DNA of 64,000 nucleotides from Octopus vulgaris (lineage: Eukaryota). The stretch covers positions 62,682,001 through 62,746,000 of the forward strand of contig OX597824.1 of the NCBI GenBank assembly GCA_951406725.2, read 5' to 3'. Shown in pieces: positions 1 to 64,000 of this stretch. Numbering within the stretch: position 1 is the stretch's first letter; each line of letters begins with the position of its first letter. Under the pieces are notes generated by a model that was given only the letters and a program-made list of their open reading frames with translations, was not told the origin of the DNA and did not search any database. Made by a program: the position numbers and the translations under genes.

Positions 1-446
1 TAGAAATGCAAAGATCCTATGGGATTTTATGATTCAGTGCGACCATAAGATAGAGAATAGGAAGTCGGACTTAGTCTTAATTTAGAAAGAAAACAAACTA
101 TGGTTGATCATAGATACAGTATGCCCAGCTGACAACAAGGTATGCGATAAAGAAGAAAGAAAAGTCGAGGGATATGAGAGGTTTGCTCAGGAAGTTAAGC
201 AGTTGTGGACGATGAAAAAGATAACAGTAGTACCAATAATTGTCGGAGCCCTGGGAACAGTGAGCAAAAATCTCAAGCAGTACGTGAAACAAATAGGGGC
301 TGCAATAAGGGTGGAGCACTTGCAGAAAACAGCACTGCTTGGAACCTCTCGAATACTCCGGAAGGTGCTCTAATAATAAGAGGTGTCGCCTTAGTTCTCT
401 GGTAGTGAACAGCTGACATCTCCAGCGTTAGAAGCTGTGCAAATGC
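1..446 (+). mobile_element. 3' end of RLE-type non-LTR retrotransposon (R4/Dong-like), degraded
   Basis: Translates as KILWDFMIQCDHKIENRKSDLVLI*...IIDTVCPADNKV...KEERKVEGY...VPIIVGALG...LQKTALLGTSRILRKVL (restriction-like endonuclease C-terminus). A short 3' UTR runs into (AAT)n at ~447-511. Confidence 0.85.

Positions 447-511
<65 letters not shown>
447..511 (+). repeat. (AAT)n microsatellite, LINE tail or target
   Basis: Perfect AAT run directly after the LINE 3' UTR. Confidence 0.95.
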
Positions 512-513
<2 letters not shown>

Positions 514-1019
514 GTTGTGGGGAATTAAAAAATTATGATCACCCATTTAGGTAATAGTACGAAGCCCAGTATACTCACCATGATTACCCATCTTATAAGA
601 GTACACCACATATGGTTGTGATGCATGTACCTGGTGTACCCTTATCAGACGGATAGTCATGAAGGGTATACTGGGCTTCGTATATTTTACTCCAGTGTCA
701 CTTTGATGGCATGCACTGTTCTCTCATTTAATAATGACTATAATAATTGTGTCGAATTTACAAAATTAGATATGACCACCTAAATAAGTAATAGTGAGAA
801 AATCTTATTTAGTTCTGGTAGTGTAACAGTAGGAGATAGGGAAATCAAAAACATAAATGTCGACAATCAGAAATGAAAATAGCATCATATGAGTGACCAG
901 AGAAGGATTTGTATACTGGATCTCCGAAATAGTTACAGAAAATAGCAATAGTGAAACATGATTGTAGTTGCAGAAAGGGAGGCAGCTGAAAAGGAAAAGA
1001 GAAAGTTCGTTAGTACCAG

Positions 1020-1650
1020 AAGATCAGGCATTGAGGACTAATATGATAAAAGCCAAGATAGACAAAAAAATAGGTATAATCAAAATGTAGGTTATGTAAA
1101 TCAAGTAAGGGAGAGTTAGTGAATATGGGATGTTAGCACGCAAAGGATACAAGGAAAAAAATCATAATAACCAAGGGCAAATGTTCGACCGGAAGTTATG
1201 TAGAAAGCTATTATTTGAGGTGGTAGGTGGTATGAACATGAACCTACTTAAGAAACATAAGATGTTTTGGGATTTCAACATTCAGACTAACAGAGTAATA
1301 GAAACTAAATGGAATGGTTTAGTAGCAGTAGACAGAGGGAATAGAAAGTGCCACGTTTTTGAATTCACAGTCCCAAATATGAGAAAATCAATAAGGGAGG
1401 TATTGAGAAAAAAGAAAAGTAGCAGGGCATTGCCATTGAGTCTATGGAGATTATGTATCCGAGTAACTATGGTTGCATTAGGGACTAGTCATAAAGATTT
1501 TAACAGATTGGTAGAGGAAGTAGCTATAAACCTACTTTTGGACAGTTCCAGAAAATAGTATATTTAGGGAACAGCTTGGATAATTGGGGATGTCCTTGGC
1601 ACCTAAGGTTAATTGCTGTAGCCCGATGCTACGAATTTTCCGAACAGTCT
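1020..1650 (+). mobile_element. Second degraded R4/Dong-like LINE 3' fragment
   Basis: DQALRTNMIKAKIDK...KCRLCK (zinc-knuckle start), WDFNIQTNRVIE...VAVDRGNRKCHVFEFTVP, and the ending LGTAWIIGDVLGT*. Frameshifted. Confidence 0.75.
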
Positions 1651-1797
1651 AATCTGTTGTGCTTAAACAAAATAATAATAGCAGCAACGATAATGATATT
1701 ATTAACAGATAATTTAGAAAAAAAATAACAATGTAACAATAATAATGATAATAGTAAAAATAGTCAAGATAAAAAGAATTAAAAATGTAGAAATGTG

Positions 1798-1880
<83 letters not shown>

Positions 1881-2282
1881 CGTATGTATGTATATGTATA
1901 TATGTGTGTGTGTGTGGCTGAATAGACGCGCGCAACTGTGTGTAAATGTGCATGCATATATATAGACATACATATGTATATACATATATACATTTATATA
2001 TATGTGAGTTGACATGTCTTAGAATAAATGAGATCTGACATTTGTGCCATAAGGAATCTAGTTTCCGATTGAATTATTTATTGTGAAATGCAGAAACAAC
2101 ATATTTATTGAAGGAAAATACTGTTAATAATAGAAAGGAAACAGAATTCGATATGATCAGCAAGTTGATAATGATAACATATTCTTATATGTGAACAGAA
2201 GCTCATGTGCATGTATTGTGAATATAAGAATATGCATTCCCAAAATATAAATATTAAATGTGTTTATATGTACATTTATATT

Positions 2283-3191
2283 TACTAGGTGGGTGATATC
2301 AAAATGTTCCAGGATTAGTTATTTACCAAAGTTTTAAGAACATCTCTTTTGAATTAGTTTTCTTGCGCACTGTCACACCGTTCCTGCCACTTTCGGAATT
2401 GGGCCTGGAAATTATTTTCAGTAACCGAGTGAAGGACCTTCTGCGATTCGTACTGGATCTCAACAACGGTGTTAAAAGGGCGACTTTTGCGCTGCTTTAA
2501 CATCTAAGGGAAGAGATGAAAGTCCGCCAGTGCTACATCTGGGAAATACAACGGGTGCGGACGTGATATAATGCTGTTTTTGTTGAGTAACTCACGAGTG
2601 AGGTGAGTTCGGTGAGAGGGTGCATTGTCGTATTAAAAATCGACCTAATTCTTCGCTCACCACAGATCCAGTTGCATTTGCTGAATATCCTTCCTCAAAT
2701 CTTCAAATAGTCGCTGTAGAACTCTCGATAGCATTGGTGGGGAGGGGGGACAATTCTCAATGCACAAAAGCCGCATATGTCGAAAAAACTATGAGAATGA
2801 TCTCCATTGAGCTGCAGCTCTATCGTGCCTCTTCGGTTGTGAATATGGAGACTTCTTCTATTGTGACGACTGCTGCTTCGTCTCAGAGTCGTACTCCTCG
2901 ATTCAACTCTCGACCCAGGGAGCGATGCTCGACTTGAGATATGCGTCACCAGCTGCACGGTGATGGAGATCTGGGCAGACTTCAACGCGATGTTCTTTTG
3001 TCCATAACAAAATCACAGCCTAGAGCATACACGTGATGACAAAAACACAAATGTCATAACTTGCGAAGGAAACAGCGTTGTCACTTGACACATTTATGAA
3101 GGTTACTACTCTCACTGGGCACGCAACTGTGTGCTGCAATTTGTTGTCGAGCTATAGAATCAATCCAGGAACGCCTTGCTACCATCTCGTA
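2283..3191 (-). mobile_element. Degraded mariner DNA transposon
   Basis: Minus strand gives PDVALADF (YSPDLAPxDF-like) and FRKWQER. Degenerate TIRs: gggtgatatcaaaatgttccagga / tccaggaacgccttgctaccatctcgta. Confidence 0.7.
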
Positions 3192-3742
3192 TACACTCAC
3201 ACAACGCGAGCGCGCGCATATAATATTCTTTTTTCTTTTCCATATTTCAGTCACTTGACTGCACCCATGCCGGAGCACCGCTTTACACACACACACACAC
3301 ACACGTACACACACATACACGCACATATATATATATATTAATATATATTAATAATAATTTAGTGTGCGTGTGCGTAAAACACAAAAAGTGCATATATATA
3401 TACATGTACATACACACACATATAAATCTATGTAAACAGAGTTAACGGTTCTAGTAACCGACTAAGGGATAAGATATCCGTATCTACCATCGGTATCCGT
3501 TACCTGTAGAGTGGAAAAAACAACAGGATTTAGCAGGAGTTTATTAGGAACCAATGCAAATAATTAGAAAATGGAGAAAACCATAGATTAACAAACGCAT
3601 CGATTGGACCACATTTAAAGCTTATTTTTTAATACAAAGCATGACATAAAAAATAGGTGACCTAACATATCTTACGGCCGTTACTGACTGGATTGCCAAA
3701 ATGCAGTCTATAAATAAATAAATGCGAGAATAAAGTTCTTCA

Positions 3743-3790
3743 TTTTCATAGGGCATTCGAATTAAAGCAACGGATCTTCATCAGTGAAAA
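3743..3790 (-). ncRNA. Decayed type I hammerhead ribozyme motif
   Basis: TTTTCA-CTGATGA-agatccgttgctttaattc-GAAT-GCCC-TA-TGAAAA. Stem I is intact (6 bp), but GAAA is mutated to GAAT and stem II is eroded. Confidence 0.5.
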
Positions 3791-4468
3791 GCAAGAGCAA
3801 ACAATAGAAACAAAAGGAAGAAGAAAAAGGAACGAAAACATGGCTTAGAGAAATAGTCTAGAAGCCCAATATGTTAAGAGCAAATTATTTCCCATCAGAG
3901 GGTACAAGGTCGGTAAGTAAATGTGTGAGCTTGTAAGGGTGTAGGGGATATTACAATTTATTAGCGGGTTTGTGCAATTAGAAGGAGGGTTCGGGATCCT
4001 TAAAAAAGAAGTTATCAAGAAACTATATATGAAGAAAATACTAATATGACTATCAAAAGGCTGTACCTATGCTACCGGAGTATACTCAAGTAAAAGTAAA
4101 CAATTATCATAGGTTTCTTAAGTCTAAGTCAAACGGTCTCTACAATTGGTCAGTTACAATTTGAACCAGGGTCACGAGTTAAAACCGTTACAAAATATTT
4201 GTTTATAAAATAAACAAGGAAAGGAAAAAGATAGATAGTGTGGGGCCGTTTATATCCGTCAGCGTCTTTACGTTATAACATGCATGATGGAAGAATTAGG
4301 GAAATCTATGGGATAGTGGTTAAGTAGAGGCAACTAGTACTGGTAATTCAGTAGTTCGATGGAAACTAACTAGGGAATGAAATTGGGCTAAACCTCGTAT
4401 ATAGCAAATTCTATAATTAGGTATGTACAGGTATGCAAGAAGAATTCATCCCATAGGTTGATCTAAAA

Positions 4469-4681
4469 GGCGGTGAGCTGGCAGAAACGTTAGCACGCCA
4501 GGCGAAATGCTTAGCAGTATTTCGTCTGCCGTTACGTTCTGAGTTCAAATTCCGCCGAGGTCGACTTTGCCTTTCATCTTTCGGGGTCGATAAATTAAGT
4601 ACCAGTTACACACTAGGGTCGATATAATCGACTTAATCCGTTTGTCTGTCCTTGTTTGTCCTCTCTGTGGGTAGTAAAGAA
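4469..4681 (+). mobile_element. tRNA-derived SINE, family A (Meta-domain-like core), with 16-bp TSD
   Basis: Head ggcggtgagctggcagaa, B-box-like gagttcaaattcc, core gactttgcctttcatc-ttcggggtcgataaattaagtacc. TSD ataggttgatctaaaa at 4453-4468 and 4682-4697. Confidence 0.9.
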
Positions 4682-5608
4682 ATAGGTTGATCTAAAATGT
4701 ACAAATAAAATGGCACTTACAATTAGGCGGATAATATTTAAGGCCAAGTCACATACAGAAATCATATCAAATAATGAGACTGTCTAGTTGTCAACAGAGT
4801 CCTAAGTAAGATTCATAAGCGTTGTATAGTCATTAGGTATATAGTCCCTATTATAAAATAATTTAAAGGAATATAATAGAACTAATGTGTATAATAAATG
4901 CCGGTTCCACAGACAGATTTGTACTGTGAGAAAAGTTAGCTTGTATCAAGCAATTTACTAAGTATGCCTAGAAAAAAAAAATCAAATGCCCTAAGATAAG
5001 AGAGAACTAATTGAATCTAAGTTTAAAATTATATGCAAAAATCACTGATGGGCATAGAGTACAATAAAGTTAAAAAATATAACATATAATAAAAGTAACA
5101 TGAAAAGGATAACAAAATCAAACATGGGGGAAATATTGTTCACATGTATATAGGGCTAATAATGTACAGTAAAATGAGAGAAGAACAGTAAGTGGAGGAA
5201 AGAAGAAGGCATTAGTAGCAAAGAGGAGTCCAAATTCCAGCAAGTGCCGACAAATACATGCCTGGGTATATGGCCATGTGCAGTAATGTTGCGGTTGACA
5301 TATTCGTTATTACTACTCGTGTGGGATATATTTAATTCTATCTCTTTATCCGGCCTCAATAAGTGTCTTATCGTACTTATCCTTATGACTATTAAATATG
5401 TCCTCATTAGATGGGAGATAGGAAATCCTTTTGCTAATGCCTCTAATTAAAGCCCTTTTTACCGATTGTGGATGGTTACTTTGATAGTTTATATACTTTA
5501 GATTAGAGTTAGGTTAAATATAAGGTTGTTGTAAACCCATATTTAAATCCCAGTTAACGTCTAAGTAGTTGATGGAGTAGTTTTCATTCTGTGGTTTTCT
5601 CCATTTTC

Positions 5609-5680
<72 letters not shown>

Positions 5681-6263
5681 TATGAAATAATAAATATTAT
5701 TACAATTTGTCCATTTATCTGGCGTTTCCCTTAGAGGTAAGACGAAAATTTCTATGTGCATAGCCAGCACATAGCTTTGCCTCTATACATTCAGTGAAGC
5801 ATTACATAGTGTCATACAGTTATCGACTGCTATTTCTAGCAAACATTTGTGCTTGTTGTGGCACTATTTCCTATTTAAAGTTCAACCTTTACCGTGCTTA
5901 TCGCTGGAATATAATACTATTGTATTGTAATAACATTTATCATTTTTCATATAGAACTATTCACTAGCTTTGGTTATGTTTACGGCTTGGGCTCTCAGCT
6001 GAGTGCATAGGCATTGATGAGCGGATATTTTTAATTTTGTCTGAGGTGAATCTAGCTGACGAAGACTAATCACATTTGCGATAACAATCATACTCTGGGA
6101 AGTTCGCCACTCGAGTACTAGGTTATCCATTTCTCTAGCGTTTCTTCTAGAGGCAAGACCAAAATCTGCTTATGTTCGCCGCCCTAAACATTCAGTAAAG
6201 CTTTACATAGCATCGTACAGTTATCGACAACTATTTCCAGCAAATATTGGTGCCTTGTTGTGC

Positions 6264-6378
<115 letters not shown>

Positions 6379-6387
6379 TTACATATG

Positions 6388-6419
<32 letters not shown>

Positions 6420-6473
6420 CATGTATATATATATATACACATATACATGTATGTATATGTATAAATATGTATG

Positions 6474-6504
<31 letters not shown>

Positions 6505-6589
6505 ATGAATAGCTGTTTATATACATGTGTGTCCGCACGCGCATGTGTGTGTGTGCGTATGTATATGGAAGTATGTATGGATGAATGCC

Positions 6590-7133
6590 ATTATTCTGTT
6601 TTATTTCAAGATTTCTTGAAAGATTTTCCTGATAGAGAAAGTGTCGGTTTCTAACCGAGATCCAAGGCTCTGTCATTAGAATTTCAACAAGAACGACGGA
6701 ATATTTTTGTATGCATGTATGCATGTATACGTGCAGATTTGTGTGTTTTGTTTTATATATGTCATCTCATGCATATACTTGTATATCTAGACATGCTTAT
6801 ATATGCTTAAATGATGAACTTCTAGAATTTTCTACATATTTTAACAGTTCCAGTGATGCATTGGATCTGAATTTTTGAATCAGTTTTCTCTTTGCTGGCT
6901 TTGAGAAGTCTAATTTCTCAAGATTGGAATTTAGGCAGTGAGTTACACATCCCAGTGCCTCAATAATTACAGAACTGGTAATCTGAATAGACTAACTGCA
7001 GATTTATCAATAGTTCGAGCGTAGGTAATCTCTCTTTCACTGATCTTCAGCTACATGCTAACATCCGCTGGGCAGCAGATTTCCACAACTGTACTTAGTT
7101 TCTCTTCTCTAACTCACATTCTGATATCAGGTT
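6590..7133 (-). mobile_element. 3' end of a different RLE non-LTR retrotransposon, degraded
   Basis: Minus strand KPDIRM*VREEKLSTVVEICCPADVSM...VIIEALGCVTHCLNSNLEKL...ITGTVKICRKF (PD..E RLE motif). Abuts (TACA)n. Confidence 0.75.
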
Positions 7134-7134
7134 T

Positions 7135-7253
7135 GTATGTATGTATGTATGTATGTATGTATGTATGTATGTATGTATGTATGTATGTATGTATGTATGT
7201 ATGTATGTATGTATGTATGTATGTATGTATGTATGAATGTATGTATGTATGTA

Positions 7254-7320
<67 letters not shown>
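7135..7320 (+). repeat. (TATG)n-(TG)n compound microsatellite
   Basis: Direct reading. Confidence 0.95.
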
Positions 7321-8934
7321 GTGGAGCTGTGGAACGCTGAAGACATGACATTTTCACGTTATGACTGAATGAATTATTATTTTTGTTTCATAAATTAAAG
7401 TCTGTACTAGATTCCAAATGTCACTTGACTAATGATATAAATATATCTAAGAGTGTATGCATGCATATATACATACATGCATACACACATACATACATAC
7501 ATTCATCCATCCATCCATACACACATACAAGCATACACATACATACAGATATACACATACATACATATATACATACATATTTTCTTATATGTACGTACTC
7601 AAATATATATTCGTTATGCATATGTAAGCATATATTTATACATACATATATGAATATGTGAATGTCTGTGTGTATGCGTGTGTATGCATATATGTATGTA
7701 TTTATGTATGTATAAGATCTAAAGCCTCGTGATAAATATTCCGTTATGTATTTGGCCTTTATCTATTGACATTTTGTATTCTCATTAGTTCATATAAAAA
7801 GTACATTAGGACAGATATCAACTCAATTCCACGCAAATACACCTGTCCATAGAATCGCCTATTCGTCCATATAAAACATGTAACCTATAAAGCTATAGAA
7901 TTTGCAGGCGTAATTTAGAGCCCTCACTATTACAAGGACATTTTATCGAGAGGCTGCTTTATATTGGTATATATGTAGTTTCCTCTTACAAAACGTACAG
8001 CTCGTTGGGTGTCATAAAGACAATGGGCTTCTGGTGCCAAACAGCCTTTCTAGCATCTAAAATATATAGGAACATGATATCTTTTCCCCATAAGAAACAT
8101 TTTTTCATAACCCATATGGGCAATACAATTTTAGTAGCATTTTCAGTGGCAATTATTAAACTTTTGTTGAATGAGAGAGTTCGAAAAATGTGGTGGATCG
8201 ACCGCTTTTTGCTAATAATCAGTTGAAGTTACAGAGTGACTCAGTTGCCGGGACTGCACACCCGAGGGTCATCAACGAAGGGATTGTGCCGTTGAACAGA
8301 GTTTGTTGTGTGTGTTGATCAGACGGCTCTCATCTGTCAAGTCGAAGCAATCATCATCATACGCGTATATATATGTATTATATTACATTATATACGTTAA
8401 GAAAAATAGAGAAGACATCGAGGAAGATCTAACAATTGCTTCATGTCCAAGGTTTAGTCGATTACAGCCAGGTTCAACGCTTGAGTTATAATTTATGTTA
8501 TGGATTGCGTAGTTTTGAAAAGTGATGTTAACTTCTGAGGGCGAGTACTCAAACCGTAAAGAACCAGAATAACCAGCACGAACCATTTTCCGACGGAATG
8601 ATTCGTAAATCCACCATTATTGATCGTGAAGAAATAAGGGATACTAATTCTTACACAAGGTCAACAAATTAGAAGAGAAGGCATTTCGTTTAGTATATGA
8701 TCCGCAATATTTCAGAGACACTTTATTTCATCTGAGAGGATGAAAAGAAAAGTTGACTTTAACAGGATTTCAATCAGACGGTAACGTGCCAGAAGAAACC
8801 GTGTGTAAAAAGCGAACCCTAGCGACTCTGAAATGTCTACAACTAACTGAGATAATACAATATGTTACGCCTTTTTGTGAACATTTCTGAGACGTGCATG
8901 AGTCTGTAAGTGTATATATATATATATATATATA

Positions 8935-9600
8935 ACTTATATAATTGTTTGTTATTATTTATTTTAGTAAAAATAATGATTAATAATAATTATATATATA
9001 TATATATATATATATTAGAAGAAATGAGGTAATCAGAAGATCGGATGGTTTATATTTACAGATATTTATTTATATATTACATTTTTCACATATATATCAT
9101 ATCATTTAGATCATTAGCGCTTTCTCCCATTCTAGTGGGGTTTTCAAATCAAAATAATTCCTTTGTGGGGAATTTTAATCATTTTATAGAGTTTCGAAGT
9201 GGTGGGGAGGAACAAGACAGCACAAGAGGGTGAGGTGGATGAGGAGGAAGCAGTGAGAGAGAGAATATGTGTGTATGTGTATTATGTGTATGTGTGTGTG
9301 TGTGTGTGCGCGCGCGCGCGCGTTTTTATCTGAGGCTAAAGAGAAAGAGGGGAAGGGAGAGGGAAGAAGAAGGATTTCCTTTGGTCTGCTGGACAGAACA
9401 CTGACCCCAAGGGGTTCTAAGAATTTCAGCTTTGACCACTTCAGTGTCACTGAGTGTCTGGTGGTGGGTAGGCAGGCACTAAATTACACCTCCTTTTATC
9501 ATTTTGAGGATGGTCAAATGCCGTTTGGGGTCAAAGAACTCTTTCCACTTTTTATGATCGTTTTGTGGAGGTGTGTGTGTCTGTGTGTCCGTGTGTCTTT

Positions 9601-9631
<31 letters not shown>

Positions 9632-11003
9632 CGTGTGAAACAGAGAGATGAGATTTAAAAATGGTGACATATTCAAAGTAAATGCAGATATGAACTGCCA
9701 GACGCAGAACGTTATGTACTGCATAACCTGCCCCACGTGCAAGGAGAATTACGTAGGTGAAACTGGTAATTATTTGTGCCAGCGAGCCAGGATTCACCGA
9801 CAACATATTCGGCAGGAAGAACTACGCAAAATACCACTAAGTACACACCTAGGTACATGTGGAGAAGGAAAATTTAAGATCTTTCCCTTCTACAAATGTC
9901 CGAAGAACGACACCTCTTTCAGGAGGAATATGGACAAATATTTCATAGCTAAGTTCTCCCCCAAATTAAATGGCTGAAACTTTACTCATCATACATTAAA
10001 GGACAAATCTTTCGATTTACAATATAATATAGTAGAACATTTAATATGTGTGTGTATATATATATAGGTGTGTGTATATATATATATATTACCTGTTATA
10101 TACATTATATTGTTTTTGTAATTTACTTGATCTTTACTTGCCAATTGTCATTCTAATTTTAACCTTCCTATGATATGCAATTTTCAAGATGGTGTAATTT
10201 GATTGTTCATTTTGAATCGATAGAAGGTGGTTTTTTTCTAATATTTCATGTGTAAGCATGTATATATATATATATAGTGACATTGAAGGACACATCTTTC
10301 GATTTACAATCTAATATAGTAGAACATTTAGTATAAGTATGTATATGTATATATATGTGTGTGTATACATATATATATATTGCCTGTTATATACATTATA
10401 TTATTTTTATAATTTACTTCCATCTTTACTTTTTAATTGTCACTTTAATTTTAACTTTCCTATGATATACAATTTTCAAGATGGTATAATTTAGTTGTTC
10501 ATTTTGAACCGATAAAAGGTTTTTTTTCAAATATTTCATGTATAAGTCTGTGTATATATATGTAGTGGAATAAATATCAACACAAATTTTTTTCCCCTTC
10601 CTCCTTTATTTTTCTTTTCCCTTTTCTCTTTTTGTCTCTCTCCCCTTCTCCAAACACACAGAGACACACAGACACACGCACACACACACGCACACACACA
10701 CACGCACACACACAAACACACACAAACACACACGGACACACAGACACACACACACCTCCACAAACGATCATAAAAAGTGGAAAGAGTTCTTTGACCCCAA
10801 ACGGCATTTGACCATCCTCAAAATGATAAAAGGAGGTGTAATTTATGGCCTGCCTACCTACCACCACACACTCAGTGACACTGAAGTGGTCAAAGCTGAA
10901 ATTCTTAGAAACCCCTTGGAGTCAGTGTTCTGTCCAGCAGACCAAAGGAAATCCTTCTTCTTCCCTCTCCCTTCCCCTCTTTATCTTTAGCCTCAGACAC
11001 AAA

Positions 11004-11045
<42 letters not shown>

Positions 11046-11603
11046 CATGTTCTCTCTCTCACTACTTCCTCCTCATCCACCTCACCCTCTTGTGCTGTCT
11101 TGTTCCTCCCCACCACTACGAAACTCTATAAAATGATTAAAATTCCCCACAAAGGAATTATTTTGATTTGAAAACCCCACTAGAATGGGAGAAAGCGCTT
11201 ATGATCTAAATGATATGATATATATGTGAAAAATGTAATATATAAAGAAATATCTGTAAATATAAACCATCCGATCTTCTGATTACCTCATTTCTTCTAA
11301 TACCTGTACATCATCTCCCAGGATATGTATTTCCTCATTCTGCAACTTTCTGACGAAATGGTAAGGGAACTTCCTTGCTCGTCCCCCGATTTCTATTGTG
11401 CTTACCTATTTCCAGTGAATGATGGCTTGTAGAGGATTATTCGACTCTGATTTTTACAGCAATGCCGGCACCTCCTGTACCTTAATGTGGTTATGAATTC
11501 ATTATAAAATTTTGGATTTGCCATTTCTCGCCTTTTGCTTGCTGGCCACTTATATAACTGTTTGTTATTATTTATTTTAGTAAAAATAATGATTAATAAT
11601 AAT
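8935..11603 (+). mobile_element. 5'-truncated Neptune-type PLE with ~600-bp inverted pseudo-LTR
   Basis: GIY-YIG ORF at 9648-9977. 9013-9637 is the reverse complement of ~10700-11302. 56-bp direct repeat at 8935-8990 and 11548-11603. (TA)n on both sides. Confidence 0.85.
9648..9977 (+). pseudogene. GIY-YIG endonuclease domain of PLE (5'-truncated)
   Basis: MNCQTQNVMYCITCPTCKENYVGETG...RARIHRQHIR...HLGTCG...FPFYK...FIAKFSPKLN, clearly homologous to the C-terminus of ORF 15972-17882. Confidence 0.9.
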
Positions 11604-11642
11604 ATCTATATAAATATCTTAGAATTTTTTTTCTTAATTTCA

Positions 11643-11713
<71 letters not shown>

Positions 11714-12067
11714 TATTGATATATATATATTGATAGAAATGGAAGGACTACAAAAGAATGAAAGAGACCTCGATATTATGTAAACAGAGGAATTTATTTG
11801 TAATTCTGTAATCTCGGACAATTATACGGTATCCATGATAAATCTCAGAGTTTCGGATGCTTCCGCCTCGACATCCAAAACTCTGAGTTTTATCATGGCT
11901 ACCGAATAATTGTTACATTATATTTACACACACACACACACATATATATATATAATAAAATAGATGGGAAAAATGACTTAGTTCCTGCAATCTACTGATA
12001 ATAACAGGTAATCGAAAACATGCTGCTTTTACACATCAGCCGCTTATACATTTTGTATAATTTCTCC

Positions 12068-12144
<77 letters not shown>

Positions 12145-13920
12145 CTGTCTGTGTGTGTGTGTGTATGTGTGTGTGCGTGTTTGTGTGATGTGTATAAAGT
12201 TCGTGCTACTGCATAGTCAACGATGTGATAATTTATTTGTCCAAATTTATTCTATAAGTGATGAGGAATAAAACACATAACGGCTGCTTCGGCACACACC
12301 TTGATAGGCTTGTCAACGTGTGGTATGCATTGGAATTATTTTTGCTGGAATGTTGAAAATGTACACGTTGTAATTGGCTTCGTATTGAGTTAGATAATTT
12401 TTTGCTGTCTTATCTATGAGTGAACTCGAGCATTCTGTGCGTACGTATGTGTGTGTGTTGTTTGTGAATGTATATGAGCGCGCACGCTCTTGTCTCTTAA
12501 TGTATGTTCGTGCATCTTTAGAAGTGTATTGCAATGCATGTATTATGGAACACATGCATGGCTAAAGATATAGCAATTGTACTTCTAAAATTACTGATTC
12601 GAAAATAGAAATGATTCTACATAAAGGAAAAATGATATTGGCATGTGTGCGTATATATATAAGGAGATGAGTAGTACCAAATTACCATTCCTGGATATAA
12701 TGGTAATTAAAAAAGACACCACCATCACCACAGATATATACTATAAACACACAGACACACATCAATACCTACATTTTAAGTCGTGCCATCCACCACATAC
12801 AAAACGTAACATCCCATACTGCCTAGCCAGAAGAATTTGTACTATTGTAGAAGATGCAAATATCAGGAACAAACGCCTAATAGAACTAAGAGAATTTTTG
12901 CTCAAACAAAAATACCCATCTCTACTTATAGAAAATGGCATACAGCGGGCTATAAAAATACCTATACAACAACTTAGGACAACCCAAGGAAGAGGAAAAC
13001 AAGAACAAGTCATACCATTCATAGTGACACACAACCCATGTCACCAGAATATCTTCAACATTGCCAAAGCAAACCTACCAATCATTGCCCAAAGTAATGA
13101 ATTAAAAGACATAATCAAGGATCGAGCTATGGTGCTTAGTAAAAGACAGCCTAAAAACTTGAAAACATTACTAACAAAGGCAAAATTTGACCTCAGCAAC
13201 AAAGACCAAACATTCACGGTATCTAAATGCAATGATAGCCGATGTGGCACATGCCAATTCATACATACCGGTCAATATATAAACACAAAAACCGGGAAAA
13301 TATTCACAAACGCGAATATGAACTGCAAAAGCAGAAATTTAATTTACTGCATCAAATGCCCAAATTGTGAAGAAATATATGTAGGTCAGACGGGAAACGC
13401 ACTATTAGAACGCTCACGTGTACACCGGCAACAGATTAGAGACCCAGAGGTCCGTCAGATACCTTTGAGTAACCACCTAGCAACATGTGGTCGGAAAATA
13501 TATATAATATTTCCATTCTACAAATTACACAGCCCAAGTGAAATCGAGAGGAAAATCAGAGAAAAGAATTTTATTGATAAATTCGAACCCAAGCTAAATA
13601 AGCAATAATAATAATACTTAGAGGTATTACTTCCACTGCTACGACCATGACCACTAACAACAACAACAATACTAAAGGTGATCAAGACGAAGATAGCAGG
13701 AAAATTATCTTATTTAGGGTTAAAAGTTCTATTGCCACCACCATCACCACTAGCAACAATAATTAAGGTGCTGACAATGATGATGATGACAATTGAACTA
13801 TAAAAATATAAAAATCTCTGACAAAGGATATTTACAACATTTCTAAAAATAACCCAACAATTGCTGCTTCGGCCAGGGTCAAGATACAGGACTCTTGACC
13901 TGTCCAACAAAGCGTGATGC

Positions 13921-14070
13921 CTAAACCAATCAGCTCAACCAACCAATCAGCTTAAGTAATTGAGTGATACTACACACTGATTGGTCAGAATACAGTTTGC
14001 AAAACCTAGCACTCTGGAGCCTACCCAGCTGTATTTATAGCACAGAATCACTCATCTTGCTACAGTCAAA
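13921..14070 (+). promoter_or_regulatory. Putative Pol II promoter in pseudo-LTR (second copy ~18195-18344)
   Basis: Two AACCAATCAG CCAAT boxes (~13924, ~13941), an inverted CTGATTGG (~13977) and TATTTATA at 14032-14039. Confidence 0.55.
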
Positions 14071-14102
14071 AATTGTGAAGCATGACTGTCAACACTACTA
14101 CA

Positions 14103-14147
14103 TGAACCCGAAGATTGCAGAATTCAATGCATGAAAGTACTAGTTCA
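14103..14147 (+). ncRNA. Minimal type I hammerhead ribozyme (variant core) in 5' pseudo-LTR
   Basis: TGAAC-CCGAAGA-T-TGCA-gaattcaa-TGCA-T-GAAA-GTAC-TA-GTTCA. 5-bp stem I, stem II and palindromic stem III AGTACT. Deviations: U4->C and a U.U pair closing stem II. Confidence 0.7.
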
Positions 14148-14354
14148 ATCAGAATGAATATTTAACATTCTACTATTTCATTTTATTTTATTCAATTATA
14201 ATATATTATCTTATAATATATCATTATAAGATTGTAAATAAAACGTGAAAATCAGACAAGGTTGGAATTCTTTTTATTAATATATTCTTCTATACACAAT
14301 CACACACACCCACATATATATATATATCTATATTCCTATTGTGTATATGCCAAC

Positions 14355-15648
14355 ATGTCTGGAAAGCAACAAACAAAATTAACAGAATCCGAAAGAATTC
14401 TAATAGAAATTTCATCGAAATTATCAACACTCATCACGATGATTGACACACAATCCTCTATTTTAAAGGAAATAGAAAAACAGTCTACAGACGGAAAACT
14501 TGGAAATGAACACATAAACTCTGAAATTAAGAATTTAGCTGAAATGATACCAACAATTATAAAATCTACAAGAGAAAGCCTACCACAACCTCCTTGGATG
14601 TCAGAAATAAACGAAAGAAATCTGGAAAAAGAGGCACACCGAAAAAGAGAAGAGATACAGAAGACATGGAAAAAAACTCCTTAACATAAGAAAACAAAAC
14701 TTCTGGAAGGCATATAAATGCGAAAAATATGCTGAAATACATTCGAAATGGATATCTTTAGCGGCACCCATACTTCCTCGGAAGTACCTAATTAAAGAAA
14801 TTGCAGGAGAACCAGAGGAAGAAACTAAACTTCGATGGGACCTTGGTTTGATAAAATTCAGGACCGACATCTCCATTACCCTGTCTAAACAATCCCGCTA
14901 CAAAGCCAAATACGAAGCTATCGATGATCAAATCAGAGATGAAATATCCAAACTAACGACCGGCAATATAGCAGAAAAAATGCGAGAACTATGGATCAGA
15001 GATATCTCAAAAGAAGAAAGCAGATCAAGAAAGTTTTGGCAGCGGAAACAATTATTTCTCGACAAATATGCTACAAATTACGGTAAAGACACCAGAACTC
15101 CGAGAAATAGCATTAAAAGTGGACAACCTCACCAACGCAACATACACCAGAACACGTGGCAACATGAACACCCGTTTCACCACGAATCGAAGACGAACTA
15201 CGGTAAGAACTCTTCCCATTTTGTATGCAAACACCCTAATGCACACAACATGAACAAAAAGCACAAACAAAATAGATATTGTTTTGAACAGACCATTAGC
15301 AGTAGAAATAACAGGAGATCATTTTCAAGACCTCAACAGAGATTACCCACAAGAAACTGGACAAAAAACCGATCTAGATCTAGAAGTAAACCCAGATCAT
15401 TTCTCCAGGTGGTTAAAAACAATGCTAACAAGAAATTGAAAAGTAGCATACATAATACCAAAAACAAGACAGAAAACATAACGAAACCAAGTAAAGTACC
15501 ACAACCAAAACGCAAAATTCATCAAGCAAACATCAACAGGAATATAAATCATAACCAGAAAAAAATCCATTTTTTTACGTCAGGACAACAAACACCGGAG
15601 AAAGAAAAAATCCAAGAGGAAACATACCCCAAACAACTGAACGTATAG
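14355..15648 (+). CDS. PLE upstream ORF1 (helical N-terminus, Arg/Lys/Asn-rich C-terminus), interrupted by one frameshift in the A7 run 14670-14676
   Basis: ATG 14355 (MSGKQQTKL...). Removing one A joins it to the open frame LLNIRKQNFWKAY...PILPRKYLIK...IKFRTD... that ends at 15648. Confidence 0.6.
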
Positions 15649-17882
15649 ATCCTAAAATAATTAATTTATCAAAAAGAGATCTTGACAATGATGAAATCCA
15701 ACTTCTGTCAAAAGGACTGAAATTCACACCTACACCAACAGCCAACCACCAAGAATTAAAGGAGGATATCCAAAAATTCTGTCGAAAATTACGACTTGTA
15801 GAATTCTTCGCTAACAAAAGTAATGAGATTGATGAATCCCTAGTAAGGAATAAATCAAATTTCACCCCACCAAAAGGAAGAAATAACTACCTTGACCAAT
15901 ACATTGATATCCTGTCTAAATTTCCCCTTAGACGCAATACCAATGTTAGGCCAAACATTAGCAAATCAGAGATGTCTGCATGTAAACGTATACAAAACGA
16001 TCAAACAATAATAATTAAACAAGCAGATAAAGGTGGTGCAATTGTTATTATGGATACCGAATACTATAAGGATTTGGTTGAAGACCAACTGAAGGATACA
16101 ACCTTCTATTGTGAAATACCCGCAAATATAGACCACCACATCATGAAAAAGATCAACAACCTGATTTCAACACACCACAACTCACTTACGGATAATGAAA
16201 AAGACTACATCACCAATTTTGAACCAAAACCCAGCAACTTCTACGGCTTACCAAAAATACACAAATCAAAAAACATTCAACAGGCAGTAAAAGAACAAGA
16301 AAGTGAGTACATAAAATTATTACATCCAAAAGACCTAAAACTTAGACCTATTATAGCTGGTCCAGCATGCCCTACACACCGTCTAAGCAATTTTATTGAC
16401 ATTGTTTTGAAACCACTATGTACTTACATACCAAGTTTCATCAGGGATGACATCGACTTCCTGTCCCATCTTCCCAAAACAACAGAAACAAATTCAGTTT
16501 TGCTAAGTTTTGATGTGGTAAGCCTCTACACCAATATTCCACACGATTTAGGAATAAAGGCGATTAAATACTGGTTAGAAAAACATAGAGAAGTGATTCC
16601 CAGCAGATTCACAGTGCCATTTATATTAGACACAGTCAAACTTATTCTAGAAAATAACACATTCTTCTTCAATGGAAAGAATTACATCCAAATTAGAGGC
16701 ACGGCGATGGGAACGAGGTTTGCTCCCGTTTACGCCAACTCTGTAATGGGATACTTAGAAGAACAACTCTACCAAGAGGTGGAGGTAAACTATGGCACTG
16801 GATTTAGAAAGTATATTGAAAAGGCATGGAAGAGATACCTAGACGACTGTTTCATAATCTGGACAGAATCTCTAAATACTCTGGAAGAGTTCAATATCCT
16901 CCTGAACAACCTACACCCATCTCTCAAATTTACAAAGGAGATGAGTAGTACCAAATTACCATTCCTGGATATAATGGTAATTAAAAAAGACACCACCATC
17001 ACCACAGATATATACTATAAACACACAGACACACATCAATACCTACATTTTAAGTCGTGCCATCCACCACATACAAAACGTAACATCCCATACTGCCTAG
17101 CCAGAAGAATTTGTACTATTGTAGAAGATGCAAATATCAGGAACAAACGCCTAATAGAACTAAGAGAATTTTTGCTCAAACAAAAATACCCATCTCTACT
17201 TATAGAAAATGGCATACAGCGGGCTATAAAAATACCTATACAACAACTTAGGACAACCCAAGGAAGAGGAAAACAAGAACAAGTCATACCATTCATAGTG
17301 ACACACAACCCATGTCACCAGAATATCTTCAACATTGCCAAAGCAAACCTACCAATCATTGCCCAAAGTAATGAATTAAAAGACATAATCAAGGATCGAG
17401 CTATGGTGCTTAGTAAAAGACAGCCTAAAAACTTGAAAACATTACTAACAAAGGCAAAATTTGACCTCAGCAACAAAGACCAAACATTCACGGTATCTAA
17501 ATGCAATGATAGCCGATGTGGCACATGCCAATTCATACATACCGGTCAATATATAAACACAAAAACCGGGAAAATATTCACAAACGCGAATATGAACTGC
17601 AAAAGCAGAAATTTAATTTACTGCATCAAATGCCCAAATTGTGAAGAAATATATGTAGGTCAGACGGGAAACGCACTATTAGAACGCTCACGTGTACACC
17701 GGCAACAGATTAGAGACCCAGAGGTCCGTCAGATACCTTTGAGTAACCACCTAGCAACATGTGGTCGGAAAATATATATAATATTTCCATTCTACAAATT
17801 ACACAGCCCAAGTGAAATCGAGAGGAAAATCAGAGAAAAGAATTTTATTGATAAATTCGAACCCAAGCTAAATAAGCAATAA
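15555..17882 (+). CDS. PLE reverse transcriptase + GIY-YIG endonuclease (ORF2; open from 15555, first ATG 15972)
   Basis: IINLS...LLSKGLKFTPTP, KQADKGGAIVIMD, FYGLPKIHK, LRPIIAG, SFDVVSLYTNIP, GTAMGTRFAPVYAN, WKRYLDDCF, LPFLDI, linker CNDSRCGTC, LIYCIKCPNC-EEIYVGQT, FEPKLN. Confidence 0.95.
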   Translation, partial: PEKNPFFYVRTTNTGERKNPRGNIPQTTERIDPKIINLSKRDLDNDEIQLLSKGLKFTPTPTANHQELKEDIQKFCRKLRLVEFFANKSNEIDESLVRNKSNFTPPKGRNNYLDQYIDILSKFPLRRNTNVRPNISKSEMSACKRIQNDQTIIIKQADKGGAIVIMDTEYYKDLVEDQLKDTTFYCEIPANIDHHIMKKINNLISTHHNSLTDNEKDYITNFEPKPSNFYGLPKIHKSKNIQQAVKEQESEYIKLLHPKDLKLRPIIAGPACPTHRLSNFIDIVLKPLCTYIPSFIRDDIDFLSHLPKTTETNSVLLSFDVVSLYTNIPHDLGIKAIKYWLEKHREVIPSRFTVPFILDTVKLILENNTFFFNGKNYIQIRGTAMGTRFAPVYANSVMGYLEEQLYQEVEVNYGTGFRKYIEKAWKRYLDDCFIIWTESLNTLEEFNILLNNLHPSLKFTKEMSSTKLPFLDIMVIKKDTTITTDIYYKHTDTHQYLHFKSCHPPHTKRNIPYCLARRICTIVEDANIRNKRLIELREFLLKQKYPSLLIENGIQRAIKIPIQQLRTTQGRGKQEQVIPFIVTHNPCHQNIFNIAKANLPIIAQSNELKDIIKDRAMVLSKRQPKNLKTLLTKAKFDLSNKDQTFTVSKCNDSRCGTCQFIHTGQYINTKTGKIFTNANMNCKSRNLIYCIKCPNCEEIYVGQTGNALLERSRVHRQQIRDPEVRQIPLSNHLATCGRKIYIIFPFYKLHSPSEIERKIREKNFIDKFEPKLNKQ

Positions 17883-18599
17883 TAATAATACTTAGAGGTA
17901 TTACTTCCACTGCTACGACCATGACCACTAACAACAACAACAATACTAAAGGTGATCAAGACGAAGATAGCAGGAAAATTATCTTATTTAGGGTTAAAAG
18001 TTCTATTGCCACCACCATCACCACTAGCAACAATAATTAAGGTGCTGACAATGATGATGATGACAATTGAAATATAAAAATATAAAAATCTCTGACAAAG
18101 GATATTTACAACATTTCTAAAAATAACCCAACAATTGCTGCTTCGGCCAGGGTCAAGATACAGGACTCTTGACCTGTCCAACAAAGCGTGATGCCTAAAC
18201 CAATCAGCTCAACCAACCAATCAGCTTAAGTAATTGAGTGATACTACACACTGATTGGTCAGAATACAGTTTGCAAAACCTAGCACTCTGGAGCCTACCC
18301 AGCTGTATTTATAGCACAGAATCACTCATCTTGCTACAGTCAAAAATTGTGAAGCATGACTGTCAACACTACTACATGAACCCGAAGATTGCAGAATTCA
18401 ATGCATGAAAGTACTAGTTCAATCAGAATGAATATTTAACATTCTACTATTTCATTTTATTTTATTCAATTATAATATATTATCTTATAATATATCATTA
18501 TAAGATTGTAAATAAAACGTGAAAATCAGACAAGGTTGGAATTCTTTTTATTAATATATTCTTCTATACACAATCACACACACCACATATATATATATA

Positions 18600-18606
<7 letters not shown>
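16935..18606 (+). repeat. 3' pseudo-LTR
   Basis: Near-identical to 12661-14333, followed by (TA)n. Confidence 0.95.
18377..18421 (+). ncRNA. Minimal type I hammerhead ribozyme, second identical copy
   Basis: Identical to 14103-14147. Confidence 0.7.
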
Positions 18607-18647
<41 letters not shown>

Positions 18648-18860
18648 ATTACCTGTGTTTCAGCGCATGCTGATGTGTTTATATTCAGAATGTACTTGTT
18701 CTTCCTGTCAATCACCTAATCATATATGTATAGACTATTTTTTCGCCGGAATGTTTGAAATTTTTAAAGGTACACTCTCACGTAACCTGTAGGTTATTGC
18801 GTGACATGACACATAGATATTATATATATTGTTATATATATCTATCTATCTATCTATCTA

Positions 18861-18923
<63 letters not shown>

Positions 18924-20629
18924 GAATAGATAAATAAATATATGGATATATTCATACATATATACATATACATACATTCATACATGCCTATATATACACT
19001 CTTCTTAATGCAATGATTATATTACTGCTCTGCTTTGTTTATCAAACTTTTCAACAAAATTGTAGAAACTAACGAAACAATTTTTTCTTTATTTATAAAA
19101 ATACCTATTGACTATGGAAGTAAATAATGCAGATAGTTTTTATTTTTGTATGTTTCGTTACAGTAATGCCATCACCTTCTCTTGTTTTCTCCCGCTGCAT
19201 TTTACACTTCACAGCAAAACTGAAAAATAAATGCAAATCCCTGCTTTGATCATACAAAACTAATAATGTTGTGTCGTTACAAATGAAGTATTTTTAAGTG
19301 ATCAACGGGTGCGAGACACATATTTAGGTGGCCAATTAGCAGAGTCATCGGTTGAAATGTCTAGCAGTTATTCAAGCATTCAGCCCTCAAAAATATAATG
19401 ATCGTGCGATTGGTTGTCGGCACATCAAGAACAACGAATGGGCTACATTGAGATATTTTCCTCGTCTTCTATACTGTTTGAATTTAAACCCCTTTGTGGC
19501 TTAATTGTGTTGTGGACATGATCCATTTCCTCGTTCAATAACACTACTTTTTATCTTTGATATATTTGGCACAATCTACTCATTCAGGCGAAGTCTCTGC
19601 CTTCAGGATAACTTCCTCCTTCTCGCTAATTACTCTCAGAGGTCATGCGAGGTGCCACAAAAGTTGCACTCCTTCCTGCATCAAATACAGTAGAATTGTG
19701 TCCTTAAAATACCAACGCTTTTCATTTTTCAGCATGCATCAAGGATGAATTTTTTTTTTCTTCCCACATACAAACATAGTAGGTCCACGATAAAGAGTTA
19801 TTTGTTCACATCTATTAAATACTTTAAGTGGTCAATAGTTAAAGTATATAACTATCAGTGTCTTGAATCAATTCCTTCGTTCAAAATTATTACGACCGCA
19901 AATCTTCACATTGAAATTAACCAGTAGCCACATCAAGTCACATATTTCTATAATTCTAACTACCTCTTTAAGCTTACTTCGATATGCATCTTTTAGGGCC
20001 TGATATGTCACTTTTTGGAGCGTAGCATACAAGTAAATAAACGTTTGTATATGTATATCGAAACTTTCCTTCCAACTTACTCTTAACAACTTTCACTAAA
20101 TGCTCCGCAACCTCACAAATTTGAATATGTTGTTCCCCATCCCTATCAGAGTAAATAATTGTGTCTTTTTACCAACCAGTCTGACTGTAAATTACATCTT
20201 CTCTAAGCAATATGATTGGTGTAAAATTGTATTTGTAAAATTCAGTTGCTTGCTGTCGTGATAATTATAAGTTAAATTCATCTCTCTTAACAAACCTAAT
20301 GTTTATTTGGCTTTAAATAATGTAGTAGTTGTCAGAATTTAAGTAAGACAAGAACTGTAGTCATATCATATTGTACTTCAACGAAACTCTGCCACAGATC
20401 CTGAGGTTTTATGATCCCTCACCTAGAATATAATAAGAGAAGGATTATTTAATACTTGAATCCTCAGTTCGCTTCACTTATCTGCATAGGTAAAAGATTG
20501 ATCAATTCTGCCAAGAAATACATTTGCTGGATGAGTATTTACTGTAATTGAAACAACTAAGCGCTGCTTCTAACGACATTGGCAGCAAAAATACGAGACG
20601 GATTGAAACCTAACGTGAATCTAATGAGA

Positions 20630-20982
20630 ACAAGAACGCTTAGTGAGCGCAAACCTTCGCCAAGGCAACACCAACATCCTCCCAATGATTTTTTTTAAAT
20701 GCGAATATCTAAAATGAATTCGACTGCTCTCACAAATGAGAATACTAACAATGAACCAGACTGCTCTCCAAAATTAAGTAAGAAACAAGAAAAATAATCC
20801 AGAATCCTTGTCCGCTACCGGATCGATCCCAAAACCTAATCAATTTGTACCAATAATGAGTCTAAACATCCCTGAACGTTTCATCCGAATCCATCCAGCG
20901 GTTATGGATATATCTTTTCAATGGACGAACAAACAAACATGACTGAAAACAATATCTCCCCCTTCGCTAAGGCAGAGGTAAT
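20630..20982 (+). mobile_element. Non-autonomous Helentron/DINE-like element
   Basis: Subterminal IR accttcgccaagg / ctaaggcagaggt, 3' hairpin-like end ...ccttcgctaaggcagaggtaat, and (AAAC)n microsatellite. A related inverted copy lies at ~33150-33310. Confidence 0.55.
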
Positions 20983-22043
20983 TATATTGAATAGACAAGC
21001 CATGTAGATGTATAATTATCCATTCTTCATGTATGTTGTATGAAATTCAATGATATGAACTCAGGGTTTACCTCTCGCATAGAAAACAATGTAATTCTTT
21101 AAATTAGATAATTCAGTGTGATACGTGCGTATCAAAAGTTGTCAGACAACTCTGAGTTGGAGCCTTTTTTTATGACAATCGTGTATAGCAAGTGCAACAG
21201 TCACAGTAGGTCGTAACATTATCTATTATATGGATATTTATCCGTTTTAGCTAATACTTTGATATGAGTAAATATTTACACTTCGCAAACTATATAGTTA
21301 TATACTTTACTCATTTAGATATATGTGTATAAAATATCGTATGATATTATATCTATATATCTATCTATATATCTATCTATATCTCTGAATATATATATAT
21401 ATATATGAGTGTGTGTGTGTGTGTTGTATAATGTATATTTTATATATGCATATGTGTAAATATCTGCGATTTTATGTTTTCATACACAAATATTTGAATA
21501 CTGCACTTCAGTAGCGATTTACACAAACTTGAGTTAATTTTTTATTTACTGTTCACCCAACACAAATCCCCATCCTGTCTTCTCTCGTTTTCTCTTCTTT
21601 GTTCTACTTTTTTCATATTGTACTCTCCATCAGGCATAATATCACATTTTCCTTCCTTCCATTTCTGTTTTAAATTCATTTTATAATTTAATATATTTGA
21701 TTCATTGAAATTATCGTCACTTGGGAAGGCTGTGTACACACACCTTAAAACAATTGCTGTCGACTTCGAATGAGAAAGGGGGATAATTTATTGGCGTATC
21801 TCAGCAAATTTGTTTACACAGTGTCTATTAAATCGGGATATTAGTATGTCTTTTTTTATAACAATTTGAACAACGAATATAACACAATGATAGCATAGCA
21901 AAATACTTGTACAGAACATTTATAGTTTGCTATAGAATTTTTTCTAACACTGAACAGTATACAGGAAGTGATATACACACATATGCACACAGTCACGCAA
22001 ATATATGACCGTTTATATGTATATCTGAAAAAAAGGGTATGCA

Positions 22044-22075
<32 letters not shown>

Positions 22076-22143
22076 AATATATATATATATATGTATACAC
22101 ACACACACATTCACACACACAAACACACACACATTCACACACA

Positions 22144-22610
<467 letters not shown>

Positions 22611-22612
22611 AT

Positions 22613-24230
22613 TCTACCCTCGTTATACCGCCACCAACGGGATCATGACAAATTTGCGGTTTAATGGGTGTGGCGGTAAATTAAGGAAGGTTTTCTGCAG
22701 TAGATAAGCCAATCATATTGTATATATTCTTTATAACACAGTAGTGTAGCTAACGTTTAGAATGTGGGAAATGGCCAAAATCAGATATTTGATGTGTAAA
22801 CAAAATGCTCATATAAACTCTTCGAAAAAAAGGAAAGGGATAAATTTTTAATAGTATTAAAACATTTTTCTAACTTTTCTAAATGTAATAAATCTTTAGT
22901 AGTCACATCTTCTTCTTCTATCGAATCTCGAAGAAGGTTCAGAGAGTTGCTTATATCTTGAGTTGTAGGTATTGGTTTTGGTGCGGGTTTCTCCTCATCA
23001 CTTTGTCCTAGCGGTTTTACCTAGTCAATAATTTCTTGATCGGTCATCTTTGCAAGAGTTTTTTCATTGTCGCCGAAACTAATGAACTCACATGCACTCA
23101 TCCTCAATGAATGGTCAATATTAAGTTTAGTAGCAGTTTGTTTAATCAGTTTAGCTAGTCGTATACAGACATCGTCATCACTGTTTTCAACTCCTGCATA
23201 TATGCCTTCGAGCTTTGGAGTGAGACCAGTGTAGTGCCATCAGTTAGAAATAGGAAATGGTGTCACAGAGTCCCAAGATGTTTTGATGTATCGAGTAGCG
23301 TCAATTAGGGTGATGTTATAAGTACCGCTTTCGTCTAGTTGAATGATTATCTGGTTTAACTTTTGCTGTTTGTAATTAGATTTGAAGTTGTAAATTATTT
23401 CGACGTTTAGGGGTTGTAGGTGCCACGTTGATGAAGGCGGGAGAAAGTAAACTTCTATGTTGATGAGTTTATCGGGTATGTTGTGTCCAGGGGCATTGTC
23501 CATTATCAGTGAAACTTTTCGTCGCTGAAGTCACATTTTCTAATCAAGATCTTTCATCTAACATCTAAACATACTCGAGTTCAGCCAATCTACATAAATC
23601 TACATAAAGTTTGAGGGTTGAAATTCTTAAAGCATTGGGGTTTGACCAGTTTATTGTTAACACAATATTTGTTGTTAACACAATGTTTCGGTTGATATAT
23701 CCTCCAGCCTTCATCAGGTGTCTTGGAAAAGTTTCGAACCTGGGTTCTCATTCCTAGCACTGAATTAGATTCAAATCTCTCAGCGAGAAGGTATATACTT
23801 TTAAACTGCTCGAGGTATGTTCTATTAAACTGCTCCATCCTTTGGAATATCTTAATCGTTGTATGAAGTCGAGTATTATCCTGATGGTAGAAAAAACATT
23901 TCGTCTTGAAACCAAAGATGGTCGTTATCCTTCTAGCGCTTACGTAAGCCCCTCAAGCTGCTCGCAGTAGATCTCTTTTATTATCGTTTTGGTTCGGGTT
24001 TAAAAGTTCAAAGTGAACTTAACCTTTCATATCCCGCTAAACATTATTAACATCTTACGTTGATGAACAGCCTGAGGTGACGGTGTTTCTCCTTTCCCTA
24101 CTCACTGTCTTTGGCGCTTGAGATATTTATAGAGAACCCATTTCTTGTTACCAGTCACTCAGCAGTCCACAAAATGTTGATTTGTGAGACGTGGTAGCAA
24201 AGAAGAACACACATTCACTAACAACTCACG
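22613..24230 (-). mobile_element. Degraded pogo/Tigger DNA transposon
   Basis: MDNAPGH...VYFLPPSSTWHLQPLNVEIIYNFKSNYK (DDE_1 motifs) at 23240-23503. YSKGW.EQF CENP-B-like motif at ~23830-23855. Acidic C-terminus. Confidence 0.8.
23677..23722 (-). ncRNA. Hammerhead-like motif in a short insertion within the pogo element
   Basis: GACAC-CTGATGA-aGGCTG-gaggatatat-CAACC-GAAACATT-GTGTT. Stem I GACAC/GTGTT, stem II with one mismatch, stem III one change from the palindrome AACGTT. Confidence 0.55.
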
Positions 24231-24499
24231 ATTAGACTTGAAAAGTTTGCGAGAAACCCATTAACCCAATATGCAGACATTTCGGATGGCACACAGGTGG
24301 CGATGAATGTTTTATATCCAAATCCAAGCTTCTCGTCGAGCTCTACAAATTTTCCAGGATGCGGCTCGTCTTACCGTCCTATTCTCATATACTGCATTAA
24401 TAATACTTGCACATTCTGTTGCGTTGTCTTTATTGAAAACATAAAGCAAAATATACCAAGTATGCTCCTTCCAAAAATCGAACTGCACTCTTCAAAACT

Positions 24500-26600
24500 T
24501 ACACAAAGAATAAATTGAAGCAGGTAGTTTATCCCGTCCCCCTCCGACTTTTAGTTCATGCAATTGAAAATCCCGCATTATGTATAGGATGACACAATAT
24601 TTCAAGAGTCTCTTCAAGACAGAGAATATATACTCTTGATTATGCGTTTTTGGGTTTTGTATTTCGTAGTCAACCAAGTGGTGTTGTAATGAATTTTTTT
24701 TGTTTGCGTTTCCATAGAAGGTCTGCGAGTAATGTATATTGTCTCTTGCAGCTCTCAGAAAATAATACCGTGTGTTTCGTCCAGCGATCCTTGAAGCTGT
24801 CACTAGTTGTGCCTAAATATACATATGAATATTAACTCGTTTTTACAATCCACTTACGTATTCTAATTGTACATAAATAATCATTCACCTAAGAATATGT
24901 ATTATTATCTCTACAACTGCACTTTTTATATTGTTATTTTCAACCATACTTCCTCTTGTCCTGTTCGTTTTTCTTTCATTTATCTTATTGCGATAATTAT
25001 TGTTGGTATTATTACTATATTTAATTCTATTATTATCATTGCTGTTATTCTCAGTACTATAATTATTAGTATTTACCCTCTTCCTATTGTTTCTGCTTTG
25101 ATCTAGACTAACGAAGGTATTTATACTTATTGTCTTCCTTAGTCCCTGGTCCTTCGCTATCCGTAATAGCGTAGGTGTTTTTATATTTTACTCTTACCAT
25201 ATTCGGCTTCGTATTGTTTAGTTTATCAAAAAGTTATTCAAGGTTATTTGATGGAGCATAATATAATTTCACCACATATCTGGTAAAAAACCTTATAATA
25301 CATACTAGAGTTAGGGAAATGTCTAATGCACAGAAAAATTCTCCAGCAGTTTTAGATGCTACTTCTAATCCGAACAATGGATTAAGCAATAAAATGCTAC
25401 CTTTAATCGATTTATTATTAGATTTAGTTTAATCAGTGTCGCTCGTAATAGAATTATTACGATTGGAATATCCTATTTCCAAATGTCTTCCAACAATCTT
25501 CATTATTATTGCATTTCTTTTCATTTGACTATTAGGTTCTGATTCTAGATTTACATGTTTTCCTTCCGCAATACCAACCCTAATATTTACATCCATTTTA
25601 TGTTCGCTAGTATGCTTATCTATACATCTTTTCTCATGTTCTTTATTTCCAATTTATATAGATTGGCTATGTTATTGCTATGCGCATACATAATTCTGTC
25701 ACTGTATCCAGCATTGGCTAGTGTGCGTGTGAATTAAATATCATTTCATCAACTGATAACTTGGAAATTCTATTGGATATGCTTTTCATCTATAATTTTT
25801 AAATTACAACGCGGATAATTGGAATTTTTAAAAAAAAATATCTTAGATTCTCGTTTGTGGAATGGTTCAATAAGCCCTGTGTTCAAGGGTTTTTCTTTTA
25901 CATAATGGTAATTTATGGTAATTTTCAATTGTTAAATATAGTCCTGAATTTTTGAAGAATTTAAGCAATTTGTTTTATATTTTTCCCTTTGCACTTTACT
26001 GTAATCCTCTGCCAGAAACAGCATTATCCCTATATACAACAACCCTTATACATAAATCCAGGATTCCATCTGGAAAATAAAGTAGATACTGACGATAGTA
26101 GTGACCTGTGATGAGACGTTTGATCCCATCGTAATGTCAGAACAATCCATTCTATTTCATCTTATCCATAGCTTACTATCGTAATCAATTATTCTACTAC
26201 GATCAACTACTATAATATTTATTTCATGCTTTGATAAATTGCAGTTGTGTTTGGTTAATACAAGTGCCTTATGAAAAAATATTAGATTGGCAGAGGAAGA
26301 GTTATTAGAGATATGACTTGGTATAAACTTACCTCTCTTTTTGTTTTCCAGGCTATTGAACAAACCATTAGCTTTTTGTTTGTCAGACAAGGGCGTAAGC
26401 TTAATCATGTGTCTTTGGGTTGGTAATAGTATATCTGTAATAGCTTTACTTATCCAACCTACGACTGATTTATATTGGTATATTAGTCTAACTGGTTGAT
26501 CACTGTGAAAATTAATTTGATGGTCCTGAAGATAAATTCCATATTTTTTCTAGGTGAACTTGGCTTTGTTCTATCTTCTATGCCACTTTTGTTGCTATTT
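24500..26600 (-). pseudogene. Degraded Naiad-like PLE RT + GIY-YIG coding region
   Basis: Minus strand motifs in order: DHQINFHSDQPVRLI, DITMGSNVSSQV, VYRDNA (YRDD), KSISNRISKLSVDEMIFN, LLLNPLFGLEV..RHFPNSSMYYKVF, KCSCRD, YVYLGTTSDSFKDRWTKH, LCLEETLEI. Many stops and frameshifts. Confidence 0.8.
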
Positions 26601-26687
26601 TAAATACATTCGTGATACTTAATTAAAGCCAGATCATTCCATCGTCTTGCTTCATATAATTCTAGATGAAAGTACGTATGACTATTC

Positions 26688-26718
<31 letters not shown>

Positions 26719-26893
26719 CATACATACATACAAACATATATATATATAATGAATAGAACACGGAGTTTCTACCCTTGGCATGTAGCTTCAACCGTGTTTT
26801 CTGACGTGAATTTGCTACCCAGATATCGGTTAACCGAATTATCAATACTAGGATAATTCATTCACCTACTTACATATATATATATATATATAT

Positions 26894-27298
26894 GGGCGCA
26901 GGAGTGGCTGTGTGGTAAGTAGATTGCTTACCAACGACATGGTTCCGGGTTCAGTCCCACTGCGTGGCATCTTGGGCAAGTGTCTTCTGCTATAGCCTCG
27001 GGCCGACCAATGCCTTATGAGTGGATTTGGTAGGCGGAAACTGAAAGAAGCCTGTCGGATATATGTATGTATATATGTGTGTGTGTATGTTTGTGTGTCT
27101 GTGTTTGTCCCCCTAGCATTGCTTGATAACCGATGCTGGTGTGTTTATGTCGCCGTAATTTAGCGGTTCGGCAAAAAGAGACCGATAGAATAAGTACTGG
27201 GATTTCAAAGAATACGTCCTGGAGCCGAGTTGCTCGATTAAAGGCGGTGATCCAGCATGGCCGCAGTCAAATGACTGAAACAAGTAAAAGAGTAAAGA
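26894..27298 (+). mobile_element. tRNA-derived SINE, family B
   Basis: Head ggcgcaggagtggctgtgtggtaag...ccgggttcagtcccactgcgtggca.cttgggcaagtgtctt, internal (TG)n, tail (agtaaa)n. Confidence 0.8.
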
Positions 27299-27314
27299 GT
27301 AATATATATATATA

Positions 27315-27573
27315 AGCTTTTACCTGTCTCAGTCATTAAACCGCGGCCATACTAGGGTGCCACCTTGCATTTTTAGTCGAAGGATTCAACGGCAGTAATT
27401 AGTTTTTAAGCTTGGTACCTATTCTATCGGTTTCTTCTGGCGAACACTCTCTAGGCTTTAGTCGGCCCGAAGGTATAGTAGCAGACATTTGTCCAAGGGG
27501 CGATGTAATGGGACTGAACGCGGAACCAAGTGATTCGGAGGCAAGCTTCTTACCACACAGCCACTCTTGCACC
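27315..27573 (-). mobile_element. SINE family B-related copy (internally deleted)
   Basis: Ends with cttaccacacagccactcttgcacc, the reverse complement of the family B head. Confidence 0.65.
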
Positions 27574-27645
27574 TATATATATACATATATACATACATAC
27601 GTGCATACATACATACATACATACATACATACATACATACATACA

Positions 27646-27674
<29 letters not shown>

Positions 27675-27676
<2 letters not shown>

Positions 27677-28911
27677 TGGGTCGGCAAGAATGTAATTTCG
27701 GTTTTTTACTGTGAAATAAAAATTTTTGAGTTTTTGTCAAAGAAAGAATGAACTTTTAATCAAATATATATTTTCCATTTTGTTCAATGACACATTTCCA
27801 TCTTTCTGGCAACTTCTTAATTCGGCGCTCATTGAATTTCTGTTTCTAATCTGCCAAAGACTGAAGCAAGTGTGAGTTCAGGTCAGCATCATTATTGAAA
27901 GTGTTACCATTCACAGAATTTTGTAAACTACAAAATAAACGGTAACCTGAGGGTACATGTCAGTGACATCACTTCCTAAGCCCCAATAAATTTTTACGAA
28001 TTAGCAAAGACGTGTGTGGTCTAGCGTTGTCATCATGGAACAGGATTCCTTTACGATTTTCCAACTCTTGCCGTTTTTCTTTGATTGCTTACTCCAATTT
28101 TATTAGTTATCGAGAGAAAACACCTGAATTGATCGTTTGGCTTCTTGGAAGTGAATGAAAATACACACACCTTTGTAATCTCACCAAGTTGACAGCCTGA
28201 CCTTTTTTTTAGATGCAATTCAGGTTTGATATGGCTTGTGCTGGTTCATTACGCTTAGACCATGATCGTTTTCGATTGATGCTATTGTGCACAATCCATA
28301 TTTCGTCACCAGTGATGATTCGTTTTAAAAAGGTCGATTTCATTGCGTTTGAGATGTATATCGCAAATATTGTTTCGTTGTGTTAAGTGAATCTCTTTCA
28401 GTTTAAGTGGAACCCAAATATCGTGGTTCTTAAGAAGCCGAAGTTATCTTAAGGGATTTTCAATTGATGTGTCTCTGCAATTTCTCGGACATTTATATGA
28501 CAATCAGATTCAGTTATTGCTTTTATTCGATCATCATCAACTTCAGTAAGTCGACCTGTACGCTGGTCATCTTTGAGTGAAAAATCTCCAGAAGGGAATT
28601 TTAAAACTATTTCTGATATGTGCATTCAAGAAATCAACACCATAAACTTCAAATATCCCTTTGTGAGCCTCAGCAGCTTTTTTGCCTTTACAGAAATGAA
28701 AAAGCAAAATATGGCGAAAATGTTCGTTTTTGCACTCCATGTCAAAATAGACACTGAACTAACAGATGTAAACAAAATTAAGCGCAATTTGTTCTAAAGT
28801 ATGTTAAACGTAACAGCTATTAAATGTCAAAGGGAAAAAATCATAACATTGACAAAAATCATTCAAAAAATCGTAACCCTACTAGCGTAAAACGAAATTA
28901 CTTTCTTGCCA

Positions 28912-28916
<5 letters not shown>
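27675..28916 (-). mobile_element. Degraded full-span mariner transposon
   Basis: TIRs ttgggtcggcaagaatgtaatttcggtttt / aaaacgaaattactttcttgccaattca. Minus-strand WVP, FLKRIITGDEIWIVHN and FHDDNARPHT. Confidence 0.85.
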
Positions 28917-28974
<58 letters not shown>

Positions 28975-31900
28975 TACACACACACACAGGCACATACATA
29001 TACATACATGCATGCAAACATAGATACATACGTATTACCTGTGTTAATGTATGTGTGTGTGTGTGTGTTCGCTTCAACCAAAGAAACCTCACTCACATAT
29101 CTTGAATCTTACATAGAAACCACTTTCCCCAAATCCTCTGTATTTATACTGACCTGACAACGACGTGACTATTCAGCTATCTTTATTTCTTCATGACAGT
29201 GAAACTATGAATGTAAGCATATCTTGGAATACACATTGTAATATTTACACTCATTTCTTTGCGCTCACAAAGAATAACGCCTGAAAGTGGCAACCAAATA
29301 TTTTATATTTGAAGAAATAATTAGTGTAGTCTTCGTACAAAGAAATGGTTAAAGGTTGAATTATTAAATGGTAAACATTAGGATTTGCCGTAGAATATAA
29401 TTTTTAGTCTTGTGCTTTAGCAAATGTGCAGTAATAGAACAATCAGGTCTTGAGGGCAAAATATTGTGAATGAAATAACTACCACCGCGGTCAATAAAAT
29501 TATGTAACAGTGTGTCCCATTTGGACCAATTGGATTAAATCTAAGTCTAATCTCTAGAACATGAAGATCGATAATCAATAACCACATATATACCACAATT
29601 TGAAATTGCACAAGGACTCAAGCTACTTAAAGAATAGAGGCCAGACCTGTATAAGTCGAAGCTGAAGGAAAGGTAAATGGAGACATTTAGCGAACAGTGA
29701 GGGTTGGACGTTCAGTGCAATGTTTATTGGACTTTATAGAAACATTCTAAGAACTATACATGGAATCCGCTGAATACTAAAGAATTACCAGAGAAAACAT
29801 GGACAATATAATAGCTGTAATTATCTAAATAGAATTTCCTATTATGTTCTACAGCAATGCACTAATAATAATAACAATGCTTCGACGTCACCTGTATATT
29901 CATATTAGGAAGATTTTACTCACATTTATATCCATCCATACAGATATTCTACACCATTTATATTAACTAATTTTAAATACGTTAACAGAGTTTGAAACCC
30001 GTAACGTTCTTTAGCTACTAAATTAAAGAAGCCATAGCGATTCTATGGAAGAAAGACGAACCACACCAAGAAGGCTGCACGTTATATCCTGTTTGTTCTC
30101 CCTAATTAAAACCATTGTTGAAGTTGAATTACCGTCATCCAGTGTCATACTGTTTAAACTCCATTTCTATTGAAGCAGACATATTAATATTTCCATATAC
30201 TTTTATAGTTTTCTTTTCTTTCAGATCTCTATAATCAAGTTCACCTGACATTACGCATTTATAGTTTGGCGAAATATATTATTTCCAGATACCATATTCT
30301 GAATATTGGCATTAGTATTACGAAGTGCTTCTAAACAATCATTTTAAAAACTATGTGAAGTTTAGATAAGAACTACAAAATAAACACTATGAAGAAAAGT
30401 TAACCTGATGCGATAACTATTATTAGAGAGAGGAAATGGGGAAAGGAATTGACTGATATCAATATGGACAAAAAATGCGAAAAAATGTGGATAATGAAAT
30501 AATACTTGAAGACACAAACAGTTAGAGAGCGGAAAGTGAACTAAAAGAGGAGGGTATCAAGTCAAACATAACTGAGGCAATGGTTAAGTGTTAACATCTT
30601 TTGGGGTATAATCGTTGATAACGACTCATTTCCAAGCTGAATATACTGCTAATTTTGTATCGGACTTTTAACGCAGAATGGAAACATTCTGGATTTGAAC
30701 TCAAGGCATAAAATGAAATCAGAAGGGAATACAAGACTTAATAGCTTACGCATTATGGATTAATCCATTGTCTTGAAATGTTTTGTCTGTAGAAAAGATA
30801 TTATGTTCTTCTCTTGGACGTTCCACTTACAGATCAAATTTACTTGATTAACCTAAATATAATCAAAGTTATGGAAATTCCTGTCCAGGTATTCCACCAG
30901 GGATATATTGACAGGCTTCATTTACAGAAACAGCCAGCTATCTATTTCAAACAGATTGGGAAACTTTACAATAAATAACGGGTATGGTTTTCATCTTTTG
31001 TTTAATTTATATAAGGTTTAGAAGTAAAAAATGCAAAACTTATGAAAATATTAGTTTCAACGTGGTGTAAACGAGAATTTAATATGCATAGACGATGTTC
31101 GCCATAAAACTTAGGATTTAAACTTGTGTTGAGATAAATGTATTCATCAATCATCTGTGTATACCAGACTACATTGCATTTGAATACTAAACTCAATCCG
31201 CTGTATGTGTGAAATGGAATATGACACCGACACACACTATCTCTTATGCAAATAGAGAGGTATATCTCTTCGTCTTCACGCCGATAATTTCAATCAATAT
31301 TCAGTAATGTGGTGTCTCCACCAACCAAATTCTCTCTCAAGCCATTAGAAGCTAACAAAGGAACATTTGTGGTCTGCATCTATTAGATAGAAATATCAGC
31401 CAAATCTCCTTCGAATTACATTTTACTGTTGGATGTTGTTATCCAAGACACATAACCCATTGAAATTATTCTAAACGGTAATTGCCGGAAATCTTTCTCT
31501 TCAATCAACACACAGCATGTTGAGTGTTAATCGTGACACAATACAAAACAGAAAACTCGTTGGTGGCAACCCATTGACCTACCATTTTCTACTTAGATAT
31601 ACACATGGCTTAGTTACATAAGAGGGAACATTGTAGTTAAGTAATATACTATTAGCTAATATCAATGTTAATATTTAGCTCACTCAATATTGGCATAGAA
31701 TCGCCACATAACTGATCAATTTGCAAAAACAGAAACTACCAAATCATCTACTTCCAATCATTCAAAATTATCTTCAAATTTGTCTGATATGTGGAATGAA
31801 TGAAGCACAAAACGCCCCCTGCTAGTTACCGTATACAAAGCTTCCTCCGATCAGAGCTGAGACAACGATAAACAACAAAATAAAAGTATGAATAATACGA

Positions 31901-32716
31901 GTGTACATATCACAACGTAGTGAAGAAGCTTCAATCGATTGAAGTAACAGTCAGATTATCTCAAGCAATAAGCATAAGCAATATGTTCGTGGAAAGTTGA
32001 TGGGTTGGATGTGATGCTGATGAAAGAGCAATAACTCGGGAACTAAGCATATACACCTATTACCTACTCTTTCTATCGTTGTAACCTGCAATGCGGCATC
32101 ACAACTCCTTAGAAAATCCATAGAATTGAACTTAAACAAATAAAGGCATCGCGCTGCTATCACAAAATTAAGATACAGTATTAACTAGTAAATCTTTAAA
32201 TAAACATGGTAGTATGTTCTAGTTGGAAAACGAAATACTGTATCTTTGCTAACAACTAATATTTACGTACCTGTTACCAGAAATCTGCTTAATATATACA
32301 TTGTAGCATCCAATAGTGTTACATCTCTAAATTAGTGGGTTTTTAAGCAATGCATTCGTGGATATTTGATGTATTGGATGTGGTGACGATGAAAAAGCAA
32401 TAACTCTTAAAATATACATATCCACCCATCACCTAGTTACCCTGTCGTCGATCTCATAGTTTATATAGACACACTCGTACATGAAACGTCGTAACTTGCA
32501 GTGTTCGCATCAATTGCAAATAAAACCCATAGTTAAAAACATTAAAAATAAACAAGACGGATCATGTAATATATCAATATATAAAAAATATGAATTAACT
32601 CCCGTTTTGAACGCATCTGATGATGAAATGCTCCGTCATATTTAGATTACCATTACAGAAAACGCTAAAATATATTTTAGTAAATATATATTTATAGACA
32701 TATGTTAAGAGATACA

Positions 32717-32788
<72 letters not shown>

Positions 32789-33149
32789 TTATGAACACAA
32801 TATATACTTTATGATCTACTAATGGATTCAAGCAATGAAAACGAGACGGAGAATATATTATAACACGTATGGTGCCTCACGCAATTCTCAGGCTATGCCC
32901 ACACGGCATTTTTAGTCATTTTCATCGCATTAAAATATTTATTAGTTGCTCATAAAAGGATATACTTTGTTTATTAACAAATATTTATCTCTTATTAGAT
33001 GGAATAACTTTTGATGATCTTACAATCAAGGGAAGCTATATTATACAATATATATATATTTATATACTATATGTATGTATGTATGTATATATATATATAT
33101 ATATATATACATATATGTGTGTGTGTGTGTGTGTATGTGTGTGTGTACT

Positions 33150-33310
33150 TTTACTGGGTTCATGTTCATACCATTTATCAGTATGGTCAAATGTCCGTGG
33201 ACAAGATATCTCAAGAACCGCTGAATGGATTCGGATGAAACTTTCAGGGATATTTGGCTTTGTGACTGGCACTAATGGATTAGAGTTTAGGATAGATCCG
33301 GTGTCGATAA
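33150..33310 (-). mobile_element. Fragment of the same Helentron-like family as 20630-20982
   Basis: aagatatctcaagaaccgctgaatggattcggatgaaactttcagggat is the reverse complement of the ~20865-20915 region. Confidence 0.6.
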
Positions 33311-33590
33311 ATTAAATACTAGTCAAGTACTAGGGTTGAGATAATCAACTTACCTCCACCCCTAAAAGTTCAGGCCTTTGATCAAGGGTTAAACTTCAAA
33401 ATAATCTTTTGAGAAAACGAAAAATCATGTAGGTAGTCTGTCTTCTCTCTAGAAATAGCAGCAACATTTTCTTCAAATCACAGCCACAATCTCACGAATG
33501 ACATAATGATCCTTCTCGTAATCAAACATAAAGATATACCAAAAAGAATGACAATGTGCCGGAGTAGAAATAAAATCTCATGCCATCTGA

Positions 33591-34496
33591 TCTCTCTCTA
33601 TATATATACGAGCAAAATTTTCCCCTCCAATGGACGGTGCTGAATCATATCTGCTGAATAAAAAGCAATCAGTGTTTTCTTTTCACTAAAAAATAATGAA
33701 GCATGCTTTTATTTTAATAATTTTTTTGGTTCTGTTAAACGAAGTTAAGGCAAAAAAAAACTTATTGAGAAACCAAATAGTCTTTCCTTCCTTCATGACA
33801 AGTTTGAAGAAAATATCCCTTTTGCATCTTACATTTTTGGTCTCTTAAATATACTACATTTTGTGGCATTCTTTCACGCCAGCCGGCTTTTTTGCGCGAA
33901 CTGCACGTACATCTTTCTCGCGTATGCGCAGTATCGATCGCAACAGCTGATGTACTTGCGCGTACAAATGCACGTTCCCACGGCTTTATCGATCGCATTA
34001 TCACCTGGAATCGATTTTTCTAATTTTTTCAAGACTTATAACACCCTGATACCGTCGGTATCTACATATCAAATTTGAGCGCAATCGGGTGGAAGATGCC
34101 CAAGATCTTAGAAAAAACACACACACACAAACAGACAGAACGGATTTTATATAATAGATAAAATATGTTGTATCTCTGTCTGTTCCCAATGCATTCTCTA
34201 ATGGCTCAACAAAGCCAAATAAAATTTTACATAGTAATACTATCGTACCCCAGGAGTATCAACATATAATTTTCGGGGGATTAGAACAATGCAACATTAG
34301 CACTGGTTCCGTATTACGGGTCAAAACTGGACGAGTAAAAGTGAAAGAATAACATCTATACTGAAATGTAATACATTGTTACATTAGTATACTTTTATTT
34401 TGAATTCTAACCACGACGACAGCGACGATGGCGTCACGTTTTGTATATACAAACTATACCGTTCTAATACGGAGCAACGCGGGGTGTCTCTGCTAG
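33591..34496. mobile_element. Composite of non-autonomous Helitron-like pieces
   Basis: 5'-type TC ends (tctctctctatatatatacg at 33591 on +; reverse complement of ttttatataataga at ~34158 on -). 3' end cggagcaacgcggggtgtctctgCTAG at 34496 matches the 3' end of 49347-49696. Confidence 0.55.
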
Positions 34497-35595
34497 ATTT
34501 AAATAAAAGAAGAGCACATATGAAGTGTGCCAAACATTCAGACACAAGAAAAATAATTAGATTTTATAAAATAATTAGGCAATTCATAAATAATTGTGTT
34601 TATTTGTGTATAATCTCATTTAGGCTAATATTGATTTAGTTTCTGTATATATGCATGTTGACCCTTATTTTGAGATTAGTCATAACTTTATATTAAGGGG
34701 GAAAATGTAGTAAATTAAGGTTGACGTGAATAATGTTATAGTTTTGAGTCTTCAAAATAACATATTCGGCGATAACACAGAATTTTCCCTTAGGATGAAT
34801 GTTTTATAAACACAGATGGTGATTTGTAATGGATGATTCGTAGTTGGTGTTTTAAAATATTTTCATTTAATATTCCTTGTCAAATAATACGGTCATCTTG
34901 CATTATTAACAATTCGTGACTTCGCGACACTTCCCAATTTAAAAGTCTCGAGAATTAGGAATAAGAACTTGTTGCAATTCGTGTGTCAATATTTGCAAGC
35001 GAAGCTGCACAATAACTAATATTTGCATATCATAAAACTTAGTCGTATATACTTTTTTTATGTTAGACTATATTGAATCGAACACCTAAATAGAACAATT
35101 CTTAACATTATCCATCTCTATAATTAACAGTAATTTTGGGTATAATTAAAATATAAATCTATATTTATACTTTTACATTCGATTTCATTATTCTAAACCA
35201 ATGCATAGCCATTTCAGAAAATACCATGGAATAAAGAATTTTTTAAAATTTTCATCATAACTTTTTTCCGCTATAGAATTTTAGAATTTTATTATCCAAT
35301 ATTCTTCATATTACAGAAGAGGATCCGCTAAAGGAAGATAAAGAATGATGTTATTATTAAACATAATATCATTTTGATTTAATAATTTTGTTTATTTTGA
35401 AGTTAAATTTACATTAATCGATAAAAAAATCTGTTACCAAAGAAATCATATATTATAGTTATTAATCAAGTGTCGACAATACTACTTCAATATTTTAATA
35501 CACCCTAAACTACTGACATTAGTTTACACCAATACAACTCCGCATATCCGACTAGAAATATATATGTACGTATGCATATATATATATATGTGTGT

Positions 35596-35627
<32 letters not shown>

Positions 35628-36156
35628 ATAAAGGGAGCATAGATGGGGTTTAAAGTTTACGGCAGCAGTTTTGGTAGAATTTTTATTAATGTGGTTATAG
35701 ATTATATAATTACATAATCCGCAACCTTGGGGTAAAATTGAAACAGGTTAAATTTTAAACAGATGAGATTTCATCCATCAAATCGGAAAAATCGCACTTC
35801 GTTGGATTAGTGTTTCTTTCTTTTTTTAAATTTAATGCAAATACACACAAAAAGTAGGTGTGGCTTGAATTGGCATGCAAGAAGCAGATGTCAAACGATT
35901 GTTTTATTTGAATTCTCTAAATTATTTTATATTTAATAATTGTCGTTGAAAATATACAGGAATCATAGACATACTGTAACATTCAGTTGACATTAAAGGC
36001 TATCAAAATCAGGCAGGAAGTTGATCAATTAAGTGACATATGAGGAGACAAATTTCGGGTCAGTAGAAAGCTATAAAACTGTCATCTAATTTTCGTCCCA
36101 TTCTGTCCATCTTAAATATATTAAGTAAAGACGTATTCAGAATCACATTCTTAAAT

Positions 36157-36242
<86 letters not shown>

Positions 36243-36264
36243 ACACATATATATATATATATAA

Positions 36265-36625
36265 GTATATAACCACTATAACCTGTAGTGGGGAACAGTC
36301 AACACGTTATACTGAGGCTGACCAAAGAATTTTTAGGGTACTTGAATGTACTCATGTTTTTTGCTTCGGCTTTTTCCATGGCCGCATGTAAGGATCTTAT
36401 TTATATCCTTTCGTAAGCTCTACTGAGGAGGAATAAGTATTTTATGAGATTAATTCCGAAATTGATTCAATAACGAATTTTTTAAAAATTCAAACGGCCG
36501 GCTTGCCCGACTTCAGTTCTTCGGTTTTTGCTGTAGCGAGTAAATTACATGTGGAAATTGACGATTTAATAGTCTGTTATCAGCATATTGGCTTTGAAAT
36601 AATTTTCTTTAGCCCTTACTTATAA
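36265..36625 (+). mobile_element. Probable PLE pseudo-LTR 3' remnant with hammerhead core
   Basis: CTGAGGA-GGAAT...ATTCC-GAAA at 36423-36461. Lies between CA and TA microsatellites. Confidence 0.45.
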
Positions 36626-36638
36626 GTTGTGTATATAA

Positions 36639-36675
<37 letters not shown>

Positions 36676-36729
36676 TATATATGTGTGTATGTGTAAGTGC
36701 ATGTGTCTATATGTGTATCTCTCTCTTTC

Positions 36730-36761
<32 letters not shown>

Positions 36762-36774
<13 letters not shown>

Positions 36775-36971
36775 TTCGAGACAAAACCACTATTTTGCAA
36801 AACAAGCAAGGAAAGACTTAATCAATACATAAAAATTTTTAATATAAAGAAATAAACCGCCACTACAATCGTTTCATGTCTTCAATGACATTCGTCAGGT
36901 GGATTTTCGATCTCCTAATCTGTTTTAATTTATGAAGTCTTCATTAAATTAAAACAGATTATTCTAATATT

Positions 36972-37026
<55 letters not shown>

Positions 37027-37089
37027 GAGATCGAAAATTAACCCACCTGACATATACTGCTGGTCTAATTAACTGTATCTATTTTATTA

Positions 37090-37157
<68 letters not shown>

Positions 37158-37431
37158 ATTATGTATTTTATAACTTTAAGCGATTTGTACTGTACCATGG
37201 TTTTATTATTATTTTTCATCTCCATAGTGTTAGCCTTTTTTTATAAAAAACTTTCTTTATATTAAAAATTTTATACATGTATTGATTAAGTCTGTTTCCT
37301 TGTACTTGTATTATTTTGCAAAATAGTGGTTTTGTCTCGTAATTAATATTATATAATATTTTACTATAAAATTGGATTTAATCCTAAATCTGTATCTCAA
37401 TTTTCCCTGTAAATTTGGATTTATTCCCTAA

Positions 37432-37437
<6 letters not shown>
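36762..37437 (+). mobile_element. PLE pseudo-LTR remnant with inverted 5' copy
   Basis: 36762-36918 is the reverse complement of 37022-37355 (with insertions). Unpaired tail to ~37437, (TA)n flanks, HHR in the left arm. Confidence 0.65.
36860..36902 (-). ncRNA. Type I hammerhead ribozyme, canonical core
   Basis: CCAC-CTGACGA-ATGTC-attgaa-GACAT-GAAAC-gatt-GTA-GTGG. All core nucleotides, 4-bp stem I, 5-bp stem II, minimal quasi-palindromic stem III and a GUA cleavage triplet. Confidence 0.8.
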
Positions 37438-37476
<39 letters not shown>

Positions 37477-37492
37477 GTATATATATGTATAA

Positions 37493-37778
37493 AGAAGAAG
37501 AAGAAGAAGAAGAAGAAGAAGAAAAAGAAAAAGAAGAAGGCGAAGAAGGAAAAGAAAAAGAAGAAGAAAAAAAGAAGTAAAAGATAAAGAAGAAGAAGAA
37601 GAAGAAAAAAGAAAAAAGAAGAAAAAGGAAAAATGAAGAAGGAAAAGAAAAAGAAGAAGAAAAAAAGAAGAAAAAGAAGAAGAAAAAGAAGAAGATAAAG
37701 CAGAAGAAGAAGAAGAAGAAGAAGAAGAAGAAGAAGAAGAAGAAGAAGAAGAAGAAGAAGAAGAAGAAGAAGAAGAAG
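37493..37778 (+). repeat. (AAG)n purine-rich microsatellite tract
   Basis: Direct reading; almost exclusively A/G. Confidence 0.95.
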
Positions 37779-37849
37779 GCGTTGGATTTTAACTCTCAGG
37801 CTATGTGTGTAATAGAATCTAGAAGTAGTAGACAACGAGGACAGAAAAT

Positions 37850-38306
37850 GACAGGTAATTGACTTTCCAATCCCAAATTATGAGAAGGTTAATATCAATC
37901 TTAGTACAAGCAGTTAAATCCAACCAGAAACGAAATGAAGATATCTACTATATAGGCTCAGTGACCCACCCTCAAGTAACAAACAATTAGTTAATAGCAT
38001 TCTCAGACATGTTTCCGACCTACCCGCTGATAAATCTGATTTCAGACAAGCTGCTTCATACAACAACACCGTATTAGAAAAGTCCATTTTCAAGAGTAAT
38101 ATAACTTATGTTGAACCAAATGTTGATAAACCAAGAAGATAGATACAAAGGAAAATTTTATGGTACAACCCCATCCCCATATAGTATGAATATATTGAGG
38201 AACAAGGGTAGAAAATCCCTGTAACGCATAGCTAACCACTTCCCTTACTCACAGAAATATCACATGATCTGCAATAGAAATATAGTGAAAGTAAATTATA
38301 GATGCC
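37850..38306 (+). pseudogene. Naiad-like PLE fragment (RT thumb/linker)
   Basis: SDPPSSNKQLVNSILRHVSDLPADKSDFRQAASYNNTVLEKS...RKILWYNP..YSMNILRNKGRKSL*RIANHFPYSQKYHMICNRNIVKVNYRC. Confidence 0.75.
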
Positions 38307-38624
38307 CCCCGGGTCCGCGTATTTGTTATTTTTTTAAAGAACCACTTATCTAGCAACTTTGTGTTTGTCCGGTTTTATGTATGATATTTTTTATTTTAAA
38401 CGCCATTTGTTTGCTCTTTTTATGCCGACGCCACACAGAACAAACAGCGGTGTCGAATCTACTGTTTCAATTTGATTTGGCAATTCCATGTCTGCAGTAT
38501 CTTGCCAAACTTGATACTGTTATTGTCGTTAACCTCACAGTGAACTCTATGATATTGTACCTAGGAATTTCTGGCGTCTTGCATCTTGATGTGTCTAGAT
38601 TCTATGTAGTCTTTATAGCTAATT

Positions 38625-38656
<32 letters not shown>

Positions 38657-39649
38657 GTGTATAAAATTTGTAGACAAAGGGAAACGTCACTAAGTGGTTT
38701 TCCAACATGCAAAAACAAAAAAGGAGTGAAATCTCAAACCACGAAAGAACTCATTCTTATTTTATCACATTGATTGTATGCGGGCAGGAAAATTTGAGTG
38801 AATCTAAAAAGGATGTCATTTCCGTTCTTCGAAATTTCGCCCATAACGATTAAATACACTAATTAATAAATCAATAATATCAATCAATGCATTCAACCAT
38901 CTATGGCTCATCAGCGCAAATTTCTATGGGCGTATAATTATAAAACTCAATACATAACTTAGTGGCTTTTTGCTTCGGGTATAATTTTTATACACACATA
39001 ATATATTAATATTTGCAGTCTACCAACATTTTTACCCATACTTGGAACTAGTAAAAATTAATATTGAATTTTTACCCTGTATTTATTATATATATATATA
39101 TATATATATATTCATATACTTGGATAAGATTCGACCATATTTATGTGTGTGTGTTTGTGTGTATGTGTGCGTGTGTGTTTATGTGCGCGCGCATCTGTGC
39201 GTGTGTTATGTATGAATGTATGCATATGTATATGTATATTCATTATCAGATATTAGTTTCGTTTATGATACGTATAAAACTGTGTTGTTATTTATTTATA
39301 TATTTATTTACTTATTTGTTTACCGTTAGCACTTTTACAGTTAGAATATTTTCCGTTCGTCATTAATCGTTTACTCTTATGATGAACATGAACATCTGAA
39401 TACTGATCCCCTGAAGTATTCTGCTCGATTCTTCGAAAACCCACACATGCATATTCATAGACATACATGTATAAATAGATGCAACTTTAATTAGCCTCTT
39501 GTCATCTATTAATTAGGTATACTGCTCTTTATTTAGAAAGAAATCACTCTTTCGTATGAAAGAGTAATTCACTTCAAATACTTTCAGTTCATCCAATAAA
39601 ACTTAACTTCAGTATGAAACATTAGACGAACATTGTTCAACAGATATCT

Positions 39650-39881
39650 TAATTATTTACTGCCCACAAGAGACTACACACAGAGGAACAAACAAGGACA
39701 GATAAACGGATTAAGTCGATTACATTGATTCCAGTGCGTAACTGGTACCTAATTTATCGACCCCGAAAGGATGAAAGGCAAAGTCGACCTCGGCGGAATT
39801 TGACCTCAGAACGTAAAGAGAGACGAAATACCGCTAAGCATTTCACTCGGCGTGCAAACGTTTCAGCCAGCTCGCTGCCTT
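39650..39881 (-). mobile_element. SINE family A with TSD
   Basis: Reverse complement of the 4469-type SINE. TSD ttc(a/g)acagatatct on both sides. Confidence 0.9.
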
Positions 39882-41432
39882 TTCGACAGATATCTGTCAT
39901 GGAATGACCAGTCGGCAGTGGAAATAGATCAAGTGAACCTGTAAACTTATTTCCCACAGAGCTAAATCAGTGAACACAACTTAAAGTACTGAATACAAAT
40001 GATATAAAAGAAACATCATTTTGAAATTTTAAGATAAAAATGACATTTACGAAGCAGTAGTATTCGTTTGTTCGTTGATGCATATTTGCTATGCAACGGT
40101 CATTAAGGAATTTATATACGTATGTCTGTGATTGTTCGTATGTATGCATGTACGTTTGTATGCATGCCTCTGTGTGGCTGTGTGTGTGGAGAGTACATAG
40201 GATAACCATTATAATATATCTGAAATTATCTTTAGATTTCGGATAATATTACTGTGAACTTGAACATAAGAGAACACACACTCTTGACTAACGAAAATCT
40301 AATACGAAAATCTGAACTGTAGAATTATGCGGATGATATGCAACAACACTGAAATCCTTTTAACAAGAGCGTTATATTTGACCACACAACCCCATTTCCT
40401 CTCTGTAATGTCTTCATTTCATCTATTGGTTCGTTTATCTATTGTTAATACATTCAAATCTCCGAGGTTTCAACAGATGAACTCATTCTATCTTTTACAC
40501 CGATTTGTAATTTTATGTAATGAAATGTAATCGTTTTCGTTGGAACATACTGTAACGGAATTCGGAAGATATCGATGTATCTTCAATAATAGATATAATG
40601 AGACCGCTTCAGAACATTGGGTTAAAATTTGAGAAATTGCGTTATTATACTGAACACGAAGTCTGTTGGTAACAGAATATCTAAAATACCGGATGAAATC
40701 CAGTATACTATAAATTTGTGACCCAGGGCGTTCTCACATTAAATTACACTGATATTTATACTATTTTGAAATAAAGTGCCGGCTACGTATCACATTGAAC
40801 TAACTCAATTCCACACACAGCTGCATTTAGTTATTCCCTTGTGCATGTATGTGTGTCCCTGCGTGTGTATGTGCATAAGTGCACAGGCATAGGTGTGTGT
40901 GAAATACGGTCAGATAGTCTTTCCGACACATGTTAAACACACATAAGTATCCGAGTTTAATATTTTGTTACTTATATTCCCTAATTGGTACTTTAAGTTC
41001 CATCTGGAAGAATAGATTTCCTCAATTCGTAAATCCGCTAAAACTTCAAAATGCACTTGGTCTCATTGTAAGAATGCAATTATGTGGGAAATGGTGTTTA
41101 GTCCTCGCAGTACGAAGTCGGTGGTTATGGGACATCAGAATAGTTTCATTACTAAACGCATCTTAAAAGGAAGCCATTAAAATTATGCCTGTGTTAGAAC
41201 TTAATGAATTTCGCGGTCTCTTTTATGTGTGTTTTTCAATTTCGGTCGTTCTACATTCAATTTTGTGGTTATCAGAATCTGCAGAGTATGCGCCTCAGAC
41301 GTTTAATTTTCCGTGTGACTTAGCAGTGCTAGCGAGAGCATGCACGACTATATATGTATTTTCAGTGCATGAAAGAGAGAAATTCAATTTCAATATTTTA
41401 CTGTGGACATTTGTCATTTTTATTTATATAGT

Positions 41433-41820
41433 ACTAGCAGTAATACCCGTTGTTGGTCGGGTAATTACTTTTACTCTTTCTCGAGAGCAACATTCAAGTA
41501 AGTATATATATATACAATTTATAGACAACTATGCCTAGATCATTGATATGATATTTTATAGCAGTATATTTCAAAGTCGTTCAAAGAGAACAGATGCAAA
41601 TAAACTAGAGGAGCGAACGAACATACGCATTCTTTTGTGTATGAAACTAAACTTAAGAACATATATTAGATGGTATTTCTCACCCACCAAAAAAACATTG
41701 ACTACGACACTAATAAAAATCTGCTTTGACCGGTGTCAAAGAACGTGTTTTCGAACATAATACAGAAATGGAAGATTAATACTTCATGGCATTTTGAATA
41801 AACAGAACATATAGATATAT
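41433..41820 (-). mobile_element. Probable non-autonomous Helitron
   Basis: Begins CTAGcagtaatacccgttgttggtcgggtaa (3' CTAG end plus subterminal hairpin on the minus strand). Other boundary uncertain. Confidence 0.45.
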
Positions 41821-42779
41821 GTATTTATTGTTTATTTCTTAAGTTATTCATTATATATTTGCATTTTAATCGAAATATACTTATATAGAGACAGTATTGA
41901 CGTATACGATTGAAGAAGGATTTTCTGGAAAAATGCTTCAGCATATATATGTGTGTGCGTGTGTGTGTAAACAATATTCACATAAACACAAACATTTTCA
42001 AATAGACAGACGTGTGTGAGTTTGTGTAGGCATGGGCGTGTATGTATGTCTGTTACTCAATACATAGAATTTTTGTATCAGAATGTTTTCTTCATTACAT
42101 CTGTATACAGATATATACAAACAAGCTCATATGCATGTGGCACATGTGTTTATGTGTATGCAGGAGTGTGCGCAATAGAAAACAATGAAAATGGTGTATT
42201 GCAATTTATTGGGACTGTCACTTATATTCCATTCTCAGAAGCCGATACAAATCCCCAACTAACAGTATGTCACACATTAACACTCTCTCAGAGGAACACA
42301 GACACATATACTCTCATGCACACACATTCATACATCGATTTATACACAGATATATATATATAACAAATTATATATATATATATATATATAATGCATACAT
42401 GCATACTTACATGCATACATACACACACACACCTACGTATGTACGTGCGTACATATATACATGCATGTATACATACATACATGCATGCATGCATACACAC
42501 ATACATACACACTCACATACATACATACATACATACATACATACATACATACATACATACATACATACATACATACTGGCTCAGTGAATATAGATAAATC
42601 AACAGAAGATGGTTATGTTTTGCTAATGTCCTGTACTAATCGTGAGTGGCAGTTTGCAATTTCCCCTGACAAATTTTGCTATGAACGTTTAAAACATTTT
42701 TGAAAGAACCAGCCGAGGATAAAACACCGATAAATTATTGAAAATAGATAATAGTATAAATACCGAACAATTAGGTATC

Positions 42780-43179
42780 TTTTCTTTTCTACTCTAGTAA
42801 AAGGCCCGAAATTCTTTGGGAAGGGGCCAGTCGATTAGATCGACCGCAGTACGCAATTGGTACTTAATATATCGACCACGAAAGGATGAAAGGTAAAATC
42901 GACATCAGCGGAATTTGAACTCAGAACGCAAAGACAGACAGAATACCTATTTTTTTATTACCCACAAGGGGCTAAACACAGAGACGACAAACAAGGACAG
43001 ACAAATGGATTAAGTCGAATATATCGACCTCAGTACGTAAGTGGTACTTATTTAATCGACCCCGAAAGGATGAAAGACAAAGTTGACCTCGGCGGAATTT
43101 GAACTCAGAATGTAGCGTCAGACAAAATACCGCTAAGCATTTCGCCCGGCTTGCTAAAATTTCTGCCAGTTCACCGCCT
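42780..43179 (-). mobile_element. Dimeric SINE family A
   Basis: Two tandem core domains with different tails. Degenerate TSD cgaacaa(t/a)tagg(t/a)atc. Confidence 0.85.
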
Positions 43180-45184
43180 CGAACAAATAGGAATCGACTT
43201 GATATACGGCCATATAGCTAAGGCATTTATTAATTTTATAGATATTCTGATATTTCTGATAACAATTTAATACATCTACATTAATGATTTGTATTTGGAG
43301 ACGTACATTTGGAGCGTAATAGTACTCTTATTCTATATATGAATTCTTAATTTTAAAATGACCAAATTAAATGTTTGCCATTCATCATAAACCTCCCAGT
43401 GTTGGTAAGACCATCTTCCCATATCCTCTTCTTGATCAGCTGCAAGGGAAACCCCTGCCAATGAGCAAGTGCTAGATGAATCACATATTAAATAGGAAAG
43501 ATTGTTTCAAGTGGACAGTACGAAGTCTGTGATAGTGGGCACAATATACGAAAAAAGAATATGTGACCCTGCTGATTTGGATTTGACTGGCTAAAACTAC
43601 AATGAAATCACCTAGCGCGTACAATAAAAATGCTATATGGTTGAGTATGGACAGATAGCAAAAGAAATACATTGTCACTGTACCTGAGAAAATGTAATGT
43701 CTGCATCAAATATAGGGAACCCCACCATACAAATAGTTAGTATCGCTATGAATGAAGAATTCCAATGGCCAGATAAATTTCTTTGTCTATAATGTGGTGG
43801 TGGATTAGAAAATGTTTAGAGTTTATAAATTAATGGATACAAAGAACGTGAGCCACGTTACGTTCGCTGTTTATCCAGGTTAAAACAAAATAATGTTTGC
43901 TACCATTAAAGAAAATATTTAAACTATTTAAAATGTTTTGTAACCAGACATAAAATTTTGAGTACACTATTTTTTTGTATCTAAAGGGAGTAACAATGTT
44001 ATATTGTTATGTTTCGAGATGGTTACTTATTTTCTTGGCAAATAAAGATACCCGATACATATTCTTACGTCACTCGTTTATTTTTGTTGTTATCCTGTCT
44101 TATGTCCATTGTCTGGAAATTTTTCGTCACATATCTGTGACCTCTTCATTCATTCTACTTATATCCTCTTGTTCTGTTTAGTCCATTCTGTCTTTCTAAG
44201 ATGTGTATCCTTATCTGTGAATGCGTTTGTGCGTGTATCTGTGTGTCTATGTGTCTTGCATGTGTGTTTTATGTGTGAGTATATGGGTTTTGCTTACTAT
44301 ATTGCTTGTATCCGTGCATTTTATATAGTCTTTTCTTTCATATGCTTACTTATTTATCTCTATTTCTTATATTTCATCATAAGTATGTACATGTATGTCT
44401 TTTGTGTATGTGTATATATGGATTTATGCATTTTACTATTTGTATCTGTGTCCTTTTCTTTCTGTCTATAGCCGTCGCATTACATAGTGTGGAGGTGGCG
44501 GATATTATTGTTGCATTTGTGTGTTTTGTGTTGAATCTTGTTCTATCTGTTTACGTTGTAGAACAATTGTTGTTCATGCATAGGAATGATGAGACATTCA
44601 GCTTTTCGGGCATTTTTTCCGTGGATATATGTTGTGGCTGCAATATAAAAGACAAAATTAGCATAAACTCATGAATGAATGATTATAAAGCCAATGAAGA
44701 TCTGACAGGTATCTAGAGTACTTACAGATGCAAACCAGTTGTGTGAAATTTAAGAAAGGCTTGGAGTTCGATTTCGTCGTATACGAAATGCCCTTTCTAG
44801 GCAAATGGAGCATTGTTGTATAAGAGGCTGTGGTGCTTGCGTGCGTGTCTCTATGCGTGGGTACGTGTGTGTGTGTGTGCACACGTGGTGTTTAAATAAA
44901 ATAGATGTTCTACGACAGCATAAATTGATTTATTCAATTACAGCTTACGAATGGCCTCATGCTACTGAAATATATTAATCTACTAGGGTTTTTTATCCGA
45001 CAAACGCATTATCTATCGTTTGATAATAGAAAGTGCAAACTTTTCAGAAAGTAAAATCAGTAATAAGAAATATTTTGCAGGAAAATAGGAGTTGGTCATA
45101 ATCACAAATGGAAATATAGATTTTCATTCTAAATTTTGGATGATATAAAACTGGCATTCAATCACGAGGACAAGGGTCTCATTT

Positions 45185-45452
45185 GATCTGTGCAGCGGCA
45201 CAGCATTGTCGTGAGATTAACGTGGAAGTCACAGAGCACTCAACACACAACAGACACGCATGCCCTTAAAGAAGTCCCCTGAGAGTTTTAGCGCGACACT
45301 GATTGACAGGAACTTTGAAATTCTGGTACTACACGCATTTGCTAGCTGAGCGGACTGTAGTAACGTGATATAAAATGTCTAACTGAAGACCAAAATGTAC
45401 TGCCGGGAATCGAACTCATGGCTTACGATCATGAGCCGAATACCACTAAGAC
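45185..45452 (-). mobile_element. Third SINE family (diverged)
   Basis: tRNA-like head on the minus strand (gagttcgattcccggcag). Related fragment at ~56884-56945. Confidence 0.55.
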
Positions 45453-45634
45453 ATGTATGGAATTGAATATTTACAGATACGCTACAGAAACGTGTGTAGG
45501 ATGAATCTTTCAGCCACATAAAGCCACATATATTTATATTTTCCATACTACCACTGAGCATTTACATTACAGCAGTATCTATCCACCTTATATTAAAACT
45601 TCATTTTCTTTTTGTGGTATTCTTCAAATATCCA

Positions 45635-45840
45635 TTAAGCTGGTGAGTTGGTTGTATCGTTAGCACAGCGGTCATAATAGTCAGCAGTATTTCTTCCGGT
45701 TTTATATAATCAGTTCAAATTCGGCTAGAGTCAACTTTGCCTTTCATCTCAATGAAATAAGTATCAGCTGAACACTACACTTGATATCATAAATTTGTTC
45801 TTTACCCTCAAATTTTCGGGCCTAAAAGTGAAATCATTAT
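45635..45840 (+). mobile_element. Diverged SINE family A
   Basis: ggtgagttgg...cgttagcac...agttcaaattcggctagagtcaactttgcctttcatc. Confidence 0.7.
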
Positions 45841-46481
45841 TCAAATACCCATTGAATAATTTAAAACCCAAGCTCTTAATTTTATAGCCCTCTGTTTATC
45901 ATATTTAACGTATGATAAACCGTTGGCAGGCATGACGCCGCGGTTTTCGTCCGAGACAAATACATATCGGAGTAAGACAAAAATGAATAGTTCCAGTGTG
46001 ATTTACGAGAATGGAGATGCATATCGGCCCTTTCAGATTTTGTCAATCACATGCACTTACAGTCGCCTGCTGAATAAAAGTCCAACATCGTCCCAAATAT
46101 TATTTATGAAATATTAAATAATACATTGACTGATATTGCGAATAGACGCCGAACTGAATATCAACTCCTTATATTCAGTTGAAGCAGAACTGAATTATAA
46201 AATAACCACTTATATATCATATGCAATGTATATACAGTGTTGAACCATTTTCTTTATTTCATTAAGTCTTAATTTTCACTAAGTGTATACAATTTCCAAG
46301 TTTCAAATTCTGAAAAGGTAAAGTGAAAACAATGTTCTTAATAGGGAGAACGGTTTGCTGTTAACGAATATATTTTCCCTACGGAGTATCAGTTGTGATA
46401 ACTAATGCCTAACGACGACAATGCAAAAGGCATTGGAAATGAAGCAATCGCATTCTGATAAAAAGAAACGATAAAGGTTTC

Positions 46482-46714
46482 GTATTTCTTTATTGCCCAC
46501 AAAGGGCTAAACATAGAGGGGACAAACAAGGGCAGACAAAGGAACTAAGTCGTTTAGATCAACCCCAGTGCGTAACTGGTACTTATTTTATCGACCCCAA
46601 AAGGATGAAAGGTAAAGTCGACCGCGGCGCAATTTGAACTCAGAACGTAGCGGCAGACGAAATACTGCTAAGCGTTTCGCCCAGCGTGCTAGCGTTTCTG
46701 CCAGCTCGCCGCCT
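46482..46714 (-). mobile_element. SINE family A
   Basis: Full-length reverse-complement copy with a degenerate TSD. Confidence 0.9.
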
Positions 46715-47235
46715 TAGAAAGGATAATGTTTTCTTGATTGTTTAGATGTTCTGTACTGGTTGTTAGGCTTCGAAGGTTGACGAGCCTTATGAATTTTATT
46801 CCAGAGATGTCGATAAAACTAGGTAGTTCAAGGCATAGCAGATTCACGGAAACAGGTGTGTATGTGTGTGTGTGTGTATGTGCGCACGTGGCATGGCAAT
46901 CTAATTTGTAATGCTATGGATATTTGTAAACAGTTCTCATCGACAATCTTTGGATGATGCCAATCGGGAATGGCACTGCTTGTTCTTGCAGACATGAGTT
47001 TGTATAGGAATATATACATAGAAAGAATAACTACAATTCATAGGTTGACGCTGGTGATGCTATAATAACCGCCCTTCAGCATACATGCAAGCACATACAT
47101 AAATGAATACATATATATTAATTATTTTCCTATATATAAATATATGTCTGTGTGTGTGCGTGTGTCTGTATCTATAAATATATATATATATATATGTGTG
47201 TATATATACACATATGCATGTGTGTGTGTGTATCT

Positions 47236-47287
<52 letters not shown>

Positions 47288-47290
<3 letters not shown>

Positions 47291-47425
47291 TAAACAGTAA
47301 AAATAATTACAGACATGGACAAGAACATGAAACGCCACAGAGACGACACAAGAACCACAGGACGGGACATTCGAAGCCCTCAGTCATCAGTCAAGAACCA
47401 GATCATCTTAGCAATTTCGGCTATA
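47288..47425 (-). mobile_element. Short probable PLE pseudo-LTR 3' end
   Basis: Minus strand begins with an HHR-like 3' half (ccGAAATTGCTAagatg) and ends in (TA)n. Confidence 0.35.
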
Positions 47426-47573
47426 CACATACATACATATACAATCATATGAGTTGTTTTCTATGAAAGAATACCTACGATAAGGCAGGGCTGAATACAC
47501 AGAATAGTAGAGCAAATACACTTTATATAAATGTGATTTCGTAACAGACAGTTGTACAAATGCTTAAATGCTA

Positions 47574-47703
<130 letters not shown>

Positions 47704-47804
47704 TATTTATATATATATATATATACATAGATACATACATACATACATACATACATACATACATACATACATACATACATAAAACATGCATAGATACATA
47801 TTTA

Positions 47805-47965
47805 CGTGAGTGGTTATGTGGCAAACAGTTTTCCTCCCAATCACATGTCTTTGAGCTCAGTCCCGCTGCGTGGTACCTTGGGCAAGAGTTTTCTACAATA
47901 ACCTCGGGCTGACGAAAGCCTTATCAGTGGATTTCGCATACGGAAACTCAATAAAAACCATCGTG
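47805..47965 (+). mobile_element. SINE family B fragment
   Basis: gagtggttatgtggcaa...tcagtcccgctgcgtggtaccttgggcaag...cggaaact. Confidence 0.75.
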
Positions 47966-48069
47966 TGATTGTGTGTGTGTGTGTGTAGGTGTGTGTAAGT
48001 TAATTTTATTTTTGCATTTTCTTCCTTCGGGAAAATACGATATCAATGAAATATATTCACAGTCGTAAC

Positions 48070-48282
48070 GTACCTAATTATTGTTCTCAGATTTTGCACA
48101 AAGCCAGCAAGGTTAGAGGAGAGAATAAGTTGGTTACATGGACCCCAGTGTTCATCTGCTACCGCGAAATAATGAAAGTCAATGTCGACTCCAACCGAAT
48201 TTGTACAGTGAACGTACCGATTGATGAAATACTGCTATGCATTTTGCCTTGCATTCTAATGATTCTGTCATCTCGCCCTCTT
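48070..48282 (-). mobile_element. Diverged SINE family A
   Basis: atgaaagtcaatgtcgactccaaccgaatttg...gaaatactgctatgcattttgcc...ttctgtcatctcgcc. Confidence 0.6.
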
Positions 48283-49346
48283 CGTTATATGCATATTTCT
48301 TCATACACATTTTCTTTACGCTACACCACATATAATGATTCGTTTTTCAAACTTAACCCTATCGGACAAAATCTGAAGACCCGATCCAACTAAATATTGG
48401 AGAGAACATTAAATAAAGCGGTTATTCTAAATAATCAATTAATCGTGACACTAATCGATTAATTATAATCCTATATCTCTACTCATAACATGAACATCTC
48501 TGATCATTTTCCAATATCTTTTTATGGTTTTAGCGAGCACCTTAGTAAGGCCATTGAAATTCAACTTAATTCTAAAGTGAAAATCTACCATCCAGAGAAG
48601 TCGAATTATTATTCCATCATTCATCTCATAGCGTTCCACTAAAGTTATCTCAATCAGTCATAAAGCTGAGATGAATTGCTCAAGTTAAGACATTTGTTAA
48701 GTAGATTTAACTATATCACACATCATGTCTCGATGCTTATCCTATATACTTCTGGAAATTTGCAGCGTTTATAAATGCACTTAATGTATATTATAGATTC
48801 GCAGATTTTCATTCTATCGCTCACGTATTTATATGCAATGGACAATTTAAATAACTTTATATCAATGGGGTGTATTATATTTAACGGAAATACTAATTAG
48901 CTTATTCCGATTAGACTCATAGTTGTGGGGTAGTTTGCATTTGCAAATCTGCTGACTTCAGCTCTGTACAATATTGCCATAATGAAATTTGATGTTCATA
49001 ACGATGTGTCTTAAAATCTCTCTACCACATGACGTTAATAACATACCTTTAGCATATTTACAACAAATTCAAGAGTGGTAGATAGGATTCAAATTTCAGT
49101 GACACTTCGTGGTATTTGGTTTTGTAGTCTCACAGTTTAAGTTTAATATGCTCCGATATTGCCTTGATTTAAAGACAAATATGTCAGTTAATCAATACCA
49201 GAAGTATATTAGAATAAACGTACTTTTATGTAGTGTACTCTTCTTATAAAATGTTCATTCTATGATCGATTCTAAACATTTGGATTTAATTTACAAATAC
49301 TGTTTTCAGTTAAGTACAGAAATGATCGCATATGATTTATAATATA

Positions 49347-49696
49347 CTAGCAGTATCGCCCGGCGTTGCTCAGGTTTGTAAGGGAAATAACTATAAAGCA
49401 TTTTTAGAGAGTTATAGCCAAAAAATTTTTGAGAGTTAAAAAAGGTGGAGTTGCGTCCCCTAGACGGTCTGTGGTTTGGGTTTCTGATTCTCGACCCCAT
49501 GTCGAATTTATCGATTTTTTTCAGAACTGGGGGAACTTTTCAAAATTTTCGCTGCGTTAGTTTTGAATTATGACATTGGGCTATGTGTGTGTCAAGTTTC
49601 ATCAGAATCGGTTGAAAGCCGTGGTCAGGGTGAGGGTACGAGAAAACAGACACACAGAAACACGCACAGACAAACTGCCGTTTATATAGAGAGAGA
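49347..49696 (-). mobile_element. Non-autonomous Helitron
   Basis: Minus strand starts TCtctctctatataaacgg and ends cctgagcaacgccgggcgatactgCTAG (subterminal hairpin plus CTAG). Sits between A and T with no TSD. Confidence 0.75.
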
Positions 49697-50319
49697 TTAA
49701 ACTGGTTAATTTCCTATTAGGGTTTATGCATTGAATAGTATTAAGAACAGCAAGATTACGGAATATTGGAATACGTTTCAGTGGACAGTTTCCTCATAGC
49801 TGGAGATCTACACATAATTGAATAGAATATATACAATACTTTCGAAAATTGATTTCAAGTTAAAATAATTTTAATATTATACTGAACATTATATTTACAT
49901 ATTAACCCGTTCGTGCCGAGATTTTTCTAGTCAATGAAATTGCCTGAAAATTCACAGATAGTATTATTTTGACTGAAATACCAATTGAAAAATATTCATT
50001 GAAATACGTTTGATACAGACTACATACGCGTTAAGAACATGCTTCATTCTTTAATACAGATCATACACAAATCACAATTTGTATCAAGTATTTGTTTTAT
50101 ACCCTTATAAATTCAGTGTCATTAATAGGTTAAGTATTGCTGTGAATAAGTCCCAATAATTCACTTTGAGGTTGACTCTATCACCTCAAAGCAACAACAA
50201 ATTAACTATCAATTCTATAATGTCATCACATTTAACAAAGATTTCATAATTACTCCACAGAAGTATTTACGAGTACGTGTACCTGAAGGATTATCAAAGA
50301 AGCTTGATATATATATATA

Positions 50320-50498
50320 TTTCTTTACTACCCACACGGGGCTAAACACAGAGGGGTTAAACAAGGACAGACAAACGGATCAAGTCGATTACATCGACCC
50401 CAGTTTGTATCTGGTATTTAATTTATCGACCCCGAAAGGATGAAAGGCAAAGTCAACCTCGGCGGAATTTGAACTCAGAACGTAACGACAGTCGAAAT
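50320..50498 (-). mobile_element. SINE family A, 5'-truncated
   Basis: Core and tail match 4469-4681. Confidence 0.85.
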
Positions 50499-52769
50499 AA
50501 TATATATATATATATATACATGCATATATATCTAGGGCAACATTTCCTGCAATGTGCTTTAAATATATTAAGAAATTAATTAATTTGTTGTTCATAACGA
50601 TGTGTCTTGAAAACCCGCTACCACATGCCATTAATAACATCAATTTATAATATTTACAACAAATTGAAGAGTGGTAGATGGGATTCAAAATTCACTGACA
50701 TTTCGTGGTATTTGACATTCATCGGCAAGAATTTTGGATTACATATTTAGCGAATATAACTGTCCAACCAAACATCACAGTTGATAGGAACGGTGTCCAG
50801 CGCACCTGGTCTATTGCACTATGTTCTTAAACATAACAAAGTTGTCATTATTTATGGCTGTCTGACCTGGAACCCACACAGACAAGTGCACGGCTTTACC
50901 AATACTACAGAGACGTGGTTCCAAAGAATAATGCTAAAGATATGCTAGACAGACAGAACAATGAAGGAACTCCTTGAACAAGAAACAAGCATGATACGAC
51001 GTGACAATAAACACAGTTAATTGCACGCCATATAGTAAGAAATGTCCTTAGGCAATTAGTCACAGCAAGGAAAGGGAGAAGTAGAAGAGACCACAAAGAG
51101 CAAGCAAGAAATTAAGGGATGGTCTTTTAAACTAGCTTTAGAATGATCAGACAAATAATACACGTCTGAGACAGAAATGCATGAAGATGCATGATCGATA
51201 AAGTCTTTAGGCATAGAACATGTAATGGGAGTGTTGTCCTAGACACGTTTCTGAATGCTTTCTGAGCTACACGTTTCAGCTTATATGTATAGGTTAGCAC
51301 TAGCAATCCTTTTAGGAAGTATTTGTGATAATAGTTGGCACATATTTGTTGATTTTCCATGCCCCAGAACTATATGTAAGGCTAGTGTCTACGTTTACCT
51401 ATAGAACTCTATTCCTTATACTTATTAGTTCCGTTTATTTCACAATAGTGTTCGTCAACTGAAGGTAGCTTCAGCCTGATTTATATTGATGTAATTTCTT
51501 GGACATTTTCCTACTTGTGATGGAAATAAAAGCAGAGGACTTGCACATAGCTATCACTACAAACAAAGCACCATCATTTTACTGCGGAAAAATGAATGTA
51601 ACATACAGCCAGTTAGAGGATATCTTGAATGTTGAGATTCCATCATTAAATGAAGTAGAGAAAAGAGGATTCTCTACATCAAGTCAAGTAATGGGCAGAC
51701 AAAAACAGTTTCAACAGCTGAAACACCAATTCTTTTTAGAAAAAAAGATGGAATAAAACTTGTATACAGTGTACGTAGCAGTGAGTTATTTTTAACATGT
51801 GACGTTTTGTATTCCGACCATTAAGTAATCTTATCTACATACACACATGCGCTCATATATACATATAAATGTCTGAGCGAAAATATTAATGTGCGTGTGC
51901 ATTTATGGGTTTGTGAGTGTATGTGTGCGTGTGTGTGTGTTTATGGGTTTATCTCTCTCTCTGTGTGTGTGTGTGTGTGCGTGTATAGGAGGGGAGAAAT
52001 CATATAATGGAATTAGTGAATTTAGATTCAAACATTGTGACCGAGCAGTCATGTTCATATTTTGTTAAATTATGCGCCTAATACATCAGATGTATCAGAG
52101 ACGTAAGACACGTACAAACTTTATGCATACCTTTCCATTGTTACTTACACTTTTTGTTTCAGTTATATAACTATGAATAAACGCTTATATATATTAATGT
52201 TTTAATATTATTTCTGTATAGAAGGCTTTGAGCTAGCAGAATTGTTACCACACCGAGCAAAATGCATAGAGGTAAACCGTCCGTCTTTACGCTCTGGGCT
52301 GATATTCCACCGACGTCCACTTTGCCTTTCATTTTGGAATCAATGTAATAAGGACCAGTTCGACATTGGAGGAATATGTAATCAACTTATCCCACCAATC
52401 TCGATAGTATTGGTCTTGTGCCAAAATTAGAAATCAATATTATTTCAGTAGCATTTTTGTTTCAGTGGTAATTTGTTTTAGTTTCAACAATGGAAAACTA
52501 AGCATATATACTAAATGTCATTTTTTAAAGAAAATTTGATTAATTTTTATTTTACTGCGCCGATTGTATAGAATACGGTAATAAAGTAAGAGGACAACTA
52601 AAGTTAAAACGAATTAGAATGTCAGTAAAATAAAATTATATGAGAATAATAACACTAAAATTAAAAGGAGAAATACTGCAATATTTTATTGATATTTGTC
52701 TAAGAAAATAATTGGTCGAAATTGTAGGAAAATATGCAAAAAAAAAAGAAAAAAAACCCAATAGAATTT

Positions 52770-53063
52770 TGGCAAAAGACTAGTGATTTGCGAGGATGGA
52801 TTACAATGAACCCGGTAATCAACTGGTACTTATTCATCGACGTCGAAAGGGCGAAAAGTCACATTATTGCCAAATTTTACTTCGGTTGAATTTGAACTCA
52901 CAGCATGAGATGAAATGCCTCTAAGCATTTCAATCTGTATGCTAACAATTCTGCCTTATGATAAAGTCGGCCTCGGTGGAATTTGAACTCAGAAAGTAAA
53001 AATGACCGCAATTCCGCTAGGCATTTCGGCCAGCGTGCTAATTATTTTGCCAGCTCAGCGCCA
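52770..53063 (-). mobile_element. Diverged or tandem SINE family A copies
   Basis: Two aatttgaactca B-box segments and the head end gccagctcagcgcc. Confidence 0.7.
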
Positions 53064-53377
53064 GAAAAATTTTATTTAATGTTTTTGTATAGAAAACCTA
53101 CAACAGTAGAACTCTCACACTTTCGAATCCACGAGTATTTCTAGCAGAGATTTTATGAGTTTCCATTTCCGCTGTTTTACTTTCAAAGGCTAGCCGACAT
53201 GCTGTCGTGGCTGAATAAAATTTTCCGTCAGTTGTTTATTTCTAAGGATTTCAAGCTAAATCGACTTCTCAAACTTCATTACAATGTTTTACAGCTCTAT
53301 ATTTTGAAGAAATTTTAATCAGCCGTACAATTGTGCCAATCATTTCAAACTCATTTTATTATGAGAATACTTTCCAA

Positions 53378-53772
53378 GGTGGCGAGCTGGCAGAAACGTT
53401 AGCACGCCAGGCGAAATGCGTAGCTGTATTTCGTCTGCCGTTACGTCCTGAGTTCAAATTCTTCCGAGGTCGACTTTGCCTTTCAACCTTTCGGGGTCAA
53501 TAAATTAAGTACCAGTTACGCACTGCGGTCAATGTAATGTACTTAATCCGTTTTTCTGTCCATGTTTGTCCTCTCTGTGTTTAGCCCCTTGCGGGTACTA
53601 AAGAAATAGGTGTTTCGTCTGCAGCTACATTCTGAGTTCAAATTCCGCCGAGGTCGACTTTCAGCCTTTCGGATCAGCAAATGAAGTACCAGTGAAACAC
53701 TGGGGTCGATTTAATTGACTGCTCCTCCTCGCCAAAATTTCAGGCCTTTCGCCTCTAGTAGAAAGGATTATT
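53378..53772 (+). mobile_element. Dimeric SINE family A with 14-bp TSD
   Basis: TSD agaatactttccaa at 53364-53377 and 53773-53786. Two cores. An older copy follows at ~53790-53930. Confidence 0.9.
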
Positions 53773-54004
53773 AGAATACTTTCCAAATGCAGCGATCTTG
53801 GTAGAATCGTTACCACGCCGCGCAAAATGATTACCCTCATCTCATTCGTCTTTACTTCTGAGTTCAAATTCCACCGCGGCCGATATTGCTTTGTATACTT
53901 TCGGATTCGATAAAATAAGCATCAGTTGACAACTAATATCTAAATATCTTTGTAATTTCCAGAAACAGAAATCCCCGGGTTAAACTGTATCGTGTTTTTA
54001 TTAT

Positions 54005-54370
54005 CTTTTATCAGCTACGTGTTTCAAGCATGAGACTGCGGCCACCTAGGGCACCACCTTCAGAAGATTTTTGTCGAACAAATCGTCATCGATACATTTT
54101 TTCTAAAGCCTGGTATTTATCCTAGCGTTCTCATTTGTCGAACCGCCAGGTTGTGGGGAAGAAAACAAATCGATACATTTGATCAAGCGGTAATGGGGGA
54201 CAAACCAACACAAATACACATGCGCGCGCATACACCCGTACGCATTTACACAAACACACACACACACATATATATATAAGATGGGCTTCTTTCAGTTTCC
54301 GTCTATCAGATCCACCTAGGAGGATTTGGTCGGCCAGAGGCTGTGGCAGAAAACACTTGCGCATGGTGTA
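54005..54370 (-). mobile_element. SINE family B, diverged
   Basis: gggcttctttcagtttccgtcta...ttggtcggcc.gaggct...aaacacttgc. Confidence 0.7.
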
Positions 54371-55471
54371 ACCGGTAACTGCCAACCAACGGCTGTATTT
54401 TGTTTTTCAAATCCGCACGTAACCTTGCTATACTTAACATAGGGAGCATTAGATATGCTACCAGTCATGTAATTGTATTGTATCACAAACTCCTTGACTC
54501 CATGTTTTCATCTTTTAAACACCAATAACAGCTTGAACACGTAGGACTGACGCAGAGCAATCAACTCGTAGATTTTCTTTAAATCAAACTTCAATATCTT
54601 TCCGAAGAAAGTACACATTGCATTCTTTTGTCTCCCGTAGAATTATGTCTTGGAAACAATAGAAGATGGATGCAAATAGGAAGAGTCGTTCACGGATTTT
54701 AACACTTTCTGAGCTAACTTAAAGTTAAACAAGCAGCATCACCGATAACGATAGCAACCACCGACAACACCACCAGCACCAACAACATCGATAACAGCAA
54801 CGATAAAAAACACCTTGGGGCATTTTTCATATTGCTATCCAAAGCACAATGTTTTAAATAACAGCAGTATATATTGTAGCATATGATAATCGTCATATAC
54901 ACTGTGAAATATTTTGACTTGTAACGTCTTTCCAATATGTATTAAACATTGAGGCTTTGCATTAGAAGTGATTCTAATCTTATTGAGCATTATTTTTTTA
55001 TTAAATGAATATTATCAGAAAATTGCTGAAGACTGTATCGTTTGAACAGCGTGAATCAAAATATGATCTGAATTCTTTTCCTTATTAGCCTTTTAGAAGT
55101 TGATCTGTGTGTTGGGGTGCGTGTGTATGTATGAATCTATATATCATATATGTGTGTTGTTTTTAAACACATGGAAATGAATAACGTACTTATTAGGCGA
55201 ATTCCTCTCTGAAGCCTTATGTCGTGATAAATAGATTAGGGATAAAATGGATTCCGCTAGCACAATATAAATTACATGTTGAATATCGAATTTTGTTCAC
55301 TGATTTTTCATGCGATTATATTTAACATTCTATTTGATATGGTTCAAGGATTTATCTTTTTCTATATAAATGTCTCTGTGTTGGATTGTAGTAATTCATA
55401 TGCTGATTGTTAACAGGAACGCTAATATAAACACATACAAATAAATTATATATATATGTCATTTATATATG

Positions 55472-55523
<52 letters not shown>

Positions 55524-55668
55524 GTTAGATAAATGGATAATAGATCAATACATACATTTAGATATATACATATATGTGTGTATGGTATGTATGTGTGTAT
55601 CAATTTGTGGATGTGTATGAGTATACAATCTGGTTGGTGAAATTTGCGTAGTCCAGGAATATATTGTA

Positions 55669-56250
55669 TACTAGGCTTGATCGATAAGTACCCGCACTGT
55701 TACCATAGTAACGAAGTTAAAGAACCTAGAATGAAGCTGCTTCGTACAGATTGATCCTGGACGTTGATGTATGAGAACACTAAGTTTTAATGTTCTAGCT
55801 CACTTCCACAGTTTACAGATCGTCGTATTGACCATAACTGAGAAAGTTGTTATGGCGATTCCTGCTCAAAGGTCTACGCAAAGTTGTAGAGAATGTTTAG
55901 AGAGGAGTGTATGAACAGCACATATGAGTACGAGGGGTTCAGACAAAAAATGGCGATAGTGACGGACGTTCTGGGAGATCCGCAACCAGCAGAACTGAGA
56001 AAAACATTGCACATGTGCATGTAGTTCTGAGAGGAAATCGTCGAATCTCCATCTATGAGTTATCAGACGGTATGCAGGTTAGTGACGTTTCAGTTCAGTT
56101 CATTATCACAGAATAATTGGGTATGAGACGCATGTCTGCCAGTTTGTGCCAAAACTGATTTCAGCTCACCAATAAGACACTGGGGTTTCAATTGCACAAG
56201 ATCCCCTTCATTACGTCATGAACGATGAAAAACATTTGAAAAGTTTGCGT
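55669..56250 (+). mobile_element. 5' half of degraded mariner
   Basis: TIR-like tactaggcttgatcgataagtaccc. DGRSGRSATSRTEKNIAHVHVVLRGNRRISIYELS...LGMRRMSA.FVPKLI (HTH and WVPHEL-like motif). Confidence 0.75.
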
Positions 56251-56564
56251 AAGCCTCTGCGCAGATATCGCCAAGCGTTTGGCAAACTTTTATGCAGATT
56301 CTGTGCTCAACTTTCACTGTCATAGTCATTGCGACGATCACACGCTACAAATCTTCATTCCAAGCACTGCTGTAATGAGCGGAAATAATGTAGAAGGTGA
56401 AAATTTAGTGCTCATGCACAGCAGAGTACTAAGTCAATCTCTGTCGAGCGGCTTTACACTGCGTGAAAATGCATACACAGACATACACAAACAAATGCAC
56501 ACACACGCACACACACACACATACACACACACATAAACACACACATATATATATATATATAATA

Positions 56565-56838
<274 letters not shown>

Positions 56839-59800
56839 GACTGGTATTCCATCGGGTACGACGTCGAGGTTTCTAATTGATTCGATCAAGGGAACAGCCT
56901 GTACGTGAAATTAACGTGCAAGTGACTGAGCAATCTAGGGACACTATAATTGTATGTATGTATGTACGCATATATACGAGTGAGAGTGAGAACTATAGAT
57001 AAAAAGATTTGGTAGATGCATACATTAATACAGAGATACATATAGAAATACATACCCACACACAGATATACATACGCATACAGTAATATTTGCAAATATG
57101 CATATATACATACATACATACATACATACATACATACATACATACATACATACATAGAAAAATGTGAACATTTATTCAAGGAAGTTCTATGCAAAACATC
57201 GACGAAAATCCAGTCCGTCACTATTGCTATTGTATACTGGAGTTCTTGCCTGATTTAACAGGTTTGTGAAGAGAGACGTTACTGCTGTGAATGTTCAGAT
57301 CTCGAACAATGAGCTGTGACCATTACTTGAGGCAAAACCGATAAGAAATTACTCGTGTTGAAAAGTTTGATATACGTTGTTTGGTTGATCACCTAGGAGA
57401 CCACTAGATAATTTCCGACTATGTTCTATAGAAATGCCACCAACTGTTTTATCAAAAAGACAAACCGTTTTTCACAACAGAATGTTTCAGTGAGAGGCGG
57501 GATGTTTCATTTTGATTTGAACATCACTAAAATCGACGGAATTTGATTTTACAATTCATTTTTAACTTTTGACGACAGAAAAAAATTTCATTTTAATATC
57601 ACTGAAAAAAGAGGTAATATTTATCCCCACTTAAACGTCAATTTTCTATTAGAACAATCTATACTGCAGTAGATACCAAGAGAGAAACGCTCGTGTTGTT
57701 TTTTGTAATAAAGTGCAGGCTCCTTATATATTCCCGCAACCTCCATCATCCTGATCACCAGATTATCCGGTTTACACCTCCTTTGCCTTGTCACTGATGG
57801 ACGCTCGACAGCTAGACATGACAATGACTTATCTCGAGGCCAGACCAGAATAAGTGCCAGAACACGCGCTGTTACAAAATGCACCGGAGGGAGATGAGAA
57901 TTATCTGACCGCTACCGATATAAAGAAGTGTATATTTTACACTAAAAGCTAATATGTGTCTTCTCTCGTGGAACTTGTTGCAGTATAGCTCATTCTGGCA
58001 GAACATCCGCATTTACGTGTGGATTAATATTACCTTTCACTATTAATACTGCCTTTATCGCTAATATATATTTATAGCAAACTCACTGTTTAAGCACGAC
58101 ACCAGAGCCCGTTCTGTCACAGTTATTCTATATATCGTTGGGGTGGGGTGCTAAGTTGCTGCTCTCTCTAGCGTCCGAGCCTCTATCATTGACAAAACCA
58201 AGGAAGGTTGAAATCACGTGATATGTTGCTCTAGGTACCGGAGATGACGGGTATTTATTTTGCCGCTAGTGATATAAACGAGTGCATTTTGCACCAAAAT
58301 CTAATATGAGATTTTCTCTCATGGCATCTACCGCAGTATAGGTTGTTCAAAGTGACCGCCCGCGTTTATGTGGAAATAAATATGACTTCTCGGTATTCGT
58401 ACTGTTTCTGTCACTAATATATATTTTTCAACAAGATCACATAAAATAACCACAAATAGAAGGAAAATTCATATGCGCAGGAGTCTGTTATTGCGCTACG
58501 AAACACTACTTTAAATTACGTACACCTCATAATAACTGTTATTATGAGGTATTGTTCATTCACAAACCAACCTGTTTTCAGCAGTGCCAGATATTTTTAA
58601 TTCTGTTGGCTTTTATCTGAAGACATACAAGATGAATAGACTTCAGAATTTACTGCAATAAAAATGACAAGGATTACATGCATCAATAGTATAATTAACA
58701 GTTCTGGCTCCAAAAGTTCACAGAACTGAAGAAGTTTGGTACTTCAGCTTTGAAACTCAGAAACAAAGAATATTTCATATGTCACTTGGATTTCTGAAGT
58801 GGATTCAAATTTATAGAAACGGAAGAATTTGGAAATGTAAACGAGATACAAACCTATGTCATTTCAATTTTTCTTATCAAGGCACTATTGTTAGTTTATT
58901 TAAATATGAATTATTTTTACGGATAACGATATGTGTTGGATTTTATAAAATATACAGGGACGGGTGAGAGGAATTCTATAAGTGTTTGTAAGTAATTGCA
59001 TAAGAGATGGACAACAATTGATAGCAGGTGTTTTGAAAACTATTTCAATAAATGGCGTGTTCGTATCTCTAGTTGATAATGTACATTGCTGAAGACACTG
59101 ACACAAAATAGACTATGCAAATCTTATAGCATCATTATTCAAACATCTCCTTAAAGCTCTATTTTCTTTTGTAAATATTCCAGATACTAGTACTTCATCG
59201 AAAGGAATTCTAATGCACATCACTTGTAATTTAAAACTAAACAATAATACTGTATGTTGTGTAAAGTTAACAACGATAGGTTACTTACATATCCGAACTA
59301 TCGAATCGACTCAATATATTCACATTTCTTACAGAATAATAAATATTCTCATAGATATTTCATCCCTCGCCTTTCGTTTATGGAATATCACTTATAAAGT
59401 TTCGAACTTCTGAGAATACCATGTAGTGAGTAATAAATAAAGATGTAAAGTGCATTACTTTTGCAAATTAATATCTGTATGTTGATGCGTTATTAAAATA
59501 CCCGTTTGCGCACGTATAAAGACATATTTGTGTAAGAAGCTTTAAATTCAACAATAAATTAATAAACAATCGTTTAATTCAGTTATGTTTAGCTTGAGTT
59601 ACTGTGAATATATATGGTGCTTCTTCAATATAATTTGTTACTGCTTAGTTGATATAAAAGAATGAAAGTATTTAAAAGTGTACAATAGTAACAGTTAAAT
59701 ATTAAATATGTTAGACATTTATAATAGATACATAGCATAAATATTTTATGTTTTCAGTGGAGACATATTAAATTTTGTAAACGCTAAGCTATTAGCAAAA

Positions 59801-60036
59801 TGGAGAGAGCATCCAGCAAAATTCTTTCTGTTATGCTATTACATAATTTTTCATTCTCAGTTTATTTTCAAGAGAGGTCCGCTTTTAGTCAACATGCGTT
59901 GACTGTTAACAGAATATGTTACCGGTCGCATACTCGGTTGAGTTTATCTACGGAAGATGATTTTAATATGTCCATCAATCAAAGTACTACTTATTTCACT
60001 TCTAATGATCATCCTTATCATCATCAACGTCATTGT

Positions 60037-60148
60037 CATTATTATTATTATTATTGTTATTATTATTACTATTATTATTATTATTAGTAGTAGTAGTAGT
60101 AGTAGCAGCAGCATCAGCAGCAGTAGTAGTAGTAGTAGTAGTAGTAGT

Positions 60149-60239
<91 letters not shown>

Positions 60240-60246
60240 TTACCAT
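60037..60246 (+). repeat. Compound (TAT)n-(TAG)n-(CAG)n microsatellite
   Basis: Direct reading. Confidence 0.95.
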
Positions 60247-61978
60247 TATGATTGTTATTCAGTGGTCTTATCTTAATTACGTGATTTCACTGCACTACCG
60301 AGAGCATCTGTGGGCCTTGGGTTTGTTTTGTAATTTGTTGTGATGCTCTTGTTTTTACTGTACAGAAAGTGTTTTGCGCAAAATGTGTGCGACGCAATGT
60401 AATGCTATTTTCTGTATGTTATATATACTTGTTAGTTCTGATGTTTTGTAATGTATTTGTCTGAATGTTTTTTTTATCATGCCTAATGCGCCTAATATGA
60501 TAGGAATTGGTTCTGCTTTTAGATTATACATTCGAGTTATCTCTTTTTCCAGATCTTTGTATTTTGAAAGTTTCTCCGTTTCTTTTAGAGAAACATTGTT
60601 ATCTGTTGGTACTGATGCATCGATTAGAAAGCATTTTTCCTTGGTGATCTTTGACAACTATATCTGTCGTATTAGCTTTTATTTCTCTATCTGCGTGTAT
60701 TGGCATATCCCATATTATGGTTGCTTTCTCATTTTCTGTGACCATTTTGGGGTGCGCTTATACCATATTTGTCTGTAGTTATTTCATAGTGTTGGCATAG
60801 CTTCCAGTGTATATAGGTCTCAGCTCTGTCGTGTCTGTGAATATATTCCTTCTTAGCCAGGATTTGGAAACCAGAGTCAATATGATGTATTGCTTCTTCG
60901 CCATCTCCACATATTCAGCAGTTATTTGTTGTATTTCTATTCATTACATGTTTTTGTTGATTTCTAGCGAGAAGTCTTTGATTTTCTGCCGCAATTAAAA
61001 ATCCTTCAGTCTCTTCTTTGAGTCCTGAGCTTCTCAGTCACTGTTAGGATTTTGCTTTGTCTATATCTTTTCTGTTCACTTAAATCCAGTATTTGCCATG
61101 GACGGACTTTTACTGCCATCGTTTCATCATATGTTGCTGTTCCAGTCTTAGTTTGGGTTTCACTTTTTTTACAGCGTTTGTTTCTCCTTTCTCTTCATAC
61201 TTGTTAGGTAGTATGACTTCTTTTTTGTATTTGTCAGCTTCCTTAAAGACTGCAAAGAGAGTTTTGTTTTGTTTCGTGTTTTGTGGCTATTTGAATCAGC
61301 TTTCCTTGCTTCTGAAGTAGGTATTTTTGTGGTTCTATGGTGGTTATTTTGTAAAAGTTTTCTACCTGTATAAGGCCTTCGATACGTTGTATATATAACC
61401 TTTCTATGTCAGATATTGGGTGCTGTATCCTTAATCCTGTCATTATTTTATTTTTTGTTTTCCTGTCTATTTTCATTAATTCATTTAGAGTCCAGTTAAG
61501 AATATTGTAGCTGTAACTTATAACTGGGACGGCTAGAGTGTTGATACGTATAATCTTATTTGTCGCATTGAGCTCTGTTTTCAGTATTAATATTTAACTC
61601 GTCTATAGTCTTTGTCTTATTTTCTCTTTCATTTGTGTGTGTTCTATCGTATATAGTTCATTCGTTCCTAAGTAGTTATGTGTCTGGCTTTAGTCTAATT
61701 CTCTTATTTTATTTGTATAATCCAGTGTGATTTTGCTACACTTAACTAGTTTTCCTCATTTCAATGTTGATTCGGCACATTTTTCTAAGCCAAATTTCAC
61801 ATTTATTTCTTTGGTAACTTCATGCATTGTCTGTAGTAATGTTTCCAACTGTTTATCATTTGTAGCGTACAGTTTTTAGATCATCCATATATAAGAGGTA
61901 GCTGATTGTTTTGCCATAACAGTTGTATCCACATCCAGTTCTATTTAGTATGTCAGATAAAGGTGCCAGTGCCAAGCA
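60247..61978 (-). mobile_element. 5'-truncated degraded R4/Dong-like RLE LINE
   Basis: Minus strand ISYLLYMDDLK (RT catalytic motif, ~61875-61907), ISDIERLYIQR.EGLIQVE and KCFLIDASVPTDNNVSLKETEKLSKYKDL...PIILGALG...HILRKTLS. Both ends lie in TAA/TAC-type repeats. Confidence 0.88.
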
Positions 61979-62012
61979 CTGTTATTATTACCACTACTAT
62001 TACTATTACCAA

Positions 62013-62165
62013 GACGGTGAGCTGGCAGAATTGTTAGCATGCCGGGCGAAATGCTTAGTGGCACTTCTGAGTCCGAATTACACGGAAGTCGACTTTGGAG
62101 TAAAACACAAGTCCCCTCCCCCCCAAACTTCAGGCCTTGTACCTCCAGTAGAAAGGATTATTATA
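62013..62165 (+). mobile_element. SINE family A, internally deleted
   Basis: gacggtgagctggcagaattgttagcatgccgggcgaaatgcttag...ttcaggccttgtacctccagtagaaaggattatt. Confidence 0.8.
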
Positions 62166-62399
62166 ACTCTTATTCAAAATTTGGTAGCTTCATGCAAATT
62201 TTTATTGCATCAACTGATACACCACTGTGTTGCTGGGATGTGTGCAGCATTGTGTGTTCTTTTTTGTTGCTGGGGTAGTGCAAATACTTACTGGTATTGA
62301 ATTGCGTCAGTTTGTTATGTTATGAGGTATGGTTGCATTATTTTGTTGTACTAGTGTTTGCATTGTTTTTTGTGTGTGTAGGTCTGTCTCGCGTACAGC

Positions 62400-64000
62400 C
62401 GGGTGAGGGTGATGTTAGCAGGAACAGCAACAAAATCAGCGTCCCCAAAGAAGATCTCAGAAGCTGCAAAGCAGTGGTAGTTACATTATCAGCGACAACA
62501 GCAGTAGCAACAATAGCAGGAATGTTATTGGTGGTTGTGGTAGCAATGACAGCAATAGCAGCGTAAACAGTAGCTGCACTCCTAATAATAATAGCGAGAG
62601 CGAAGTTGAAGGAGACAACATTGGCGGCGTGAATAGCAGCGCTGGTAGTAAAAGCAATAGCAATAACAAAGCCACCAAGAACAATTGCAAAATTTCATTC
62701 GGGGTCGTCTCTGCGGCAAAAGATTTTTTTTCTCTCTCCCTAGATAGTAAAGCCTCAGAACTGATTGCTTTAGTTTGATTTAGAAAACGTGAGGGAAAAT
62801 GGGAAAAGTTTACGCCCACTCGTCAGTAACTCTAGTAACGACACGGACAATTGTGACAGATGCATTAGTTTCAAACCTAGGTGCTGGGATATGGTCATGG
62901 AACTCCATGGTAGAATATTGATCAAGTATCGAAAGTAAGACAGTTTGGCAGGCTCGAAGTCTTATTTAAGACTGACGCCTTGCCAAGCCATAAGCGAAGA
63001 TTTCCTCCTCTTCCCTATGTATTGGGGAAGCAGGGCAATGGAAATTACCATTCAAGATGTGGCACGAGAACCGTGGTGTTCCTTGGTTTACGTGGTTGTT
63101 AAAGGTAGTGAAACTCTCATGGACCTCAAGAGAACCGGAGGTGGAGCTCGACTGGAGGTATTTCTAAATGTAAATCCTGATCAGCAGGTGAGGATCCTCT
63201 ACCTGATCTCCCCGGCGAGTGGAGCAGAGTTACGAATCACTACTGGGAGCAGACAACTGAATTGCCACATCAACAAATGACGGATCACATGCTGGCGTTC
63301 TGCCTAAACAGCAAAAGCAAGAAAAAAGGAAAAAGAAACGAGGGCCCCACCGTTGTCCACACGGCCGCTGCTATGACAACAAAAACAAAAATCAAGTAAA
63401 CGCGGTAAAAACAACAGTGGCTAGTGCAAAACAAGAGAAAATTACATCACTAAAATCCACAACACCATGTATCGCCGTTTGTAGTGGTAGCTTCGTCTTT
63501 GGCGACAGAGGTAGCAGCAGCATCGCCACCGTCCCCACCAATATCAACAAAAGATCGATAGAAAGGACCACACACGGAGTCCTTCAACCCGGCTCTTCCT
63601 AATATCCTTTCTCAAACACACTCACACCTAGATACTCATAGAAATATAGTCTCACCCTAACCGAGAGAGTTTCCACAGACACTGATTCCTCCACATTTCG
63701 AAATGAAGACTTGAAGGATTCCTGCCCCACCAAAAAAAAAAAGAATACAAGGAAGGAGAGAAAAAACGCATTGACTCACACTAACCCTCTCTCAATGAAC
63801 ACGGACACATCAAAAGACAACCCGACCAGCAATACAACCGTGAGCAAAACCATTGCTACCCATACCAGTGCCATCAATACTATTGGAATCCCACGTCGCT
63901 CTAGAAACAAAAGTCGCACTGCAACAGACAGTTACATAAACGCCAGATTTTCTGCTAATGACGAGAGCCAATGAAGAAATGATGGCCCGAAATAAAAACG
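62400..64000 (+). mobile_element. Possible degraded ORF1 (gag-like) region of a LINE
   Basis: GC-richer coding-like stretch with a decayed zinc knuckle (ITTGSRQLNCHI...DHMLAFC, ~63236-63305) followed by Lys/Thr/Ser-rich low-complexity sequence. Confidence 0.35.

Follow-up and report, generated by a model that had tools for sequence, protein, structure and literature searches.

A recent Neptune-type Penelope-like insertion in Octopus vulgaris with a likely −1 frameshift between ORF1 and the RT–endonuclease frame

Partial tandems are the usual form of Penelope-like elements (PLEs), and a Cys-rich linker is common to Neptune, Nematis and Naiad, with Neptune itself being paraphyletic (Craig et al. 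2021, PMC8557442). According to the legend of Fig. 1 of the same paper, a frameshift with a pseudoknot may separate ORF1 in some PLEs. Beyond this legend, a limited search of article texts gave no explicit account of −1 frameshifting in Neptune. The Neptune element of Fundulus is described as active (PMC12602865). In the single-ORF Poseidon element PAc of Anolis carolinensis, the N-terminal extended helical region is predicted to dimerise (Frangieh et al. 2024, PMC11167929).

Here we describe an element in a stretch of 64,000 nucleotides of Octopus vulgaris DNA (contig OX597824.1; the window, from the first letter of which all positions are counted). With a probability of about 0.78, we read it as a two-ORF element of Neptune type that inserted very recently, as a partial tandem, in a (TA)n site, with RT–EN likely to be produced through −1 frameshifting and with this particular copy probably being non-autonomous.

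Organization, integrity and age of the element

The element is a real, endonuclease-bearing PLE in partial tandem within a (TA)n site. The full-length unit (14334–18606) ends in the downstream pseudo-LTR (16935–18606, forward strand) and is preceded by the upstream pseudo-LTR (12661–14333, forward strand), a 5′-truncated copy that contains the 3′ 315 codons of RT–EN followed by the 3′ UTR. The two repeats are identical in 1671 of 1673 alignment columns and differ by C/A at 13798/18072 and by one additional C at 14309, in agreement with the single substitution and one-base indel given by the first-pass annotation. The (TA)n that it placed at both ends is also there, with unequal lengths of about five units on the left (12652–12661, of which 12652–12660 is taken as the target remnant, read from the sequence) and about 20 on the right (18607–18645). 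No target-site duplication can be distinguished in these flanks. The same target preference is seen in the (TA)n-ended 3′ loose ends in public runs X12 and X10. A possible polyadenylation signal (AATAAA, a motif match) lies at 18511–18516 on the forward strand.

Upstream of the RT frame lies ORF1 (14355–15648), which was overlooked previously. In relatives (P0121 and P0122) it is one ORF of about 400 amino acids. In the element copy an A7 run (14670–14676, forward strand) holds one additional base, a +1 break that divides ORF1 into a 5′ piece (14355–14684, forward strand; ATG to premature stop, 109 amino acids, coiled-coil-like) and a 3′ piece (14677–15648, forward strand) with a helical core and a basic N/Q/K/R-rich tail that is predicted to be disordered. 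The base is missing in all three runs that cover the site. With ORF1 broken, the intact RT frame is insufficient to make the copy autonomous, and the copy is probably non-autonomous unless the base is an assembly error.

ORF1 belongs to a family of 1037 clusters at 50% identity (E up to 0.001). It has no consistent Pfam match and no usable match in the Atlas search, the search of PDB sequences gave generic coiled-coil matches only and Foldseek gave no match at E 0.001 or better.

Two features of this copy could in principle stem from its assembly. Homopolymer errors are frequent in long-read assemblies, and the extra A is an indel within an A run that the three covering runs lack, as would be the case if the copy were fully intact and autonomous. 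We consider this rather unlikely, since the copy has other private substitutions (14405, 14845 and 12772/17046), from which it follows that private changes do arise in it, and since the T7 run and the other runs in the compared stretch show no listed indel. The 1.67-kb duplication, in turn, could be an artefact of a collapsed repeat: its two copies are almost identical, and the left flank junction is spanned by no read or contig among the four runs compared. The flanking stretch 12200–12515 is without coverage in all four, the DNA-like run among them, which bears neither way on an empty site. This is highly improbable, however, as the copies differ at two positions, both carry a private base that is absent from the other runs, one contig of the independent run X1 traverses the head-to-tail junction (14333/14334) and the arrangement is the one typical of PLEs (PMC8557442). 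The partial tandem proposed in the first-pass annotation is supported by the repeat alignment and by this contig.

The element unit differs from the contig majority of the other public runs at about four of 4273 bases, its private differences being at 14405, 14845 and 12772 (equivalent to 17046), together with the indel at 14670. At 12772/17046 both pseudo-LTRs have C where four of four public runs have A, which fits copying of both from one template. The distance of about 4/4273 from the contigs of other runs indicates that the family is very young; these sequence comparisons support a homogeneous, multi-copy family and a very recent insertion. Taken with the near-identity of the repeats, this is in line with the young age that was originally suggested. 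A search of viral contigs gave no relative.

Run X1 also contains a 4301-nt contig with 30-nt overlapping ends, a pattern that tandem DNA, a circle or read-through RNA would each explain. In run X12 the contig depth climbs towards the 3′ end, from about 165 at the 5′ end to values of 430 and above. This gradient fits many 5′-truncated copies, depth not being equal to copy number.

ORF2 and its overlap with ORF1

ORF2 (15555–17882, forward strand) runs for 775 amino acids without stops and comprises the RT, a Cys linker (17502–17600) and a GIY-YIG endonuclease at the C terminus (EN; residues 687–773), an arrangement that places the element among the EN+ PLEs. Pfam gives RVT_1 with E 2.3e-6, which is under its curated cut-off, and GIY-YIG with E 2.6e-5; an RT profile search of PDB sequences gave no match. 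The GLKF, DKG and YLDD motifs, the last at 16836, are present together with the endonuclease residues R, H, E and N, and the CCHH residues Cys693, Cys696, His715 and His732 are invariant across 30 aligned proteins. The stop-free frame with intact YLDD reported earlier is thus correct, but it is not a complete gene: the first Met is residue 140 (at 15972) and is preceded by conserved N-terminal RT motifs, and the frame overlaps ORF1 in −1.

The linker reads C-x4-C-x2-C with 23 residues before the next Cys, which matches the Neptune signature of a CX2-5CxxC linker with a long spacer, situated between RT and EN. Judged by eye, Fig. S2 of PMC8557442 has long spacers in its Neptune rows and short ones in its Nematis rows, and the RT3-4 motifs of the element look like those in the Neptune rows of Fig. 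S1. The 23-residue spacer does not agree with the reduced linker and short spacer of Nematis, nor does the position of the endonuclease agree with the N-terminal one of Naiad/Chlamys. The presence of a linker sets the element apart from Penelope/Poseidon, and in a tree in which named Neptune references are not among the taxa the clade of the element (support 100/100) is separate from the clade of linker-less loci. The Cys-rich linker alone, previously taken as the mark of Neptune, occurs in Nematis and Naiad as well. As it is not specific, the pointers to Neptune are the long spacer and the C-terminal endonuclease. A Neptune type is supported by linker and motifs rather than by a tree with named references.

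The −1 overlap of ORF2 with the end of ORF1 extends across a slippery heptamer, T TTT TTT (15570–15576, forward strand). An in-phase T TTT TT(A/G) occurs in the −1 overlap of eight of the nine assessable close loci (the exception is L058), the heptamer of the element ending in T and those of its relatives in A or G. The background is one in-phase TTTTTT per 5596 downstream ORF2 codons (window plus eight loci). More distant loci with the linker show different classic heptamers (TTTAAAC) within that −1 overlap. An in-phase X XXY YYZ heptamer is conserved in relatives. At the protein level, F[L/F] is found within the last 50 residues of 77 of the 87 ORF1 homologs of 335–500 amino acids, compared with eight and ten of these homologs in the two 50-residue windows just before; all 87 are also recovered by a profile without the tail. 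Among 717 RT homologs, the best 120 do not exceed 803 amino acids and include no fusion to ORF1, in a search range that covered the size of an ORF1–RT–EN fusion (about 1175 amino acids). These lengths are in part an artefact, as the homologs probably derive from automatic gene prediction, in many cases on short contigs. The conserved heptamer, the absence of an early Met and the matching Phe-Leu/Phe at the end of ORF1 together make it likely that ribosomes reach RT–EN by a −1 frameshift out of ORF1.

Alternatively, ORF2 might be expressed through splicing, through transcriptional slippage at the T run, or from a reinitiation event or non-AUG start. Polymerase slippage can occur on T runs. In addition, a search past the heptamer, where a stimulatory RNA structure would be expected 5–9 nt downstream, gave none: the nine sequences searched share no conserved pseudoknot or hairpin, the folding z-score is below −2 in two of the nine (0.71 and −1.03 for the element itself), G+C is elevated downstream in the relatives, and the fold of the element is weak. 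Spliceosomal introns are known in PLEs (PMC4209133). Nevertheless, these routes are improbable. The X XXY YYZ phase and the TTTAAAC of the distant loci are unexpected under polymerase slippage, translation from the first Met would leave out conserved motifs and, at the level of contigs, a skipping joint is absent from the runs compared; the three runs that cover 15570 list neither an indel nor such a joint there. Ribosomal frameshifting remains the preferred explanation.

Candidate control motifs and proposed mechanism

Three CCAAT motifs (13926 and 13943 on the forward strand and 13980 on the minus strand; range 13926–13984) and a TATA-like 8-mer (14032–14039, forward strand) are motif matches that may form a promoter. 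They are followed by a minimal type I hammerhead motif (14103–14147, forward strand) with a palindromic helix III and C at core position 4, with a predicted cut after 14142. A second copy lies at 18377–18421 on the forward strand. The ribozyme named in the first-pass annotation is present as a hammerhead motif in each repeat, with a U4C core change. None of 500 composition-matched resamples of 13601–14333 matched the descriptor. In Rfam the hammerhead was not detected and nothing reached the gathering score; miRNA matches below that score were microsatellite-driven and were rejected. U4C has been reported in a viroid variant with a much lowered in vitro activity (PMC3088659).

Transcription would start in the upstream pseudo-LTR just past the CCAAT and TATA-like motifs, and ribosomes would initiate at 14355 and mostly yield an ORF1 protein of about 430 amino acids, predicted from its coiled coil, helical core and basic tail to oligomerise and act as an RNA-binding partner. 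Some ribosomes, a minority, would slip by −1 at 15570–15576 and produce the fusion of about 1175 amino acids. The endonuclease would then nick (TA)n DNA and reverse transcription would run over more than a single unit of the RNA, leaving a partial tandem. Cleavage by the hammerheads would be weak, and would involve dimers or the help of protein.

More tentatively, and at somewhat less than even odds, this clade may have used a programmed −1 frameshift to part the RT from the helical, N-terminal dimerisation domain that is joined to it in single-ORF PLEs. The outcome would be a large gag-like family of unnamed ORF1 proteins that are more abundant than the RT–EN fusion, and the young family would also be spreading with a U4C-weakened hammerhead. 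A first profile comparison of ORF1 with the N-terminal domain was negative (E 0.53). A match with E 0.0044 and a probability of 7.8% (reversed control E 0.39) was reached only after dropping the divergent rows L086 and L014 and is thus a hint. The predicted helices about an invariant proline are 33, 47 and 39 residues long in ORF1 and 32, 43 and 43 in the single-ORF N-terminal domain. This matching layout and the weak profile match together hint at homology.

Young Neptune-type elements are common, and the insertion itself is therefore ordinary. It is of value as a nearly intact model for a little-studied group and for the −1 slippery site that is conserved throughout a large, unnamed family of ORF1 proteins, in elements usually termed single-ORF; the two ORFs found here depart from that canonical description. 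If true, frameshifting would account for how such elements balance structural protein against enzyme and would explain the missing true N-terminus in RT-only gene models. An open RT frame alone is insufficient to declare such a copy active.

Comparison with described systems

The retroviral gag–pol −1 frameshift uses the heptamer U UUU UUA. The element resembles this system in the type of heptamer and in having a structural ORF upstream of a polymerase ORF, but it is not an LTR element or virus, has no protease or integrase, and a stimulatory hairpin was not found.

Its hammerhead resembles the minimal ones described for metazoan PLEs (Cervera and De la Peña 2014, PMC4209133) in being of type I with a short helix I, an additional base after position 9 and a small palindromic helix III, with one per pseudo-LTR. 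It differs in having C for U at core position 4 and in lacking the G10.1–C11.1 pair. With Poseidon PAc (PMC11167929) the element shares the partial tandem, an AT-rich target, RT with GIY-YIG and a hammerhead in the pseudo-LTR. PAc has a single ORF and no Cys linker, in contrast to the two ORFs, −1 overlap and linker seen here. The PAc hammerhead and start codon overlap; in the present element, about 210 nt separate the hammerhead from the ATG downstream of it.

The Fundulus Neptune (PMC12602865) is likewise young and has a separate ORF1 with no database match; its ORFs do not overlap, its ORF1 is 420 nt long and the main text mentions no frameshift. Compared with the Neptune group as portrayed in the consulted parts of PMC8557442, the element lacks a consistent Pfam family in ORF1, has a U4C hammerhead core and, relative to the Fig. 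1 legend, is without a detected pseudoknot. It agrees with this group in the C-terminal GIY-YIG on the RT, CCHH, the CX2-5CxxC linker and long spacer, the partial tandem with pseudo-LTRs, the hammerhead near the 3′ end and the (TA)n target.

Structure, relationships and age of the element

The two pseudo-LTRs of the Penelope-like element (PLE), at 12661–14333 and 16935–18606, are identical in 1671 of 1673 alignment columns. This agrees with the first-pass annotation, which described two near-identical repeats of ∼1.67 kb and placed (TA)n at both ends; the host site indeed carries ∼5 such units at the left and ∼20 at the right, with no target duplication discernible at these edges. The full-length unit spans 14334–18606 and is preceded by a 5'-truncated copy, and no DNA-level matches to the element occur elsewhere in the 64 kb window. 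The RT frame (ORF2, 15555–17882) comprises 775 codons without a stop and encodes an RT together with a GIY-YIG endonuclease (EN); it has YLDD at 16836, a CCHH motif and, as catalytic residues, R, H, E and N. The open frame with YLDD had thus been read correctly, but an upstream frame (ORF1) was overlooked, and the first Met is found only at residue 140, beyond the conserved motifs at residues 36–105.

RT and EN are separated by a Cys-rich linker, C-x4-C-x2-C, followed by a 23-residue spacer. The presence of the linker rules out Penelope/Poseidon, the C-terminal EN rules out Naiad and the long spacer disfavours Nematis. In an RT tree built from 40 selected rows, none of them a named reference, the element lies inside a 20-row clade (100/100) together with the loci L001, L003, L012 and L081, which carry the putative frameshift, and linker-less loci lie apart. 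Most of its named homologs come from molluscs or from mollusc-associated assemblies, so that a molluscan host is likely. The element is a genuine, very young PLE, which its linker and motifs place with the Neptune type, a family type known before. PLE RT contigs L081–L099 are located within genome bins of prokaryotes, and bacterial symbiont names are attached to several of the best protein matches; both probably reflect host contamination.

At least 88% of the sampled words of the unit are present in 20 of the 24 listed sequencing runs (six studies, one organism), and contigs of four of these 20 were compared with the window over 12200–16934, none of them reaching the left flank. Relative to the contig majority, the copy has changes at 14405, 14845 and 12772 (=17046) and one indel at 14670, or ∼0.1%, which bears out the very young age proposed earlier. 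It also differs at 13798, in the upstream repeat alone, and at 16502, there against run X12 alone. At 12772/17046 both repeats have C where all four runs have A, which fits copying of both from one template. The partial-tandem form also occurs beyond this assembly, since one contig of run X1 reads across the head-to-tail junction.

An older related PLE endonuclease fragment (55% amino-acid identity to the element) lies 2.7 kb upstream of the element, on the forward strand at 9657–9971, and adjoins a (GT)n run. The two-copy 292 bp tandem repeat that directly follows (9993–10561, 87% match) is possibly its 3' region; the descriptor found no hammerhead in it. On the reverse strand (∼36855–36902) a minimal hammerhead motif stands alone; its core is canonical, there is no RT match nearby, and it is probably a remnant of another PLE.

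Hammerhead motif and candidate promoter

A type I minimal hammerhead motif is found at 14103–14147 and 18377–18421 with a relaxed descriptor that matched in none of 500 resamples, and helices I and II are present in its predicted fold. The layout agrees with that of the metazoan PLE motifs in PMC4209133. Core position 4 is C, with no variant listed at this site (14109) in the runs compared; in the hammerhead matches of related loci it is U, except for one repeated weak match. A U4C viroid variant is described as much less active in vitro and sufficient in vivo (PMC3088659), and for the ribozyme of an Anolis element PMC11167929 reports that protein is needed and that the ribozyme is dispensable for insertion in vitro. 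Hammerheads with U3–A8 covariation, as described for Schistosoma PLEs (PMC4209133), are seen in L014, L059 and L061.

A candidate promoter, consisting of three CCAAT motifs and one TATA-like 8-mer, is located 70–180 nt 5' of the ribozyme; a pseudo-LTR promoter is given as established for Penelope in PMC8557442. ORF1 is separated from the TATA-like motif by a stretch with five short upstream ATGs (14082–14154), and four of these precede or coincide with the site at which the ribozyme is predicted to cut.

ORF1 and its overlap with the RT frame

ORF1 (14355–15648) is broken in the window copy. The ATG at 14355 starts 109 codons that match residues 1–105 of its homolog P0122 (47% identity), and the frame 14611–15648 matches the remainder (40% identity). 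In relatives ORF1 is a single ORF of ∼400 amino acids; the A7 run 14670–14676 contains one base too many, which causes the break and is missing in all three runs covering the site. A profile search returned 1037 clusters at E up to 0.001, and across 60 family members no Pfam family matched more than one. P0122 is predicted to be all-helical up to ∼residue 260, with low confidence beyond. The N-terminal part of ORF1 is similar to generic coiled coils and its tail is abundant in K, R, N and Q. A first profile comparison with the N-terminal domain of single-ORF PLEs was negative. A later one gave a weak match, and the predicted helices are laid out similarly; the ORF1 core is possibly homologous to this domain.

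The RT frame, which is −1 relative to ORF1, shares 94 nt with the end of ORF1; the overlap spans T TTT TTT at 15570–15576, where no indel or splice-like joint is listed in the runs compared. Among 99 related loci retrieved, the junction is visible in nine close ones (L016 ends at a contig edge): T TTT TTA occurs in L001, L003, L005, L008 and L009, T TTT TTG in L004, L012 and L081, and neither in L058, which looks decayed. Across 5596 downstream ORF2 codons of the window and the eight heptamer-bearing loci, there is a single in-phase TTTTTT. Of 151 ORF1 homologs considered, 87 are 335–500 residues long; 77 of these have F[L/F] within the last 50 residues (25 of them exactly 12 from the end), compared with 8, 10 and 26 of the 87 in the three preceding windows. 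A slippery heptamer lies in the −1 overlap in eight of ten linker-bearing loci with a visible N-terminus (the exceptions being L014 and L086) and in 0 of 15 linker-less rows, three of which come from one contig. From this conservation of heptamer and overlap we infer that RT-EN would be made through −1 frameshifting. A search for a stimulatory structure common to the junctions was negative, and in the window itself the downstream sequence folds weakly.

Other RT groups also have −1 overlaps. A more distant PLE group (L017, L021, L028, L029, L030 and L039) has T TTA AAC there, with upstream ORFs of 500–721 amino acids where complete and no ORF1-profile match. In another (L031, L044, L055, L067–L070, L072 and L079), the overlaps are ∼600–660 nt long and have A AAA AAC heptamers, and the upstream ORFs reach ∼790 amino acids.

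For some animal PLEs, the Fig. 1 legend of PMC8557442 already describes an ORF1 set apart by a frameshift that is accompanied by a pseudoknot.

Follow-up and report, generated by a model that had tools for sequence, protein, structure and literature searches.

A young Penelope-like retrotransposon of Octopus vulgaris with paired minimal hammerhead motifs and genomic copies that suggest a template re-entered beyond one unit

Minimal hammerheads in the pseudo-LTRs of Penelope-like elements (PLEs) were described by Cervera and de la Pena in 2014, together with a proposal of cleavage, circularizing ligation and more-than-unit reverse transcription (PMC4209133). The role of the hammerhead in PLEs and the rebuilding of partial tandems in each cycle have been a question since then, with the circle offered as a proposal. 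In PAc, the green anole Poseidon PLE (Frangieh et al. 2024), cleavage was dispensable in vitro and, in the main text of that report, no RNA-seq ends were mapped at the cut (PMC11167929), and Naiads have spread without canonical hammerheads (PMC8557442). Tandem type I hammerheads are likewise found in metazoan non-LTR retrozymes (PMC7229834; bioRxiv 10.64898/2026.07.22.740005), small non-coding repeats for which circular RNA intermediates have been shown, whereas for the 4.3-kb coding element of octopus described here a circle is only proposed. The circle idea itself is already published (PMC4209133); what is new is indirect support for it from the shapes of genomic copies.

The window, the whole 64,000-nt stretch of O. 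vulgaris DNA analysed, contains one copy of a young, abundant PLE with a reverse transcriptase (RT) along with an endonuclease (EN) of the GIY-YIG type. Copies of the family are ~99.7% identical, and dozens of them are intact. The period of the units is usually 4271–4273 nt, the 4274 nt of the window copy being longer through indels. The features are given below.

12661..18606, + strand: whole insertion, consisting of 1482 nt of a 5′-truncated unit, one full unit and a 3′ tail of ~190 nt into (TA)n
12661..14310, + strand: 5′ partial tandem copy (pseudo-LTR), a 1650-nt repeat with one mismatch to 16935–18584
13926..14040, + strand: promoter-like region, with CCAAT at 13926 and 13943, ATTGG at 13980 and TATA-like TTTATAG at 14034; function judged from position
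14062, + strand: putative transcription start, suggested by genomic 5′ ends and by a loose, adaptor-like end of a single contig from run X5
14103..14147, + strand: 5′ copy of the minimal type I hammerhead motif, with U4C core; cut predicted at 14142/14143
14237..14242 and again 18511..18516, + strand: AATAAA, candidate poly(A) signal, 95 nt after the predicted cut and upstream of both priming sites
14278..14333, + strand: two AT-rich stretches ending at +143 and ~+191, putative sites of internal RT priming with (TA)n as target
14355..15648, + strand: ORF1, 430 aa in intact copies, broken in the window copy
15555..17882, + strand: ORF2, a stop-to-stop frame of 775 codons with its first Met at 140
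15570..15576, + strand: T TTT TTT, a slippery heptamer as read in the ORF1 frame, at which a −1 frameshift into ORF2 is predicted
18377..18421, + strand: 3′ minimal hammerhead motif, identical to the 5′ motif, predicted cut 18416/18417

The 3′ boundary of the insertion at ~18606 is blurred by the (TA)n microsatellite at that position.

The element has an RT with a C-terminal GIY-YIG domain, in which cysteines lie between the GIY and the YIG; pseudo-LTRs arranged as partial tandem or inverted copies, with an optional 3′ tail; and a hammerhead in the pseudo-LTR. All of these are features of EN+ PLEs. Like Neptune and Nematis (PMC8557442), it combines C-terminal GIY-YIG with a CX2-5CxxC linker common to these two (CNDSRCGTC at 17502), (TA)n targets, and tandem and inverted arms; the linker and the targets would suit the clade label Neptune/Nematis-type. 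However, canonical EN+ PLEs are described as single-ORF elements (PMC8557442), whereas ORF1 and ORF2 are separate here. Two adjacent internal RT start sites, the optional tail, AT-rich targets, priming on both strands and a hammerhead upstream of the start sites are shared with PAc (PMC11167929). In PAc a single ORF overlaps the hammerhead, whereas the octopus element has two ORFs, preceded by a 5′ UTR, and a linker resembling a Zn finger; its tails differ by ~48 nt and terminate in UA-rich sequence that matches the target. The 4.27-kb coding unit also differs from the small non-coding tandem unit of a non-LTR retrozyme; a pile-up at −452 in sister copies that suggested a retrozyme was traced to a 68-nt indel.

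An earlier note on this DNA had claimed identical type I folds at the two motif positions, with a palindromic stem III and predicted cuts after 14142 and 18416, and the sequence confirmed this: the two 45-nt motifs are identical and spaced by 4274 nt. Their identity is no independent evidence, as both sit within the 1650-nt repeat. Each consists of stem I TGAAC/GTTCA, the core CCGAAGA, a U.U pair at 10.1–11.1, stem II TGCA/TGCA, GAAA, and a loopless palindrome AGTACT as stem III. The TATA-like box, which the note placed ~65 nt upstream, begins 69 nt before the motif. The minimum free energy fold of the monomer contained stems I and II only (−5.3 kcal/mol), whereas co-folding of two copies joined the palindromes (−17.0 kcal/mol). 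In the natural 5′ context, the pairing probability was just 0.10–0.13 for stem I and 0.66–0.87 for stem II. When both strands of the window were scanned for hammerheads under relaxed criteria, three matches came up, namely both motifs and an unrelated one, and an Rfam search of 13500–14500 gave no hammerhead match at E≤5.

Like the hammerheads of PMC4209133, the motif occurs in both repeats, its stem I is short, its stem III is palindromic, and a dimer is predicted. It differs in the U4C core fixed in the young subfamily and in having U.U where that paper describes a G10.1-C11.1 pair plus bulge, which it calls 'highly conserved'. The core had been regarded as either a natural variant or inactive. 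CCGAAGA, in which U4 of the conserved type I core CUGAnGA...GAAA...UH is C, is present in 1112 genomic copies, and the search for a canonical CTGA core revealed 342 + 12 sister copies and 263 matches of older families, with the same U.U pair in 24 of 27 old-family copies. Compensatory changes across subfamilies, anticipated for stems I and II of related families, were found as G-C/A-U in stem I and A-U/G-C in stem II; among 11 hand-picked sequences, 2 of the 9 stem I/II pairs change on both sides and 98% of cells are paired, which amounts to about two events only, with CpG decay confounding the stem II pair. Judged from these comparisons, the PLE hammerhead here is probably genuine and conserved, and its odd core is a natural family-wide variant rather than decay. 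A viroid hammerhead with U4C remains sufficiently active in vivo (PMC3088659). In the octopus element, U4C would be predicted to weaken cleavage, not to abolish it. An origin of the CTGA copies by CpG decay was permitted by the counts (12 vs 5), but 11 of the 12 are diverged older-subfamily copies. The presumably weakened core belongs to the most amplified subfamily.

The putative start site 14062 gave 226 genomic pattern matches; 28 of 30 sampled are 5′ ends there, and 15 of the 30 are of the U4C family. On a first pass, ~110 of ~1100 young copies end at this site (the cap). At the predicted cut there are 11 pattern matches, only 2 of them plain 5′ ends, and the excess over two control offsets fell short of significance (7 vs 1 and 4; p 0.07). 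Many templates were therefore uncut. At the other side, family copies have two fixed 3′ ends, +143 and +191 nt after the predicted cut, at which reverse transcription presumably begins from internal priming sites. Flank inspection placed the insertions in (TA)n. Inverted pairs combine one +143 end with one +191 end in 21 of 26 cases (p 0.0004), and where a short arm ends at the start site, its inverted partner nearly always does so too. Short re-priming duplications occur at start-site junctions (loci L133, L148 and L149). As AATAAA precedes both priming sites, a polyadenylated RNA would carry these sites only near its 5′ end. The expression data are assembled contigs of runs with guessed identity, with read ends outside their scope, and contig ends near +117 to +121 (X7, X20) are too weak as a sign of polyadenylation.

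Of 74 full-unit arms, 52 extend beyond the start site; a linear start-to-end RNA cannot be their template. Another 10 end at or slightly short of the start site, giving a second-pass stop rate of 10/62. Survival across a further unit (5/52) is similar to that on the first pass (~73/690), as for an endless template. At doubly covered sites, 46 of 84 locus-private alleles are present in more than one copy within the locus, one of the shared alleles being a stop codon. Of 206 private alleles 52 are synonymous, a neutral-looking share (purifying selection on them was tested and not found), so gene conversion could account for part of the sharing. Small deletions concentrate within 11 nt 5′ of the cut, a stretch picked after inspecting the data: 18 of 30 deletion copies have them there, as do 9 of the 10 such copies whose arms continue past the start site. 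As 20 of the 30 are short and terminate close to the cap, RNA structure may underlie the hot spot. Among ~750 arms, just 3 deletions fall in the 35 nt preceding the start site, and 1 insertion where arms cross it. These copy statistics, by which the octopus data differ from those of PMC4209133, bear on the template: the genomic copies likely require one that is re-entered beyond one unit, and a cut-to-cut circle would supply it. Cyclic 4301-nt contigs (X1, X6) were rejected as proof of a circle, since tandem DNA would collapse in this way, and so would a linear RNA with terminal redundancy.

In the proposed cycle, a capped transcript from 14062 would contain both motifs, as the earlier note had reasoned for the 5′ promoter. 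In a fraction of molecules, the AGUACU palindrome would bring the two motifs together for slow cleavage, and the unit-length RNA thereby set free would likely be circularized or have its ends bridged by the RT. The endonuclease would cut both strands of the (TA)n target, each end priming at one of the two UA-rich sites of the same RNA, and copying for more than one round would rebuild a promoter-bearing partial tandem. Uncut capped RNA would be the mRNA for ORF1 and for an ORF1-RT-EN fusion made by −1 frameshifting (see below); short cap-ending copies would come from it and from lone pseudo-LTR transcripts, which have no partner ribozyme. The expected ~4274-nt unit with both ORFs holds as regards ORF2, which is open, but not ORF1, which is frameshifted in the window copy. 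The probability that a ribozyme-cut unit RNA, circular or bridged, is copied past one unit in this PLE is put at about one half; this reading is supported by the like survival per pass, the shared alleles, the clustering of deletions 5′ of the cut and the conservation of the motif. Against it count the scarcity of 5′ ends at the cut, the 10 full-unit arms that end at or short of the start site, the core of the most amplified subfamily, the dispensable cleavage in PAc and the spread of Naiads. The circle question is directly testable in this young family, since dozens of its copies are intact, U4 and C4 both occur as natural alleles and a putative start site is available.

A possible, if doubtful, alternative is a retrovirus-like strand transfer without the ribozyme. 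The RT would prime near the 5′ end of uncut mRNA and reach the cap, and the cDNA would re-anneal to the 3′ repeat of the same RNA on every pass, the hammerhead being dispensable or serving translation or RNA pairing. The strong first-pass stop at the start site with a similar second-pass rate, the AATAAA before both priming sites, the re-priming duplications and the fixation of U4C in the most successful subfamily all speak for such jumps, and shared alleles and memoryless lengths fit them equally. However, arms crossing the start site are nearly scar-free, while scars gather at the hammerhead; inverted partners that both stop at the start fit a shared short template better than independent failed jumps; and core, stems and palindrome are retained across diverged families.

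The template could also be a long linear RNA made by read-through, either from donors with several units or from host promoters lying upstream (the scenario of PMC11167929), with gene conversion homogenising the tandems later. Multi-unit loci do exist (4 among 90 matches), but most of their private alleles are absent from all other of the 74 loci. The near-neutrality of private alleles and the shared stop codon agree with this scenario, whereas several within-locus alleles recur at other loci and are thus lineage alleles, and coding alleles found at multiple loci are enriched for synonymous changes (14/29, p 0.005). Under read-through, copy lengths should moreover shrink every generation, equal per-pass survival would be unexpected, and the scenario is considered unlikely. 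Very improbable is a role of cleavage in translation only, by which the cap and four of the six AUGs before ORF1 (those 5′ of the cut) would be stripped and cap-independent initiation allowed. Self-cleavage in a viral UTR can drive cap-independent translation (PMC13725137), but more-than-unit copies are left unexplained.

ORF1 and the RT ORF overlap at the slippery heptamer, and 75 of 85 ORF1 homologues terminate in a matching xF[L/F] motif. A conserved −1 frameshift likely joins the two into a predicted fusion protein. Modelling of hairpins found no stable stimulating one (−3 to −11 kcal/mol), and there was no fused longer ORF1 homologue among 3381 candidates, which is weak evidence. An intron linking ORF1 to ORF2 was rejected, as three candidate donors with the acceptor 15583 (chosen by eye) miss the ORF2 frame, and no skip between the ORFs was seen in the contigs. 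A two-ORF Neptune consensus has been published, with no frameshift mentioned in the passages covered (PMC12602865), and the Fig. 1 legend of Craig et al. 2021 mentions a frameshift, with a pseudoknot, that separates off an ORF1 (PMC8557442). Only these two items bear on −1 frameshifting in EN+ PLEs in the literature texts covered, the figures and supplements of which could hold more, on the U4C/U.U variant too. The clade meant in that legend is probably the EN-minus Athena. If the frameshift is real and undescribed for EN+ PLEs, the single-ORF picture changes and their RT genes are routinely mis-annotated. A fuller picture can be offered tentatively: an autonomous coding element with a 4.27-kb ribozyme-made circle, rolling-circle target-primed reverse transcription starting at each of the two target ends, U4C tuning the mRNA/circle split, and membership of a large PLE lineage in which ORF1 is helical and Gag-like and a conserved U_UUU_UUA −1 frameshift yields the ORF1-RT-EN fusion.

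In the window copy, an extra A in the run 14670–14676 ends ORF1 after 109 codons. Among full units, 42 of 73 retain a separate 430-aa ORF1 and an open ORF2, and in 4 the two are fused through single-base indels. ORF1 had no Pfam match, no usable Atlas match and no fold match at E≤0.001; it is predicted to comprise a helical N-terminal part of 240 aa followed by a basic low-confidence tail. ORF2 encodes, in order, GLKF, DKG, RT (YLDD), a CX4CX2C linker and GIY-YIG with CxxC. Its Pfam matches were RVT_1 (E 2e-6; 27.9 bits, below the cut-off of 29.6) and, above the cut-off, GIY-YIG (E 3e-5), with the motif IYCIKCPNC...YVG.

The region 15555-17882 codes for an RT and a GIY-YIG domain as well as a CX4CX2C linker, and the element was assigned from sequence as an EN+ Penelope-like element (PLE) of the Neptune/Nematis type. 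In the 2.8 Gb host genome, this insertion consists of a truncated unit of 1482 nt followed by one full unit, and ends in a tail of ~190 nt within (TA)n. The pair of identical hammerhead motifs claimed in an earlier note is indeed present at 14103-14147 and 18377-18421. Both fall within a 1650-nt direct repeat (offset 4274), and thus represent the pseudo-LTRs of one element rather than independent finds. Folding indicated that the monomer forms stems I and II and that the dimer pairs the AGUACU palindromes; Rfam returned no match for the hammerhead motif.

The earlier note considered the CCGAAGA core either a natural variant or inactive. It is a natural variant, being shared by 1112 genomic copies, and exact patterns with CTGAAGA and CCAAAGA numbered 12 and 5, respectively. 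CTGAAGA, for which a check of other copies was proposed, was thus found, and occurs further in 342 copies of the sister subfamily, ~88-95% identical near the repeat; a near-identical contig from organism B likewise has T at core position 4. Older families, searched with a pattern that included the AGTACT palindrome, gave 263 matches versus 13 for the reversed control. Their motif has a CTGATGA core, stem I TAAAC/GTTTA and stem II TGCG/CGCA or TGCA/TGCA, with the U.U pair in 24/27 copies that have this module (30 fetched). Among 11 hand-picked sequences, 2/9 stem pairs were changed on both sides (~two events). Given the core counts and the canonical sister and older families, U4C therefore arose recently and became fixed in the subfamily with the greatest amplification. 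A viroid hammerhead with U4C is described, in the relevant part of PMC3088659, as weaker in vitro and still sufficient in vivo. The sister subfamily with the canonical core (L093-L110) lacks 68 nt of 3' UTR, equivalent to 17897-17964.

All 90 matches to the ORF1 start, fetched as 83 stretches, included 74 arms that contain a complete or almost complete unit, one being misclassed owing to a small deletion near the predicted cleavage site (the cut, after 14142). The start site, 14062, is passed by 52 arms, which a linear RNA beginning there cannot template; 10 arms end there or as much as 37 nt before reaching it, and 11 within the unit. A further full unit is completed by 5/52 arms, a survival similar to that of the first pass (~73/690, the latter estimated as 749 matches minus internal copies). 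The 74 young loci have 84 private alleles at doubly covered sites; these were present in all copies (38), some (8) or one (38), and the window's own private allele, 17046C, is present in both its copies. Several within-locus alleles recur at other loci, and 14/29 multi-locus coding alleles are synonymous (p 0.005). Gene conversion is a possible source of within-locus sharing, since private alleles are neutral overall (52/206 synonymous) and the shared ones include a stop. The longest product seen (G000:C23:4574200-4599700, L174-L176) is one insertion in which one strand carries ~three units and the opposite strand nearly three, with private alleles common to different arms.

Position 14062 was taken as the transcription start because of genomic 5' ends there and 15 loose letters, presumably a template-switching adaptor, that precede it in one contig of sequence run X5. 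It lies 28 nt past a TATA-like box and 81 nt ahead of the cut. Genomic matches breaking at 14062 numbered 226, and 28/30 sampled were genuine 5' ends (U4C family, 15/30). From these many ends, we infer that many cDNAs traversed an uncut (or bridged) hammerhead up to the cap. The same kind of search at the cut, with a pattern that leaves out most sister copies, gave 11 matches (2 plain ends, 5 deletions ending there and 4 others), as compared with 2 and 4 at control offsets. Six AUGs precede the ORF1 start in 14062-14355, four of them 5' of the cut.

Deletions in the 37 nt ahead of the cut, a window picked post hoc, were found in 30 copies (20 of them short arms), and lie within 11 nt of the cut in 18/30 copies and in 9/10 of those passing the start site. 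The comparison stretch, 35 nt ahead of the start site, showed 3 deletions and 1 insertion, and the upstream control 2 deletions of at least 2 nt. Given the post hoc window and the short arms, slippage induced by structure is a fair alternative explanation.

Copies end +143 or ~+191 past the cut, at two AT-rich stretches able to pair with the (TA)n target, and 21/26 inverted pairs have one end of each kind. PAc of green anole has the same tail signature, explained in the pertinent part of PMC11167929 by internal RT initiation.

More-than-unit copies need a re-entered template, which would be entered again from the 5' end to the 3' end; the release of a unit-length, possibly circular RNA, as earlier proposed, is to that extent partly supported. 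A junction defined by the hammerhead, whether through ligation into a circle or through a jump from end to end, is preferred, with a probability of roughly 0.5. Strand transfer at the cap is a weaker, tentative candidate; a run of A, or repeated short start-sequence copies, lies ahead of the start-site junctions of L146, L133, L148 and L149, which suggests template jumps at the cap end. A long read-through RNA as template is unlikely. The circle is already in print, as a proposal in the relevant part of PMC4209133 restated in a section of the review PMC6765202; a literature search for its direct demonstration in an autonomous PLE found none. Cyclic contigs do not discriminate between the mechanisms and were set aside.

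The unit was also said to hold both ORFs. Both frames are open in 42/73 full units; ORF1 of the window's copy has one extra A in 14670-14676. The first Met of ORF2 is residue 140, past the conserved GLKF motif, and its overlap with ORF1, in the -1 frame, falls at T TTT TTT (15570-15576). This junction is kept in 53/55 copies examined, the other two being fused through an added A just upstream. Natural single-base insertions in L183, L209 and two more units join the ORFs into one frame of ~1200 codons. Four relatives, 82-87% identical, show T TTT TTA in this register, as the search pattern required. A profile search with ORF1 gave 343 clusters at E<=1e-10, the longest among the best 150 of these being 706 aa; named homologues come from bivalves. 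The last 60 residues include xF[L/F] in 75/85 homologues of 330-500 aa, as compared with 9 for the preceding 60, and x may be encoded by a codon ending in U in 74/75. These protein ends would be the footprint of U_UUU_UUA, the site of a predicted -1 frameshift; no stimulatory structure was found at the ORF1/ORF2 junction. ORF1 is predicted to be helical at residues 11-241 (mean pLDDT 62, pTM 0.40), and a fold search with this structure gave no match. In the part of Craig et al. (PMC8557442) concerned, EN+ PLEs are called single-ORF and a figure legend mentions a frameshifted ORF1; hence, the arrangement may be partly known already. The value of the element lies in a testable hammerhead system and a predicted frameshift lineage.

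Other probable PLE traces in the window are:

36859-36903, minus strand: second, unrelated type I hammerhead motif with core CTGACGA, 5-bp stem II and near-palindromic stem III

9657-9971: GIY-YIG fragment with 55% identity to the ORF2 C-terminus

The former belongs to a short inverted pair (about 36760-37440) that is flanked by (TA)n tracts and is probably an insertion of another PLE family in truncated form. The latter adjoins a ~290-nt repeated unit at 10000-10560 and appears to be a remnant of another PLE family.
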